Shown: one piece after another, positions 1 through 64,000 of the stretch
Numbering within the stretch: the stretch's first letter is position 1
Layout: each line of letters starts with the position of its first letter
Assembly (NCBI GenBank): GCA_963555815.3
Contig: CAUVWX020000001.1
Coordinates: 1,056,001-1,120,000, forward strand
Source: a bacterium
Lineage (GTDB): Bacteria; UBA8248; JACPRG01; G963555815
Length of the DNA: 64,000 nt
Direction of reading: 5' to 3'
Translations under genes and position numbers: made by a program
Notes under the pieces: generated by a model
What the model was told of the DNA's origin: nothing
Database searches by the model: none
Seen by the model: only the letters and a program-made list of their open reading frames with translations

Positions 1-1
1 G

Positions 2-2344
2 AAGGTCCGCTTCGGCCACAAAGACCCCGATTTCATCGTCCGTAATTTCGGGACTCCCACCATCGGTTTCGGGGTCTTGAGAAAGACCGGGGCGAACACG
101 ATAGAGGTCATGAAAGGGGTTAAGAACGAGGTCGCCTTCCTCAATGACCGAGTGTATCAGGGAAAGGATATCCAAATCGTCCAGGTCTATGACGAGACCA
201 TCTACATCGACCGATCCATCCGAAATGTGCTGACGAACCTCCTCTACGGAGGCCTTCTGGCCATTGCGGTCCTCCTCATCTTCCTGCGAAGCCTCTCCAG
301 CACCCTTATCATTGCCTTTTCCATCCCCATCTCCCTGGTCACCACCTTCATCTTTCTCTCTCTCTTGGGGCGCAGCCTAAACACCATCTCTCTTGCCGGC
401 CTGGCCTTCGCCGGGGGGATTGTGGTCGACAACTCCATTGTGGTCCTGGAGAACATCTTCCGTCACCGTCAGGAGGGGAAGGGGAGGTTCGAGGCGGCCC
501 TTCAAGGGGCCACGGAGGTCTGGGGCGCCGTCCTCGCCTCCACCCTGACCACGCTGGCCGTTTTTCTCCCTATCCTTTTTGTCCAGGATGAGGCCGGGCA
601 GCTTTTCCGGGATATTGCCATCTCCATCTCCGCCGCCGTGGGAATCTCCCTGATCGTTTCCCTGACGGTTATTCCGATGCTCTCTTCTCGCATCCTCCGG
701 GTCGGGGGGCGCGGGGGAGGTGGTTTCAGACGCCTTTGGGACTGGGTGGGCCTCGGTGGGGTGGGGCGAGCCCTCCGCCGGGCCCTCCTTTTCGCCCTCG
801 CCTGGCTCATGAGGGGGACCGTTCGGCGAGTCGCCCTCGTCCTTTTGCTCACCCTGGGGGGGCTCGCAGCCGCCTATAGCCAGCTCCCGCCCCTTGACTA
901 CCTACCTCAGGGGAACCGAAACCTCATCTTCGGCTTGGTTAAGATCCCGCCCGGGTTCAACTTGGAGCAAAAGGGACTCATCGTGAGGGAGCTGGAAGAC
1001 CGGTTCGTGACCATGCCGGAGCTGGAGCGTGTCTTCTCGGCCGTCCGACAGCAGGACCCCATTTTCGTCATCATCGTCAAAGACGAATTCGCTCGAACGC
1101 CCTCCAGCATGCGGCAAGTTGTGGCGGAGCTTCGACAGCGTTCCCAGGGGGTCGCCGGGACCTCCTTCGTCTTTCTCTCGCAGTCCTCTCTCTTTCGCCG
1201 TCGAGGGGCCTTCATCGGCGGGACGAACCTTGAGGTCAACGTGAAGGGAGACGAGCTCGAAGAGATCCAGAGGGTTTCGGAACAGATTCTGTCGAGTGTC
1301 CGGCGTCTGCCCCAGGTGGGTTTTGTCAATACCAGCTTTGAACTGGGCAATCCCGAGCTCCAGGTCCGCGTGGACCGGGAGCGTGCGTCTGACCTTGGGC
1401 TCTCTGTGGACGAGATGGGATATGTGGTGGAGACCCTCGTCAAGGGGACTGAAGCTGGAAAATTCAGGGAGCGCGGTCGGGAGATCGACATCACCCTGAA
1501 GGGAGAAAACTATTCTGACCTTCGAACGCAAGACCTCGGCGCCTTCCTCCTCTATACCCCTGCGGGCCGGCCCATCCAGGTCTCCGACGTCGCCCAAATC
1601 AGCCTGGTCTCGGGGCCGACCAGGGTCGATCACACCGATCTCGACCGCTCCATCAGGCTGACGGTGAATATCGAGGGGAATATCCCCCTGGAGACGGCCA
1701 TCCAAGAGATTGAGCGGGAGGTGGTGGGCCCTATCCGAAGCCAGCTGCCCCTGGGCTACACCATTGACGTCTCAGGCCAGGCCAAGGACCTCTTCCTAAC
1801 CTGGAACGCCCTGAAATGGTCCTTTCTCCTTGCCCTCATCATCATCTATCTTCTGATGGCCTCCCTCTTTGAATCTTTCATCTTCCCTTTCATCATCATG
1901 TTCAGCGTCCCGGTGGCCCTGACAGGAGGGGTGCTGGCTGTCAAGCTGGCCAACGTTGTGGAGCAGACCGTCAAGCTGGACGTCCTCACCATGCTGGGCT
2001 TTTTCATCCTGGCGGGGATTGTGGTGAACAATGCCATCCTTCTCGTTCACCAGGCCCTGAACCTGATGCGGGAGGGAATGCCCCACCGAGAGGCCATCCT
2101 GGAGAGCACCCGGACCCGCTTTCGCCCCATCTTCATGACCACCGCCACGACGGTCTTCGGGATGCTCCCCCTCGTTGTGAGGCCCGGCGCTGGCTCTGAG
2201 CTTTATCGGGGTCTTGGGGCCGCCATCCTGGGGGGTCTTTCCCTCTCCGCCCTCTTCACCCTCCTCCTGGTCCCCACGCTCTTCTCCCTGTGGCTGGACT
2301 TCAGGGAGGGGATAAGGACACGCCTGGGCAAGGCCAGTCCCTGA
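2..2344 (+). CDS. AcrB/AcrD/AcrF-family RND efflux permease, 5' end outside the window
   Basis: Frame open from base 2. RND motifs GIVVDNSIVVLENIFRH, GIVVNNAILLV and RFRPIFMTT; multiple TM segments. Confidence 0.95.
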   Translation, partial: KVRFGHKDPDFIVRNFGTPTIGFGVLRKTGANTIEVMKGVKNEVAFLNDRVYQGKDIQIVQVYDETIYIDRSIRNVLTNLLYGGLLAIAVLLIFLRSLSSTLIIAFSIPISLVTTFIFLSLLGRSLNTISLAGLAFAGGIVVDNSIVVLENIFRHRQEGKGRFEAALQGATEVWGAVLASTLTTLAVFLPILFVQDEAGQLFRDIAISISAAVGISLIVSLTVIPMLSSRILRVGGRGGGGFRRLWDWVGLGGVGRALRRALLFALAWLMRGTVRRVALVLLLTLGGLAAAYSQLPPLDYLPQGNRNLIFGLVKIPPGFNLEQKGLIVRELEDRFVTMPELERVFSAVRQQDPIFVIIVKDEFARTPSSMRQVVAELRQRSQGVAGTSFVFLSQSSLFRRRGAFIGGTNLEVNVKGDELEEIQRVSEQILSSVRRLPQVGFVNTSFELGNPELQVRVDRERASDLGLSVDEMGYVVETLVKGTEAGKFRERGREIDITLKGENYSDLRTQDLGAFLLYTPAGRPIQVSDVAQISLVSGPTRVDHTDLDRSIRLTVNIEGNIPLETAIQEIEREVVGPIRSQLPLGYTIDVSGQAKDLFLTWNALKWSFLLALIIIYLLMASLFESFIFPFIIMFSVPVALTGGVLAVKLANVVEQTVKLDVLTMLGFFILAGIVVNNAILLVHQALNLMREGMPHREAILESTRTRFRPIFMTTATTVFGMLPLVVRPGAGSELYRGLGAAILGGLSLSALFTLLLVPTLFSLWLDFREGIRTRLGKASP

Positions 2345-2424
2345 GAAGGGTTCCTTCTGAGAGTTTCAAAAAAGAGGGGTTCGGGGGAGTTGATTCGGTT
2401 TCCTGATAAACCTAATGTATTACT

Positions 2425-3483
2425 TTATGTAGCTTCTGCCCCGGCCAGTATTTCCTGGGCCTCGGTGGAATCGATGTCGATTCCCTTGAAAGCCATGGGG
2501 GGCTCTTCCACCCCAAAATTCTTGTTCCGGAGCTCGTCCACCTGGTGAAGATCTGGGTCGGTCAGCTCAGGGGTGTCAGAGGCCGCGGCGAACTCCAAGA
2601 GCTGCTCCTCATTGTAGATATTGGGCAGGGTAGAGATCATCGTGGGGTCGGCCAGGATCCACTGGATGGCCGCCTGCCCGAGGGTCCTTTTTCCCCCCTT
2701 GGTCAGGAATTCCAGGGTTTCAATCTTTTTCAGGCCATTGATGAGCCAGGATCGGGGCCGGTGTCTTCGGTGGTCCTTGGGGCCGAAGACCGTGTCCTCT
2801 GTGTATTTGCCCTCCAGCATCCCTGAGGAGTGGGGGACCCGGACCAGGAATCCCGTGCTGCCCTCATCCCCGGCCACCCGGGCGAAGACGTTCCCCGGAT
2901 ACTGTTCGAGAAGGTTGTAGATGATCTGAATAGAAGGAATCTCTCGCTCCCGAATGGCCGCGACCCCTTCGGCGTGCCAGCCGATGGCCGGCCCCAGGGC
3001 GATGCCGAAATGCCGAATCTTGCCCTCGGCCTTGAGATCCTCCAGCACGCCAAAAAGCTCTCCGTCCCGGACCTGCTCAAGGCGCGCGTTATGGATCTGG
3101 TAGAGGTCGATGTAGTCCGTCTGAAGGCGTTTTAAACTTTGTTCACAGGCGTATCGGACAAAATCAGGCGAAAAGTCCTGCGGGATCTCTTTCTGGCCGT
3201 CGCGCTTTTCGCCGTGGTCATAGAAGTTGTAGCCGAACTTGGTGGCATAGACGACTTTCTCTCGGACGTCCTTTAGGGCCAGGGGCAAAAGGGCTTCACC
3301 CCGCCCGTTTCCGTAGGTGTCGGCCGTGTCAAAGAGGGTGACGCCGAGGTCGTAGGCCTTTCTAAGGAGGCGCGCCCCGTCTTCGTCGCTGAAATCCCCC
3401 CACCAACCGGTGGTTATCGTCCAGACGCCAAAGCCGACCACCGAAACCGCCAGATCCGTCTTTGGGAATGTTTTGTATTTCAT
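2425..3483 (-). CDS. Aldo/keto reductase
   Basis: FDTADTYGNG, YATKFG and SLKRLQTDYIDLYQIH motifs. Confidence 0.93.
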   Translation of the reverse strand: MKYKTFPKTDLAVSVVGFGVWTITTGWWGDFSDEDGARLLRKAYDLGVTLFDTADTYGNGRGEALLPLALKDVREKVVYATKFGYNFYDHGEKRDGQKEIPQDFSPDFVRYACEQSLKRLQTDYIDLYQIHNARLEQVRDGELFGVLEDLKAEGKIRHFGIALGPAIGWHAEGVAAIREREIPSIQIIYNLLEQYPGNVFARVAGDEGSTGFLVRVPHSSGMLEGKYTEDTVFGPKDHRRHRPRSWLINGLKKIETLEFLTKGGKRTLGQAAIQWILADPTMISTLPNIYNEEQLLEFAAASDTPELTDPDLHQVDELRNKNFGVEEPPMAFKGIDIDSTEAQEILAGAEAT

Positions 3484-3535
3484 CGCCTCACCTCGCCTGA
3501 CGCGACTTCCTGGACGGTCCCGGGCGCTCCCTTCT

Positions 3536-3916
3536 TTAGGAGGTCCCCACCGGGCTGGCCTCCCCGACCCGTTCCAGGACGATCTCGACGAGCTTTTTGT
3601 GAAAACCCAAAGGGGGGCCCAAAAGCACCGAGACGTTGGGGTGTTTTTTCTTTCCCTTCTCGATCTCTTTCGGGAGGTCCTCGATGACGTGGCGGCCCAT
3701 GTGGAGGAAATAGGGGATGACGACGACCTCCCCGGCCCCTTTCTCGACGCAGATGTCGATGGCCTCCGGGATGCTAGGCGAATTCAGCTCCAGGAAGCCA
3801 GCCTCGACGAGGTCATATTCCGTCGTCTCCCGGATCCGCTGGATGACCTCATACATCCCGGCGTTGGCGTCCTCGGCCTTGCTCCCGTGGCCGAGAAGGA
3901 GGACAGCTCGTTTCAT
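3536..3916 (-). CDS. cbiX: Short single-domain CbiX/SirB-type sirohydrochlorin chelatase
   Basis: LLLGHGS, GFLELNSPSI and PYFLHMGRHV motifs; 126 aa. Confidence 0.85.
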   Translation of the reverse strand: MKRAVLLLGHGSKAEDANAGMYEVIQRIRETTEYDLVEAGFLELNSPSIPEAIDICVEKGAGEVVVIPYFLHMGRHVIEDLPKEIEKGKKKHPNVSVLLGPPLGFHKKLVEIVLERVGEASPVGTS

Positions 3917-4975
3917 TTAGCTCCTTTTGTCAGCGCTCTCCTGGCTCACCGCAGTTCCCAGGTTCTCGCGCTCCCACTTGTCCTGCGCTTGGGTGAAGTA
4001 TTTGAGCCGGACTTTTTTGTACTCCTTGGTGCTGTAGAGAGTGGTGTAATTGGTGATGTCCGTCTTCTCAGATATGGCGTCCAGAATCTTTTGGCAGTCC
4101 TTGATGTTCCGCCCGTGAACCATCGTAAAAATGTTGTAGGGCCAGTCTTCGTAGGTGGGCCGAAGGTAACAGTGGCTTACCGCCTGAAAGGACGCCATCT
4201 GCACCCCCACCTCCTCTGCGCGCTCCGTGGGAACGGCCCAGACACCCATGGCGTTCGCCGTGAAGCCGGCGTCGCGGTGGTTCAGAACGGCGGAGAAGCG
4301 GCGCATGAACCCCTTCTGTTGTAGGACCTGGGCTCGGCGGAGGAGTTCTTCCTCTGTCCATCCAAGACGCCTTGCCATCGCCTCAAACGGTTTCGGGACA
4401 AGTTCGACGTCCTTCTGCAGCTCCCGGATGGCGGCGATGTCCTCTGCCGTCAGCTCCTTTCCGCCGTCCTTCCGACGCATCGCCTCGTGGTAGGCGGGCT
4501 CTTTCTGCTTCGTCAGGCTCTGCTGCCCCGTCATGTCGAGCTCCACGCCGATCTTGAACAGTTTGAGAGTGGGGAGGATCCGCGTCATCTCGGCGCCGGA
4601 GAGCTTATGGAGACGTTGGACAGTCGCTTCGAGGTCCGACGTCGGCGGACAGGCGACGGTGAACCAGAGGTTATAGGCGTGATCGCGTTTATAGTTGTGG
4701 CTCACGCCTGGGTGCTGGTTCACCACCTCGGCCGCCTCATCAATTCGCTCCTTCGCCACCTTCATGGCGACCAGGCTGCTCTTATAACCGAGGCTTCGCG
4801 TATCGAAGATGGCGCTGATCTGGCGGAGGATCCCCTCATCCTTCAGACGGCGGATCCGCTCAAACACCTCTTCTTCACCGATCCCATGGTGCTCCCCGAT
4901 CTCGGCGAAGGGGAGGGGGGTGAGTGAAAAAGGGCGCTGAAGGGTGTTGAGGAGTTTCTTGTCCAGGATGTCCAT
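3917..4975 (-). CDS. ahbAB: Fused siroheme decarboxylase AhbA-AhbB (NirDL/NirGH-like)
   Basis: Two tandem Lrp-like halves with GVSHNYKRDHAYNLWFT and VSHCYLRPTYEDWPYNIFTMVH. Confidence 0.88.
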   Translation of the reverse strand: MDILDKKLLNTLQRPFSLTPLPFAEIGEHHGIGEEEVFERIRRLKDEGILRQISAIFDTRSLGYKSSLVAMKVAKERIDEAAEVVNQHPGVSHNYKRDHAYNLWFTVACPPTSDLEATVQRLHKLSGAEMTRILPTLKLFKIGVELDMTGQQSLTKQKEPAYHEAMRRKDGGKELTAEDIAAIRELQKDVELVPKPFEAMARRLGWTEEELLRRAQVLQQKGFMRRFSAVLNHRDAGFTANAMGVWAVPTERAEEVGVQMASFQAVSHCYLRPTYEDWPYNIFTMVHGRNIKDCQKILDAISEKTDITNYTTLYSTKEYKKVRLKYFTQAQDKWERENLGTAVSQESADKRS

Positions 4976-5051
4976 TCAGGCGTCCCTGTGACCTAAAAGG
5001 GGTGCTCACCTAAGTGAGTGTCTTGGGAAGGCTCAATCGCTACGACTTCTA

Positions 5052-5080
5052 ATGATAAAAAGCCCCTCGGCCCCTGTCAA
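5052..5080 (-). promoter_or_regulatory. Sigma70-type promoter for ahbAB-cbiX-AKR
   Basis: Minus strand TTGACA-17 bp-TATCAT. Confidence 0.65.
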
Positions 5081-5133
5081 GTTGCAAAGGGCATCGACGG
5101 AAAACAAGAAAGACCACGCTCTTCCTATGCTCC

Positions 5134-6165
5134 TCACCCCGCCAGCATGTGGACCATGCGAAGAAGGTCGGAGTCAAAGGGTTTTTTTCGCGCGATGACG
5201 TCTGCGAGAGGGACGTGGACGATGCGGTTCGCCTGGGTCCCCACCATGATTCGGTCCTTTCCCTCGATGGTGGCCTCTACGGCCGCCACCCCAAGGCGGG
5301 TGGCCCGGATCCGGTCCCGCGCGGTGGGAGAGCCCCCCCGCTGGACATGACCCAGCACCGCGACCCGATAATCCATGTTCAGGCGCTTCTTGACCTCCTC
5401 GGCGAGGGCAAAGGCGCCGCCTGCCTCGTCTCCCTCCGCCACCACCACGATGAGCCCCTTTTTGCCCCGGTCGAGGGACCCCTGGATCGTGCGGCATAGG
5501 GCGTCTACATCCGTATCCGTCTCCGGGACCATGATGTCCTCCGCCCCCCCGGCAATCCCCACCTCTAGGGCGATGAACCCTGTCTGACGCCCCATCACCT
5601 CGACGAAGAAGACCCGCTCGTGGGAGAAGGCGGTGTCGCGCAGGCGGTCGATGGCCGAAAGGGCCGTATTGATGGCCGTGTCGTAGCCGATGGTGTAATC
5701 GGTCCCGTAGAGGTCATTGTCGATGGTGCCTGGCACCCCCACCACTTGGACCCCTTGTTCCCGGGCGAGGGCCTCGACCCCCCGGAAGGTCCCGTCCCCC
5801 CCGATGGCGATGAGGCCTTGGACGTGATGTCGTTTTAGATTCTCAGCCGCCTTGCTGCGGCCTTCCGCTTCCATGAAGGGGTCGCACCGGGAGGTTTCCA
5901 GCACAGTCCCGCCGCGTTGGATGATGTTCCCGACGCTGCGGCTGGTGAGGGGCCGGAAGTGATCCTCGATGAGCCCCCAGCAACCCCGGATGACCCCCAC
6001 CACCTCGGTGCCCCGGAATGAGGCTGTACGGACCACCGCCCGGATGCAGGCGTTCATCCCGGGGGCATCCCCCCCGCTGGTCAGGACGGCGATCCGCCTC
6101 TCCGGAGGGCTTTCGAGCTCCTCTGCGGAGAAAGAGGGAAGGGTTTCAGCGGTCGTCAATTCCAT
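5134..6165 (-). CDS. pfkA: ATP-dependent 6-phosphofructokinase
   Basis: LTSGGDAPGMNA, IGGDGT, PGTIDND, VEVMGR and LGHVQRGG motifs. Confidence 0.96.
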   Translation of the reverse strand: MELTTAETLPSFSAEELESPPERRIAVLTSGGDAPGMNACIRAVVRTASFRGTEVVGVIRGCWGLIEDHFRPLTSRSVGNIIQRGGTVLETSRCDPFMEAEGRSKAAENLKRHHVQGLIAIGGDGTFRGVEALAREQGVQVVGVPGTIDNDLYGTDYTIGYDTAINTALSAIDRLRDTAFSHERVFFVEVMGRQTGFIALEVGIAGGAEDIMVPETDTDVDALCRTIQGSLDRGKKGLIVVVAEGDEAGGAFALAEEVKKRLNMDYRVAVLGHVQRGGSPTARDRIRATRLGVAAVEATIEGKDRIMVGTQANRIVHVPLADVIARKKPFDSDLLRMVHMLAG

Positions 6166-6249
6166 GAAGAGACTCCTCGAAGGGAATACTTCGCGTCAGG
6201 TGGGCAATGGGCCTGACATTGATCAATGACGCAGGCGCCTTCTCTTGTT

Positions 6250-6786
6250 TTATTTCGTGATTTCCCAATAAAGGTGTCCGGCCTCGAGGAGGATGAGTTT
6301 TTCCATGGCGAGGCGGACGGCCCCTGAGGAGCCCGGGATGGCGAAGAGGACCTTGTTTCCCACGATCCCGGCCGTCGCCCGGCTCATCATGGCCCCGGAG
6401 CCGATGTCGGCGTAGCTGAGATAGCGAAAGATCTCGCCAAAGCCGGTCAGGGGCTTGTCGAGAAGGGAGGAGACGACCTCGAAGGTCCCGTCCCGCTTGG
6501 CGACCCCGGTGCCACCGTTCGTGATGATGACGGCCACCTCGGGGTTCTGGATACAGGCCGAAATCTCTCGCCGGATGTGCTCGGGATTCTCCTTCACGAC
6601 GCGGTAGTGGACGACCCGGTGGCCTTGGCCCAAGAGGAGCTCCTTGATGATTTGCCCGCTCTTGTCCGTTTCCTTGTTGCGGGTGTCGCTCATGGTCAGC
6701 ACCGCGAAGGGGAGATGGTTCCGGTCCTTGCTGAGTTCTTTGTGCTCGGTGTAACCGCCCTTGGTCTTCTTCTCGGCCATCAACAT
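6250..6786 (-). CDS. moaB: Molybdenum cofactor biosynthesis protein MoaB/Mog
   Basis: VLTMSDTR, DKSG, ITNGGTG and AMMSRATAG motifs. Confidence 0.9.
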   Translation of the reverse strand: MLMAEKKTKGGYTEHKELSKDRNHLPFAVLTMSDTRNKETDKSGQIIKELLLGQGHRVVHYRVVKENPEHIRREISACIQNPEVAVIITNGGTGVAKRDGTFEVVSSLLDKPLTGFGEIFRYLSYADIGSGAMMSRATAGIVGNKVLFAIPGSSGAVRLAMEKLILLEAGHLYWEITK

Positions 6787-6928
6787 CCTCCTCGCCGCCC
6801 CGTGTCCTCGACACGCTTCTCCTGTTAACCCTATCGTCTCAAGGCCCGCTCGCCTTCATCCCCCTAAATAGATACAATCCAGTATAATCTCTTCACTTTC
6901 GAATTCCCACCTTTGGAGACAGGCAGGG

Positions 6929-7750
6929 GTGGAAGGTCTCCTTCAGGAAAAGCTTACGGCGCTTCATACCATCCTGAAGGAGATGGGAAGTGTCCTTGTC
7001 GCCTTTTCGGGGGGAGTGGACAGCACCTTTCTCACCCGCGCGGCAAGGGACGTCTTTGGACCGAACACCCTCGCAGTCACCGCCCGTTCACCTTCACTGC
7101 CGGAGGCGGAGCTGGCCGAGGCCCTTCGTCTCGCCCGGACCATCGGGGTCCGCCACCTCGTCCTGGAGACTCACGAGGTCTCTGACCCACGCTATGCCGC
7201 CAACTCCCCGGACCGCTGCTATTACTGCAAGCAAGAACTTTTTGGGAGGCTCCTGCCCCTGGCCCAGAGGGAAGGCCTTCGCTATGTCGTCTACGGGGCC
7301 ATCCTGGATGACCTCGGGGACCACCGGCCGGGGCACCGAGCAGCCAAGGACTACAGTGTTCGGAGCCCCCTTCAAGAGGCCGGTCTCACGAAGGCCGAAA
7401 TTCGCCTCCTCTCCCGCGAGATGGGCCTTCCCACTTGGGACAAGCCGGCCATGGCCTGCCTCGCTTCCCGCATCCCCTATGGCCAGGTGGTAAGCCCCGA
7501 GAAGCTTCGCAGGATTGAAGCCGCCGAAGAGGTCCTTCGGGATCGAGGCTTTAGGCAGTGTCGCGTCCGCCACCACGAAGGCCTCGCCCGAATTGAGGTG
7601 GAACCCTCCTTAGTGCCCCGCCTCTTCGACCCCACCCTGATGGCCGATGTGACCCGTCGTCTTCAAGACCTTGGCTTTGCCTTCGTGGCCCTGGACCTTC
7701 GGGGGTATCGCTCGGGAAGTCTCAACGAGGCACTTGGCCGTGGAACCTGA
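6929..7750 (+). CDS. larE: ATP-dependent sulfur transferase LarE
   Basis: PP-loop AFSGGVDS, RCYYCK, DHRPG and KPAMACLASRIPYG. Confidence 0.93.
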   Translation: MEGLLQEKLTALHTILKEMGSVLVAFSGGVDSTFLTRAARDVFGPNTLAVTARSPSLPEAELAEALRLARTIGVRHLVLETHEVSDPRYAANSPDRCYYCKQELFGRLLPLAQREGLRYVVYGAILDDLGDHRPGHRAAKDYSVRSPLQEAGLTKAEIRLLSREMGLPTWDKPAMACLASRIPYGQVVSPEKLRRIEAAEEVLRDRGFRQCRVRHHEGLARIEVEPSLVPRLFDPTLMADVTRRLQDLGFAFVALDLRGYRSGSLNEALGRGT

Positions 7751-8495
7751 TCGCCTGCGCGCTCTGTTAAGGGAAGTGAAGGGAGGGGCCGTCTCGATAG
7801 AGGAAGCCCTGGATCACCTTCGGAAGCTGCCCTTCTCCGATCTTGGCTTCGCCAAGGTGGATCACCATCGACCCCTTCGAAATGGTTATCCCGAAGTCAT
7901 CTACTGCCCGGGAAAGAGCCCGGAGCAGGTGGCGGCCATTGCCCGGGATCTGGCGGAAGGGGGAGGAGTGGTCCTGGCAACGCGGGCGGGACAAGAAGCG
8001 CGGGAGGCCCTGGAGGGGGCACTGGGGCCTGTGGAGTATTATCCGCGCGCTCGTCTGGCAGTCCTGAACCGTCCCGCCAAGACCCCCCTGATCGGCCATG
8101 TGGCCGTCGTCAGCGCAGGGACCTCGGACGAGGCCGTCGCCGAGGAGGCAGCCTTGACGCTCGAAATTTTCGGGAGCCGAACAGACCGTATCTACGATGT
8201 CGGGGTCGCCGGGCTTCCCCGACTCCTCGCACATTATCCCCAGCTTCGAGAAGCGCGGGTGATCGTGGTGGTGGCCGGCATGGAAGGTGCGCTCCCCTCC
8301 GTCATCGGGGGACTGGTCGACTGCCCTGTCATCGCCGTTCCTACGAGCGTTGGGTATGGGGCGAGCTTCGGCGGGCTTGCGGCCCTCCTCAGCATGCTCA
8401 ACAGTTGCGCCCCCGGGGTCTCGGTGGTGAACATCGACAATGGCTTCGGGGCCGCCATGCAGGCCGACATGATCAATCGGCTGGGGCCACCGTGA
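7740..8495 (+). CDS. larB: Nickel-pincer cofactor biosynthesis protein LarB
   Basis: FAKVDHHR, AGTSD, DVGVAG and VPTSVGYGA motifs. GTG start chosen at 7740, overlapping the larE end. Confidence 0.92.
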   Translation: MEPDRLRALLREVKGGAVSIEEALDHLRKLPFSDLGFAKVDHHRPLRNGYPEVIYCPGKSPEQVAAIARDLAEGGGVVLATRAGQEAREALEGALGPVEYYPRARLAVLNRPAKTPLIGHVAVVSAGTSDEAVAEEAALTLEIFGSRTDRIYDVGVAGLPRLLAHYPQLREARVIVVVAGMEGALPSVIGGLVDCPVIAVPTSVGYGASFGGLAALLSMLNSCAPGVSVVNIDNGFGAAMQADMINRLGPP

Positions 8496-9682
8496 CGCTC
8501 GCCTACTTCGACTGTTTCTCAGGGGCGAGCGGCGACATGATCCTGGGCGCCCTCTTGGACGCGGGCCTGGAACTGAAAACCCTTCGACAGGAGCTGGAGA
8601 AGCTCCCTATCAGCGGCTTCAGCCTGGAGGCCGAAACTGTCCACAAGAACGGGTTTGGGGCGACCCAGGTAAAAGTGAGGGTGGAAGATCTTCAGGGTGA
8701 AAGAAAGCTCTCCGACATTGAGATGATCCTCCACAAAAGCTCCCTCTCCCCCGCTGTTTGTGAGAAGAGTTCGCGGGTCTTTCGGCGGCTGGCCGAGGTG
8801 GAGGCGACGCTCCATCAGGTCTCTGTCGACGAGGTCCATTTTCACGAGGTGGGGGCGCTTGACGCCATCGTAGACGTGGTGGGCTCTGTCGCGGGTCTGG
8901 AACTCCTCGGGGTGGAGCGGGTGGTCGTCTCTCCGATTCATCTCGGCACAGGATTTGTCCAGGCCGCCCATGGCGAAATGCCCATCCCGTCCCCCGCCAC
9001 CTTAGCGCTTGTCCGGGATGCCCCCGTCTATTCTCAAGGCATTGAGGCGGAGCTTCTTACCCCGACCGGCGCGGCACTCCTCACGACCCTGGCCGACGCC
9101 TTCGGCCCTCTTCCTCCCTTAAAGCCCCGGGCCATCGGTTACGGGGCGGGGAGTCGCGACCTGCCCATCCCGAACCTCCTTCGCCTCATCCTGGGAGACC
9201 CCTGGGAGGCGTCCAAAGAATCCTCCGTGGGGAGGGTTGAAGGCCTGGAACTCATCGAGGCCAATATCGATGACATGAACCCGCAGTTTTACGAGTACGT
9301 GAGCGAGAGGCTCTTCGCCGAAGGGGCCCTGGACGTCTATTGGACGGCCGTTGGAATGAAGAAGGGGCGCCCCGGCGTCCTCCTCTCCGTCCTGACGGCC
9401 CCAAAGAACCGAGAGGCCCTCGTCAAGACCCTGCTTCTGGAGACGACCACCCTGGGGGTCAGGTGGCACGCGGTGGAGAGGCTGGCCGTCGCCCGGCGTG
9501 AGGAGACCCTTCAAACCCGTTTTGGCCCTGTCCGCGTGAAGAAGTCCTGGCTGAATGGAAGGCCCTGCGGGTCAGCGCCGGAATACGAGGACTGCCGGCG
9601 GATTGCCAGGGAGCAGGGGGTTCCGCTTCGCGATGTCTATGAGGCGGTGCAGCGGGCCGTCCAGGAGGCGATCGGCGATTAG
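8492..9682 (+). CDS. larC: Nickel-pincer cofactor nickel insertase LarC
   Basis: YFDCFSGASGDMILGAL, VHFHEVGALDAIVD, EANIDDM and PEYEDC. GTG at 8492 overlaps the larB stop. Confidence 0.93.
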   Translation: MTLAYFDCFSGASGDMILGALLDAGLELKTLRQELEKLPISGFSLEAETVHKNGFGATQVKVRVEDLQGERKLSDIEMILHKSSLSPAVCEKSSRVFRRLAEVEATLHQVSVDEVHFHEVGALDAIVDVVGSVAGLELLGVERVVVSPIHLGTGFVQAAHGEMPIPSPATLALVRDAPVYSQGIEAELLTPTGAALLTTLADAFGPLPPLKPRAIGYGAGSRDLPIPNLLRLILGDPWEASKESSVGRVEGLELIEANIDDMNPQFYEYVSERLFAEGALDVYWTAVGMKKGRPGVLLSVLTAPKNREALVKTLLLETTTLGVRWHAVERLAVARREETLQTRFGPVRVKKSWLNGRPCGSAPEYEDCRRIAREQGVPLRDVYEAVQRAVQEAIGD

Positions 9683-9698
9683 AAATTTCTAGAGGTTT

Positions 9699-10523
9699 TT
9701 AGCGCCGTACGAAGCGGAAGACAATGGTTCCCCACTGCTCTTCGGCCTGAAGCTCGGGTGGGAAGGCGCTGAATTTCCACTGCTTGAGGTGGCCGGTGGC
9801 GGCCGCCTCCAGGGTGGCATCTCCCCGTGTCAGCGGGATCACGCGGACCACCGTCCCATCTGGCAGAACCCAGAATTTTAGCTCGATCTCCCCCTCAACG
9901 AGGGAAGGGGCCAAAAGGGCTGGCGGACGAAAGACCACCTCACGCTCTGCCGCTGGCCCGCGGATATCGAAGGGGGGCGGTTTTTGCTCCCGGCGGGTCT
10001 CCAGCTCTTTTTGGATGAGCGCGTGGCGGGTCTCCTCCGCTTCACGGTCCAGGCGGGCGAGGAGGGCCTCCTCGGGCCGCAGGGAGGGAAGGACCCCTCT
10101 CAGATCTGTTCCGAAGGGGACCCCCTGGGGCAGTGGGTTGGAGCCAATTTCCTCCCCGGGTGGTGGCAGGAGGACAGTCGAGGCGCCTGGGTTTTGAACG
10201 TTGATGTCAGGGGGGGGAAGCGGCTTCTCCAGGGTGGGAAGGATCGTGGAGAGGGCGAGTTCTTTGTCTGTCAAGTCGAACCCCGAGGGCTCCGCGACGA
10301 TGCCCAGGGGGGCCTGGTCAATCTCCGGCGGCGGAGGAAGAGGCTCTGCCTTAGGGGTTGGGGCCTCCGGCAAGGGAATATCTATTTGTCTGAGGTCCAC
10401 TTCGTGAAGCGGATGCCTGGGGCGGGGCTCAGGGGCCGTCGGGGCCGGGACAAAGGAGATGAACCCGCCGTGGATACCGAGAGAGAGAATCAAGCCCAGG
10501 ATAAATCCTGACCGGACTTTCAT
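9699..10523 (-). CDS. tonB: TonB-family energy transducer
   Basis: N-terminal TM with SxxxH (SLGIH), Pro-rich linker, TonB_C-like end (LKFWVLPDGTV...WKF). Confidence 0.8.
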   Translation of the reverse strand: MKVRSGFILGLILSLGIHGGFISFVPAPTAPEPRPRHPLHEVDLRQIDIPLPEAPTPKAEPLPPPPEIDQAPLGIVAEPSGFDLTDKELALSTILPTLEKPLPPPDINVQNPGASTVLLPPPGEEIGSNPLPQGVPFGTDLRGVLPSLRPEEALLARLDREAEETRHALIQKELETRREQKPPPFDIRGPAAEREVVFRPPALLAPSLVEGEIELKFWVLPDGTVVRVIPLTRGDATLEAAATGHLKQWKFSAFPPELQAEEQWGTIVFRFVRR

Positions 10524-10936
10524 TGCCCCCGTCTTGCCCCCTTTGGCTCAGTGGCGATGGCCAGACGTTCTACCCCTGCCTGCTTGGCGATGTCCATGAC
10601 CTCCACGACCCGTCCGTGGGAAACCGCCTTGTCGGCCTTGATGATGAGAAAGCCAACCCGCCCTTGATTTCGTAAATCGAGGAGCCTCCCCCAGAGGTCT
10701 TGGAGGGCGACCCGTTGGTTATTGAGATAGAGAATGTCCTCTTTGGTGATGGCCAGGGTGATGTCCTCGGGTCCCTTGCGCTCCGCCGTGACGGCCTTGG
10801 GGAGGTTCACCTTGATGCCTGGGTGGACGACGAAGCTCGAGGAGATCATGAAGAAGATGAGGAGCAGGAGGACAATATCGACCAGGGGGACGAGGTTTAA
10901 GATGACGGGAATTCGTCGGTGCTGGCGAAACCGCAT
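10520..10936 (-). CDS. exbD: Biopolymer transporter ExbD/TolR
   Basis: NLVPLVDIVLLLLIFFMI and IIKADKAV..GRVVEVMD. Confidence 0.93.
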   Translation of the reverse strand: MRFRQHRRIPVILNLVPLVDIVLLLLIFFMISSSFVVHPGIKVNLPKAVTAERKGPEDITLAITKEDILYLNNQRVALQDLWGRLLDLRNQGRVGFLIIKADKAVSHGRVVEVMDIAKQAGVERLAIATEPKGARRGQ

Positions 10937-10948
10937 ATCTCTTTTCCC

Positions 10949-11560
10949 CTAACGCTTCAAGATGTCCAGCAGCCGAAGGGAGTGCTTCTCCATCTCCAGG
11001 ACCAGGCCGTCCACCTTATTGACGAAGTAGCCGTGAAAGACGAGGGTGGGGATGGCCACCGAGAGGCCAAAGGCTGTCGTGAAAAGGGCCTCAGAGATGC
11101 CGCCGGCGAGGGTCCTCGGATCCCCGACCCCGGTAGCCGCGATGACGTCGAAGGCCAGGATCATCCCTCTCACTGTCCCGAGGAGACCGAGGAGGGGTGT
11201 GATCGCCGCCAGGGTCCCGAGGAGGTTCAGATAGCGCTCCATGACGGGCATCTCCTGGCGCCCCGCGTCTTCGACCATGGTCTTGATCTCGTCCTTCCCT
11301 TTGTCGTGATTGAGGATGGCCACCTGGAGGATCCGGGTGATGGTCGAGGAGAAGCGGCGACAGAGGGCATTGGCCTCGGTGAGCTTCTTGTCCCGCAGGA
11401 GCTCCTCCACCTCCCGCAAAATATTTCCCTTCACGATCCGCTTTGTCCGCAGGCTGAAGAGACGCTCAATGACGATCGCCAGCGCGATGATGGAACAGAG
11501 GAGGATGGGGATCATGATGGGACCGCCCCGCGAGAGGAATTGGATCATCGCAAAACGCAT
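10949..11560 (-). CDS. exbB: MotA/TolQ/ExbB proton channel
   Basis: TPLLGLLGTVRGMI and GISEALFTTAFGL. Confidence 0.93.
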   Translation of the reverse strand: MRFAMIQFLSRGGPIMIPILLCSIIALAIVIERLFSLRTKRIVKGNILREVEELLRDKKLTEANALCRRFSSTITRILQVAILNHDKGKDEIKTMVEDAGRQEMPVMERYLNLLGTLAAITPLLGLLGTVRGMILAFDVIAATGVGDPRTLAGGISEALFTTAFGLSVAIPTLVFHGYFVNKVDGLVLEMEKHSLRLLDILKR

Positions 11561-11612
11561 ATCAAATTCCTTGGCCCTAAAATGAGGAGGTCTCCCTCAA
11601 GCGGCCGCTCGT

Positions 11613-14600
11613 TCATGGTGAATTTTCTCCCCCGGCTGGATGACTTTCGCCCTCCAGGATCCCGATCCGTTCCTGGGCCTGCTGGCGCACGGCCGGATCC
11701 TTTGACTCCGTTTTCAACTTCTGATAGATCTTGATGGCTGGGTTGCTCTCGCCCAACTTTTCGTAGATCTCTCCAATGCGAATCAGGGCGCGGTCGTTGA
11801 GGACACTTTGCCCAGGGTAAAGATAGACCACTTTGAGGTATTCAACAATGGCCTGTCTTGGTTCCTTGAGGGATTCGAGGATCTCCCCGAGGGCAAACTG
11901 GGCCCGGGGCCGAAGCTCGCGGCCACCGCCTTTCAGGGCCTTCTCCATGTGTTGAATGGCGATCTGGAGCTCCCCTCGGGCCTTGGCCATCTGGGCGAGC
12001 TCCCAGTGGCTCTGGGCCGTCAGGATCCCCGATGGCCCCTTGCCCACGAGGGTGGAGAAGAAGTCACGGGCGGCCTCCTCGTCCCCGAGCCGCCGCGCGC
12101 AAGTCCCCGCATCAAAGAGGGCCCTCACAAAGAGTCCGTGGCGAGGAAAGGCGCGCAGGAAGAGGCGGAACTCATCCAGGGCCCCCTGACAATCCCCGGA
12201 AGCGGAGAGCGCCTGAGCCAGGCGAAGACGGGCGTCCCCTCGGAGCCTGGATTCCGGGAATTGGGCGATCAGCTCCCGAAAGAGCACAGCCGCATGGGGG
12301 TGCCTTCCCATCAGGCTTTCGATCTCTCCTATCCTAAACTGGGCGCTGTCAGCCAGCTCCTGGCCCGCTTGATGGGCGAGGACCCGGCCGTAGGATTCCC
12401 CTGCCTCCTCGTACTGTTGCTGGCTCAAGAAATGTTCGGCCAGCTGAAACTCCAAGGTGACGGCGAGGGGGTGGTCCTGATTTACAGCGATGAAGCCTCT
12501 GGCCTCTCCCACAAAGCCGGAGATGTCTCCACCCCGGAGTCGAGTGAGGGCGATCCCATAGCGGGCCTCCCGGCCTCGCTCCTCTCCGGGCGTCTCGTCC
12601 AAAAGGTTTCGATAGGCTCTGATCGCCTCGTCGATCCTTCCTTCGTTATAGTAGGCGTGCCCGATTCTGAGGAGGGCGTCTTCCCGAAGCAAGCTTCCGG
12701 GAAAATCCCGGGCCAATCTTTGAAAGGAAATCCGGGCAAGGCTGTATTGGCGCGCTCGCAGTCGGGATAGCCCCAGCCAATAGTGCCCCCGGTCCGGGGC
12801 CGGTTTCGTCGGGCGGGCAAGGAAAGTGGCGAAGGCGTCCGCCGCCTCCTCGAACTCCCCCTTCCTGTAGTGGAATATTCCTAGGCGAAAGGTCGCCTCA
12901 TCGGCCAGGGGGTGCTCAGGGACGTCTTGAATTAAAATTTCGTAGGCCCCGATGGCCGCGTCGTAATCCTTCAGATTGAAGCTACTCTCTCCCTCGTGGA
13001 AGACGGCCTGTCCAAGGAGGGCAGGGGCCCTGGCGGAGAGGCTGGCCGCCCTCCGAAAGGCCTCCCGGGCATCCAGCCACTTCCCCTCGCCGAAATAGGT
13101 CCAGCCAAGCCCCAGGGTCGCCTCGGCGTGGCGTGGGTGGCTGGCCGGCACCTGCTCCAGGGCCGAGCGTGCCGCCTCGTAGCGATCTAAACGAAGGAGG
13201 GCCTCGCCTTTCCAGAAGGTCACCTCCTCGAGTCGCTGGGAAGAGGGAAACCGGGCCTGAAATTCATCTGCCGCCTTTGCCGCCCCATCGGCGTCCCCCA
13301 GCTGAAGGCGCGCCCAGATCAGCCAGAAGGCCGCATCTTCGGCCCCTGGGAAACCCTCCTCTTGAGACGCTCCCTGGAAGATGTGTGCGGAGGCCTCATA
13401 GTCCCCAGCACCGTAGAGTGAGGCGGACAGGAGGACGCGCGCGACATCGCGCTCACGCTCCCCTATTCCTTCCGGGGCCTGCGACAAAGTGGCTTGAACG
13501 GTTGCGGCGGCTCCTCGATAGTCCTGCTCCCGAAAGAGGCGAGCCCCCAGGAAGAGCCCCGCCCGAAGGGACCAGGGGTTCTTTGGGTCTGCCTCTTGAA
13601 GAGATCGGAGCTCGGCTTCAGCCTCCGCCTTATTCCCTGTCTCAAGGAGAGAGACGAGACGCCCGAACCGGGCCTCCAAGACATCTGCCCCGGCGGCCTC
13701 CCCTCTGATGTATTCAGAGAAGGCCTCGGCTGAGGCCTCGTATTCACCGGCGGAGAAGAGGCTCCAGGCCAATCCCTTCCGACTCGGACCGAGGTGGGGG
13801 GTCTCAGCGTCTGATCGTCCGAGGTGTTTGCGATATGCGTCTACCGCCTCGCGGTAACGCTCGCTGTCAAGCAGGATCTCCCCCAGGCGGTAACTCGCAT
13901 GGAACCCCTCGAAAGAGTCAGGCGCTAGATCCACGGCCTCCTGAAGGTGCATGTTCGCTCGGTTCGGCCGGCCCACCTCCAGGGCCGACTCCCCAGCCAG
14001 GAAGAGGGCCTGGGTCCTTAGGCCGTGGGAGGGGTACCGGTTTAGCAGGCGTTCCAGGAGTTGCAGGGCTTCGGCGTAATCCTTCTGGCTAAAGGCGACC
14101 CAGCCGAGGGAGTAGAGGGCATCGCCCGAGAAGGGGAGGAGGCCGTCCGAGGTGACCTCTTGCCAGGCCTGCACGGCGCCGTCCAGATCCCCCAGTTGAA
14201 ACCGGGCTTCCCCCTGCCAGTAGCGAAGCCGCGCCGCCACGTCTGTGGTCACCTCCTGCTTCAGCCCATCCTCGAACTCCGCCCGGGCCTCCTCCAAATT
14301 CCCTTCGAGGAAGAGGAAGATTCCCCGGTGATAAAAGGCCGGGGCCCCTTGGGAGGATTTGGCCGCCCCCGAGAGAAAGGAGCTGCCAAAACAGTCCAGC
14401 GGCCTCGGAATAACAGGCGGTGACTTTTCACTCAAGGAATAGACCCGGTCGGCCCGGCGCCGGGGGACAGACTGGGGTGTGATAGAGCTAAGCTCCACCC
14501 CCGTCAGGACCTCAGGGGGCGAGGTGGGGATCCGCTCCCCCCCCAGGGTCTCTTCCCCTTCGACCACCACCACAATTTCCGGTAGCTTGATGCGAAGCGG

Positions 14601-14753
14601 GGCCTCCTGGCCGCGAGCGAGATCGGGTCCAAGGATTTGAAGCCCGCCGATGAGGCAAAGGCACCCGCCGACAAAGAGATGCCCGAAGGGTTTTTGCGCC
14701 AGGTGGCCTCTCCGCCGGGCTCTGCGCCAGAGAAGGGCTTTTACTGCTGCCAT
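11613..14753 (-). CDS. Large secreted TPR-repeat protein
   Basis: Many TPR/BamD-like repeats and a signal-peptide-like N-terminus ending LARG/QEAP. ATG at 14753, overlapping the upstream stop, chosen as start. Confidence 0.85.
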   Translation of the reverse strand: MAAVKALLWRRARRRGHLAQKPFGHLFVGGCLCLIGGLQILGPDLARGQEAPLRIKLPEIVVVVEGEETLGGERIPTSPPEVLTGVELSSITPQSVPRRRADRVYSLSEKSPPVIPRPLDCFGSSFLSGAAKSSQGAPAFYHRGIFLFLEGNLEEARAEFEDGLKQEVTTDVAARLRYWQGEARFQLGDLDGAVQAWQEVTSDGLLPFSGDALYSLGWVAFSQKDYAEALQLLERLLNRYPSHGLRTQALFLAGESALEVGRPNRANMHLQEAVDLAPDSFEGFHASYRLGEILLDSERYREAVDAYRKHLGRSDAETPHLGPSRKGLAWSLFSAGEYEASAEAFSEYIRGEAAGADVLEARFGRLVSLLETGNKAEAEAELRSLQEADPKNPWSLRAGLFLGARLFREQDYRGAAATVQATLSQAPEGIGERERDVARVLLSASLYGAGDYEASAHIFQGASQEEGFPGAEDAAFWLIWARLQLGDADGAAKAADEFQARFPSSQRLEEVTFWKGEALLRLDRYEAARSALEQVPASHPRHAEATLGLGWTYFGEGKWLDAREAFRRAASLSARAPALLGQAVFHEGESSFNLKDYDAAIGAYEILIQDVPEHPLADEATFRLGIFHYRKGEFEEAADAFATFLARPTKPAPDRGHYWLGLSRLRARQYSLARISFQRLARDFPGSLLREDALLRIGHAYYNEGRIDEAIRAYRNLLDETPGEERGREARYGIALTRLRGGDISGFVGEARGFIAVNQDHPLAVTLEFQLAEHFLSQQQYEEAGESYGRVLAHQAGQELADSAQFRIGEIESLMGRHPHAAVLFRELIAQFPESRLRGDARLRLAQALSASGDCQGALDEFRLFLRAFPRHGLFVRALFDAGTCARRLGDEEAARDFFSTLVGKGPSGILTAQSHWELAQMAKARGELQIAIQHMEKALKGGGRELRPRAQFALGEILESLKEPRQAIVEYLKVVYLYPGQSVLNDRALIRIGEIYEKLGESNPAIKIYQKLKTESKDPAVRQQAQERIGILEGESHPAGGENSP

Positions 14754-17194
14754 TGGAGGGCTTGGATCTTGGCGATCCGGTCCAGGGCTGCTCGGACGGT
14801 GGTCGCGTCGGGCGAGGTCCGAGCCACCTCCCGATAAGCCTGAAGGGCCTGCGGCCACTTCTCCAGGCTTTCGTAGGCGGCGCCGGTGAGATAGTCGGCC
14901 GCTGGGCGCCAGGGGGCCCCTTCGGTGGAATCCCGTGGGATACGGGCCAGGACCGCCAGGGCGTCCTCCCCTTGACCATGAGCGATATAGATGTTGGCGA
15001 TCCGGTAGTAGGCCTCTGCGCTGACCGCGAGATCATGGGTGGCCGTCGCGTTCTCAAAGAGGGCAAGGGCCCCTTCGAAGTCCTGTTTTTCCTGACGGTC
15101 CTGAGCCAGGCGAAGGAGGATCGGCCCGATGTCCGGGTCCTGCGGGTATCGCTTGGCCAGTTGACCAAAGATTTCTAGTGCTCTTTCAGAGTCCCCGAGG
15201 CGCTCATGGGCCAACCCGAGATTGTAGAGGACCGTTTTGGAACGAGGGTCCTCGGGATAACGGCTGAGGAGCTGGCGGTAGAGGGAGGTGGCCTGCTCAT
15301 AATCTTCTGCCTTGAACTGTGCCGTGGCCAGATAGAAAAGGCCCTCCTTGACGTCATCCTCCCCCTGTGAGTCATCGAGCCACTCCTGAAAGCGCTGGAC
15401 GCTTCCCCTAAAATCTTGCTGTTGGAAATGGGCCATCCCGGCCACAAAGAGGGCCTCTCTGCGTCCCTTTTCCTGAGGGAAGAGCTCCAAGAAGTCCTCG
15501 AGCCGGCGGGCCGACACACCGTAATTGCCCAACCTGAACTGCGCCAAGCCCAGGTGAAGGAGGACATCCGCCCTTGGGCCCTCTCTGGAGAACTCCCGGG
15601 TCCATCGCCCCAGGGTCTCGGCGGCCCCTTGGTAGTCTTCCTTTCCGTATTGCACAATGCCCAACTGGACCAGTGTCTCCCCGCGGTCAGGATCCTTTGG
15701 GAACTCGGCCTCCAGGGCAGCATAGGTCTCGGCGGCCTCGGTGAGTTTTCCCAGGCGAGAGCGAACGGCCCCCAACATCTTCAGGGCATCTCGGCGAACC
15801 TCCGGGTCACCGTCGCCTCTCATCCACTCGCTGAGATAGCGCTCGGCCTCTTCATCCCGATCTGTGTGAAAGGCAGACGCACCCATCTTGAGGACGGTCT
15901 TCCGGCGCCGTTTGGGGTCTGTCAATCGAGCCAGCGCCTCGGAGAGTTCCGAGAAGGCCTCTGGGTATTTCTTCAGGGCATAGTAACTCTCACCCAGGTG
16001 GTAGTTCGCCCAGGCGAGCTGCTCGGTTTCAGCCAAGGTTTTTAGTCGCACCAAGTGAAGGATGGCCTCTTCGTAATCCTGGGCCTCAAAACGAATAGAG
16101 GCCGCCTTCTGCAGGGCATCCTTGACCAGGCCGGCCTCGGGAAAGTCCCGGATGAGCCCCTCGTAAGCCGAGAGGGCTTCCTCCTTTCTTCCCAGGGCCA
16201 TCTCGGCCTCGGCAATCCAGAATTGGACCCAGGGCTGGTATTGGGGGGCGGGTTCTTCATTCGATAGGTCCTTGAGATGAGGCAGGGCTTCGTCGGGTTG
16301 TCCGATCTCAAGGAGGCTGTGCCCGGTCCGAAAGAGGGCGATGGGGCGCTCAGCGTGGCCGGGGTACTCTTTCAGGAATTCGCCATACTCCTTGGCCGCG
16401 TCTTCGTATCCCCGGGTCTGATAGAAGCAGTCGGCAAGCCCAAGGCGGGCCCCGTCCCGGCCGGGAAACCCTGGGTCGCCCACCGCCAGTATGCTGCTGA
16501 AGGCCGTTCGGGCCTCCGAACAGGCCCCCCGCTGCCTTTTGGCTTCCCCGACGACGGCTTCAGCCCAAAGACGGGTGGCCCCCTCGGGATCTGTCTCGAG
16601 ATAGGCCTCCAGGAGGGGAAGGGCCTTCTCGTTCTCTCCCTTCTTGTAGTGGGCCATCCCGAGCGCGTAGCGGGCTGGGGAGAGCAACTGGCTCTCTGGA
16701 AACTCGTTGACCAACCGGGTGAGGACCACAATGGCCCCGTCCCAATCATTGAGGCGAAATCGAGCCTGGCCGAGATAGTAGAGGGCGGGCTCGGCGAGAG
16801 GGCCAAAGGTGGCCTCTTGGAGAGAAGAAGCAGCTTCCTTCAGATTGTCAAATTCGAGTTCGACTCGTCCAATTTTATAACGCGCTGTTGGGGAGAAGGC
16901 GTGGCTGGGGTACTCTTGAAGGAATCGGCGGTAGTGCTTGGCGGCCTCAGCCGAAAAGCCCCTCGCGTGGTAGGCCTCAGCCAGAAAGAAGCGGGCTTCG
17001 GCCCTTCTGTTGCCGCTTGGGTGGTCCTCCAGGTAAGCGTGAAATCCGTCGACGGCGATGTCGTATAGGCCATCTTCAAGGACCCTGAGAGCGAAGGTAT
17101 ACTCATCGCCCTCCTGGGCCTCCCCCCGGGTGAGAAGCCCCCCAACGCCGAGAATGGCCAGGGCCAGGAAGAAAGCCACCCCTCTAATTTTCAT
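14741..17194 (-). CDS. Large secreted TPR-repeat protein
   Basis: Signal peptide MKIRGVAFFLALAILG...GEA/Q followed by tandem TPRs. Confidence 0.88.
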   Translation of the reverse strand: MKIRGVAFFLALAILGVGGLLTRGEAQEGDEYTFALRVLEDGLYDIAVDGFHAYLEDHPSGNRRAEARFFLAEAYHARGFSAEAAKHYRRFLQEYPSHAFSPTARYKIGRVELEFDNLKEAASSLQEATFGPLAEPALYYLGQARFRLNDWDGAIVVLTRLVNEFPESQLLSPARYALGMAHYKKGENEKALPLLEAYLETDPEGATRLWAEAVVGEAKRQRGACSEARTAFSSILAVGDPGFPGRDGARLGLADCFYQTRGYEDAAKEYGEFLKEYPGHAERPIALFRTGHSLLEIGQPDEALPHLKDLSNEEPAPQYQPWVQFWIAEAEMALGRKEEALSAYEGLIRDFPEAGLVKDALQKAASIRFEAQDYEEAILHLVRLKTLAETEQLAWANYHLGESYYALKKYPEAFSELSEALARLTDPKRRRKTVLKMGASAFHTDRDEEAERYLSEWMRGDGDPEVRRDALKMLGAVRSRLGKLTEAAETYAALEAEFPKDPDRGETLVQLGIVQYGKEDYQGAAETLGRWTREFSREGPRADVLLHLGLAQFRLGNYGVSARRLEDFLELFPQEKGRREALFVAGMAHFQQQDFRGSVQRFQEWLDDSQGEDDVKEGLFYLATAQFKAEDYEQATSLYRQLLSRYPEDPRSKTVLYNLGLAHERLGDSERALEIFGQLAKRYPQDPDIGPILLRLAQDRQEKQDFEGALALFENATATHDLAVSAEAYYRIANIYIAHGQGEDALAVLARIPRDSTEGAPWRPAADYLTGAAYESLEKWPQALQAYREVARTSPDATTVRAALDRIAKIQALQWQQ

Positions 17195-17310
17195 AACGTT
17201 TCTCTTATAGCACAGGGGAGAGTCGGACGGCAAGCCGGCCAGGGCCTTAGATTAATCTTGTCCCGCGACCCACGGGGAATAAGCAACTGAGTACCCGTAT
17301 TCTAAGATAT

Positions 17311-17336
17311 GGGAATTATAAAGGAAATTAGACAAA
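17311..17336 (+). repeat. Left terminal inverted repeat GGGAATTATAAAGGAAATTAGACAAA
   Basis: Exact reverse complement of 19897-19922. Confidence 0.95.
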
Positions 17337-17356
17337 GGGAATGATAAGCTGGGGGC

Positions 17357-17410
17357 ATGAACAAGCTCTACTACGGCGATTGTCTGACGATCATGCAGGG
17401 GATGCGATCA
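17357..17410 (+). pseudogene. N-terminal 18 codons of a site-specific DNA methyltransferase
   Basis: MNKLYYGDCLTIMQGMRS is the typical start of beta-class N4/N6 MTases. Homology stops before the DPPF motif. Confidence 0.75.
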
Positions 17411-17665
17411 AAGGACGTCCCCAAGAGTAGAAGCTCTGGTTTCTGGATCTAGCCCAAGAAGAATTTCTGGGTTTGCCCACGGCGGTCCTGTGAAGGTTGA
17501 TATACCAAGGCTAGACAAAACGCCGCTAAATTCTTGTGGCAGTGGCGATCCCTTCTTTGACTCAACCTTTGCCTCATCATGGGGCCGAGTCTTTAACGCG
17601 GATTCTTCAGCTTTTGAATCATCTACCTCTTGTGATTCCAAATCGGTCATTGACGCGCCTTTCAT
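17408..17665 (-). pseudogene. Probably truncated passenger gene, weakly DUF2335-like
   Basis: STFTGPPWANPEIL resembles the FSGPLPPPEIL motif. The stop codon lies exactly at the MTase junction and no TM region follows. Confidence 0.35.
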
Positions 17666-17936
17666 ATCTTGTAGCCATATCTTCTTCCCTGCTCATCTCA
17701 TCATAACCATAGAAAATGGTTTGGGAGAATGCTTCCCACAAAATGATCATGGCTTTCTCGCTAACGCTGGAGGTAAGCCTTAGCCAAAGCTCACAAGAGT
17801 TATTTTCTGGATTATACGACCAATGAGTGATTATTTTAGGATCTGTCTTCCGAATGTGCCGAGCAGTATATCGCAACGCTTCCAGGCATGTTTTAGCCCC
17901 ATAGTGGGGCTTGCCTGAAATCCTTACTAGGGACAT
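17619..17936 (-). CDS. Hypothetical passenger protein
   Basis: 105-aa ORF with AGGAG RBS directly downstream of the transposase. Confidence 0.55.
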   Translation of the reverse strand: MSLVRISGKPHYGAKTCLEALRYTARHIRKTDPKIITHWSYNPENNSCELWLRLTSSVSEKAMIILWEAFSQTIFYGYDEMSREEDMATRYERRVNDRFGITRGR

Positions 17937-18000
17937 GAGTTCTCCTGAGCGTTTTCTCCCCTACAAAACAAAATCTAATATCAAACATCTATGAGGGGTG

Positions 18001-18918
18001 TCAAGCCACCCCCAGCCCCCGGCTGACCGTCAGGTCGAACGCCTCCGTCCCCTTGGCCTTTCTCAGGTTAAATCTGTAGGCGAACTCGTCCAAGTAGCGT
18101 TGCAAGTGCTTTCGGCTCACGCTGTGAAACTGGCCGAGCATTCCCCGCTTCACCAAGGCCCAGAACCCTTCAAGGCTGTTTACGTGGACGTCGCCGTCCA
18201 CGTACATTAGGCCGTGCCTTATGACCTTGTGAGGGATGATCTCGGACATTCCGGCGTAGCCCCCATATTCGTCCGTCATCAACGTGGACTCTCCCGTCCC
18301 GATAAAATCTCTCACAAACTTCTTCATGTCCTTGGCCTTCATCTTCTTCTTCGATACGGCTCTGGTCGTCACCTTGCCGCCTCGCTCCATAGCACCCACG
18401 ACAGGCATCTTGTCCGTCCCTCTTCCCCGCTTCCTTGGTTTCCGGCCGTCTCCTTTTCGGGGCCTGCCGCCGATCCACGTTTCCTCCATCTCCACGACTC
18501 CCTTCAAGAGCTTTCGCTTCCCGATTTCCTTCATGGCTCGCCTGATCTGCATGGAGATGCGCCAGGCCGTGTTCTTGTTCACATTCAAATCCCTTGAGAG
18601 TTGCAGGGCTGATATTCCTTTTCTGGCATTGAGCATGAGAGAGATGGCCAGGAACCACTTTTGAAGGGGAAGATGGGTCCCGTGGAAGATCGTGCCCACC
18701 GTCACGCTAAATGAGGTCTTGCAAGCGTGGCAGTGATGGCGTTTTTGAAGCCTTCCCGTTCTGCCCGATCCGCAGTACGGGCAGACGGGATCGTCTCCCC
18801 ACCTCGTTTTTTCCAGGTGCTCGATGCAGTCTTTTTGGATTGTGAATTTCTGGAAGACCTGTAATATGTTTATCGACTTTCCGCTTCCTGTTGGGGTATT
18901 ATTCCTATCACTCAACAA
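18001..18918 (-). CDS. IS1595-family DDE transposase, possibly inactive
   Basis: Zn ribbon CPYCG..CHAC, GTIFH and KGISALQLSRDL. Catalytic-region motifs VEMEETWIGG, LMTDEY, HVNSLEGFWALVKRG and YLDEFAYRFN. Confidence 0.92.
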   Translation of the reverse strand: MLSDRNNTPTGSGKSINILQVFQKFTIQKDCIEHLEKTRWGDDPVCPYCGSGRTGRLQKRHHCHACKTSFSVTVGTIFHGTHLPLQKWFLAISLMLNARKGISALQLSRDLNVNKNTAWRISMQIRRAMKEIGKRKLLKGVVEMEETWIGGRPRKGDGRKPRKRGRGTDKMPVVGAMERGGKVTTRAVSKKKMKAKDMKKFVRDFIGTGESTLMTDEYGGYAGMSEIIPHKVIRHGLMYVDGDVHVNSLEGFWALVKRGMLGQFHSVSRKHLQRYLDEFAYRFNLRKAKGTEAFDLTVSRGLGVA

Positions 18919-18921
18919 ATA

Positions 18922-18950
18922 ATTATACCCTGATAGGGGCGGATTGTAAA
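18922..18950 (-). promoter_or_regulatory. Sigma70-type promoter of the transposase
   Basis: Minus strand TTTACA-17 bp-TATAAT. Confidence 0.7.
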
Positions 18951-18971
18951 CATCAAAAAGTAGGAAATTGC

Positions 18972-19844
18972 GTTATTTTATTCTATTCCAAGATGGACCA
19001 AGCCTTTTTTTCGCCGGATGAGGTTCAAATTCCGTATACCCGCCTGAGTGGCACCGGACACAACTCTTTAAGCAGGGGAGGCCGCTCGGAAGCCAAGGTT
19101 AAAGAGCTTGAACGGACCTATAGAAAACGCGGGAAAACTCCCGAGGACTATTGGACCGACATAGCTGGAGGGGGTCACATATCCAAGTCAGAGCTTCTCG
19201 GCTACCCCACGCAAAAGCCCCTGAAACTGCTTCAGCGGATCATCAAGGCCAGCTCCAACCCTGGGGATGTAGTTATGGATCCCTTCTGCGGGTGCGGGAC
19301 GACCATCCACGCCGCCCAGGCGCTCGGGCGAAGGCGGATCGGGATAGACGTGTGCGTGAAGGCGTGCCAGGTGATACAGCACCGTCTTGAGGAGCATTTT
19401 GACAATATCTGGGATAGCATTGAATTTGTCGGTCTCCCGAAAACCAGGGATGACGCCAGGACTCTTGCGGACCTGGACAAGTTCAGGTTCGAGCGATGGG
19501 CGGCGTCCCTGGTGGACGGAGTGGAGGCGAACAAGAGGCAGCGCGGAGACAAGGGGATTGACGGCAAGGGCCGACTGGCAATCCGCAAGGGAAAGTTCGT
19601 TGATCTGGTGTCTCAGGTCAAGGGCGGGCACACCAGCCCAGGCGACGTGCAAGCCTTCAACGGCGCCAGGCTGCAGGCCGAAGCCGACATTGGAATCTTC
19701 ACGTGCTTTGAAGACAGGGTGACCCACAAGATGAGAGACGCGGCTGCTTCAACCGGAGAATTCATGCAGGTCCCCTGCATTCAGATCTACACAGTAGAAG
19801 ATTATTTCAACGGCCTGAAGCCCCAGATGCCGCTGGCAGCTTAA
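18972..19844 (+). pseudogene. C-terminal part of a DNA methyltransferase fused to an Mrr-like PD-(D/E)xK nuclease domain
   Basis: VILFYSK, GYPTQKP and DPFCGCGTT (SAM-binding), then FERWA..GDKGIDG..QVKGG. Catalytic DPPF motif absent. Confidence 0.85.
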
Positions 19845-19896
19845 GGAAACACGACATGTTTGAAGAGGTTGAAGGTAGCCAGTGTAGCACAAAGGT

Positions 19897-19922
19897 TTTG
19901 TCTAATTTCCTTTATAATTCCC
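19897..19922 (-). repeat. Right terminal inverted repeat
   Basis: TTTGTCTAATTTCCTTTATAATTCCC followed by the TAAGATAT duplication. Confidence 0.95.
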
Positions 19923-20027
19923 TAAGATATAGTGTAGAAACTTCATCATGGAGAGACAGGACAGAAGGTCCACGAAAGTGTGAATCAATCCCTTTTCCTT
20001 CGGATTCTTCGAAGAGGAGAACGTTCT

Positions 20028-20465
20028 ATGAGAAAGCTTAGCGTCCCATTGCTCATTCCCGCCTTTGCTGTCGTGGTGTGGCTCGCCTTTTTGGCCAAGG
20101 GAGACGCCCAGGAGGTGGCCCTGCCCGGCTATGGCAAGGTGGAGGTTCTCACCATTTCTCCAGCGACTATTCCAAACACACTTCGATTGAACATCGAGCG
20201 AGGGCAGACTGTGGTCTGGGCCAATGGTACCCAGGGTTTCATGTCCATCGTCTTCACAGGCGGGCAGCGGGTGCACCGGACCTGTGTGGCACCGACTGGT
20301 TTTCACCTGACGGAGCGAGGGGAGTATAGCGCCACGAACCTAAACCCGGGCGGGACGGCCAGCCTTTGCTTTATTGAGAAGGGGAGTTACCCTTTCGAAG
20401 TGATTGGGGACCAACTTGCTGGGGTGGGACTGGGCCCTGTCAGAGGGGAAATTGTCGTAAACTAG
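20028..20465 (+). CDS. Secreted cupredoxin-fold-like protein, paralog 1
   Basis: Signal peptide, IERGQTVVWAN, F.EKGSYPF and GEIVVN pattern; two Cys. Confidence 0.7.
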   Translation: MRKLSVPLLIPAFAVVVWLAFLAKGDAQEVALPGYGKVEVLTISPATIPNTLRLNIERGQTVVWANGTQGFMSIVFTGGQRVHRTCVAPTGFHLTERGEYSATNLNPGGTASLCFIEKGSYPFEVIGDQLAGVGLGPVRGEIVVN

Positions 20466-20722
20466 ATTTGCTCGTTTTTGCTGGCCAGAACTCCCGATGT
20501 CCACCCTTCAGAGGGGGAAGGGATGTTTCCCCGATTCCCTCAGTTCCCGGAGGGAATCCCGATGGGCTGGAGGAGGGGACGGTCTTCCTCGCCTGGCTGT
20601 TCGGGACCAAAAAAATCTTGACAATTTGCCTTGCTTTCCTTTAGAAGTGGGATTCCTGTTGGGGGATTTGATTTATCCAAAGAGCGAGAAGGTAAACGCT
20701 TTCTTTGAAGAGGAGAATCCCC

Positions 20723-21199
20723 ATGAGGAAAGCGAAAGTACCAAGGCTTCTCCCCGCCTTTGTCGGTCTGGCTTTGCTCGTTTTTACAGCCAGTATCGAC
20801 GCCCAAGAAGAAGCAACCCTAGAGCCAGAAAACTTACCCGGCTATGGCAACGTCCAGGTCTTGAGGATCAGCCGGGATAAGCCCCTTTTTCCCCTACGGA
20901 TGTCTGTCGAGCGCGGTACGACCGTCGTCTGGGCCAATAACACAGAAGTTCCCCTTTCCATCCAATTCTCAGGTGGACACGAGGTGCGGCGAGCCTGCTC
21001 GGCGCCGACTGGCTTTCATCTTACGTCGAGTGGGACGTATAGCGCCAGCGAAGTCACCCCGGGTGGGGTGGCCAGTCTCTGCTTTGTCGAGGAGGGGAAT
21101 TATCCCTTCCAGCTGATTGGGATCTCTGAGGGTTCGCCGGTCGTTGATCGGGATGGGAACCCTGTAGCGCCCGTAAAGGGAGAGATCATCGTAAATTAG
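20723..21199 (+). CDS. Secreted cupredoxin-fold-like protein, paralog 2
   Basis: AGGAG RBS, signal peptide, and clear alignment to paralog 1 (LPGYG, TVVWAN, CxAPTGFHLT, ASLCF). Confidence 0.7.
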   Translation: MRKAKVPRLLPAFVGLALLVFTASIDAQEEATLEPENLPGYGNVQVLRISRDKPLFPLRMSVERGTTVVWANNTEVPLSIQFSGGHEVRRACSAPTGFHLTSSGTYSASEVTPGGVASLCFVEEGNYPFQLIGISEGSPVVDRDGNPVAPVKGEIIVN

Positions 21200-21256
21200 C
21201 TTCGCCTTATTTCGATGGCCGAATCTCCTGATGTCCACCCATTAAGGGGAGTATTG

Positions 21257-21850
21257 ATGGGCCGAAAGAGAGTGTTCTTCTTTGTTTCCTTCCTCACCCT
21301 TTTGCTCTTAGCGGGGACCGGAGGGGCCCAGGAGGTCATTCCGGAGGAGCTGGACAAGGTGGGAAGGGCGATTGGTGATATCGGGATTCAACCTGGCAAC
21401 ATCGCCCCCGCTTTTGAACTCATAAATCTCTCAGACCATATGAGGTCGCTCAAGTCTTTTGAGGGCAGGACTGTTCTCTTGAACTTCTGGTCCACATGGT
21501 GCATCCCCTGCCGTAAAGAGATGCCATCCATGGAGGCCCTTTACCGAGACCTTGAACCAAAGGGCCTCATGGTCGTCGCCGTCAGCATCAACACCGAGCC
21601 GGACTCCAAGCAGGCTTGTTCCACATTCGCCAAAAAGCTTGATCTCACCTTTCCCATTCTGCTCGACATGGAGCAGGAGGTCGCGGACGCCTACCGGGTC
21701 CACGGGATCCCCGTCACCTATGTGATCGACCCCTTGGGATTCGTTCGGGCGAGGGTTTTTGGGGAACACGACTGGTCTGAACCCCGCCTTCGAAGGTTTA
21801 TCGAGAATCTCCTCCCCCTGACCTCAGAGATGTTCAACTATTTCCCCTGA
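21257..21850 (+). CDS. TlpA/ResA-family thiol-disulfide oxidoreductase
   Basis: APAFEL, LLNFWSTWCIPCRKEMP and IPVTYVIDP. Confidence 0.92.
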   Translation: MGRKRVFFFVSFLTLLLLAGTGGAQEVIPEELDKVGRAIGDIGIQPGNIAPAFELINLSDHMRSLKSFEGRTVLLNFWSTWCIPCRKEMPSMEALYRDLEPKGLMVVAVSINTEPDSKQACSTFAKKLDLTFPILLDMEQEVADAYRVHGIPVTYVIDPLGFVRARVFGEHDWSEPRLRRFIENLLPLTSEMFNYFP

Positions 21851-21974
21851 TACCCTAACCTTCCCGTCCGAGATATAGACAGCCAGTCGCCGAATTCTTC
21901 TCCTAACCCAGCACAGAGTTCACGGGCTGTTCGTCTTGTGCTCTGAAGGCTTGATGGGGCGAAGGAATTCCCCC

Positions 21975-23720
21975 TCAGTCGAGCTCGAACTCTTTTCGCC
22001 AGTCGATATCGCCGTCGAGGGGGGGCTGCTCTTTTTTGTCCAGGAGGAAGTTGCCGAGGACGAGATAGTCCATGTCGGTGCGCATGAAGCACCGATAGCC
22101 CTCAGCGGGGGACTGGACGATGGGTTCGCCCCGGACGTTGAAGGAAGTATTGATGAGGACGGGGATGCCCGTCCTCTCCTCATAGGCCTTGAGAAGCCGG
22201 TAAAAGAGGGGGTTTTCCTCTTCTGTGAGGGTCTGGACGCGGGCCGAGTGGTCCACATGGGTGACGGCGGGGATGACCCTTTTCCCCTCCCGGACCTGCG
22301 CGACGAGGAGCATGTAGGGGCTGGGACAGTCCAGCTCGAAGAACTCTGAGCATCGATCCAGCGTCACCGTTGGGGCAAAGGGCCTGAACCCCTCCCGGAA
22401 CTTGATTCGCATGTTGACTGTGTTTCGCATCTCGACGTCCCGGGCGTCGGCCAGGATGCTCCGACTCCCAAGGGCCCTGGGCCCGAACTCCATCTTGCCC
22501 TGGAACCACCCGATGACATTTTTCTCCTCGAGGAGGCTGGCCACCTCCCGGACGAGAGACACGGGGTCGAGCTCTCGATACGTCGCCTTCACATTATCCA
22601 GGAAGGCCCGGATCTCTTCGTTGGAATAGCCGGGGCCCAGGAAGGCGTTCGGGAGGGCCCCCTGGCGCTCGTGGCCAAGGTATCGGTGCCAGATGAACTT
22701 GGCCACCCCCAGGGCGCCGCCCGCGTCCCCAGCCGCCGGCTGCACAAAGATGTCCTTGAAAGGCGTCTCTTTCAGGACCCTGCCATTCGCGACACAGTTC
22801 AGGGCCACGCCCCCCGCCAGGCAGAGGTTCGTGAGCCCGGTCTCCTCATGGAGGTGGCGGGCCATCCTGAGCATGATCTCCTCCGTCACCTTCTGGATGG
22901 AGGCGGCGAGGTCGAACTCCCGCTGGTACAGCCAGGTCTCGGGCGCCCGAGGGGGGCCCTCGAAGAGGTCCTCAAATCGCCGGTTGATCATCTTCAGGTC
23001 ATAGGTGTAGCCGAAATATTTCATGTTGAGGCGAAAGCTCCCATCGGGCTTGACGTCGATGAGATGCTCCATGATCCGGTCGTAGTAGGTGGGCTTTCCG
23101 AAGGGGGCGAGCCCCATCACCTTGTATTCGCCGCTGTTGACCTTGAACCCGAGGTAATAGGTGAAGGCGGTGTAGAGGAGGCCGAGGGAGTGAGGAAAGT
23201 TGATCTCGTGGGTGAGGGTGATCTCTTCCCCCCGCCCGAATCCCCGGGCCGCCGTCGCCCACTCTCCCACCCCGTCCAGTGTCAGGATAGCCGCCTCATC
23301 GAAGGGGGAGCAGAAGAAGGTGCTGGCTGCGTGGGATTCGTGGTGCTCGGTCAAAAGGATGGGTCCTCGGTAGCCCAGCTTCTTCTGAATGAGGTGGGGA
23401 ATGAAAAGTTTTTCCTTGAGCCAGATGGGCAGCGCGGTCAGGAAGGAGCGAACCCCCCAGGGGGCCACGGCCAGGTAGGTTTCCAGGATCCGCTCGAACT
23501 TGAGAAAGGGTTTGTCGTAGAAGCCCACGTAATCCACTTGCTCGATCCCGATTCCGCCCTCCCGAAGGCAGTGGCGGACGGCGTTCTTTGGGAAATCGGG
23601 GTCGTGCTTTTTCCGCGTGAAACGCTCCTCGGAGGCGGCCGCCACGATCTCCCCGTCCTGCATAAGACAGGCCGCCGAATCATGGTAGAAACATGAGATC
23701 CCAAGGATGTGTGTGGCCAT
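21975..23720 (-). CDS. NodU/CmcH-family carbamoyltransferase
   Basis: HDSAA, EERFTRKKH, EHHESHAAS, EFGPRALGSRSI and NTSFNVRGEPIV. Confidence 0.95.
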   Translation of the reverse strand: MATHILGISCFYHDSAACLMQDGEIVAAASEERFTRKKHDPDFPKNAVRHCLREGGIGIEQVDYVGFYDKPFLKFERILETYLAVAPWGVRSFLTALPIWLKEKLFIPHLIQKKLGYRGPILLTEHHESHAASTFFCSPFDEAAILTLDGVGEWATAARGFGRGEEITLTHEINFPHSLGLLYTAFTYYLGFKVNSGEYKVMGLAPFGKPTYYDRIMEHLIDVKPDGSFRLNMKYFGYTYDLKMINRRFEDLFEGPPRAPETWLYQREFDLAASIQKVTEEIMLRMARHLHEETGLTNLCLAGGVALNCVANGRVLKETPFKDIFVQPAAGDAGGALGVAKFIWHRYLGHERQGALPNAFLGPGYSNEEIRAFLDNVKATYRELDPVSLVREVASLLEEKNVIGWFQGKMEFGPRALGSRSILADARDVEMRNTVNMRIKFREGFRPFAPTVTLDRCSEFFELDCPSPYMLLVAQVREGKRVIPAVTHVDHSARVQTLTEEENPLFYRLLKAYEERTGIPVLINTSFNVRGEPIVQSPAEGYRCFMRTDMDYLVLGNFLLDKKEQPPLDGDIDWRKEFELD

Positions 23721-23729
23721 CGTTTCCCT

Positions 23730-23990
23730 CTAAAACTGTTTCTTGTAGCGCTCCGGGTCGTAGGGCTCTTTTGCCTTTGGGCTCCAATAGGTTTTGGCCT
23801 CGGGGTCTAGACGGAGATTTAGAGGGTTCTTGCCGAAGAGGCGGAGCAAAAGGCCGATGGGGGTGATAACGAGGTAAAAGAAAAGCGTGAGGAGGATCCG
23901 GGTGTTCACGAAGCCGAGGGCCTTAGCGAAGATCATCCAGCCCCGGTAGACAAGTTTCGCCAAACGGATGATGCCTCGAATCAAGGACAT
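23730..23990 (-). CDS. SxtJ-family membrane protein
   Basis: WMIFAKALGFVNTRILLTLFFYLVITPIGL...TYW...KQF. Confidence 0.82.
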   Translation of the reverse strand: MSLIRGIIRLAKLVYRGWMIFAKALGFVNTRILLTLFFYLVITPIGLLLRLFGKNPLNLRLDPEAKTYWSPKAKEPYDPERYKKQF

Positions 23991-23994
23991 ATTT

Positions 23995-25215
23995 TTATGT
24001 TTTTCCCTTCGGGATGAGGGAATTATCGAGCAGGAAATCCAGGAGGAAGCGGGCCGCGAGCTCGTGCCCCTTCACCGTGAAGTGTTTGTCATGCTTCAAG
24101 TAGAGTTCATATTCATCGTAGGGGTCGAAGGACCGGACTAGATTCAGATAGGGAAGGCGGTGTCCCTCGAACCAGCCAAGAAGTTCTTGTCCGGCCTTCG
24201 GGATCTTGACGTACTGAGGGGTCAAGACATCCTCGTGGGATTGGTAGAGGTGAGGGATGATGACGACGGCCATCCGGACCCCCTGGGTTTCTGACATCCG
24301 CTGAATCCCCTCCATCAGGGCGAGGCCTTTTCGCCAGTTCTGACGGCCAATCTGCTCCTCCGTCAACTTTTCTCCTTCCGCCCAGGCCTCTCTGACCCAG
24401 GCCGAATCCCCATCGATGAGATTGTTCCGGAGGCGGTAGTAGCGCTCCCCGAGGAAGTGATAGAGGTGGGAGTGCTGTCTCAAAAAATCTTTCACCGGAG
24501 TGGGCAGGATGTTGAAGGCCCGGGAGCGGACCTGAAGGTGGTCATCCTCGCGCTGCCGAAGCCTCCCCTCGGGGTCCACGTCAAACTTCACCCGGACCGA
24601 GGACAGAAGAGGCTGGCCGTCCTTTCCCCATTCCTGCTCCCCCAGGTCGAAATCGTTCCAGGGGAGAAGGGAAAGCAGGATGAGATCGGGCTCATAGCGA
24701 GGGGCTTTCAGCTTCACCGTCAAATAATAATGGGGCAGGTTGTAGCCGGGGACGCTGGTGTTGATCATTTCAAAGCGCGGGAGGTTTTTCGCCTCTCTTC
24801 TCCACTCGCCCTCGTTCAGAAGGGTTTCTAGGCGCGCCGGAAACGCCTGGTCGTTATTCACGCCCATCCCGAAGGGGAATGAATCCCCGAGGACGAAGAC
24901 CCTGAAAGTCCCGGGGGCCTTGGCCAAGGAGACCGGGCGGTCTCGGAACCCCTCTTCGTTCACCTGGATGAGGGCACTGAAATCCCCGTAGGGGCTCTGA
25001 TGGTCGTAAGTGACGCCGGGCCTCAGCCCGTAGCCCAGCCGGTCATCGGACTGATAAATGGGGGGGTGGAAGGACTCCCGGGCCCCTGGGGCGGCCAGAA
25101 TTTGAGGTTCGTAGAAGCGGACAAAAATTTCTGTTCCCCCGAGGACGAGGACGATGGCCCCCAGGAGAACCAGGAGATTTTTTGTCCACTCAGAAGGCCG
25201 CCTTTTAAAGCCCAT
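23995..25215 (-). CDS. Membrane-anchored SGNH/GDSL hydrolase
   Basis: N-terminal TM, GFRD, LGDSFPFG, ND and DKHFTVKGH. Confidence 0.85.
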   Translation of the reverse strand: MGFKRRPSEWTKNLLVLLGAIVLVLGGTEIFVRFYEPQILAAPGARESFHPPIYQSDDRLGYGLRPGVTYDHQSPYGDFSALIQVNEEGFRDRPVSLAKAPGTFRVFVLGDSFPFGMGVNNDQAFPARLETLLNEGEWRREAKNLPRFEMINTSVPGYNLPHYYLTVKLKAPRYEPDLILLSLLPWNDFDLGEQEWGKDGQPLLSSVRVKFDVDPEGRLRQREDDHLQVRSRAFNILPTPVKDFLRQHSHLYHFLGERYYRLRNNLIDGDSAWVREAWAEGEKLTEEQIGRQNWRKGLALMEGIQRMSETQGVRMAVVIIPHLYQSHEDVLTPQYVKIPKAGQELLGWFEGHRLPYLNLVRSFDPYDEYELYLKHDKHFTVKGHELAARFLLDFLLDNSLIPKGKT

Positions 25216-25342
25216 TTAGCCCCCTTGGGCGCTCTCGCCGGATCCTCCGGCTGGAATCTCATGCTCAGTGAACGCCTCTCAGGTCGTGGCCAAAAGGCGT
25301 CTAGGCCAATATGATAGCATGTTCGATGCGAGCGGGATAGAA

Positions 25343-26311
25343 ATGGGCGCTACTGTTTCGGCTAAGAACAAGAAAAGAGAGCTCCATCTGAGGACCCTCA
25401 GTTTTCGTCTAAAACCCCTCCCCCCTTTTCAACTGAGCCTGACGGTCTGGTCCCTGAGGCGCAGACCCCAGAACATCGTGGACCGCTGGGACGGCCAGAT
25501 TTATAGGCGGGTGCTGGTGCTGAAGGGGAGACCTCTGGAAGTCGCTGTCACGCAGACGGGTTCCTCTAAAACCCCGGTGCTTCAGATTGAGGTGACGGGT
25601 CAGCGGCTCCCAGTCAATACTCAATCTGTCGTGAAGGGGACGCTAGAAAGAGTTTTGGGTCTTCGGACGGATCTCTCGAAATTCTATGATTTGGCCGCGC
25701 GGGATCGGCAATTGGGGCCTCTAGTCGAAAAATTTCGTGGCCTCAAACCTCCGCGCTATCCCAGCCTTTTTGAGTGTCTGGTGAACGCCATCGCCTGTCA
25801 TCAGATTACACTTGCCCTTGGCCTAACCCTTCTGAACCGCTTGGTCGAGGCCTATGGCCCTTCTTTTCAAACGAAAGACGGGGTTTTTCATGCCTTTCCC
25901 CGTCCAGAGGATCTGGCTGATCTCAAGCCTGAAACTTTTCGGGCGCTCGGCTTCAGCCGCCAAAAAGCCTCCTTCATTCTTGGGCTCTCGTCTGCCATCG
26001 CCGAAAAGCATCTGGACCTGGAAAGGATTTCAACCCTTGGGGATGAGGAGGTGTTGGAACGACTTCAGGAAATTAGAGGGGTAGGGCGGTGGACTGCGGA
26101 ATACGCGATGCTCCGGGGTCTTGGGAGATTTCATGTCTTTCCGGGTGACGACGTCGGCGGGCAAAGAAATCTAAGGATCTGACTTGGCCTCAAAGATCCC
26201 CTGGATTACGACGGCGTCACCCGCATTCTTAGCCGCTGGCAACCCTACGCTGGCCTCCTCTACTTTCATTTATTGCTGGACAAGATTTCCAAGATCGGCC
26301 ACCTGTCGTGA
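25343..26311 (+). pseudogene. alkA: AlkA-like DNA-3-methyladenine glycosylase with an in-frame TGA
   Basis: HhH motif IRGVGRWTAEY and FPGDDVG. After TGA at 26180-26182 the frame continues LGLKDPLDY..RWQPYAGLLYFHLL to a stop at 26311. Confidence 0.85.
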
Positions 26312-26368
26312 CGGTATACAAGCCCGAAACTTTGGGGCCGCGGGTGGAATATGGTTGTGAAAACAAGG

Positions 26369-27295
26369 TTAAGTTTCTTCCAATAGCGCGCGGACGAAGA
26401 GGGTAGGGCCAAACGGCCTAAGATCTTTGATCCTTTCGCCTAGGCCCACGTAGCGGACGGGAAGGTCGAGTTCGTGGGCGATACGAATGACGATCCCCCC
26501 CTTGGCCGTGCTGTCCACCTTGGTCAGAATCAGGCCCGTCACGTTCACCTCTTCTTTGAACATCTGGGCCTGACTAAAGGCATTCTGGCCCGTGGTTGCG
26601 TCAAGCACCAGCAGGATCTCGTGGGGGGCGTTTTCTATTTCCTGACCTACCACCCGGCAGATCTTTTTGAGCTCTTCCATTAGATTCTTTTTGGTGTGAA
26701 GGCGTCCGGCAGTATCGGCAAGAAGCACATTGTGTCCCCTGGCCTTGGCCGCGCGAGCGGCGTCAAAGACGAGGGCGGCGGGGTCCCCCCCAGGCCGCCC
26801 CTTCACAAGATCGGCCCCAGCCCGCTCTCGCCACACGTCTAGCTGCTCAATGGCCGCCGCCCTAAAAGTGTCGGCAGCCGCCATCATCACCTTTTTGCCC
26901 ATCCCCTTGTACTGATAGGCGAGCTTTCCCACACATGTTGTTTTGCCCGTCCCATTCACACCGACGACGAGGACCACATGAAGGGGCGCCTCCGGGGGAG
27001 AGGAAATTTCTATCCCTTCGACCAGCTCAAGGAGTGAATCATGCACGAGATCCTTGACTTCCTCCGGCTTTTTTAACGTCCCTTCTTTTTTCGCCTGCTC
27101 CACTCTCGCGACGATCTCTTCCGTGATTTTCAGGCCGAGGTCGGCGCCGATCAAAAGCTCTTCCAGTTTCTCGATAAAGGCTGGATCAATCTGGCTCTTG
27201 CCCTTGACGAGACGCTCCAGGCCCGTCCCCAGACTTCCTCGGGTGCGGGCGAGCCCGCGTCTCAGGCGCTCAAAAAAGTTTTTGGATTCTTGCAT
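26369..27295 (-). CDS. ftsY: SRP receptor FtsY
   Basis: [21 protein letters not shown] and [10 protein letters not shown]. Confidence 0.97.
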
Positions 27296-27348
27296 GGCAG
27301 GAAAAACACAAAGGACCTAAAAAGACCCTTTTTCGTTGAAGGGGGGGA

Positions 27349-30300
27349 TCAGGCTTCCGTGGTAGTCACCCTGGCGGCCTCTCCGTTGGTGGCGCCATCG
27401 TGTGTCCCGTTTCCGCCGTTTTTCCCATTTCCGTCGAGTGTCTTCCATTCCACAGAGACCACCTTGGAGACCCCCTTCTGCTCCATGGTGACCCCGTAGA
27501 GGACGTCGGCGAAGGTCATGGTGTGCTTGTTGTGGGTGATGACGATGAACTGGGTCTGGCGCGCGAGCTCCTCCAAGATGCCGATGAAGCGCCCCACGTT
27601 GTGGTCGTCCAGCGTGGCGTCCACCTCGTCCAGGAGGCAGAAGGGGCTCGGGCGGTAACGGAAGACGGCGAAGAGAAGGGCGATGGCGGTCAGGGCCTTT
27701 TCGCCCGCCGAGAGGAGAAGGATGTTGCTGATCTTCTTTCCGGGAGGCTGAGCCTGAATGTCAACGCCCGACTCCAGAAGGTTGTCTTCCTCGGTGAGGA
27801 CAAGACAGGCCCGGCCCCCTCCGAAGATGCGCCGATAAACCTCTCCGAAGGTAGCGTTGATGGCCTCGAAGGCGTCGACGAATCTCTTGCGGGTGGTGCG
27901 GTTGATACGGTCCACGGTCTGCCGCAGTTTCTTGATGGAAGCAAGCAGATCGTCCTGCTGTTTCTTGAGGAACTGGTGGCGCTCGGAGAGCTCCTCGTAT
28001 TCGTCCAGGGCGCCGGTGTTGACGTCGCCGATGCGGGCCATCTTGTCCCGGAGCTCCTCGAGTTCCCCTCGAAGGGTCGCCCGCAGCTCGTCCGTGGGTT
28101 CCTCATCCGACGATGGCTCCTCGTCCGAGGAGTTTTCATCTTCGAGGTCAATTTCCAGGTGTTCGCGGGCCTGCTGGCGGAGTACCTGGCGCTCAGCCTC
28201 AAGCTGGGCCACCTCCCGGGAGAGCTTGGACAGCGTCTCCTGGACAGTGTTCATCTCGTTCTTGAGGTGGCGGGAGCGCTCCTCCAGCCGGCTGAGGACC
28301 GTCTCCTCTTCCTGCGCCCCGGTCTCCTTCTGACGGATGGTCTCTTCCCCTGTCCGGCGCTGCTCAAAAAGTTCCTGGATTTGGGCCATGGCGTTCGTGC
28401 GTGTGGCCTCAAGCTCCTTGTCCTTTTCCTCGTCTCTCTTTTGTTCCTCCTCCAGGCGGCTTCTTCGGGTCTCCAGCTCGGCCATCTTCTCCTCAAGACG
28501 CCGGAGTTCCGAGGCGAGGTTGCTCGCCTCCGCCCGCATCTGGACGAGGTCCACCTTGAATGTGAGGAGGCCCTCGGCCTGACGCTGAAGGTCGGCCCGG
28601 CCTTCCTGGGTGCCGGAGGAAAGCTCGCCCATGGACCGTTCGAGCTCCTCCTTTTTGGCCGCCAGCTCTTCTCTGTTCCCGTCGGCCTGGGAGAGCTCAG
28701 CTTGCAATTGGCTGAGATCCTTGGCCAGGCGATCTTCTTCCTGTCCGAGGACGGTGAGGGCCGCCTCGGCCTGGCGGGTGGTCGCCGAAAGGGTTTCCAC
28801 CTGCCCCAGGACTTCAGCCAGACGGTGTTCTCCCTCTCTTCCGCTTTGGCTCAACTCCTCCGTCCGGGCCTGCAAGGCCTCCCGCCGCCCTCGCAGCTCC
28901 TCGCGGCTCGCCTGGGCCTTCTGCAATTTTGTCTGCCCCTCCTCCCATTGGAGGCGGAGGTCTTCCATCATCCGTTTTCGTTCAAAGGGGCCGTGCGCCT
29001 CCTTTTCATACCCGCCCGAGAGGATTCCAAAGGGAAGGAGGATCTCTCCATCTCGAGTCACGAAGGTGGCCGAGAGCCGCCCTTCCTTAAAGAGAGAAAG
29101 GGCCGCGTCCAGGCTCTCCACGATCAACACCCGACCCAAAAGGACTTTTAGGATCGGAGCATATTCACGGGGGTGATCCACCACGGTTAGTGCAGAGGCT
29201 ACGACTCGAGGATCATCAACAGGTTTCGAAAGAGGGGCCTCGGCCTCACTGGGGTGGAGTGGGAGGAAGGACTCGCGACCCGCGCCTGACTCCTTGAGAT
29301 ACCCGATGGCTTGGGCAGCGTCCTCCAGTCTCTTTGTCAGGAAGGCCTCGATGAGATCTCCGAGGACAGCCTCGATGGCCTTCTCAAATCCCGGTTTTAC
29401 TTTTAGGACCGTCTGGAGGGAGCCTGACACTCCCTTCCCGGGTTTCGGTCCCTGCCACTGGTTGAGGTTTTCCTCGGTTGTCTCAAGGGCCGTCAGAGAA
29501 ATTTTTTGGGTGGCCAGCTTTTCTCTGAGGAGATAGATCGCTTCCTCTAAATTGCTCAGCTCTGAGCCGAGAGTTTTGGCCTCCAGAGCGGATTTGGCCT
29601 CGTTCTCCTTGATCTCCTCGGTGGAGGCTCGAAGCTCTGTTGTCTTCTTGCGGGCCCCGTCGAGCTTGTCGGACTGCTCGGCCAGGCGATCTTTTTCTGT
29701 CTTGGCCTCAGCCAAGAGGGCCTCCCTTCGTCCCTCCAGTGAAGGGAGCTCTCGGCGAAGGGATTCCAGGCGGTTGTCGGTGCGAGTGAGCTGATCCAGG
29801 ACGGCTAGCACTTCCCCTTTTAAGCGCTCAAAGGTCTCTTCGCGTTTCGCCTGAAGGGACTTTTGGGCGTCCAAGGAAGAATTTTCTTGGGCCAGTGCCT
29901 CGTCGCCCTGTCGGGCCTTTTCCTCGGCCCCCTCGGCCTTTTGGCGGGCGAGGCGAAGGGCCTCGTCCACGCCTGCCCTTTGTGGCCTGACGGAGGCGGA
30001 CTCCTGCTCTCTCTCTTTAGCGGCGTCGGCGAGGGCATCCCGCTGCTCTTGGCAATGGTTTAGTCGGTCCTCAAGGCGCACGATCTCACTCTTGGCGTCA
30101 AGGGTCTGGGTGCGAAGCTTCGAGAGGACCTCTGTCTCCTCGCTGAGGGAGACGCGACGTCCTTCGATCTCGCTATCCACGGAGGACCATTCGGCGCGGA
30201 TGGCTGCCTCCCGGGTCTTGACCTCCTCGTAGGCCTTCTGCTGGGGGAGGAGAAGGCGCTGAAGGCCAGCGTGGTCCAGGCGAAAGAGCCGACCCTCCAT

Positions 30301-30981
30301 GGCTTGAGTTTGGGTCTTGAGGTCTTTGAAGCGGGAGGCCCGACGGGCTTGACGCTCCAGAGCGCGGCTCTGACGTCCCACCTCCCCGAGGATGTCCCTC
30401 ACCCGCTCGAGGTTCGCATCGGCGGCCGTGAGCTTTCTCAGGGCCTCCGTTCGGCGGACCCTGTACTTCGCGATGCCAGCCGCCTCTTCGATGATCTCCC
30501 GGCGTTCATCAGGCTTGGCCACCAGGAGGGCCTCCACCCGTCCCTGCTCCACAATGGAGAAGGAACTGGTGTGAAGACCGGTATCCAGGAAGAGGTCCAC
30601 AACGTCTCGAAGCCGACAGGATTTACGGTTGATGAGATATTCACTCTCGCCGGAACGATAGAGGCGGCGCGTCACGCTCACCTCCTCCAGGGAAGCCCAT
30701 TGGGCGGCCAGGCGCTTGCCAAGGTTGGTGAGGGTGAGGGTCACCTCGGCCATGCCGGTGGCTTTTCGAACGTCGCTCCCGTTGAAGACAACGTCCTCCA
30801 TGCGGCGGCCCCGCAGGGTCTTTGGACTTTGCTCCCCGAGGACCCATCGGATGGCGTCAACCACGTTGCTCTTGCCGCAACCGTTCGGCCCCACAATGCC
30901 CGCCACTCCCGAGCCGAAGTCGAGCTCTGTTCGGTCCACGAATGACTTAAATCCTTGAATTTGAAGGCTTTTAATGCGCAT
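27349..30981 (-). CDS. smc: Chromosome segregation protein SMC
   Basis: GFKSF, GPNGCGKSN, coiled coils with hinge, LSAGEK and LDEVDATLD. Confidence 0.97.
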   Translation of the reverse strand: MRIKSLQIQGFKSFVDRTELDFGSGVAGIVGPNGCGKSNVVDAIRWVLGEQSPKTLRGRRMEDVVFNGSDVRKATGMAEVTLTLTNLGKRLAAQWASLEEVSVTRRLYRSGESEYLINRKSCRLRDVVDLFLDTGLHTSSFSIVEQGRVEALLVAKPDERREIIEEAAGIAKYRVRRTEALRKLTAADANLERVRDILGEVGRQSRALERQARRASRFKDLKTQTQAMEGRLFRLDHAGLQRLLLPQQKAYEEVKTREAAIRAEWSSVDSEIEGRRVSLSEETEVLSKLRTQTLDAKSEIVRLEDRLNHCQEQRDALADAAKEREQESASVRPQRAGVDEALRLARQKAEGAEEKARQGDEALAQENSSLDAQKSLQAKREETFERLKGEVLAVLDQLTRTDNRLESLRRELPSLEGRREALLAEAKTEKDRLAEQSDKLDGARKKTTELRASTEEIKENEAKSALEAKTLGSELSNLEEAIYLLREKLATQKISLTALETTEENLNQWQGPKPGKGVSGSLQTVLKVKPGFEKAIEAVLGDLIEAFLTKRLEDAAQAIGYLKESGAGRESFLPLHPSEAEAPLSKPVDDPRVVASALTVVDHPREYAPILKVLLGRVLIVESLDAALSLFKEGRLSATFVTRDGEILLPFGILSGGYEKEAHGPFERKRMMEDLRLQWEEGQTKLQKAQASREELRGRREALQARTEELSQSGREGEHRLAEVLGQVETLSATTRQAEAALTVLGQEEDRLAKDLSQLQAELSQADGNREELAAKKEELERSMGELSSGTQEGRADLQRQAEGLLTFKVDLVQMRAEASNLASELRRLEEKMAELETRRSRLEEEQKRDEEKDKELEATRTNAMAQIQELFEQRRTGEETIRQKETGAQEEETVLSRLEERSRHLKNEMNTVQETLSKLSREVAQLEAERQVLRQQAREHLEIDLEDENSSDEEPSSDEEPTDELRATLRGELEELRDKMARIGDVNTGALDEYEELSERHQFLKKQQDDLLASIKKLRQTVDRINRTTRKRFVDAFEAINATFGEVYRRIFGGGRACLVLTEEDNLLESGVDIQAQPPGKKISNILLLSAGEKALTAIALLFAVFRYRPSPFCLLDEVDATLDDHNVGRFIGILEELARQTQFIVITHNKHTMTFADVLYGVTMEQKGVSKVVSVEWKTLDGNGKNGGNGTHDGATNGEAARVTTTEA

Positions 30982-31021
30982 GCAGGGCTCCCCTAGATGA
31001 AACTGTCACCCACTTAGCAAA

Positions 31022-31050
31022 AATATAACGAGAAAAATGGTGGATGTAAA
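31022..31050 (-). promoter_or_regulatory. Sigma70-type promoter of smc
   Basis: Minus strand TTTACA-17 bp-TATATT. Confidence 0.6.
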
Positions 31051-31057
31051 GGAAAAA

Positions 31058-31105
31058 ATACAAGAGGTTGTGGGTGAAAGTTTGATGAACCACTAGACAT
31101 TGTGT
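31058..31105. promoter_or_regulatory. Pair of NrdR-box-like operators
   Basis: ATACAAGAGGTTGTGG (31058) and CCACTAGACATTGTGT (31090) match acaCwAtATaTwGtgt, with starts 32 bp apart. Confidence 0.65.
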
Positions 31106-31155
31106 CTGATTGGATATGAAAAGGCGGTGGGAAGGACTGGCCCTTGGGGTGAGCT

Positions 31156-31887
31156 TTATACGAAAAGCTTCTGCAGCCCCCGCCGGGCGGCCTGTTGGGC
31201 GGCAAACTTTTTGCTATGGCCGGTCCCGACGGCGAGGGTCTCTCCGTCCACGCGAACTGCCATCTCGTAGGTCTTTTCATGTTCCGGACCATATTCCCTC
31301 AGGAGGAGATAATCGGGGGGTCGGCGCCTCTCTCGCTCAAGCTTCTCCTGGAGTTGGCTCTTGAAATCAATAAAAGGCTCCATTTCTCGGTCGAAGAGTT
31401 TTCGTATGAACGTTGCTGTCTCTTCGTATCCTGCGTCGAGAAAGACGGCGGCCACCAGGGCCTCAAAGGCGTTTGCCAGGATAGAGGGCTTCTGGCGACC
31501 TCCACTGGAGAGCTCTCCCTTGCCCAGGCGAATGTAGGGGCCTATCTCCAGGATGCGGGCCATCCGGGTCAGGTGTCTGGCGCTCACCAGCTGAGAGCGG
31601 ATCTTGGAGAGCTTGCCTTCGTCGGCTGAGGGGATTTCCTCGAAATACTGGTGACACAGGACGAGATCCAGGACGGCATCTCCCAGGAATTCCATCCGCT
31701 CGTTGTGGACGTTCGGGCGGCGGCCTTCGTGGGCGTAGGAGCTGTGGGTCAAGGCTTCTTCGAGGAGGGAGAGGTCCTTGAAGGTATAGCCCAGTCTTCG
31801 CTGGACCAGGGAGAGCTGTTCGGTCCGGTCTTCAGGGAAATGGGTGTCGGTAGGCGTTTTAGGATTTCCCGAAGAGGAGGCTGGCAT
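31156..31887 (-). CDS. rnc: Ribonuclease III
   Basis: [28 protein letters not shown] and a dsRBD. Start codon uncertain. Confidence 0.95.
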
Positions 31888-33100
31888 TGGTGCCCCCGAA
31901 CCCGAAAGAATTGCTCAGGCTGAATCGAATCGAGGCCTCTCGGGCTGTGTTGGGCACATAGTCGAGGTCGCACTCGGGGTCCGGTTCCTCGAGATTGATG
32001 GTGGGTGGGATGACCCCATGGAAGAGGGCCAAGATGGTGAAGACGTTCTCCACCCCTCCCGCACCCCCAAGGAGGTGCCCCGTCATAGACTTTGTGGAGC
32101 TGACGGCCAGTTTGTGAGCGTGAGGGCCGAAGACTTTCTTGATGGCCCTCGTCTCGTTGATGTCCCCCTGGGGGGTCGCCGTCCCGTGTGCGTTGATGTA
32201 GCCGACGTCCTCTTGAGGGATCTGGGCATCCTTCAAGGCGTAGGTCATGCACCGCGTCGGCCCGCTCCCGTTGGGGTCCGGTTGCGTCATGTGGTGGGCG
32301 TCGCTGGACATCCCGTATCCCAAGACCTCGGCGTAGATGCGGGCCCCCCGCCGTCGGGCCGCCTCCCGCTCCTCCAGGATCACAACTCCAGCCCCCTCTC
32401 CCACGACGAAGCCGTTTCGAGAACGGTCGAAGGGGCGGCTGGCTTTCTGCGCAGGCTCGTTGTGCGTGGAGAGGGCCCGCATGGCTGAGAAGCCGCCGAC
32501 GCAGAGAGCGCTGATGACCGCCTCAGTGCTCCCGGCAATGATGATCTCGGCGTCCCCACGCTGCAAGATGCGAAAGGCATCTCCAACGGCGTGGGTCCCG
32601 GTGGCGCAGGCCGTTGTCGTGCAGCAGTTTGGTCCCTTGGCCCCAAAGTGCATGGAGATCATCCCGGCCGCCATGTTGGCGATGAGCATCGGAATGAAGA
32701 AGGGTGAGATCCGGCTGGGCCCTCGCTCCAAAAGGATCGCATGCTGCTTCTCCAGGAGGGGAAGCCCCCCGAGGCCCACGCCGATGACGACGCCGACACG
32801 CTCCTCATTGTCCTCATTGATGGTGATTCCGGAGTCCGCCACAGCCTCGCGGGCCGCCACCAGGCCCAATTGGATGAAGCGGTCCATCTTCTTGAGTTCT
32901 TTCTTATCGAAGTGATCCTCAGGGTGGAAACCCTTCACCTCTCCTGCGACGCGGGAGGGATACTGGCTGGCATCGAAGTGGGTGATGGGGGCGATCCCCG
33001 AGCGGCCCTCTAGCAGGGAAGACCAGCTCTCGGCCACATTGTTTCCAATGGGGGTGACAAGCCCTACGCCTGTCACGACTACTCGCCGTTCCCCTTTCAT
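31859..33100 (-). CDS. fabF: Beta-ketoacyl-ACP synthase II
   Basis: [23 protein letters not shown] and [11 protein letters not shown]. Confidence 0.97.
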
Positions 33101-33148
33101 CTGGCTCTTTCTCCCAACGCGCTCCGGCGCCCCTCGGATCGCGGGCCC

Positions 33149-33388
33149 TTAGGCCCGGCTCTCAATATAGTCCAAGGCGTCCTGAACAGTTTGGATCTTT
33201 TCGGCTTCCTCGTCGGGGATCTCCATCCCAAAGGCTTCTTCGAGGGCCATGACCAACTCCACCGTATCCAATGAGTCCGCTCCTAGGTCGTTGATGAACG
33301 AGGCTTCTGACTTCACTCGATCGGGCTCAACACCCAGTCCTTCCGCGATGATCGTCTTGATCTTCTGGGTTTGCTCTTCTGAGAGCAC
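33149..33388 (-). CDS. acpP: Acyl carrier protein
   Basis: [21 protein letters not shown] start at 33388 after an AAGGAGG RBS. Confidence 0.95.
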
Positions 33389-33447
33389 GCGATCATCCCC
33401 TCCTTTTGCGCAGCCGATCACCACTCGTTGGGGTCCTGGCTGCTGGG

Positions 33448-34188
33448 CTACATATACATCCCACCGTTCACGTGAATCACCTGGCCGGTAATATAACTCA
33501 TGTTCGGGTCCGCCAGAAACCGCACGCAATGGGCCACGTCCTCCGGCCGCCCGAACCGCCCAAGGGGGATCTGGGGGAGGAGATGACTTCGACGCTCTTC
33601 CCCCACTGCTTGGGTCATGTCGGTTTCGATGAAACCGGGCGCCACCGCATTCACCGTGATGCCCCGCGGGGCCAGTTCCCGTGCCATCGATTTGGTGAAA
33701 CCCATCAGGCCCGCCTTGGAGGCGGCATAATTGCCCTGGCCGGGGCTTCCAGCGGCCCCCACCACAGACGTAATGTTCACAATCCGCCCGTAGCGTTGGC
33801 GGACCATGGCGCGGGCGACCATCTGGGTACAATAAAAAGTGCCCTTCAGGTTGGTATCGAGGACGGCGTCCCAGTCCGCTGGCTTCATGCGAAGGAGAAG
33901 CCCGTCCCGGGTGATCCCCGCGTTATTGACTAAGATCTCCAGCCCCCCAAAGGTGTCAAGCACCGTCTTCACACCTGCTTCGACAGTTTCCCGGTCCGTC
34001 ACATCCATGGGAACGGCCAGGGCCTTTCCCCCCGCCTTCTCCAGGGATGAGACGAGGGCCTGGGCATCCCCTGAGGTGAAATAAGTAAATGCGACGGTCG
34101 CGCCGGCCTCAGCCAGGCTTTCGACGACAGCCCGGCCGATCCCCCTCGCTCCTCCCGTCACCATGGCCCTTTGCCCTTGAAGTCCCAC
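33448..34188 (-). CDS. fabG: 3-oxoacyl-ACP reductase
   Basis: [16 protein letters not shown] and YAASK. Confidence 0.96.
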
Positions 34189-34206
34189 TCCAAGTCTTCC
34201 ACGCGT

Positions 34207-35175
34207 CTAGTGTGCCAATGCCGCCGCCGTCTCCTCCAGGGTAGGGAGATCCTCGACGTTGTGGACGTGCACCTCAGGCACAATGCGCCGGGCGAGGCCG
34301 CTCAGGACCTTCCCCGGGCCCACCTCCACAAAAGTTTGACAACCCTCTGCAGCTGCCGTGCGGACCCCCTCTTCCCACCGAACGGGTGAGGTCACTTGGC
34401 GCTTCAGTCGCTCCTTGGCCACATCGGCGTCGGTGTTCACGGTAGCCGTGACATTATCGACGACAGGGCACCGAAGTTCCCGGAAAGAGATCCCGTCCAA
34501 CTCCTGAGCGAGTCGTTCTTCCGCCCCCCGCATTCTGGCGCAGTGGAAAGGGGCGCTGACGGGGAGCAGAACCGCTCGGCGCGCCCCGGCCTTCTTGGCC
34601 GCCGTCATCAGCCGCTCTACCGCCTCCCGGTCTCCGGACACGACGGTCTGGGTGGGGGCGTTGTAGTTGGCCGGCTCTAGAACCTCCTCGCCGCGGACTT
34701 CCTCGCAAAGGGTTTCTACCTGTTCTTTGTCGAGCCCGATGATGGCGGCCATGGCCCCCTTGTTGGGCTCGACCGCCTCGTTCATCAACTGGCCCCGCTT
34801 TCGGACGATCTGAAGGGCGTCGCCGAACCCCATGGCCCCTGCGGCCAGCAGGGCCGAGTATTCTCCCAGGCTGTGGCCCATGACCATACAGGGGGTGAGC
34901 CCGGCCTCCTCCAAGAGGCGAAAGCCGATGTAACTGTGGATGAGAAGTGCCGGCTGGGTGTTGACCGTCAGACGAAGGTCGTCCTCGGGTCCATGGAAAG
35001 ACAAGGAGGCAATGTCGTAGGACAATTCTTGGTTGGCCTGCTCATAGAGGTCGCGGGCCAGGGGGTGTCCTTTATAAAACCCCTGCCCCATGCCGACCTT
35101 CTGGGAACCCTGCCCTGGAAAGAGAAAGGCGACCTTCTCGCTCGTCTTCGTTCTCTCCCTTCCCTCACCAGACAA
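34207..35175 (-). CDS. fabD: Malonyl-CoA:ACP transacylase
   Basis: FPGQGSQ, GHSLGEY and VSAPFH. Start codon uncertain. Confidence 0.95.
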   Translation of the reverse strand: MSGEGRERTKTSEKVAFLFPGQGSQKVGMGQGFYKGHPLARDLYEQANQELSYDIASLSFHGPEDDLRLTVNTQPALLIHSYIGFRLLEEAGLTPCMVMGHSLGEYSALLAAGAMGFGDALQIVRKRGQLMNEAVEPNKGAMAAIIGLDKEQVETLCEEVRGEEVLEPANYNAPTQTVVSGDREAVERLMTAAKKAGARRAVLLPVSAPFHCARMRGAEERLAQELDGISFRELRCPVVDNVTATVNTDADVAKERLKRQVTSPVRWEEGVRTAAAEGCQTFVEVGPGKVLSGLARRIVPEVHVHNVEDLPTLEETAAALAH

Positions 35176-36148
35176 CGGCTGAGGCCCCCCAGGTGAGCCC
35201 CCCGCCGAAGGCAGCCATCAGGATCTTGTCCCCCTCGCGGACTCGTTTCTCTCGCACCGCCTCATCCAGGGCGATGGGAATTGTCGCAGACGAGATATTA
35301 CCATACTTGTGGATCGTGACGTAGATCTTTTCCGACGGGAAAGACATGCGTTTCGCCACGGCATCAATGATACGGATGTTGGCTTGATGGGGAACAAAGA
35401 GGGCGATGTCCTCTGGGCGAAGGGCATTGTGTTCCAAGACCTCCTGGCACACCTCGCCGAAAGCCCGGACGGCGATCTTGAAGGAATCAGGGCCCTGCAT
35501 CTTGATGGTGTGACGGTCCTCATCCACGGTCTGATGAGAGATGGGTGTTGCCCGTGACCCACCCCCCGTCATGACGAGCATGGGACCCCGGCTTCCGTCC
35601 GAGTGGATGTGAGTCGAGAGCACTCCCCGACCGTCCTCGCTGGCGGCCAGGACCACAGCCCCTGCCCCATCCCCCCACAGGATGCAGGTCGAGCGGTCTT
35701 TCCAGTTCACCGTCCGCGACATGACCTCGGCGGCCACAAAGAGGATGTGACGGGCGGAGCCTGAGCGGATGTACTGGTCCGCCACCGAGAGGCCGAAGAT
35801 GAAGCCCGAGCAGGCGGCGTTCAGGTCGAAGGCGACCGCTCGGGTGGCGTTCAGCCGATCTTGAAGCCAGCAGGCTGCCGACGGGCAGTAGGTGTCCGGG
35901 GTGATGGTTGCGACGATGATCATATCGAGGTCACCAGGGGAGACACCGGCCGCCTCCAGGGCTCTTTGGGCGGCGGGCAGGGCAAGATCCGAGGTCGCCA
36001 CGTCAGGGTCGGCGATCCGGCGCTCCAGGATCCCCGTCCGGCTGCGGATCCACTCGTCCGAAGTGTCCACTATCCCCGCCAGATCCTCATTTCGCAAGAC
36101 CCGCTCGGGCAGGTAGGACCCGGTTCCCATGATCCGAGTTCGCTTCAC
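35165..36148 (-). CDS. fabH: Beta-ketoacyl-ACP synthase III
   Basis: AACSGF, PHQANIRI and YGNISSA. GTG start overlaps the plsX stop. Confidence 0.95.
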   Translation of the reverse strand: MKRTRIMGTGSYLPERVLRNEDLAGIVDTSDEWIRSRTGILERRIADPDVATSDLALPAAQRALEAAGVSPGDLDMIIVATITPDTYCPSAACWLQDRLNATRAVAFDLNAACSGFIFGLSVADQYIRSGSARHILFVAAEVMSRTVNWKDRSTCILWGDGAGAVVLAASEDGRGVLSTHIHSDGSRGPMLVMTGGGSRATPISHQTVDEDRHTIKMQGPDSFKIAVRAFGEVCQEVLEHNALRPEDIALFVPHQANIRIIDAVAKRMSFPSEKIYVTIHKYGNISSATIPIALDEAVREKRVREGDKILMAAFGGGLTWGASAVVW

Positions 36149-37296
36149 GGTTGCTGGCCTCCGGGAGTGACCCCCTGCGGCGGCTCTTCCTCTGTCTCGG
36201 CCGAATCCCCTCGATGGATGCTCTCCCGGAGCTGCTTCCAAAGCCGGTGCCCCATGTGGGTTTCCAGCTCTACATCGGCGTTCGATTCGATCTCACGCTG
36301 GATCTGGCCAACGAGCCCGTTACGGGAGGCCTCCATCGCCATTCGGATGGCGTTCTGGATGGCCTTGGCGTTGGAGCCCCCATGGGCCTTGATGCAGATG
36401 CCGTTGAGGCCGAGGAGGGGGGCGCCGCCGTAATTTGTGTAATCCATTCGCTGGCGAAGGTCCGTCAAGCCGTCCTGGAGGAGGCGATGGCCAAGGCGAC
36501 CCCTCCAAGACTTGATGCGCTCTGGGAAGAGGACATTCGCGAAGACATCTGTCAGCCCCTCGAGGATCTTCAGGGCCACGTTTCCTGTGAATCCATCGCA
36601 GACAATGACGTCGGCCCTGCCCCGATAGACTTCGGTCCCTTCAACGTTCCCGATGAAGTTGACAGAGCTTCGGGCCAAAAGTTCAAAGGCCGTCTTGGTG
36701 ATCTTGTTCCCCTTTGTATCTTCCGTCCCGACGTTGAGAAGCCCCACGCTGGGGCGCGGGATCTTCAGGAGGGCGTGGGCGTAGGCGGAGCCCATGAGGC
36801 CAAACTGGAAGAGTTGGAGGGGCTTGCAGTCCATATTAGCGCCGATATCGAGGAGAACAGAGTAACCCTTGGTAGTGGGGATGAGGGAAGTGATGGCCGG
36901 GCGATCGATCCCGTGGATCTTGTTGAGGAGAAGGGTGGCCGCCACCAGAAGGGCCCCCGTATTTCCGGCGCTCACTATGGCAGAGGCCTCGCCCGTTTGG
37001 ACCGTCTCGACTGCGATGCGCATGGAGGAATCGCGCTTTTGCTTGACGGCGGCTAAGGGCGTGTCTGACATCTCGATCCGCTGCGATGCGTGGCGGATTC
37101 CAAGGGGCAGATCCTCAGCCTGAAGCCGTTTCAGCTCTCGGCGGATGGCCCCTTCCTCTCCGACGAGAAGGAGGTTCGCCCCGTACTCTCGATGGGCGAC
37201 CACAGCCCCCTCCACGACCACTGCGGGGGCCTTATCCCCTCCCATAGCATCCAGGGTGATCTTCATGATCTGGGTGCCTTCGGTAAGGGCGCTCAT
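36145..37296 (-). CDS. plsX: Phosphate acyltransferase PlsX
   Basis: DAMGGDKAP, SAGNTGA and DGFTGNVALK. Start may be 37266. Confidence 0.96.
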   Translation of the reverse strand: MSALTEGTQIMKITLDAMGGDKAPAVVVEGAVVAHREYGANLLLVGEEGAIRRELKRLQAEDLPLGIRHASQRIEMSDTPLAAVKQKRDSSMRIAVETVQTGEASAIVSAGNTGALLVAATLLLNKIHGIDRPAITSLIPTTKGYSVLLDIGANMDCKPLQLFQFGLMGSAYAHALLKIPRPSVGLLNVGTEDTKGNKITKTAFELLARSSVNFIGNVEGTEVYRGRADVIVCDGFTGNVALKILEGLTDVFANVLFPERIKSWRGRLGHRLLQDGLTDLRQRMDYTNYGGAPLLGLNGICIKAHGGSNAKAIQNAIRMAMEASRNGLVGQIQREIESNADVELETHMGHRLWKQLRESIHRGDSAETEEEPPQGVTPGGQQP

Positions 37297-37475
37297 GCCT
37301 TTTTGGGGGCGAGCACCTCACGGCCACGGTAGAAGCCGCAGTGTGGACAGACGCGGTGGGGAAGCTTCACCGTACGGCACTTGGGACAGACGGACATGGC
37401 CGGAGCAGGGATCTTCCAATTGGCCCGTCGCTTGTCTCGGCGGGCTTTTGAAGTTTTACGCTTTGGTAGCGGCAT
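37293..37475 (-). CDS. rpmF: 50S ribosomal protein L32
   Basis: PKRKTSKARRDKRR and CPKC..CPHCGFY. Confidence 0.96.
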   Translation of the reverse strand: MPLPKRKTSKARRDKRRANWKIPAPAMSVCPKCRTVKLPHRVCPHCGFYRGREVLAPKKA

Positions 37476-38022
37476 CTTTCCTCTCGGGGGAGCCCCCCAC
37501 GCCCTTGAGGTGGGCCAGGGCCGCCCATCGGGGATCCCCCTCCTGTGGGGGACACTGACAGAGACCCTTGTTTAGGTCCCTCCCGCACTGGGGGCAAAGG
37601 CCAGCACAATCAGTTCGACAAAGGGGCTGCAGCGGAACCGCCGAGCCCAAATGATCCCGGATTGCTTCTTTGAGGTCAATCTCCCCTGTCTCGTAAGAAT
37701 AGGTGTCGAAATCCTGGGCTTCAAGTTCCAGCTCTTCTTCAGTCGGTGGGGAGACCTTGGCCTGGAAGGTGACAGCGAAACCCACCTCCAAGGAATGGTG
37801 GAACTTTTGAAGACAGCGACCGCATTCCATGATGAGGGTCGCCTGAAGCTTTCCCCGGCACAAGACAGCCGAGTCAAATCGCTGAAGCAGGCAGCTCCCC
37901 TTGACGGGGGAGATCCATGAAGAATCCTCGCCCTCTAGCTCGAGATGGGAGGACTTTTCCCCGAAATTGACTGTCAGGCCCTCTTGCGGAATGTCCTGAA
38001 TCGGAACCCTCAGGCCCTTCAT
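37456..38022 (-). CDS. yceD: YceD/DUF177 family protein
   Basis: CGRCL, PLCRTDCAGLCPQCG and DPRWAAL; upstream of rpmF. Confidence 0.92.
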   Translation of the reverse strand: MKGLRVPIQDIPQEGLTVNFGEKSSHLELEGEDSSWISPVKGSCLLQRFDSAVLCRGKLQATLIMECGRCLQKFHHSLEVGFAVTFQAKVSPPTEEELELEAQDFDTYSYETGEIDLKEAIRDHLGSAVPLQPLCRTDCAGLCPQCGRDLNKGLCQCPPQEGDPRWAALAHLKGVGGSPERKDAATKA

Positions 38023-38167
38023 TTGGGAATCAAGCCTAGGAAGAGGAAAGGGGGACAACCTCTGCTGGATCCCCTTTCAAACCAGGGGCCCAAGATTGTT
38101 AGTATGCTAGGCTTTCCCCCACTTTTTGTCAAGGCCAAAAAAAGATACCTCCACTAAAATCAAATAA

Positions 38168-39115
38168 TTAGGGGGCCAGGAACAGATCCAAGACCAGCGC
38201 TTCCCGAAGCCCCCAGTGACTGACCAGAATGGAGGGGGCCCGGCAGAGGGTCTTGACCGCCCGAAAGATGGCGAGGCCCGGAAGAATCGTGTCCCATCGC
38301 CCTCGCTCCAGAAAGGGCATCTGGCTCCTTTCCTCCCTGCTCGCATGGGCTACCCGTTGATAAGTCGCCTCCAGGGCCTCCTCCGAGACAGAAAGGCCAT
38401 TGATGGCGTCCGCGTCCTGGAGGGAAATCTCGTGCACCATGGCCCCCAGGTTGGCGGCGGTCCCCCCAGTCGCGATGAGAGCCGCAGGCGGGTCCAAAGG
38501 GAGGTGACATCCTTCGAGTGAGCCCCTGAAGACCTCGGTCACATAGTCCTCGAGGGCCGCCCTGTCTTTCGCTGGCTCCCCCAGGGGAAAGCGGCGAAGG
38601 AGGTTTAAAGACCCGATGGGCTCGCTCCTCCACCAGAGCAGTTCCCCGCCTCTTGTCAGCGAGAGCTCTGTGCTTCCTCCTCCCACATCGACTGTCAAGG
38701 CGGAATCGGGCGGGGGGGATAAGGACATCAGGGCTCCACGGGCCGACAGGCGGGCCTCCTCTTCGAGACTGAGAATCCGAAGGGGAAACCCAAGTTCTCG
38801 AGAGATCCTCTCGCTCAGGGCCGACCGGTTGGTGGCGGTTCGCACAGCGCTGGTCCTAGCCACGAGCCTTCGGGTCGCTCCGAGGGTGTCCATCTTCTTT
38901 TCGAAAACCCGAAGCACTTCCAGGGTCTTTTCGATGGCCTCGTCCGAGAGGCCACCCGCAGGCAGAAGGCCCTCTTCGAGGCGGGTCACAACTCGATCGT
39001 CGAAGAGGGTCTCAAAGCGTGCAGGGGCTGCTCTCTTGGAAAAGGGAAGTCTTGCCACCCGGAGCCTGGCCGCATGAGATCCAAGGTCCACGACAGCGGC
39101 CACGACTTCTTTCAC
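38168..39115 (-). CDS. ppx: Ppx/GppA family phosphatase
   Basis: VDLGSH, TSAVR, EEEARL, DVGGGSTE and GLRE. Confidence 0.88.
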   Translation of the reverse strand: MKEVVAAVVDLGSHAARLRVARLPFSKRAAPARFETLFDDRVVTRLEEGLLPAGGLSDEAIEKTLEVLRVFEKKMDTLGATRRLVARTSAVRTATNRSALSERISRELGFPLRILSLEEEARLSARGALMSLSPPPDSALTVDVGGGSTELSLTRGGELLWWRSEPIGSLNLLRRFPLGEPAKDRAALEDYVTEVFRGSLEGCHLPLDPPAALIATGGTAANLGAMVHEISLQDADAINGLSVSEEALEATYQRVAHASREERSQMPFLERGRWDTILPGLAIFRAVKTLCRAPSILVSHWGLREALVLDLFLAP

Positions 39116-39139
39116 CAGACTCGCCCCTTGGGCAGGTCC

Positions 39140-40126
39140 CTAAAGAATCTTTCCCAGCACCATGGCCACAACCCAGGCGATCAGTCCGCACGCGGGAAAG
39201 GTCAGGACCCAGGCGCCAACAATTCTACCGGCTACCCCCCACCGGACGGCCGAGAGGCGCTGAGACGCCCCGACACCCATAATCGCTGTGTTGATGGTAT
39301 GGGTGGTGCTCAGGGGGATCCCCATGACCGAGGCCACCTGAATAGCTACTGCCGCCCCTGTCTCAGCGGCAAAGCCATGGTGGGGTTCCAGCTTGACCAT
39401 ATTCATCCCGATGGTCTTGATGATGCGCCACCCCCCAACGGCGGTGCCCACACCGATCACCGTGGACAAGAGGACAATAACCTGCCACGTGACCTGGAAC
39501 TCTGAGATCACGCCTCCGAGCAAGAGGGCCAGGGTGAAGACCCCGATGAACTTCTGGCCATCGTTGCTGCCGTGGCCGAAGGCCATAAAGGCCGCCGACA
39601 ACACCTGAAGTTTTCCAAAGGTCTTGCGGACTGAACGAGGACTCGCCCGGCGAAAGAGCCAATAGATGCTGACGATAATGATCCCGCCGCCCCCAAAGCC
39701 GAGGAACGTGGAGAAGACCAGCCCCACGAGAACCTTCTGCCACCCCGCCCAAAGGAGGGCCGAGGGCCCGGCTGCCGCCAGGCCCGCCCCTGTGAGACCA
39801 GCGACGAGAGCGTGGCTCTCGCTTGTGGGCAGCCCGTAACGCCACGCCAAGGTGCTCCAGACGATAATCGCCACCATGGCCGCTGCCACCGTCACGAGGC
39901 TGATCACCTCAGATTTCACGATCCCCGTTCCGATGGTGGCGGCGACCGCCGTCCCGGACATCGCCCCCGCCATATTCAGAACGCCAGCCATGACCACTGC
40001 TTTTCCGGGGCTGAGCACCCGCGTAGAGACCACCGTGGCGATGGCGTTTGGGGCGTCGGTCCAACCGTTGACGAACTCAGCCCATAACACCAGGATCAGT
40101 ACGAGAACGAGCGCTGCCGAGAACAT
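39140..40126 (-). CDS. pit: PiT-family inorganic phosphate transporter
   Basis: NGWTDAPNAIATVVST, GLPTSESHAL, HGSNDGQK and PLSTTH. Confidence 0.93.
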   Translation of the reverse strand: MFSAALVLVLILVLWAEFVNGWTDAPNAIATVVSTRVLSPGKAVVMAGVLNMAGAMSGTAVAATIGTGIVKSEVISLVTVAAAMVAIIVWSTLAWRYGLPTSESHALVAGLTGAGLAAAGPSALLWAGWQKVLVGLVFSTFLGFGGGGIIIVSIYWLFRRASPRSVRKTFGKLQVLSAAFMAFGHGSNDGQKFIGVFTLALLLGGVISEFQVTWQVIVLLSTVIGVGTAVGGWRIIKTIGMNMVKLEPHHGFAAETGAAVAIQVASVMGIPLSTTHTINTAIMGVGASQRLSAVRWGVAGRIVGAWVLTFPACGLIAWVVAMVLGKIL

Positions 40127-40222
40127 ACTGTTTCCCCACCTTATCGATTAGAGCGAATTCCTTTAAAAGAACCTTCCGGAAATCTCCCTCAAAATCCCAT
40201 TTTTTGAGCCCCCCGCTCATTT

Positions 40223-40239
40223 TTGGCGCGATTTTTGCT
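40223..40239 (+). promoter_or_regulatory. Sigma54 (-24/-12) promoter
   Basis: TTGGCGCGATTTTTGCT matches YTGGCACGRNNNTTGCW with exact GG-N10-GC spacing. Confidence 0.6.
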
Positions 40240-40381
40240 TACCCAAACCGATAGGTCATCCACTTGATCTATGAGTGAGACAGGCTCACTGAAATTCCCG
40301 CTCCTTCCCCAAACGGGGACTGGGCTTTTAAGGGGGCTGGAAGTTTCCCCCGCTTCCTAGGCTTTTTCCAGGGAGGAGACA

Positions 40382-40939
40382 ATGCTCAAGACTCTTTTCC
40401 GTTTGAGCTCGCCTGTCCTGCTCGTCATGCTCTCGATCTTCAGGGCGGACGCCGAGACCCTGAAGGTTCGGGCCTCCCGCTTCATCGACGGGGACACCTT
40501 TGGGCTTTCAGTTCGGCTCATCGGGGTCGACACGCCCGAAACTCGATTCCCTGGGAAGCCCCCCGAACCCTTCGGCAAGGAGGCGTCCCGCTTCCTTCGG
40601 AAGCTCCTGGCTGGAACGACCCTCCGCCTCGAATTCGACCAGGATGCTGTCGACAGATATGGACGCCTCCTGGCTTATGTCTTCCTCCCCGATGAGACTT
40701 TTTTGAACGCGCTTTTGGTTTGTGAAGGGTATGCTCGTGCCTCTACCCATCCCCCCAATATTAAGTATGCCGATCTCTTTCGTCAACTTGAAAGGGAAGC
40801 CCGGGAGGCCCAAAGGGGGCTTTGGGGAATCCTGGACCCTCAGCCGGGCGATGGGCAAGAGACGAGACCGAATTCCGTCCTTGCTCACGAAGGAAACCTG
40901 TATGGATCTGAGGGGTGCAGAGAGAGGACTCGAAGATGA
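40382..40939 (+). CDS. Secreted thermonuclease (SNase) family protein
   Basis: Signal peptide, IDGDT, VRLIGVDTPE, DRYGRLLAYV and RGLW. Confidence 0.88.
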   Translation: MLKTLFRLSSPVLLVMLSIFRADAETLKVRASRFIDGDTFGLSVRLIGVDTPETRFPGKPPEPFGKEASRFLRKLLAGTTLRLEFDQDAVDRYGRLLAYVFLPDETFLNALLVCEGYARASTHPPNIKYADLFRQLEREAREAQRGLWGILDPQPGDGQETRPNSVLAHEGNLYGSEGCRERTRR

Positions 40940-41308
40940 GATAATTCGAAAGCCAGAAGATCGTTTATCGTTAGAAGAGCGCAACGGGCGTTACATATCT
41001 ACTAAAAGAGAGAGCCCGGGCACCTTTTCATCACTACGGTGTCCGTACAAGACCGAGCCCATAACCGACTCACACCGCGGGATCCTTGCCCCGTTCCTGA
41101 TGCTGGCCTCCTCATTCTCGTCCTGATCTCTTTCTCGGGCAAAGCTTCCCTTGGCGAAGGAGCCTCGTAGGGATTCAGCCCTTTGAAACCCTTTCACCTC
41201 CCCCCTTGGCCTCGTAACCGGGGAACTGGATGTCTTGGGCTTCCCCTGCCATTTTCAGTAAACCACTGACCTTCCAAGATCCCCTCGAAGTACCCAGACT
41301 CGCAAAGA

Positions 41309-41392
41309 ACTTTACGAAAAGGCCTTGAAGACTGTCAAGGGAAAAATACAATAGGTGGTGGATTATTTATGATTGCCTACCAAATGTATGAG
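41309..41392 (-). promoter_or_regulatory. Sigma70-type promoter with a pair of NrdR-box-like operators and no obvious target gene
   Basis: Minus strand TTGACA-18 bp-TAAAGT (41309-41338). Boxes ATACAATAGGTGGTGG (41346) and CTACCAAATGTATGAG (41377), 31 bp apart. Confidence 0.5.
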
Positions 41393-41698
41393 GTTGAGCG
41401 CTTTGCGCGTTTGAGCAAAAATTAGACGAAAGTCATTAGAGGCCCCCCCCCTGAGTTAGGGGGCAGCTGAAACTCCCTCTCCAAAAAAAGCCCGCTCACA
41501 TTGACCACCCGCAGGCCGCGACGTGATGTCCTTGCGGTCTTGACGCAGCGCCTTCCTCCAGAGCACACTGGTGCCCTTTGTGAGAGCTGGGCGATTGCCT
41601 TGGAAAGCCACAGGGACACACAGAAAGCGCGACGGGGTTCGGTTTCCCCGTGATTGCTGTCCCCAACGAGGTCCTTTGAGACTGGAAGGAGAGTCTGG

Positions 41699-43078
41699 AT
41701 GGAGGCAGGTTACCGGCAGGAGAGGGGAGGGACGAAGATGGCGGTGGTCCTCGCCGCCGGTTGTGGCTCCCGGCTGTGGAGCCAGCGGCGGCTTCCGCCG
41801 AAACCGCTGGTTCGGGTTCTGGGTGTGAGCCTGCTGGAGAGACAGCTGCGTGGACTTTCACGGCTTCCCGGCCTCGAAGAGGTGATCGTCGTGATTGGGC
41901 ACGAAGCGGAGGTCGTTCGCCAGTGGCTGGAGCGCAGCGGTCCCTGGCCGTTTGTCCTGCGGACGGTGGAAAACCCGGAGTGGGAAAAGGGAAATGGGAC
42001 CTCCCTTGACGCGGTCAAAGACCTGGTGGATGGGCAGGGCTTCTTTGTGCTGATGGTGGATCACCTCTATGAACCATCCACCTTGGAGATCTTTGTGAAC
42101 GAAGTGAGGGGGGATCTGGCCCTTGCGGTGTCCGTCGAGCAGGATCACATTCTGGACCTGGACGACGCCACGAAGGTGCAGATCGATGAAAGCAATATTG
42201 TCCGAGCCATCGGCAAGAATTTATCCGATTTCAACGCGGTTGAGATCGGCCTCTTTCGCTTGGACGGTCGGATCTTCGACTGCCTCAAACAGGCCTTCCA
42301 CGCGGGGAAGTATAACCTTGTCACCGGTGTCCAGCACCTGATTGCCGAAACGCCCCTTCGCGCCGTCCCGTCCCCCTGCCCCGTCTTCGACATCGATACC
42401 TGGCAGGACCTTCGACATGCAGAGCGGCACCTTATGCGGCAGATCCCTTCCGGTCGGGACGGCTTGGTGGCGAGGCATTTGAATCGCCGACTCTCCCTCC
42501 CGGTTTCCCGATGGCTGGTCAACTTCGGCGTCAAACCTATCCAGGTCACCCTCTTCGCCTTCGCGATGTCTGTGGTGTCCGGCCTTCTCTTTGCCCTCGG
42601 TCTTCCGGTGGCGGGAGGGCTGATGGCACAGGCGAGCTCGGTGGTGGACGGGATGGACGGGGAGATCGCTAGGCTCCGCGGGGCCACCAGTCGTTTCGGC
42701 GGCTTCATTGATTCGTTGTTGGATCGCCTGGGAGAGGGGGCTATTCTGGTGGGTCTCGGCCTCTTTGCCCTCTCCGGGGCGCCCGGATCGACGACCTTCG
42801 TCCTCGGAAATGTATCAGCCCTCGCCCTGTTGGTCAGTCCCCTCTCCATGGCGGTGAAGGACCGCTACTCTGTCGTCTACAAGCGCCCCTACTTATCCGA
42901 CGACCTCGATGGCTGGGCGCGCTTCCTCCTGGCGAACCACGACGGAAGGATGTTTCTCGTCTGCCTGGGGGGAATCTTCTCCCTCCCGCGTCTAACGCTG
43001 GCGCTATTGGTCGGTCTCGGATTGATCCAGGCCGTTTACCGCATCTGGCGGGTGAGGCGGACCGAACCCTCTCATTAG
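41699..43078 (+). CDS. Bifunctional NTP-transferase / CDP-alcohol phosphotransferase (IPCT/DIPPS-like)
   Basis: LAAGCGSRL..PKPL, NPEWEKGNGTS and DDATKV, followed by DGMDGEIARLRGATSRFGGFIDSLLDR. Confidence 0.85.
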   Translation: MEAGYRQERGGTKMAVVLAAGCGSRLWSQRRLPPKPLVRVLGVSLLERQLRGLSRLPGLEEVIVVIGHEAEVVRQWLERSGPWPFVLRTVENPEWEKGNGTSLDAVKDLVDGQGFFVLMVDHLYEPSTLEIFVNEVRGDLALAVSVEQDHILDLDDATKVQIDESNIVRAIGKNLSDFNAVEIGLFRLDGRIFDCLKQAFHAGKYNLVTGVQHLIAETPLRAVPSPCPVFDIDTWQDLRHAERHLMRQIPSGRDGLVARHLNRRLSLPVSRWLVNFGVKPIQVTLFAFAMSVVSGLLFALGLPVAGGLMAQASSVVDGMDGEIARLRGATSRFGGFIDSLLDRLGEGAILVGLGLFALSGAPGSTTFVLGNVSALALLVSPLSMAVKDRYSVVYKRPYLSDDLDGWARFLLANHDGRMFLVCLGGIFSLPRLTLALLVGLGLIQAVYRIWRVRRTEPSH

Positions 43079-43107
43079 ACGGTCGCAGGGGGGGCAGCAA
43101 GCGAGGA

Positions 43108-43131
43108 CATGGTGGGCGATGCGGGACTCGA
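43108..43131 (-). repeat. 24-bp copy of the tRNA-Arg 3' end (outer att remnant)
   Basis: CATGGTGGGCGATGCGGGACTCGA is identical to 50314-50337. Confidence 0.88.
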
Positions 43132-43159
43132 GCCTGTCTTTATCCCTAATCAGGAGAAC

Positions 43160-43714
43160 CTAGGCCAACAACCCGAGAAAGTCTAGAAACCCTCGGTACG
43201 TCTTGCGTCCGATGCGACGGCGGTTCCACGTCTTCACTTTTTCGGAGTAGGCCTCGGCCTCACGCTCGTTCCAATTCAGGAGCGCGCGCAGGCTCCGGCG
43301 GGTGACCTTGCCATCGCTCTCATATAGACATTCTGCGACACGACTCAGAGAAAGCCGTTCCACAGCGCCAGTCTTTGAGAGCGTGATTTCAAATGGATGC
43401 TGCCGGCAAGTGACGGGTCGGTGTTCGTAGATAGAACACTGGTTGTCAGGGGTGAGAAACACACAATGGTTGCGCTTCCAGCGCAGGGCCATCACTGCCC
43501 TACTTTTTGCGAAGCGGACCCAAAGGTGATTGCGCTTGTCTAGGTTGACTTCCCGCTCTGGGAAAAAGTTCACGAATTCCTCGGGTGACTTCCCAGTTCC
43601 ATCAACGATGCGTTCGATGTCTTCCGTGCTGATGCACACCACCGTCTCCCGACAGCAGTTCCCGCAGCCGGTGCAACGGAATTTCAGCAGTTCGTGCCAC
43701 TTTTCTGTGCTCAT
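43160..43714 (-). CDS. YkgJ-family cysteine-cluster (Fe-S/Zn) protein
   Basis: FRCTGCGNCC, CVFL and CSIYEHRPVTCRQHPF. Confidence 0.9.
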   Translation of the reverse strand: MSTEKWHELLKFRCTGCGNCCRETVVCISTEDIERIVDGTGKSPEEFVNFFPEREVNLDKRNHLWVRFAKSRAVMALRWKRNHCVFLTPDNQCSIYEHRPVTCRQHPFEITLSKTGAVERLSLSRVAECLYESDGKVTRRSLRALLNWNEREAEAYSEKVKTWNRRRIGRKTYRGFLDFLGLLA

Positions 43715-43775
43715 ATTCCCCTGAAAATCGGCGATAGAGAAAGGGCCGCGGCAATCGCCGCAACCCCACGGATTC

Positions 43776-43822
43776 CATGGTGGGCGATGCGGGACTCGAA
43801 CCCACGGCCTTTGGTTCCGGAG
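43776..43822 (-). repeat. 47-bp copy of the tRNA-Arg 3' half (att site)
   Basis: Identical to 50314-50360; the identity ends at the anticodon loop. Confidence 0.95.
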
Positions 43823-44135
43823 TGCAGTTCAACATCGCCTCCGATCCCGCATACTACCTTGCAAAGCCAAGACTGACAAGACTTTTCTGGTAACGGGACA
43901 GTCTTACGGAATGACACCGATTCACATGGATTGGGATGGGTTATGGACACCAGTCTAAAAGCCCACGAATGAACAGGGATGCGCGATACAACCCGCTAAC
44001 TTTTTCAGTGTCCCGCCGAACCTCTTGGGCGCACCCCCAAAGGGGCACGTCATATTATGGTTCCTGCGGATGCACCCCACAGACAAAAGGCCCCCTATGA
44101 GACTGTCTGACGCAATTCACAATGGAGAAAAACAA

Positions 44136-44442
44136 ATGAGCGAGTTTCTGAGCGTGCAAGGAATTAGGATGCCTCTTAGGGGTCTCCAGGGCGTCCGTTT
44201 ATAGGCGTATGGAGGAGGGGATGCCCTACCTCAAGGTAGGTAGCTTGACCAGGTTTTCTAGGGACCAGGTGATTTCTTGGCTAGAGGGCCAGGAAAGTGA
44301 CCAGGAGGAGGAAAGCATCCTCTCCATTGGCGATTATAGATGTCTTGGCTGCGGCTGGGTCGGTCATGTGGAGAGACCGAGGCCCCTCAGTGAGATTTGG
44401 TGTCCGAAGTGCGGGGCAAAGGCACAGGTGGAAGCTGCATGA
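44136..44442 (+). pseudogene. Excisionase-like HTH plus C-terminal Zn ribbon, +1 frameshift near 44160
   Basis: MSEFLSVQ / ELGCLLGVSRASVYRRMEEGMPYLKVGSLTRFSRDQVISWL, then CLGCG..CPKCG. Confidence 0.75.
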
Positions 44443-44585
44443 GGCCAGGGATGCAACCTAGATTTTGTTGTAGCCGGCGGCAGGGCGGCGTCCCAGCGTC
44501 TAATTTCAACGCAAACCTCGAACCCCTACCCCGGACACCTGTCTGGCAATTTGGATTCAAAATATTGCGTGGAGACCTGTCCTCA

Positions 44586-44750
44586 GGAACATCAAGCTGG
44601 ACGGCAGAGGGCTGGGAGAAGAGTTTCTACACGCCTGGAACCCGTCCCTCTGACTACCTTGTGGCCTACGCCCAGAAGTTCAATACCGTTGAGTACGTTG
44701 CCACCTTCTACAGGACCCCTTCTGCCAGGACAGTGGAGGGCTGGAGGCGA
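44586..44750 (+). pseudogene. N-terminal fragment of a DUF72 protein
   Basis: GTSSWTAEGW..FY...YAQKFNTVE..TFYRTP..TVEGW; the remainder is absent. Confidence 0.75.
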
Positions 44751-44812
44751 GGAGCTTTGGATAGCGATGGGGGGGGAAATCTCTTGGATACAATGGGACC
44801 AGACTGCTTACC

Positions 44813-44944
44813 TCAGAACCCATCACCTAAGGCAGGTGGCTCCCTAGGCTCCTCCTCGGTAGCCTCAACGTCAATGGCTTTTTGCTCTAGCTTATCCTCT
44901 CGCTTTAGCGAGAATTTAGCAAAGAAGGCGACAAGGTTTTCCAT
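44813..44944 (-). other. 43-aa coding unit, copy A (small ORF or orphan gene tail)
   Basis: MENLVAFFAKFSLKREDKLEQKAIDVEATEEEPREPPALGDGF*; paralogous to 46767-46898. Confidence 0.7.
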
Positions 44945-44986
44945 CCCATCCTGACGGCGTTCCTTGGATTATCTAGCTTATATCGG

Positions 44987-45175
44987 CTAGCAAATTTTAG
45001 AATTAAGGCATATTCCAATCGATATGTCCCTAACATCCTCCTGGATTTGCTGCACTACGGACGCTGATACCTGCGCCCCTGCTGAAGGCGGCCGAATCCA
45101 GGTATTTAATGCGTTCATCCAAAGTTCCGCTGCAATAAGAGCCAAGAGAACTCTAGTCCATCTGTCGAATGCCAT
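44987..45175 (-). CDS. Small hypothetical membrane or secreted protein
   Basis: 62 aa, GGGAGG RBS, N-terminal DRWTRVLLALIAA hydrophobic segment. Confidence 0.6.
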   Translation of the reverse strand: MAFDRWTRVLLALIAAELWMNALNTWIRPPSAGAQVSASVVQQIQEDVRDISIGICLNSKIC

Positions 45176-45307
45176 ATTGAGACCCTCCCCTTTTTACGAA
45201 AAGTTCATCTTGCCCCTTTGCCGTCCTAAGTGGGTTAAGCGTTGCATCACGGCTTCCACCTCGGCTCGTTCATCGTTTCCCCCCTTCCATTGGAGCTCTT
45301 AGCCCGC

Positions 45308-45844
45308 TCACTTATCAGGGTTCGCCCGATTCCAGTCGGCTGCGAAGGCGGTCAGGCCATCCTCGAGCCACTGCCTGATGTCGTTCTGAACACCGGAAAT
45401 ATGTCCCATCACCAATTTTCTCTCAAGCCACAAAACCGTAGGAACCCGGTGCCCACTGAGCTCAACGGTGTCCAGAAGTTCAATCCTTACGAAAGCGGCA
45501 CGATTGTCCTCTAACCCTCCCGAAATAAACTCTTCACTCAGTTCAGTCACACCAACCTGGATAACAGGAAGGGAAATGTTCTCGGAAAGCAACTCTTGCT
45601 GCTCAGCCAAATCCAGCACCTTAACCTTTGGCAGCATGGCCCGAAGCGCAACTAAGACAAAATCTTCCAATCCCTTCTCAGTAAGCCCAAACGCATCTTT
45701 TCCCTCTACAGTGATAACAACTTCGACTTTGATCGCAGAGAGTCCTTCAAGCTCTAGGCAGTCTCCACTAGGACATCCAGCCCCTGCCACCGAAGGGGAG
45801 ACCCCCAGAAGAAGCCCCGCTAGTAAGCCCGCTATAAGCTTCAT
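45308..45844 (-). CDS. Hypothetical secreted protein
   Basis: AGGAGG RBS, signal peptide, 178 aa. Confidence 0.7.
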   Translation of the reverse strand: MKLIAGLLAGLLLGVSPSVAGAGCPSGDCLELEGLSAIKVEVVITVEGKDAFGLTEKGLEDFVLVALRAMLPKVKVLDLAEQQELLSENISLPVIQVGVTELSEEFISGGLEDNRAAFVRIELLDTVELSGHRVPTVLWLERKLVMGHISGVQNDIRQWLEDGLTAFAADWNRANPDK

Positions 45845-45923
45845 CGCCCTTCCTCCTTTCTCCTGAATTTGTGACTAAATGATACCCGCCCCCAGGGGGG
45901 AGAGGGAAGCTTTTCGCAATGCC

Positions 45924-45967
45924 GTGGCGTCCTGTAGACTTAGAAGTGGCGTCCTGTAGACTTAGAA
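45924..45967 (+). repeat. Perfect 22-bp tandem duplication
   Basis: GTGGCGTCCTGTAGACTTAGAA occurs twice in tandem. Confidence 0.95.
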
Positions 45968-46116
45968 AATGGCCAATTTTGGAGAAGAGGAGGTGTCTGG
46001 ACGCCTATTCCTAGACATCTCAAGCTGGATAGCGGAAGGAGAGAGTTTTGGTTGTCTTTCTCTTGTTTGGCTAACTAAACTGTGCCTAGATTCCTGCTGC
46101 AATAGAGGTAACTAGT

Positions 46117-46710
46117 ATGAGGCGAAGCACTTTTGCTTTAGTCGCTTTTCTCCTAGTGGCCACCCCGGCCCAGGCGGACTTTGATGACGGAGTCGAAGCC
46201 TATCGAGGGGGCGATTACAAAACCGCCTTTGAGGAATTCAAACCCTTGGCCGATGAGGGACATGCCGACGCCCAGTATTTTCTCGGCGTCATGTACGGCG
46301 TGGGCCTACGGGTGCCGCAGGATAATGGCGAGGCGGTGAAATGGTACCAGAAGGCAGCTGAACAGGGACATGTTAAAGCCCAGAATAACCTCGGGGTCAT
46401 GTACGAAAATGGCCAAGGGGTGCCGCAGGATTATGCCGAGGCGTTGAAATGGCACCAGAAGGCAGCTGAGCAGGGATTGGCCCAAGCCCAGTATAACCTC
46501 GCGCTCATGTACGCCAACGGCCAAGGGGTGCCGCAGGATTACATCCTGAGTTATATGTGGTTCACGCTGGCGGCTTCAGAGATCAGGGTTGGCGAAGACG
46601 CCTTAACAAATCTGGCCATAATCGATCAACTCATGACATCTGATCAGATTGATGAGGCTCAGCGGCTCGCACACAATTGGAAGCCAAAAGAATCTGGAGG
46701 AGATGAGTAG
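46117..46710 (+). CDS. Secreted Sel1-repeat protein
   Basis: Signal peptide, repeated AQxNLGVMYxNGQGVPQD and KAAEQG. Confidence 0.93.
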   Translation: MRRSTFALVAFLLVATPAQADFDDGVEAYRGGDYKTAFEEFKPLADEGHADAQYFLGVMYGVGLRVPQDNGEAVKWYQKAAEQGHVKAQNNLGVMYENGQGVPQDYAEALKWHQKAAEQGLAQAQYNLALMYANGQGVPQDYILSYMWFTLAASEIRVGEDALTNLAIIDQLMTSDQIDEAQRLAHNWKPKESGGDE

Positions 46711-46766
46711 CACCGATCTAGCAATAAACCCTGTCAAAGAAATTACACAAGGCACTAGCCCCCGAC

Positions 46767-46898
46767 TCAGGACCCACTTTCGAGGGCAGGGAGGCCTTTT
46801 AGGCCCTTCTCACTTGCCTCAACGTCTATCGCTCCTTCTTTCGCCTTGTCCTCTCGCTTCAGCGTGAACTTGGCAAAGAAGGCAACAAGGTTTTCCAT
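46767..46898 (-). other. 43-aa coding unit, copy B
   Basis: MENLVAFFAKFTLKREDKAKEGAIDVEASEKGLKGLPALESGS*. Confidence 0.7.
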
Positions 46899-46999
46899 CC
46901 CATCCTGACGACGACATTTTTACTCCTGGAAAACGTTTATTGACAACCCAAAGGTGTCGTCCAATACGAAGGGCACAGCCCCTCGACATTAAACTAAAT

Positions 47000-47809
47000 T
47001 CAGAAGCGCCACACCGCCAGTGCTTGCGGTGCTATTTCATCTGTTGCGGCGTCACCTAGTTTGTTGATCCAGAACTGAAGATCCAATCCAACATAGAATC
47101 GGCCAACTCCGCCAAGCAACTTGCCCAGATCGTACCGGAACTGCGGCTGTCCGAGAATATGCCACTTCACGTTATTGCCCAACTCGTTGTCCCTACCGCC
47201 AATATATTCAATATGACCTTCCACGCTGAAGTCTTGATTACCAATGCTAAAAGGAAGCGCCCAGTTAAAGTCAATCATAAAGCTATTATCTTCGGCGGGG
47301 GCTCCACCGGCTGCAAGCCCTCTGCTGTGGTCGATGTAAGCTGTCACATCCAGGTTTGCAAAAGCGAACCGAGGAATACTCCACGCAAATCGAACACCAG
47401 GAAGATACTTTCGAGCCTTAGCTTCCGATGACCAATTAAACCCGCCAATCAGACCGACGTCGGAAAGAGGACCGCCCCAATTCTTGCTGCCTCGAATTTT
47501 ATTAAAACTAAGATTCGCATAGAACTCGGCATAGACGGCTAGATCATTAAAATTTTGGTTACCGCTATCAAGGAAGTCGACGAAGAAGAAATTATCTCCA
47601 TACTTCCAGCCACTAGCATGCTGGAGAGTCAGAATATGCGTGTATGAATCGCCCCCACCGGCTAAGGTCGGTGTATCAAGATTACCAAAATTATATTGGA
47701 GTTCCGTAATACCATAGTCCGCAGAATGCGCTGGGGATGTGAATACGGAAACGGCAATTACCAAGAACCCGATCGTACTGCCGAGCCACCACTTCACCGA
47801 TAATTCCAT
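47000..47809 (-). CDS. Tsx-like (nucleoside-binding/DUF5020-type) outer membrane protein
   Basis: Signal peptide, TLQHASGWKYGDNFFFVD, QPQFRYDLG and a C-terminal WRF. Confidence 0.78.
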   Translation of the reverse strand: MELSVKWWLGSTIGFLVIAVSVFTSPAHSADYGITELQYNFGNLDTPTLAGGGDSYTHILTLQHASGWKYGDNFFFVDFLDSGNQNFNDLAVYAEFYANLSFNKIRGSKNWGGPLSDVGLIGGFNWSSEAKARKYLPGVRFAWSIPRFAFANLDVTAYIDHSRGLAAGGAPAEDNSFMIDFNWALPFSIGNQDFSVEGHIEYIGGRDNELGNNVKWHILGQPQFRYDLGKLLGGVGRFYVGLDLQFWINKLGDAATDEIAPQALAVWRF

Positions 47810-47931
47810 CCTAAGACGTTAAAATTGAGACGTCCTCTGGTCGACAAAAATGGCACAATACATCCCTTTTCTCTAGAATGTCTACACCGATAGTGAAGGA
47901 CGGTCATTGATATTCCATAAACCCCACCACG

Positions 47932-48026
47932 TCAGGAATTATTGCCTGCGCCAGGCAGTCTCTTCGGGTTCTCCTCGATGGGCTCGACGTCAACCACCCT
48001 TTCTTTTGGCTCATCTCCTACCCTTT
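47932..48026 (-). other. Diverged partial copy C of the 43-aa unit
   Basis: [31 protein letters not shown]; 16 residues from DVE to the stop, as in copies A and B. Confidence 0.55.
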
Positions 48027-48949
48027 TTGCAATTGAGTCTTCAGAACGATAGGAAGCGTGACTGTAAACTTTGATCCCTTTCCTACCTCACTCTCAACCC
48101 GAATGTCCCCACCTAAAAGGTCCGCGAGCTTCTTGGCAATCGCCAGCCCCAGACCCGTACCACCGCGTCCTCCCCCACCTGATGGGTCCGCTTGACGAAA
48201 CTCCTCAAAAATGTAGTTCAGCGCCTTTTATCCATGCCAATTCCTGTGTCGGAGACTTCCAGTGCCAGGTGTCCATCTTCATGCCAGGCCGAAACCTTCA
48301 CCTCGCCCTTCTCGGTGAACTTCGCCGCATTGCTCAGGAGATTAAGAAGAATCTGTCCCAGTTTCTCTTGATCTGTCGCCAGGCGTGGGATATCAGGTCT
48401 GATCTCCTGGATGAGACGCACTTGGCCAGCCTTTAACATCGGCTTCACGGTTGACGCCGCTGTATGGATGACATCTTGGACATTGAACGATTGGACAAAG
48501 ACCTCCATCCGGCCGGCCTCTATCTTGGAGAGGTCAAGCAACCCGTTGATGAGATTGAGAAGGTGCTCCGAGCTGATGAGAACCTTTTGCAGGTTTTCCG
48601 CTTGCAAGGTCGGGATTTGTCCCTCGGTCTTCCGCAGAACCAAACCGGTGAAACCCATGATGGAGTTGAGGGGCGTACGCAGCTCATGGGACATACTGGC
48701 CAGAAAGTCGCCCTTGGTGCGGCTCGCTTCCTCGGCGGTCTCTTTGGCCGCTTGTAGCTCTTGGTTCTTTTGCCCTAACAGCCCCTTCTGCTCGTCAAGT
48801 TCTCGTATGACCGATTGAAAGACGGTGTCATATTGATCCTTGGCTTCCTCCAAGGTTTTGCGATTCGCTTCGGAGCGGGCGAGTTGCTTCCGAAGGATGC
48901 GATTTTCCCGCTCGAGCTTCTGAAGACTGGCTTGGGAGTCTTCCGTCAT
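48018..48949 (-). pseudogene. Sensor histidine kinase with a frameshift near 48225
   Basis: [19 protein letters not shown] and DTGIG. The shifted frame continues [33 protein letters not shown] to a stop at 48018. Confidence 0.88.
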
Positions 48950-48984
48950 GTTGTGTTTCCCGAATCCCTGACAAACCGGCTAAT

Positions 48985-49860
48985 CTACGTACCGAGCAAG
49001 AGCATTGCGAAGATTTCGTGGTGCATGATGGGTTTGGTTCTGTCCGATTCCTGCGGACCGATTTCGCCGTAGCTGTAGAAACCGCAAAACGGCACTTCGT
49101 TGCCGATACTTTCCTTGAGAATCCTAACCTCCTCACCGGTCTTGGTGCCGAGCAAAAGCCTGCGGGCTGCACAAGAGACGATTCCTGCAGCCTCCGGCTT
49201 CTTTGTGTCGGGAAACCCTTGCAGCGCCCTTCGGATCGATTCCGCGGTGCCATCGAGAATTGCCGCGCGGTCGGTGATCGAAACCTGCACTCTCGAACCT
49301 TCGGGGATGTCAGCGAGATAGGTGATGGCTCCTGTGTGTTCGTCGATATTGCCTGGCGTCTCGCGGAGATATTCGGGCTCGTCGTCGTCGTTCAGAACGA
49401 TGAGCGGAAATTCTGCCTTTGGCTTGAACTGATCCCCCAAGAAACGACGATAGAAATCGATGGCAGGCGCGCCATCGATTTCGTAGACGACAGCGCCATC
49501 CGAGCGCGTGATCACTCCCGGCTCGCCGACCGGCCTCCAACCGTGTGCAGCGCCCAACGAGTACACCAGCGGACCTGACAGAAGCAAGATAGGTACGCCA
49601 TCCGAGACGACCTCTCGGCCAAAGAACTGAAGCGTTTTGACCACTCTGTAATGGTCCCCCGCCGCGCCTCCAAACAGCGTCACGTTGTCACCAAGCGCCT
49701 TTGTAAGTGCTTCCACAATCTGCTGGCCGCTCATCGTGAGACTCTCGGGCGTCGCGATGCACAGACTCGGCTCGAGTGTTGTCTGGGCCCTGGCCTCCGC
49801 GACGGCCCGCGAACAGGCTGCCTCAGCACCTTGACTCACCTCCCGTGCAAGGCCCGTGTG
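48985..49860 (-). pseudogene. FIST-domain (NosP-like) sensor, N-terminally truncated
   Basis: FGGAAGD, HGWRPVG, VYEIDGAPA, SCAARR and GFYSYGEIGP. The 5' end abuts the integrase fragment. Confidence 0.82.
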
Positions 49861-50309
49861 GTGAGTTATTTTCACTTAGATGGGAGGACCTGGACTTTCA
49901 GAATGGCATCGTTCGGGTTTTGGACACCAAGAACGGAGAGAGACGGGAAATCCCTATGAGCGACACCCTGCGTAAGACCCTCCAGCGAATTTCCCGCCGC
50001 CTGGATTCACCCTACGTCTTTCCAGGGAAAACAGGAAATGGCCTTGTGGAAATCAGAAGGCCTTTCAAGAGGGCGTTGCAGGAAGCAGGAATTGAGGGGT
50101 TTGTGTTTCATGACCTCCGGCACACATTTGCTTCTCACCTGGTCATGGCGGGCGTAGATCTCGTGACAGTGAGGGAATTTCTTGGCCACAAAAGGATGGA
50201 AATGACCCTCCGGTATGCCCACTTGGTACCGGACCACAAGAGGGCGGCCATCAACCGACTGGACACCAGGCAAAAGAAATGGGTCACCGCGATTGCTGCA
50301 ACCCCTTGA
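49857..50309 (+). pseudogene. C-terminal fragment of a tyrosine integrase
   Basis: GELFSLRW, TKNG, FHDLRHTFAS, LGH and RYAH. N-terminus and first catalytic Arg missing. Confidence 0.9.
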
Positions 50310-50315
50310 ATTTCA

Positions 50316-50392
50316 TGGTGGGCGATGCGGGACTCGAACCCACGGCCTTTGGTTCCGGAGACCAACGCTCTATCCACCTGAGCTAATCGCCC
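50316..50392 (-). tRNA. tRNA-Arg(CCG)
   Basis: 77-nt cloverleaf GGGCGATTAGCTCAG...TTGGT-CTCCGGA-ACCAA...GGTTCGAGTCC...ATCGCCCACCA, with CCA encoded. Confidence 0.97.
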
Positions 50393-50402
50393 CTGCCTTT
50401 TT

Positions 50403-50432
50403 ACCTTAGATGATGCTCCGGAAATCTGTCAA
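50403..50432 (-). promoter_or_regulatory. Probable tRNA promoter
   Basis: Minus strand TTGACA-18 bp-TAAGGT. Confidence 0.5.
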
Positions 50433-50484
50433 TGAGAGAGATCTCGATCAGAGGCGGGTCTCCCACGTTTTCGGCTGTCTAAAA

Positions 50485-51897
50485 TCATGAGAGAGCGAAC
50501 TGCTCCTCGGTGGGCTCCGCTCAGCAGTACCAGGGTTCTTCTAGGTAGGGGATCGTGGCCCGCGCAGGCAGGTGGATAGAATCCGGGAGCTTTCTCACGG
50601 AGACGCCCGCCGCCTCATGGGCCAGCGTCCATATCTCCGCAAAGACATTTTGACGGGTTTCTCCCCGTTCATCTCCCGCCCTGACCAGTTCCAGGACATC
50701 CTTGTGCAACTGGTCCATCCTCGGGTCGGGATGTCGCCAGGAATAGCACAAAGCCGCTTCGTCAAATTCTCCCACCGTATCCCTCGTTTCGGGCAGCTCC
50801 AGCAGCCTGGAGCCGGCCGGGATCAGGAGGCGAATCGCGAGCTGGATCGGGGCGACTTGCGCGATCAGATCCAGCTCCACCAGGACCGACAGCAGGTCCA
50901 GATATCCCTCCATCGATGTCCACGGCGTGAATGTCACAAACGTGGGGTTTAGCCCCAGCCGGAGTTCTCTGAATATTTGGACGACACGAACAAAATCTTC
51001 GCGGGTATGGCCTTTGTCCAGGATGGAGAGGATTCGGTCGTCCACAGACTCGACGGCGCTCGTGACGAAGAGACAGCCGGTGTCCCTGAGGACGGGGAGA
51101 AAGGGGGAGTGTTTCAGGAGATGCTCAATCTTGATGGTTGCGTCGTAGGTAACGTTCGGGTGTCGCTGGTGCAGGGAGTTCACCAGCCCAATGGAGTGGC
51201 GGATTCCGTTGAAAAAATCCGGGTCTCCAAACGTGATGTGCTGCGCACCTGCGGCCACCTGTCTCTCGATGTCTTCCAGCACAACGTCTCGCTGGACGAT
51301 CCGAAACGCCCCCTGATAGACCGGCACGATGGGGCAATGACGGCAGAGGTGTTTACAGCCGCGACTCGCCTCCGTATATCCCACAATATGCTTCTGCCCG
51401 TTTCCCAGGTTCAATCGCGCATATTGGGACAGGGCTGCCAGATCGCTTCGGTCCGGGACCAGAAACTTTTGTCTGGCCAATGAGACAAGGGGTTCGGGCT
51501 GAAAATCTTTCGCCCCGCCGCTCTCCCCGTTGCGCAGTCTTCCAACAAGACTGACCAGCCCCTCCTCGAACTCGCCGCCGAGGATGGTGTCGACGCCGAG
51601 CTTTCTCAGGAAATCCGCGTTGACCGGAGCATAGAGGCCGTAAAAGCATACTTTCGCATCCGGATTGAGTGTTTTTACCTGTCTGACAACCTGTGTGGCA
51701 ATGCGCGTCGCCGTGTGCATGGGCACATAGAAAGCGATGAGGTCAGCGGCCCGGATCGCTTCCTCTTCCAGGCGTTGCCTGGAGAGGTCCACGCAAGTGA
51801 CCGACGCCCCCTCCTGCCGCAGCCAGACCGCAGGGGAGGCGAGTCCAAATGGCTGGCGCCCTAGCTCGTAGGTCGATATCAGAACGACGTTCACCAA
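50485..51897 (-). CDS. CUAEP-tail radical SAM selenoprotein (UGA at 50521-50523 read as Sec)
   Basis: CKHLCRHC radical SAM motif and an N-terminal B12-binding-like domain. C-terminus reads PWYC-UGA-AEPTEEQFALS*. Confidence 0.88.
50491..50508 (-). promoter_or_regulatory. Candidate bacterial SECIS hairpin
   Basis: GAGGAGC-AGUUC-GCUCUC stem-loop. The apical loop is 19 nt after the UGA and contains GU. Confidence 0.55.
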
Positions 51898-51919
51898 ACG
51901 TTCCCTTTAACTATTCGCT

Positions 51920-52198
51920 TCAGGTGGGTTGGGGTGGGACGTAACCCTCAGGGCGCGCTGCGCCTTCTCCAAACAAGAAGTCTTCTACCTGTTTGTTAAA
52001 GATCTTGTCCGTTTCCTCGTCCATCAAGTTGAGCTGGTACTCATTGACGATCATCTTGAAATGCTCCATGAACATGTTCCAGGCCTCTTCGGACACATTT
52101 TCAAAAACTCGCTGGCCCAGCTCGCCTGGGATCGGGGGTTCATCCAACCCGGGCAACTGTCGCTTGAGCTTGACACATTGGACCGTCCGCTGGCCCAT
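51920..52198 (-). CDS. yggX: Fe(II)-trafficking / oxidative damage protection protein
   Basis: RTVQCVKL, PIPGELGQRVFENVSEEAW and MIVNEYQLN. Confidence 0.9.
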   Translation of the reverse strand: MGQRTVQCVKLKRQLPGLDEPPIPGELGQRVFENVSEEAWNMFMEHFKMIVNEYQLNLMDEETDKIFNKQVEDFLFGEGAARPEGYVPPQPT

Positions 52199-52317
52199 GA
52201 CGATTCCCCCAAATCCCTTTGCAGGGGGGTTTTGGTGTCTTCCTGCTTTCCCCCCGAACCCTCTTTAGATCAATATAGCAGAATCCCATCTGCGGGCAAC
52301 GAGATCCTTAGAAGTGA

Positions 52318-52881
52318 TTAGACCTTTTCATTCAACCCGCGCAACCCGCGCAGCCAGGACTCGACAGTTTTTGCAACCTCCTCTAGGTCCGTGTATGGGA
52401 CCAATGTGACCAGTTGCGGGTAGTCTGTTTTCAATTGAATGATGTTGGTGAGGTTGATCCCGAGTTTCCCGACCTCCGGATTGTAAAACCCGAGGATGCG
52501 TTTCCCTTCATGTATAAACCTCATTGAGTTGATTCCAGAACCGAGGCCTGCCTCGTCATAGCAGTAGATGGCGACAGCGGCTTGGCTTCGAAATAGGGCG
52601 TCTCTTTCAGAGATAAACCGAGCCAATATCTCGTCTTCACTCTCTTTGTTTTTGGCCTTTTCCAAATAGGACTTCCATTCTCTGTCGTAATATTCAAAAG
52701 GGTCACAGACCCTGTCGATCAGCCTGTCAAGAGAGAGATCGGGAAATTGTGTTTGGTAGAATCGAAATTTGGTGTCGTAATCTAGGCCGGTTTGCTGAAG
52801 CGTCTTGATGACCGTCCGTTTAAAATCCCTGGTCCTGTCCGTCGCATTCTTGCCTTTTCCGCTCACATAGCAGGGGATCAT
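52318..52881 (-). CDS. Hypothetical protein, possibly nucleoside 2-deoxyribosyltransferase-like fold
   Basis: AT-richer ORF with a YVSG...GLGSGIN...GKRILGF pattern. Fold assignment is weak. Confidence 0.55.
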   Translation of the reverse strand: MIPCYVSGKGKNATDRTRDFKRTVIKTLQQTGLDYDTKFRFYQTQFPDLSLDRLIDRVCDPFEYYDREWKSYLEKAKNKESEDEILARFISERDALFRSQAAVAIYCYDEAGLGSGINSMRFIHEGKRILGFYNPEVGKLGINLTNIIQLKTDYPQLVTLVPYTDLEEVAKTVESWLRGLRGLNEKV

Positions 52882-52961
52882 GACATTTTCTTGTTTCCAT
52901 CCCACGGGCTTGGGGAGAAAAGGAAGGCCTGACGTTCGATGCCCCGCGCAGGGCTAAACCC

Positions 52962-53366
52962 CTAGTCCGCCCAGAGGCTGGAATTCTTCTCCCGAGACTC
53001 CCGTTCCAGCGCTTCTCCTTCAGCCGATAGATCGGTTTCAGGGACACATTTGCCGCAGGGACAGCGGTCCCGAAGGAAGTCGAAAGCGTAGATGCCGGTG
53101 CTGTGGCCGTCGTTCCAACGAAAGTTTAGGGCGTAGCGACCCACCACTTCAGCGATGTCCACTTCCATTGGGGAGCCTTCGGGGAGGACGCGGGGTGGGG
53201 CCTCCTTTCCCTTCTTGCGCAGATCACGGCAGATGGCACAGGGGCAGATATGACGGAGGTAGTCAAAAGGATAGCGGCTCTCATGGCCGTCCTTCCAGGA
53301 GATTTTCAGAAGCCTCTTTTTGTCCACCTTGATGTCGGCAGGGGAGGTGGTTTCTTTGGAGGTCAT
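52962..53366 (-). CDS. DUF971 / GBBH-like N-terminal domain protein
   Basis: WKDGHES, LRHICPCAIC and VGRYAL..WNDGHSTGIY. Confidence 0.9.
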   Translation of the reverse strand: MTSKETTSPADIKVDKKRLLKISWKDGHESRYPFDYLRHICPCAICRDLRKKGKEAPPRVLPEGSPMEVDIAEVVGRYALNFRWNDGHSTGIYAFDFLRDRCPCGKCVPETDLSAEGEALERESREKNSSLWAD

Positions 53367-53386
53367 GGAGAGGCCCTCAGCCCGCT

Positions 53387-55033
53387 TCAGGAGACCACGG
53401 GCTCAGCCGCCCGAACCGCTTGGGAAGCCTCAGAGGCGAACCGTTCAAAATTCTTGCGGAACAGGCCGGCGAGTTCATTGGCCTTAGTCCGGTAGGCCGC
53501 CCCGTCGGCCCATTGGTTCTCGGGCTTGAGGATCTCCGACGGCACCTCCGGGCAGGACTCCGGCACTTCTACTCCGAAGATGGGGTCCGGGGTATAAGCC
53601 ATCTCGTCGAGGGACCCGTTGAGGGCAGCGCTCAGGAGGGCGCGCGTGTAGGCGAGCTTCATTCTGGGGACCTGGCCCGGTCCTCCTCCGATCCAGCCGG
53701 TATTGACCAGCCAGACCCTGGAGTTGTGCTCTTGGGTTTTCTCCCGGAGCATCTGGGCATAGCGGGTGGGATGATGGGCGAGGAAGGGAGACCCGAAGCA
53801 GGTGCTGAAGGTGGCCTCGGGCTCCTTTAGGCCGGCCTCGGTCCCAGCCACTTTGGCGGTGTATCCCGAGAGGAAGTGGTACATGGTCTGCTCGGGCCCC
53901 AGCCGGCTGATGGGGGGAATGACCCCAGAGGCATCGCAGGTGAGGAAGAAGATGTTGCGGGGATGGCCGCCGACTCCCGGGATGACGCAGTTCTCAATGT
54001 GCTCCACCGGGTAGGTGGCCCGGGTGTTCTCGGTGATGGAGTCATCGTCGTAGTCCAGGACCCGGGTCTCCGGGTTCACAATGACGTTCTCCAGGACTGA
54101 GCCGAAGTGGATGGCGTTGTAGATCTGAGGTTCCCCCTCCTGGGAGAGGCGGATGGTCTTGGCGTAGCATCCCCCCTCGAAGTTGAAGATCCCCTCGTTG
54201 GACCAGCCGTGCTCGTCGTCACCAATGAGGCGTCGGATCGGGTCCGCTGAGAGAGTCGTCTTCCCCGTTCCAGAGAGGCCGAAGAAGAGGGCGGTCGTTC
54301 CGTCGTGGTCCATGTTGGCCGAGCAATGCATGGGGAAGACCCCCTTTTCTGGGAGGAGATAGTTCAAAATGGAGAAGATGGACTTCTTCATCTCCCCGGC
54401 ATAACAGGTTCCCCCGATGAGGACGAGCTTCTTCTCATAGCTCACGATGATGAAGGCTTCGCTGCGGGTCCCGTCCACCTCGGGAATGGCGCGCAGACCG
54501 CAGGCGTTGATGATGGTGAATTCCGGTCGATGGCTGGGAAGTTCCTCTGCCGGCGGTCTCAGGAAGAGGGTCCGGGCGAAGAGGGAGTGCCAGGCCCTCT
54601 CAGTGACGACCCGGATGGGCATGCGGTAATTCTCATCCGCGCACACCCAACCGTTGAAGACAAAAAGCTCCTTGCCCTGCAGATAGGCCCGGACACGCTC
54701 AAGGAGATGGTCGAACTTAGCCGCTTCGAAGGGACGGTTGACCGGACCCCACCAGATCTTCTCGCGGGTGTCGGGCTCCTCGACGGTGAACTTGTCTTTA
54801 GGGCTGCGGCCCGTGTAGGGGTCCGTGCGGACGACCAGTGCCCCTCCGGGCGCCAGGAACCCCTCTTCCCGCGCCACGGCCATCTCCACCAGCCGCGGAA
54901 CAGCAAGATTCCAGTGGACCGGGCCGATGTGAATGAGGCCGTGGGCTTCGAGCCCCAAGGGAGGGGCGGCGCTCTGAGGGTTTTTGGAAGCGGCCTGCCC
55001 GCCCGCTTCGACTCTGCCTTGGCCCGCATGCAT
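53387..55033 (-). CDS. pckA: PEP carboxykinase (ATP)
   Basis: TGRSPKDKF, YAGEMKKS, GLSGTGKTTLS and LIGDDEHGW. Confidence 0.97.
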   Translation of the reverse strand: MHAGQGRVEAGGQAASKNPQSAAPPLGLEAHGLIHIGPVHWNLAVPRLVEMAVAREEGFLAPGGALVVRTDPYTGRSPKDKFTVEEPDTREKIWWGPVNRPFEAAKFDHLLERVRAYLQGKELFVFNGWVCADENYRMPIRVVTERAWHSLFARTLFLRPPAEELPSHRPEFTIINACGLRAIPEVDGTRSEAFIIVSYEKKLVLIGGTCYAGEMKKSIFSILNYLLPEKGVFPMHCSANMDHDGTTALFFGLSGTGKTTLSADPIRRLIGDDEHGWSNEGIFNFEGGCYAKTIRLSQEGEPQIYNAIHFGSVLENVIVNPETRVLDYDDDSITENTRATYPVEHIENCVIPGVGGHPRNIFFLTCDASGVIPPISRLGPEQTMYHFLSGYTAKVAGTEAGLKEPEATFSTCFGSPFLAHHPTRYAQMLREKTQEHNSRVWLVNTGWIGGGPGQVPRMKLAYTRALLSAALNGSLDEMAYTPDPIFGVEVPESCPEVPSEILKPENQWADGAAYRTKANELAGLFRKNFERFASEASQAVRAAEPVVS

Positions 55034-55219
55034 GTGGTTTTCCTCCCTATCTGCTAGGAAACTCCGGAGTTCTAGCTCCGGCGTCCTGATTTTCTAAGGG
55101 GTCTCAACTCCTCTTAACATAGACTTTTTAGCGTATGCTACGCAAGGGGAAGGGGGGGGTTGGAGTAGATCGTCCGGTTTCACTGGGGCTTCAACCCTTG
55201 GCTGTTGCGGTTTTGGACC

Positions 55220-56775
55220 ATGAGAGAAGACATCAATCGGAAGATTCAAGCTGGGCTCCGGGGCCTCCTGCCCAAGCCCCCCTGGCGTGGCTCCAGAGGT
55301 TCGCCCAGGGGTATCCAAACGTCTACCTCGTCGGAGGATTTCTGAGGGATATCGCCCTTGCGGAAGGTGGGGGTCTTGGCCGAATCGAGGAAATCGACTG
55401 CGCTGTCCAGGGGGCAGAGAAATGCGCCCGCGCATTTGCTAAGACGGTTCAAGGCCGGGTCGTTTCCCTGGACCCACGCGTCTGGCGTGTCGTGGTGGGA
55501 AAGCCCGGTCCCACTTAGGTCGATTTCACTGAGCTTCGGGCCAAAGATATCGAGGCGGACCTTCGGGGCAGGGATTTTGGGGTGAACGCCCTCGCTTGTC
55601 CGCTTCCCCTCGAAGTCAACGGCGAGGGACGTCTGATTGACCCATGCGGGGGTCTTGACGATCTCGCAACCAGGACCATTCGGGCCGTCTCCCCCAGCAC
55701 TATCCAGGAAGACCCCATCCGGGCCCTTCGGGCTTTTCGTTTGGCCGCCCAATGGACCCTTACACTGGAGGCCCAGACCGAGACCCTTCTGATGCGGGAA
55801 GGTCACCTCATCTCGCGTTCAGCACCCGAGCGGATCCGAGAGGAAGGTTTTAGGCTTCTGAGGCTGCCTTCGGCCACTCCCGCTGTGCGGAGGATGGCGG
55901 ACGTAGGCCTCCTCTTCACCCTTCTCCCCGAGTGCGAGACCATGAGGGGGATCGCCCAGGAGGATAGCAGGGGAATCCACGCGGGCGACCTCCTCAGTCA
56001 CTCTCTGGACACCCTGGAGGTCCTGGAATCCCTCCTCAGAGAGGCCGAGGGAGGTGCCCCTGGCAGACCGGCGTATGAGGATCTGTTTTCGGGTCACGGA
56101 CGACGCTTAAGCCGATACCTGAGGCCTGTCTTCCGAATCCCTGTTCTCAAGATCGCGGCTCTATTGCACGACATGGGAAAGCCTCGCTGCCGGGAGGTCG
56201 GGGCCGACGGAAAAATTCACTTTTACGGCCATGAGGAGGTGGGCGCCGAGATGGCGGACTCCCTTGCAAAGAGACTTCGCTTCAGCCGAAGGGAGAGGGA
56301 GTGTTTGAGGGGGCTCGTCCGCCAACACATGAGGCTGGCCCTCCTCATGGTCTCCTTCGAAGGGAAGCCCGTCAGCCGGCGGGCCGTCTTTCGTCTGGGC
56401 CGGGATGCGGGCGAAGATCTAGCCGGCCTCGTTTTCCTGGGGAGCGCGGACGCCCGGGCCAAGGGGGGGCCCCTCGCGCCAGGAGAGGTTTTTATGGGTT
56501 TTGCCAGGGGGTTTCTTGAGGTCTCTGAAGAGGTTTTAGGGCCATCCACTGACAGGGGCGCAACACCCTCTCGCTGGATCAATGGTCACGACCTGCAAAA
56601 ACTCTTCAAGCTTGCCCCCGGGCCTCGTTTGGGGGCGATCCTCTCGGGCCTGGAGGAGGCCCAGGGCGCCGGCGAGGTTTCTTGCCGCGAGGAGGCCCTG
56701 GCGTGGATTGAAAGGCTCCTCAAGAGAGGGGAGAAATCCGGGGAATCAGTTGCCAATCAGGCCGAAGGGGCATAA
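55220..56775 (+). pseudogene. CCA-adding enzyme / poly(A) polymerase-family HD-domain protein with an in-frame TAG
   Basis: YLVGGFLRD, then TAG at 55516-55518, then in frame VDF..DLRGRDFGVNAL, EDPIRALRAFR and LLHDMGK. Possible extra frameshift in the C-run at 55277-55282. Confidence 0.8.
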
Positions 56776-56862
56776 TATATGGGAAAGGGTAAATTTTAAA
56801 CGTATTGATTTCTAAGGTTTTGCCTTTAGAGATTTCAATCTTCGGCCAAAAGGATCTGAGTC

Positions 56863-58047
56863 ATGGCAAAGACGTATGACCAGTTGATGGAAGACGCCCG
56901 AAAGGTTGTCCAGGAGCTAACGCCTGAAGAGGCCAAGGAGAGGCTGGAGGGGAATGAGAAGCCAATCATCCTCGACGTGCGTGAAAAGGACGAACAGCGC
57001 CAGGGCTACATTCCCGAAGCGGTCTTGCTTCCCAGGGGATTTCTGGAGATCCAGGTGGGCGGGGCCATCCCCGACAAGGAGCGTCCCGTCATCGTCTACT
57101 GTGCGGGAGGCGTCCGTTCCCTCCTGGCGGCCAACACGCTGAAGCAGATGGGTTATGAGTCTGTCGCCTCCATGAAGGAGGGGTTTAACGGTTGGAAGAA
57201 CCGCGGTTACAGTTTCAGCGAGGACTTCCAGCTCAAGCCCGATCAGATCAGCCGCTACAGCCGTCACATCATGCTCTCCCAGGTGGGCGAGAAGGGGCAG
57301 GGGGATCTCCTCCAGTCCAAGGTCCTCCTCATTGGGGCGGGCGGACTCGGCTCTCCGTCGGGCTTTTATTTGGCGGCGGCGGGTGTGGGAACCCTCGGCA
57401 TTGTCGACTTTGACGTGGTGGACCGGAGCAACCTTCAGCGCCAGATCCTCCACCGCGACACCGACGTGGGTCGTCCCAAGACGGAGTCGGCGAAAGAGAC
57501 CCTGCAGGCACTGAACCCGGATGTCAATGTGATCACTTATCAGGAGCGCCTCTCGTCGGACAACATTATGGACCTCATCTCCAACTACGACATCGTCGTG
57601 GACGGCTCCGACAACTTCCCGACCCGATACCTGGTGAATGACGCCTGTGTCTTTGCTGGAAAGCCCAATGTCCACGGGAGCGTCTTCCAGTTTGAGGGCC
57701 AGACGACCATCTTCTACCCCAAGGCCGGCGGACCCTGCTACCGTTGCCTTTATCCCCTTCCTCCTCCTCCGGGCATGGCCCCGAGCTGCGCCGAGGCCGG
57801 GGTCCTGGGTGTGCTCCCTGGGGTGGTGGGGACCCTACAGGCGATGGAGGCCATCAAGCTCATCTTGAAGAAGGGGGAGCCCCTCGTCGGGCGCCTCCTC
57901 CTCTACGACGCCCTCTCCATGAAGTTCCGGGAGCTGAAGCTGAAGCGTGATCCCTCCTGCCCCGTCTGCGGCGATCACCCTGAGATCAAGGAGCTCATCG
58001 ACTACGAGGCCTTCTGCGCGGGAGTTTCAAGCGACGGCACCCACTAG
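56863..58047 (+). CDS. moeB: Rhodanese-MoeB/ThiF fusion (molybdopterin-synthase adenylyltransferase)
   Basis: N-terminal LDVRE..VYCAGGVRS, then RYSRH, GAGGLGS, SNLQRQILH and PCYRC. Confidence 0.93.
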   Translation: MAKTYDQLMEDARKVVQELTPEEAKERLEGNEKPIILDVREKDEQRQGYIPEAVLLPRGFLEIQVGGAIPDKERPVIVYCAGGVRSLLAANTLKQMGYESVASMKEGFNGWKNRGYSFSEDFQLKPDQISRYSRHIMLSQVGEKGQGDLLQSKVLLIGAGGLGSPSGFYLAAAGVGTLGIVDFDVVDRSNLQRQILHRDTDVGRPKTESAKETLQALNPDVNVITYQERLSSDNIMDLISNYDIVVDGSDNFPTRYLVNDACVFAGKPNVHGSVFQFEGQTTIFYPKAGGPCYRCLYPLPPPPGMAPSCAEAGVLGVLPGVVGTLQAMEAIKLILKKGEPLVGRLLLYDALSMKFRELKLKRDPSCPVCGDHPEIKELIDYEAFCAGVSSDGTH

Positions 58048-58216
58048 AAGGTGGGCAAGGGCGTTGTCTGAGGAAACTCAGCTTATCCCGGGCCGGGTGT
58101 TCTTTCCGTTCAAATAAGACAATTTGTTCGACCCGTTGAGGGGTCCACGGGTTTGCCGGATGCCACTGGCTGCTTGCGGCCAACGGTGTCCGGCCGCCGC
58201 ACGCCCATGTGGACCC

Positions 58217-59227
58217 TCAGTACTTCACCGCAAGATTGGTGTTGATGCTGACGTCGTTCTTCTCCACCCCCGGTCTGGGATCGTTATCGTATTCGTCCGT
58301 CACGACGAAGTCCAAAGAGAGAAAATCCGTAATGGGGGTCGAGAAGATCAGTTGCCCGTTGGCCAAAAAATTTGTTTCGGGGTTTCTAAGCTTTGGGAGG
58401 TAGGCTGCTTTTAGGGAGAGAGTGGATTGAAAGATCTTCTGCTCCCAAGCGGTTCCGACGAGCCCGGCCAAGTTGGTCTCGCGCTGTCCGTCCCGGAAAA
58501 ACTCCTGAATAGAGGAGATGCCGATTTCCCCGCTGAGCTCTGTCCGGTCGGTCCGGATGAAAAAGTAGCCGGGCCCCACGGTTTCCGTGTGACGCAGGTC
58601 GAGTTCTTCCGCGCGGTCGGTCTCCAGGTCCACGAGGCCGAAGGCGAAGAGGCGATCGGTGAAGAGGTAGTCGTATCGACCGGAGAGGCTTCCCTTGTCA
58701 GTATCCAGCGTGCCCCGGGTCTCTTTTCTCTCGTAGACCCCTTGCAAGGCAAAACGGTCGGAGCGGGTCCGCCGTGTCAAGTTTCCACGGAAGTTGAGGC
58801 CGAAGGAATCCGTGTTGCCCGACTGGTGGGCGAGGCCCGCGCTGATCTTCCCCTTCCAGAGTCTGGCGCGGGGTGTCTGGATGTCCAGTTGTTCAAGCTC
58901 AGCAAGGGAGATTCGAAGGGGTTCCTCGGAATCTTCAGAACGAATCACCCAGACGCCCGATTCAAACTTCTCGAGTGTTCCGGTCAGCTCCCGTCCGCTG
59001 TGGGTGATCAGGCGAATGGGCTTCTTGCCCTCTAAGCTGCTGATGTCTTTCCATGGAATTCGGAGTTCCCCGAGGATGGGGGATTTGAGCAGAACCACTT
59101 CTTCACTCAAGCCTGCGATTTCGCCCGTCAAACGGTCCCCGTTTTTTAATGTCACTTGATCTGCAGCAGCGATTCCGACGAGCAACACGAGAAGCGACCA
59201 TGCGGTGAAACAGCACCGAAGCAACAC
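58217..59227 (-). CDS. DUF481-like outer membrane beta-barrel
   Basis: Signal peptide, DQVTLKNGDRLTG, SGNTD and a terminal aromatic residue. Confidence 0.82.
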   Translation of the reverse strand: MLLRCCFTAWSLLVLLVGIAAADQVTLKNGDRLTGEIAGLSEEVVLLKSPILGELRIPWKDISSLEGKKPIRLITHSGRELTGTLEKFESGVWVIRSEDSEEPLRISLAELEQLDIQTPRARLWKGKISAGLAHQSGNTDSFGLNFRGNLTRRTRSDRFALQGVYERKETRGTLDTDKGSLSGRYDYLFTDRLFAFGLVDLETDRAEELDLRHTETVGPGYFFIRTDRTELSGEIGISSIQEFFRDGQRETNLAGLVGTAWEQKIFQSTLSLKAAYLPKLRNPETNFLANGQLIFSTPITDFLSLDFVVTDEYDNDPRPGVEKNDVSINTNLAVKY

Positions 59228-59347
59228 TGTGGGCTCCTTTCACTAAATCGGGTGCCGAAGACAATCGTGGTCTTGAGAAGCGACGGCTAGGCTCATGGAA
59301 TTGACGATGGTGTTCCGCGATTCTCTACTGACCCAGCGAAGGCTCCC

Positions 59348-60271
59348 TTACGGAACCGACGAGGTGTCCTGGGGTTCTTCGACCGCCTTCTTGACGGAGA
59401 AGGGGGTAATGACGATTTCGATGCGGCGGTTTTGCTGGCGGCCTTTCGATGTGCCGTTGCTGGCAACGGGCTGGTATTTCGAAAACCCAACGGCCGAGAG
59501 GAGGGTTGGGTCCAATCCCACCTGGGCTTCCAGATAGCGGACGACCGTTGTTGCCCGAAGTGTCGAGAGCTCCCAGTTGTCCCGGAAGCGGCCTGCGGTG
59601 GGGCGGACAGGGACATTGTCCGTGTGGCCCTCCACCTGGATGCGCTTTCCTTCGACCCCCTTGAGGATCTGTCCCACCCTGTTGAGGATCCCCGTTCCTT
59701 CCTCGTTAATCTCGGCGCTCCCTATGGGGAAGAGGATTCGATTCAGCACGCTCAAATGGAGCCTTCCCTGGATCTCGCTGATCTGAATCTTTCCCTCACT
59801 CACCTCCCGCTCGAGATCCTGCACCAGGCGGTCGTAGACGGTGCTCCTTCGCTCCAGGCGCTCCTCCCGCTGTGTGGCCCGTGAGAGACGCGTCCGGTAC
59901 ACCCGAAGCCCCTCGGAAAGGGCGTCCCGGTCTTCCCGAAGGGTCTGGACCTCGTTTTCAAGGAGGATGGCGTCCTCTTCAAGCCGGCGGTCCTTCGCCC
60001 GAAGCGCTTCGAGCTCTTGCTCCGCGCGGGCCAGACGCTCCCCCGCTCCGGGTCCGCCCTCGTTCAGCTCGGCCTCAACCTCCTCGTAGGCGGTCTTCCA
60101 CTCGCCGATGACCCCTAGAAGCTCGTCGTTCTCACCTTGGAGGACGCTGACGGTGGACCGAAGCTCTCGGGTCTCAGTCAATATGGACTGGTGCTCGTCG
60201 ATGGGGACGCAGCCAAAGAGAAAGCCCAGAAGGAGGGGTGCCCATCTGCCCGTTTTCTTCGAAAGATTCAT
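59348..60271 (-). CDS. OmpA/MotB-family lipoprotein with coiled coil
   Basis: Lipobox LFGC, VEGHTDNVP, NWELSTLRA and NRRIEI. Confidence 0.88.
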   Translation of the reverse strand: MNLSKKTGRWAPLLLGFLFGCVPIDEHQSILTETRELRSTVSVLQGENDELLGVIGEWKTAYEEVEAELNEGGPGAGERLARAEQELEALRAKDRRLEEDAILLENEVQTLREDRDALSEGLRVYRTRLSRATQREERLERRSTVYDRLVQDLEREVSEGKIQISEIQGRLHLSVLNRILFPIGSAEINEEGTGILNRVGQILKGVEGKRIQVEGHTDNVPVRPTAGRFRDNWELSTLRATTVVRYLEAQVGLDPTLLSAVGFSKYQPVASNGTSKGRQQNRRIEIVITPFSVKKAVEEPQDTSSVP

Positions 60272-60423
60272 CTCGAAGGCTCCTGCTCCTCGGCTTAAAG
60301 CCGAAACGGGAGATCCGATCCCGGAAGGAGAATACCATATCAAAGGGTCTGCGGGGAAACATTTCACCGGTTTGGTCCTGCCCTGCCGGGTGTGACAGCC
60401 TACATTCGATCTCCCCCCCGCAA

Positions 60424-61491
60424 TCAAATTTTATTTTTGGTCCGCTTTAGAATCTCCTCAACCAACTTTTGATGCTCCTCGCAGCCGATGAGAGAAAGCG
60501 GCTGGGCGCGTTGGGGTTTCACCTTCGCCCGACGGATCCGGGTGAGAGATTCTTCGAGGCGGCTCATCGGGAGCCTGCCCTCTTGAAAAGCCGCGCGGAG
60601 CCCTTTTGCCACCTCTCGCGGGCCCTTTTTGCCGTGGCAGATGAGCAGGAGGTCCGCCCCCGCCTCGAGGGCAAGAAGGGCCGCCTCGGGAAGGGGATAG
60701 TGTTGAGCGATGGCGCCCATCTGAAGGTCGTCCGTCAGGATGAGGCCCCGAAAACCCATCTTCTTTCTCAGGAGTCCCGTGACGATCTTTTTGGAGAGGG
60801 ACGCAGGATGCTCTGGGTCAAGGGCGGGGAAGACGACGTGGGCTGTCATCAAGGCGGGAAGGCCCGCCTTGATGACAGCCCGAAAGGGGATGAGCTCCCG
60901 GCCTAAGATCGTCCGCCGTGCCACACGGGATCGGGGAAGCTCCACGTGAGAGTCGCCTGTCGTCCCGCCGTGGCCCGGAAAGTGCTTTCCAACAGGCAGA
61001 AGACCTGCCCTCAGGATCCCCCTCATCGCCGCCGTCCCCATCTCGGCCGCTGCATGGGGGTCTCGGCCGAAGGCGCGATCTCCGATCACCCGGTTCTTCG
61101 GATTCGTCCAGACGTCCAAGACCGGTGAGAGGTGCATGTTAATCCCGATGGCTGAGAGTTCCAGAGCAGAGGCGAAGAAGGAGACTTCGGTGAGAGCGGT
61201 GTCGCCCGCTTTTCCAAAAAGGGCCTGGGAGGGGAAGCGGCAAAAAGGTTTTGGGAGCCTGGAAACTCTTCCGCCCTCGTGATCGATGAGAATGAGGGGT
61301 TTTTGGGGCTTGACGAGGGCGCGGAGGTGTTGACAGAGATCTCGGAGCTGGGCCGGCGATCTTGCGTTTCGCTCGAAGAGGATGAAATTGCCCGGGCGGA
61401 CCTCCTCGATGAGACGTCGGTCTCCTTCCGTTATCTTCCTTCCGGGAAGACCCACGACGAGCAGTTGCCCGATCTTCTCTTCAAGCTTCAT
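60424..61491 (-). CDS. nagZ: Beta-N-acetylhexosaminidase (GH3)
   Basis: IDHEGGRVSR, KHFPGHG..DSH and TDDLQMGA. Confidence 0.94.
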   Translation of the reverse strand: MKLEEKIGQLLVVGLPGRKITEGDRRLIEEVRPGNFILFERNARSPAQLRDLCQHLRALVKPQKPLILIDHEGGRVSRLPKPFCRFPSQALFGKAGDTALTEVSFFASALELSAIGINMHLSPVLDVWTNPKNRVIGDRAFGRDPHAAAEMGTAAMRGILRAGLLPVGKHFPGHGGTTGDSHVELPRSRVARRTILGRELIPFRAVIKAGLPALMTAHVVFPALDPEHPASLSKKIVTGLLRKKMGFRGLILTDDLQMGAIAQHYPLPEAALLALEAGADLLLICHGKKGPREVAKGLRAAFQEGRLPMSRLEESLTRIRRAKVKPQRAQPLSLIGCEEHQKLVEEILKRTKNKI

Positions 61492-61628
61492 GGCGACGAT
61501 CTACTCCTCACATCACAGCCTCTGAATCGTAGCATAGGGCTTCTGTGGCCGCTCTCTCTCGGAAAGGTTTTCCCTGCACGATTTTGTAAGTGATATCATT
61601 AAATCTCTTCTTGCAGGAGAGAGTGCCC

Positions 61629-63014
61629 ATGACGCTTCGCCGGATGTCTCTAGTCGTCCTCCTTTTTTCCCTCCTCCTTGCGCTTCCCACCGAGGGGGCC
61701 CGCCGGGTTGCTATTCTTGACCTTGAGAACCAGTCTGAGGGTCGCCTCAAGGAAGAATTTAGCTGGATCGGCCTCAATGTGCCCGAAACCCTCGCTGGAA
61801 AGCTCTCAGAGATCCCAGGTGTCGAGGTGATTGAGCGGATTCAGTGGAAAAAATTGGTGGATGAGCTTCGCCTTTCTCTCGTTTACCTCTATGACCACGA
61901 TGGGAAGGCCGCCGAGCTGGGAAAGCAGCTTGGGGCGCAGGTCATAGGTCTTGGCTCCTTTGTCGTCTTTGCGGGAAGTGTCAACGTTAACATCCGTTTT
62001 GTGGACGTCGAGACAGCGACGATTCTTGGGGCTTTGAATCGTGTGAGCCCAGTGGACGACCGCCTCTTTGAGGATTTTGGGGCCCTTGCCCTTGAGGCGG
62101 TCGAGGTCCTGAACCGGCGGGTGATAGGCGGTGAGGTGGCTTCTTTGCCTCCTGGGGAGGCGCTGAAAATCCCTGAGAGGACAAGGGGGAAGATCGAGAG
62201 ACCTGAGACGAAGACCTTTGACGCTTATGCGCTGTATGGAAAGGGAAGGAAGGCCTATGATCGAAACCCCTTGGATGAGGCCATTGCACTCCATTGGCAG
62301 GCCCTCGCCCTTGACCCGGACTACGCCGAGGCATGGCAGGACCTTGGAGAGGTCCTTCGAAAGCGCGGGAGGTTTAACGAGGCGGAGGAGGCGGTACGTC
62401 GCGCCTTTCATATTTTCTTTGACAGAGGAGATGAGAAGGGGGAAGGGGGTGCCCACAGAGACCTCGGCTTCGTCGCCAATGACCGCGGGGCCCACGACGA
62501 GGCTGAGAGGCGCTTCCGGAGGAGCCTGGCGATGAGTAGGAAACTTGGCAACGAGCAAGATGTCGCGGCGGCGCTGAATAACCTTGGCGAGGTCGCCCGT
62601 AACCGCGGTCGCTTCGACGAGGCTGAGAGGCTCTACCAGGAGAGCCTGGCGATTAAAAGAAGACTTGGCAACGAGCTAAATGTCGCAGCGGTGCTGCATA
62701 CTCTTGGCGAGGTCGCCGAGAGCCGCGGGCGCACCGACGAGGCCGAGAGGCTCTACCAGGAGAGCCTGGCGATTAGTAGGGGGGGTAGGGGATTCTATTC
62801 GCCAGGCGTTGCAAACACGCTTTTCAACCTCGCCATCCTCGAAAGAGACCGGGGCTCAACGGACCAGGCCATCGACTACGCGTTAGATTCCCTTGAGATC
62901 TCCCGCAGGACAGGAGGCCCATTAGCGGTCAGAGCTGAAAAATTCCTCCGACAGCTTGGGCTTAGGGGATCGTTAGAGATCGTCCATCCTCCAAGCCCAG
63001 CCCCCCAACCTTAA
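61629..63014 (+). CDS. Secreted protein with CsgG/FlgO-like N-domain and TPR repeats
   Basis: Signal peptide, VAILDLEN, VIER and RFVDVETA, followed by 40-aa TPRs. Confidence 0.8.
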   Translation: MTLRRMSLVVLLFSLLLALPTEGARRVAILDLENQSEGRLKEEFSWIGLNVPETLAGKLSEIPGVEVIERIQWKKLVDELRLSLVYLYDHDGKAAELGKQLGAQVIGLGSFVVFAGSVNVNIRFVDVETATILGALNRVSPVDDRLFEDFGALALEAVEVLNRRVIGGEVASLPPGEALKIPERTRGKIERPETKTFDAYALYGKGRKAYDRNPLDEAIALHWQALALDPDYAEAWQDLGEVLRKRGRFNEAEEAVRRAFHIFFDRGDEKGEGGAHRDLGFVANDRGAHDEAERRFRRSLAMSRKLGNEQDVAAALNNLGEVARNRGRFDEAERLYQESLAIKRRLGNELNVAAVLHTLGEVAESRGRTDEAERLYQESLAISRGGRGFYSPGVANTLFNLAILERDRGSTDQAIDYALDSLEISRRTGGPLAVRAEKFLRQLGLRGSLEIVHPPSPAPQP

Positions 63015-63151
63015 AGAGCCCTTTGCAGATCTTGTCGAAGATCTCTTCCTCCACCCGAGAGAAGCCTCAGACAAAAACCCATAGACAAGGCTATGATGGC
63101 TTGATAATGTTGAATTTGTGAGCCGTTGGGCCCTTGGGAGATTTTTGTTCC

Positions 63152-64000
63152 ATGGTCAAGGAGTTGGCAAAGCGCGTCTTTGAGATCGAGGCCAAGGCCA
63201 TCTTGGACCTCATCCCCCGGCTGGACGAGAATTTTAGTCGCGCCGTAGAAATCCTTCTGGCCTGCCGTGGGCGGATCGTGGTGAGTGGGATGGGGAAATC
63301 CGGCCTCATCGGCCGAAAAATCGCCTCGACCCTCTGCAGCATCGGTGCCCCGGCCCTCTTCCTGCACCCGGCCGAGGGGGCCCACGGGGACGCCGGGATG
63401 ATGACGCGGGGCGATGTGGTCCTCGCCATCTCCAATAGCGGCGAGACGGAGGAGCTTCTTTCCCTCCTCCCGATGGTCCGCCGCCTCGGGGTCCAGCTCA
63501 TCAGCCTGACGGGAAACCCCCGCTCCTCCCTCAGCGAGCGCAGCGAGGTGACGCTGGACATCAGCGTGGCCGAGGAGGCCTCTCCCCTGGAGGTCATCCC
63601 GACGGCCAGCATCGCGGCGACCCTCGCCATGGGCGACGCCCTGGCCATCGCCCTTCTCGAACGAAAGGGCGTCAAGGCCGAGGACTTCGCCGCTTATCAT
63701 CCGGGCGGGGTCGTGGGGAAACGTCTCCTCCTCCAGGTCGGAGATCTGATGCACACGGGCGAGGCTATCCCAAAAGTCGCGCCGGACACCCCTTTTAAGG
63801 ACGTCATCTATGAGATTTCCTCCAAACGCCTGGGTGTAACGGCTGTGGTGGACGGCGGCGGGGCCCTTTGCGGCGTCATCACGGATGGGGACCTTCGCCG
63901 CACCATGGAAGGCTCGACAGACGTCTATCAGATTAAGGCCGGCCAGATCATGACGAAGACGCCAAAGCTCATCGGCGAAAAGGACCTGGCCGCCAAGGCT
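63152..64000 (+). CDS. kdsD: KdsD/KpsF/GutQ arabinose-5-phosphate isomerase, runs off the window (not in ORF track)
   Basis: SGMGKSGLIGRKIAST, FLHPAEGAHGD, ISNSGET and HPGG, followed by a CBS domain. Confidence 0.94.
   Translation, partial: MVKELAKRVFEIEAKAILDLIPRLDENFSRAVEILLACRGRIVVSGMGKSGLIGRKIASTLCSIGAPALFLHPAEGAHGDAGMMTRGDVVLAISNSGETEELLSLLPMVRRLGVQLISLTGNPRSSLSERSEVTLDISVAEEASPLEVIPTASIAATLAMGDALAIALLERKGVKAEDFAAYHPGGVVGKRLLLQVGDLMHTGEAIPKVAPDTPFKDVIYEISSKRLGVTAVVDGGGALCGVITDGDLRRTMEGSTDVYQIKAGQIMTKTPKLIGEKDLAAKA

Follow-up and report, generated by a model that had tools for sequence, protein, structure and literature searches.

The tRNA-Arg island

The window, a stretch of 64,000 nucleotides of bacterial DNA, contains a decayed, tRNA-targeted integrase island that is bounded on one side by an intact tRNA gene, next to which lies the remnant of a tyrosine integrase, and on the other by a displaced piece of the tRNA. 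Its features, in the order of their coordinates, are the following:

43108..43134, minus strand: third copy of the tRNA 3' end (27 nt), probably left by an older integration
43740..43822, minus strand: copy of the 3' part of the tRNA with its flank (83 nt, 87%), displaced to the far end of the island
43941..43951, plus strand: TTATGGACACC, repeated at the integrase end, a probable arm-type site
44137..44442, plus strand: excisionase-like HTH and zinc ribbon, frameshifted (weak family matches only)
44565..44772, plus strand: 5' fragment of a DUF72 gene fused to a scrap of the 3' end of polB
44987..45175, minus strand: ORF of 62 aa, immediately upstream of copy A of the repeat described below
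45308..45844, minus strand: ORF of 178 aa, which adjoins tRNA-Asp in the sister genome
46117..46710, plus strand: Sel1-repeat gene, whose orientation with respect to att is reversed in the sister island
47000..47809, minus strand: ORF of 269 aa, no family match
48018..48949, minus strand: histidine kinase, frameshifted (cargo)
48985..49875, minus strand: FIST-domain ORF (cargo)
49860..50309, plus strand: tyrosine integrase fragment (PF00589, E=1e-29, C-terminal part only)
50316..50392, minus strand: tRNA-Arg(CCG), the target of the island

The three copies of the tRNA end and the integrase stump point to repeated integration and decay. Relatives of the integrase fragment (76-83%) are located at other tRNAs in the family, the content of the island varies between relatives, and its composition is atypical. 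The DUF72/polB piece is debris of a cassette that stands whole in a tRNA-Phe island. Both the kinase and the excisionase-like gene are frameshifted. The gene order agrees with that given by the first-pass annotation. The label of Tsx-like porin attached there to the 269-aa ORF is tentative, as this protein had no match in Pfam, PHROGs, NCBIfam or PDB.

A repeated unit at cargo boundaries

The island contains three copies (A, B, and C) of a repeat unit of ~146 bases with a 43-codon reading frame:

44813..44959, minus strand: copy A, RRQDG codons followed by a 43-codon ORF (44813-44944); conserved start at 44956
46767..46913, minus strand: copy B, RRQDG codons followed by a 43-codon ORF (46767-46898); conserved start at 46910
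47932..48015, minus strand: copy C, last 28 codons only, with a microhomology joint to the start of the gene after the kinase

Two further copies (D and E) are located elsewhere in the genome (n=5), indicating that the unit is not restricted to this island, and the sister species carries two stubs (F and G). All five copies of this genome fall within the lowest 0.7-4.4% of 2-kb windows for GC content. A and B match without gaps at 109 of 147 bases (74%) from RRQDG to the stop. Pairwise identity between copies is 74-87%, reaching 79-87% over segments of ~95-115 nt. The homology begins ~12 nt ahead of the ATG and ends with the stop codon; the flanks have no sequence in common.

The ends of the unit are well defined. 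The 5' starts of four copies agree within 3 nt, and three copies (A, B, and C) have an identical stop position and no indels. The common 5' start, proposed in the first-pass annotation, is real, with a spread of 0-3 nt versus ~38 nt for the ends of the polB debris. Five of the seven copies are broken inside the unit, at offsets of ~+63, +66, +97, +114, and +135.

Copy C lacks the first 21 codons and has no Met. A profile built without C recovered it with E=9.6e-8 (DNA) and 1.7e-4 (protein), versus E=1.3 and 3.7 for the best chance matches in the same searches, indicating that C is a true homologue. It had been drawn at 47932-48026, but the homology covers 47932-48015 only; bases 48012-48026 comprise the last codons and stop of the kinase followed by the RBS and ATG of the next gene. 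The remainder of the first-pass description held: A and B are 43-codon minus-strand ORFs, RRQDG-coding DNA precedes both, and the 16 residues from DVE to the stop are common to A, B, and C.

Coding signal

Comparison of A and B revealed 5 synonymous differences and 1 non-synonymous difference in unit codons 2-22, versus 4 and 6 in codons 23-31. The six synonymous codon pairs named previously were all present, but the synonymous zone is shorter than the 28 codons then proposed. Pooled changes in codons 2-22 were 7 synonymous versus 4 non-synonymous on 13.3 versus 49.7 sites, indicating purifying selection (p=0.003), in agreement with the earlier suggestion of a small protein under selection. 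In the same codons, pN/pS was 0.00-0.20 in five of six pairs; the D-E pair gave no selection signal (0.77). Purifying selection and the conserved ORF length, both read from sequence, suggest that the unit behaves as a small protein gene. Both strain differences listed within the ORF of A (run X4) alter amino acids, which fits present decay.

The first Met is preceded by a modest RBS (-4.1 kcal/mol with 3-nt spacing in B, D, and E); the corresponding median is -5.8 among 460 long ORFs, and random ATGs score -3.2. Eleven of the 12 bases preceding the ATG, which translate as RQDG, are invariant in four copies, and this invariance exceeds the requirement of an RBS. A scan for promoters and terminators returned 6 and 6 sites versus 2.8 and 3.8 expected, none of which was assigned to the unit. 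The AlphaFold model of the peptide (mean pLDDT of 56) predicts, with low confidence, one helix (residues 5-17) and a charged tail; we can only guess that the product may be a small accessory factor binding membranes or proteins.

Distribution of the unit

Searches for a full-length parent were negative for both candidate frames, and none of 12 candidate longer proteins contained A. Among 1.84 billion representatives, three matches were obtained, two of which were copies of the unit; the third, a fungal repeat protein, was judged a chance match. Four of five candidate proteins of near length were all variants of A, B, or D. The unit was absent from 192 metagenome contigs and from viral contigs (0, 0/127, and 0/99). 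These collection scans require short exact peptide matches and thereby miss distant relatives. Partial matches of 11-18 residues in 2 of 34 species genomes were dropped as chance. Phages gave no match and plasmids one match at E=2; Rfam returned the tRNA and one match at E=0.46 only; Pfam, NCBIfam, and PDB contained nothing for the unit, nor did the ESM Atlas at 0.9 or above. Among relatives, the unit was detected in 0 of 60 by DNA and in 1 of 50 by protein profile. Loci reached through homologues of the integrase, xis, polB, rep, and cargo genes (0/132, 0/4, and 0/37) revealed no donor element carrying the unit. The unit is not described in the literature found, whose coverage takes in few subscription journals.

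The sister species carries these cargo genes at other loci, without a complete unit, and has them in a different order. Both the 229-aa and the 178-aa gene have moved without a complete unit, and the 18 kb of sequence around the sister 178-aa gene at tRNA-Asp contains no unit. For the cargo genes common to both genomes, the ends of the shared segments lie close to gene borders (0/+10 nt for the 229-aa gene, -90/+6 for the 178-aa gene, and +18/+7 for marR). The last ~12 nt of copy B and its 3' flank are retained beside Sel1 in the sister genome.

Origin of the unit

The reading that we favor, with a probability of roughly 0.4, is that the unit is a passenger gene of 43 aa, orphaned in a tRNA-Arg island that has decayed. 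The ~146 bases, found in this genus only, would have arrived several times on related islands that target tRNAs and would now be decaying among island debris. Separate donor elements would have housed the copies while these diverged under selection. The flanks of the copies would differ since island modules join near gene borders by illegitimate recombination, as the neighboring cargo does, and the unit would stand at cargo boundaries as a module in its own right and not as the maker of the joints. Degenerate elements are described as accumulating at tRNAs in the available part of 10.1101/2020.12.28.424599, and joints near gene borders in that of PMC3029335. This reading takes in the five low-GC copies, the coding-type substitutions, the shared natural ends, the scattered breaks, and the reshuffling of cargo between species, and it treats the inverted repeat of the ends, described below, as chance. 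Against it stand the modest RBS, the invariant bases before the ATG, the tight 5' ends, the value of 0.77 for the D-E pair, an antisense frame that is equally synonymous (33 versus 31), and the failure to find a donor.

Two short sequences at the ends of the unit led us to consider an ultra-small mobile element:

46903..46910 in B and 44949-44956 in A, minus strand: CGTCAGGA, the invariant 5' end of the unit, candidate left inverted repeat
47930..47937, minus strand: TCCTGACG, spanning the stop of C and the exact complement of the 5' end, candidate right inverted repeat

In this alternative, which we consider rather unlikely, inverted repeats of 8 to 11 bp (CGTCAGGA...TCCTGACG) would enclose an interior filled by the ORF, and the element would be moved in trans and cause adjacent deletions, after which it would be left at joints between unrelated genes. 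At 146 bp, the element would be one-third as long as a mycobacteriophage mobile element (MPME). Its 43-aa ORF, under selection, would terminate inside the right repeat, and in this genus the element would land at gene starts and cut and rejoin the cargo of islands. When the right end is compared with the complement of the left end, 8/8 positions agree in C, 7/8 in F, 6/8 in B, and 5/8 in A, and an 11-bp match between the left end of E and the right end of C was equalled in 0.4% of 5000 random draws. All 8 bases terminate 1 of 2505 long ORFs, the first 6 bases terminate 40, and the 8-mer occurs within one mismatch in 1.3% of 30-nt island windows. B and D start 7 and 10 nt inside another reading frame that has its own RBS, and B is flanked by a 4-bp direct repeat. 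MPMEs, according to the parts of PMC4351075 and PMC3029335 that describe them, are a precedent for a single ORF between inverted repeats. However, the tests of the inverted repeats are post hoc and rest on different copies; within a single copy, the inverted match is 6 bp in B (p=0.10) and 4 bp in A, and A has no matching direct repeat. The left and right flanks are unrelated genes, so that no clean insertion is seen. The copies are not near-identical (74-87%), longer stretches bounded by these ends occur in about the number expected by chance (16 pairs within 4 kb), the nine long repeats examined all terminate in other sequences, and the 43-aa product falls far below the 123-aa ORF of MPMEs. 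The repeat-pair and long-repeat checks yielded no autonomous partner with the same ends, and neither the sister genome nor the contigs of 8 runs contained an empty pre-insertion site for A, B, or E. A pattern search for the inverted repeats in five genomes returned B and unrelated matches, which were taken as chance.

It is less probable still that the unit represents the final 48 codons severed from a recombinase gene that contains its own crossover site; each integration would leave behind a tail with one and the same 5' end, and the gene would be whole only in the excised circle. The first-pass annotation had offered the tail of a backbone gene as an option; no parent was found, and the idea persists only in this form. 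Such a tail would account for the fixed 5' end, for the coding-like RRQDG without a strong start, for purifying selection, and for the missing parent, and the helix-then-strands pattern of the peptide is one that we take to resemble recombinase C-termini. Integrases split by their own att site include that of Mx8. Split integrases also occur in archaea, as reported in the available part of PMC8371274, and provide a precedent. Against such a tail, searches restricted to tRNA and tmRNA targets found no core at the boundary (best matches of 7-9 bases versus 8-12 for random 50-mers), and no dyad is present at the start (7-10/20, null median of 9). The four left flanks differ, indicating that there is no fixed target. 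The peptides behaved as shuffles on a profile of 83 tyrosine-integrase tails and on two small profiles of serine-integrase tails, one of which comprises 4 sequences, so that the serine comparison is weak; hhalign gave probabilities of 0.1-0.2% against recombinase tails; and among six members one had a single PHROG match, to an unnamed family (E=0.09). The recombinases found in the two genomes carry tails unrelated to the unit, and no copy has one of them next to it. No N-terminal recombinase part is located beside any copy, and excised circles are not visible in the contigs.

The cassette model of the first-pass annotation, in which the copies are recurrent recombination points, site specific or by homology, that stack a cargo array at the tRNA, is largely refuted, and we give it little credence. 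Three co-oriented copies do lie between unrelated cargo, the order of which differs between the two species, and their 79-87% identity over ~95-115 nt is in its favor; recombination at boundary sequences is, moreover, a published idea, as set out in the available text of PMC3029335. Still, more than a 12-nt stub of the unit is present at 3 of 7 module junctions here and at 0 of 4 in the sister island, as read from ORF maps. The breaks inside five of the seven copies are scattered, a pattern that the annotation itself had taken to speak against such an array. The cargo that moved without a complete unit has equally sharp ends, and the cassette-spacer reading therefore fails. With one informative site among four copies, no mosaic signal is demonstrable. 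The read data comprised contigs from 8 of 24 listed runs, which drop rare variants; in one set of these, the loose ends match A, D, and E, save one mixed consensus (agreement of 0.62), which we read as a blend. In runs X2 and X4 the island lies unaltered within single contigs, and among the joints listed in the contigs of four runs none lies at a unit. The first-pass annotation had rightly not recognized an integron attC. The ends of attC sites have the form RYYYAAC...GTTRRRY, with a stable single-strand hairpin. Neither of the two genomes has an integron integrase above the TIGR02249 cut-off, and no canonical R-box pair of this form was detected on either strand. Folds of the flanks had z values of -1.6 to +2.7 and those of the units -0.9 to -2.2, with no common fold.

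That the unit is the 3' end of an opposite-strand gene ending in ...KKATRFSIPS, with its stop at the common boundary, is highly improbable: this frame uses the same third positions (33 synonymous differences, versus 31 in the sense frame), places a TGA at the boundary in each of four copies, and is in frame with the DUF72 fragment in A, but its amino acid changes are less conservative (mean BLOSUM of -0.87 versus -0.44), it is serine rich, as a shadow frame would be, it leaves the common stop of A, B, and C unexplained, and the longer proteins found in it (2 of 4239 candidates) are both strain variants of A's own antisense ORF.

Comparison with known systems

The comparisons below extend as far as the available parts of the cited sources. 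The island resembles the tycheposon island model (10.1101/2020.12.28.424599) in its whole and partial tRNA copies, its fragmented tyrosine integrase, its xis-like stump, and its accumulation of unrelated cargo; it differs in containing no intact element and in that the repeated piece is a small ORF and not a tRNA fragment. MPMEs (PMC4351075 and PMC3029335) share with the unit a small size, one ORF, and common truncated copies, and their terminal inverted repeats have candidate counterparts in the unit. They are ~440 bp long and have a 123-aa ORF, identical copies, clean pre-integration sites, and a 6-bp addition, whereas the unit has ~146 bp, 43 codons, 74-87% identity, and no empty site found. 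Integron arrays and CALINs (PMC4889954) also have a short repeat between unrelated, mostly co-oriented genes, but here there is no IntI, canonical R box, or shared hairpin, and the repeat is under coding selection. SSV-type att-split integrases (PMC8371274) likewise leave, where an island joins its surroundings, a fragment that resembles a gene and has a fixed 5' end; unlike them, the unit has no tRNA or tmRNA att core, fixed target, partner fragment, or match to the tail profiles used. Finally, the boundary or linker sequences of phages, as cited in PMC3029335, are short conserved sequences at module borders, whereas the unit is present at a minority of junctions, is often itself cut, and offers no demonstrable exchange between its copies.

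Implications

On the best reading there is nothing unusual about the locus: a small gene has been orphaned in a tRNA island that has decayed. It serves as a worked control, showing that where all modules have sharp ends, a repeat found at cargo boundaries is not necessarily a site of recombination. If the recombinase reading were true, the unit would represent a new form, the tail of a self-splitting recombinase with no need for a tRNA target. If the inverted ends are real, few mobile units that carry an ORF would be smaller, and the unit would add a new source of mosaicism in islands.

Copies of the unit and their ends

The unit, a repeat of ~146 bases comprising RRQDG codons and a 43-codon ORF, occurs in the genome under study (G000, contigs C1 and C2) and in that of a sister species (G001).

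44813-44959 (-), copy A, tRNA-Arg(CCG) island
46767-46913 (-), copy B, same island
47932-48015 (-), copy C, same island
G000 C1:761040, copy D, between duplicated host genes
G000 C2:169606, copy E, within a tRNA-Phe island
G001, copy F, second half of the unit, inserted together with a marR gene between ~130-bp duplicates
G001, copy G, the final ~12 bases of B, adjacent to Sel1

The first-pass annotation described A and B as 43-codon ORFs and C as a third, diverged copy. Both descriptions were borne out, since A and B are identical at 109 of 147 bases in a gap-free alignment and a profile built without C recovered C at E = 9.6e-8 (best chance match, 1.3). Homology of C holds at 47932-48015 and covers the last 28 codons only; a brief segment of common sequence connects C with the RBS and ATG belonging to a gene that formerly followed the kinase gene. 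All five G000 copies lie within the lowest 0.7 to 4.4% of 2-kb windows for GC content, and no match beyond G001 was found in the phylum (50 genomes examined).

The starts of A, B, D, and E agree to 3 nt, at the invariant 5′ end CGTCAGGATGG, and A, B, and C have a common stop codon. The flanks of the copies are unrelated to each other, and five of the seven copies are broken inside the unit, at approximately +63 (C), +66 (F), +97 (E), +114 (D), and +135 (G). The shared start and stop, the unrelated flanks, and the internal cuts at differing offsets indicate that the ends of the unit are natural and its breaks scattered. Ordinary debris has a less sharply defined 5′ end: in this genome, the starts of three fragments of the polB tail are spread across ~38 nt.

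Coding capacity

Pooling four copies revealed 7 synonymous and 4 nonsynonymous changes in codons 2 to 22, on 13.3 and 49.7 sites, respectively (P = 0.003), with pN/pS ratios of ≤0.20 in five of six pairs and of 0.77 for the D-E pair. The earlier claim that A and B differ mostly synonymously over the first ~28 codons stood for unit codons 2 to 22 (5 synonymous, 1 nonsynonymous) and failed for codons 23 to 31 (4 and 6). Both differences listed between the ORF of A and sequencing run X4 alter amino acids. The RBS of the first Met is modest, and the low-confidence predicted structure contains one helix (residues 5 to 17). We consider an orphan small passenger gene to be the most likely reading, with a probability of about 0.42.

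When 1.84 billion representatives and a 5.8-billion-cluster set were searched by profile for a parent, the only matches were variants of the known copies and one attributable to chance. The unit was absent from metagenome, viral, and species-genome contigs scanned by a method that needs short exact matches, and from loci in the neighborhood of related integrase, xis, polB, and serine recombinase genes (0 of 132, 0 of 4, and 0 of 37). Literature searches found no description of it.

Alternative explanations

An inverted-repeat mini-element resembling MPME (PMC4351075, PMC3029335) is a tentative second reading, in which CGTCAGGATGG would be the left repeat. At its right end, the unit carries the complement of its left end, with 8/8 bases matching in C, 7/8 in F, 6/8 in B, and 5/8 in A; in post hoc tests, an 11-bp match across copies was attained by 0.4% of random draws and the 8-mer terminated only 1 of 2,505 long ORFs. 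Such an element would also fit the start of B and D a few bases into another reading frame with its own RBS. However, the end match within a single copy is unremarkable (P = 0.10 for B), and searches revealed neither an empty site nor a near-identical copy nor a partner element.

That the unit is the tail of a split recombinase is doubtful. Archaea are known to have split integrases (PMC8371274), and a recombinase split at its own att site would account both for the constant 5′ start and for the failure to find a parent. Against this, the unit boundary displays neither a tRNA core nor a dyad, the copies have dissimilar left flanks, none of them has a recombinase body next to it, and recombinase tail profiles gave no signal; because the serine profiles are thin, these results do no more than weaken the idea.

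A cassette linker between cargo genes is improbable. At the same tRNA, G001 carries a different island of 2.7 kb with an inverted Sel1 gene, a 238-aa gene, and a 229-aa gene; the last of these precedes D in G000, and a 178-aa gene adjoins tRNA-Asp in G001. Shared cargo genes have moved without a complete unit, contrary to the proposal that the copies were recurrent points building a cassette-like array. Cargo-gene homology stops equally sharply at gene borders, and by our count more than a stub of the unit is present at three of seven junctions in the G000 island and at none of four in the sister island. In runs X2 and X4, single contigs extend across the island, no joint at the unit was among those listed for the contigs of four runs (contigs lose rare variants), and four further runs contained known contexts of the copies plus one mixed loose end. 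An integron or CALIN identity (PMC4889954) was rejected: no IntI above the cut-off, R-box pair, stable hairpin in the flanks, or fold common to the copies was detected, upholding the initial view that the unit is not an attC site.

Least credible is an antisense origin of the coding signal. One antisense frame has third positions in common, is equally synonymous, and stops at the shared boundary, but its amino acid changes are less conservative, the shared stop of the copies is left unexplained, and the searches yielded no longer relative.

Other loci

The following polB loci were found in G000:

C1:128879-129040
C1:137962-138069
C1:933007-933099
C1:973598-973750
C2:174381-176633

Fragments of polB, mostly the 3′ end with a GC-rich flank, recur at island junctions and constitute another family of debris, one whose parent is known; the whole gene lies in the tRNA-Phe island together with a Rad51-like gene and DUF72. 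Two integrases with 90% identity (C2:160945-162183 and C1:125209-126446) sit 5′ of tRNA-Phe and tRNA-Leu(CAA), and the tRNA-Phe 5′ half is repeated at C1:974056-974100, an arrangement that suggests att sites in the tRNA 5′ half. Three near-identical large serine recombinase elements (C1:688647-696099, 1393240-1400695, and 1416138-1418796) are each located at a tRNA-Ser gene.

Upstream of the tRNA-Arg, a radical SAM gene (50485-51897, minus strand) reads through TGA into a CUAEP tail and, with TGA read as U, scores 650.7 bits (NF040546 cut-off, 500); tRNA-SeC is present, and the product is likely a selenoprotein of a known family. The TPR gene at 61590-63014 (plus strand) has five more related regions in the genome, and its paralogue beside copy E encodes CsgG and TPR domains. 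In two genomes from a different family, homologues of the xis-like gene with its zinc ribbon are located immediately after tRNA-SeC (L191:6490-6894 and L192, ~18700-19290).

Decay of the tRNA-Arg island

The island with three copies spans 6.5 kb, from tRNA-Arg(CCG) to a displaced tRNA copy, in a 2.08-Mb genome (window at C1:1056001-1120000).

50316-50392, tRNA-Arg(CCG), one island end
43740-43822, displaced 83-nt copy of the tRNA 3′ part, other island end
43108-43134, third 3′ copy, 27 nt

ATGGACACC occurs at both ends (43941-43951 and 50250-50265), and these copies are probably arm-type sites; run X4 has 12 additional bases behind 50259, corresponding to the doubled form known from G001 and from related integrase ends. 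A 22-bp tandem duplication (~45902-45945) is single copy in runs X4 and X11, and the adjoining stretch is found upstream of various cargo genes in G001. A start stub of the 238-aa gene, whole in the G001 island, lies at ~45225-45275 (minus strand), and an 11-base piece of the same start precedes copy D. The FIST protein gene (48985-49875, minus strand; weak NosP match, 38 bits versus a cut-off of 450) is followed by the frameshifted kinase gene (48018-48949, minus strand), possibly forming a decayed sensing operon.

Only the C-terminal part of the tyrosine integrase remains, and the kinase and xis-like genes are frameshifted, with no indel in either among the differences listed in contigs of four runs. 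The island is decayed. Module joints close to gene borders are described in PMC3029335, and the setting is of a known kind, namely, a tRNA island built up through repeated integration and decay (10.1101/2020.12.28.424599).
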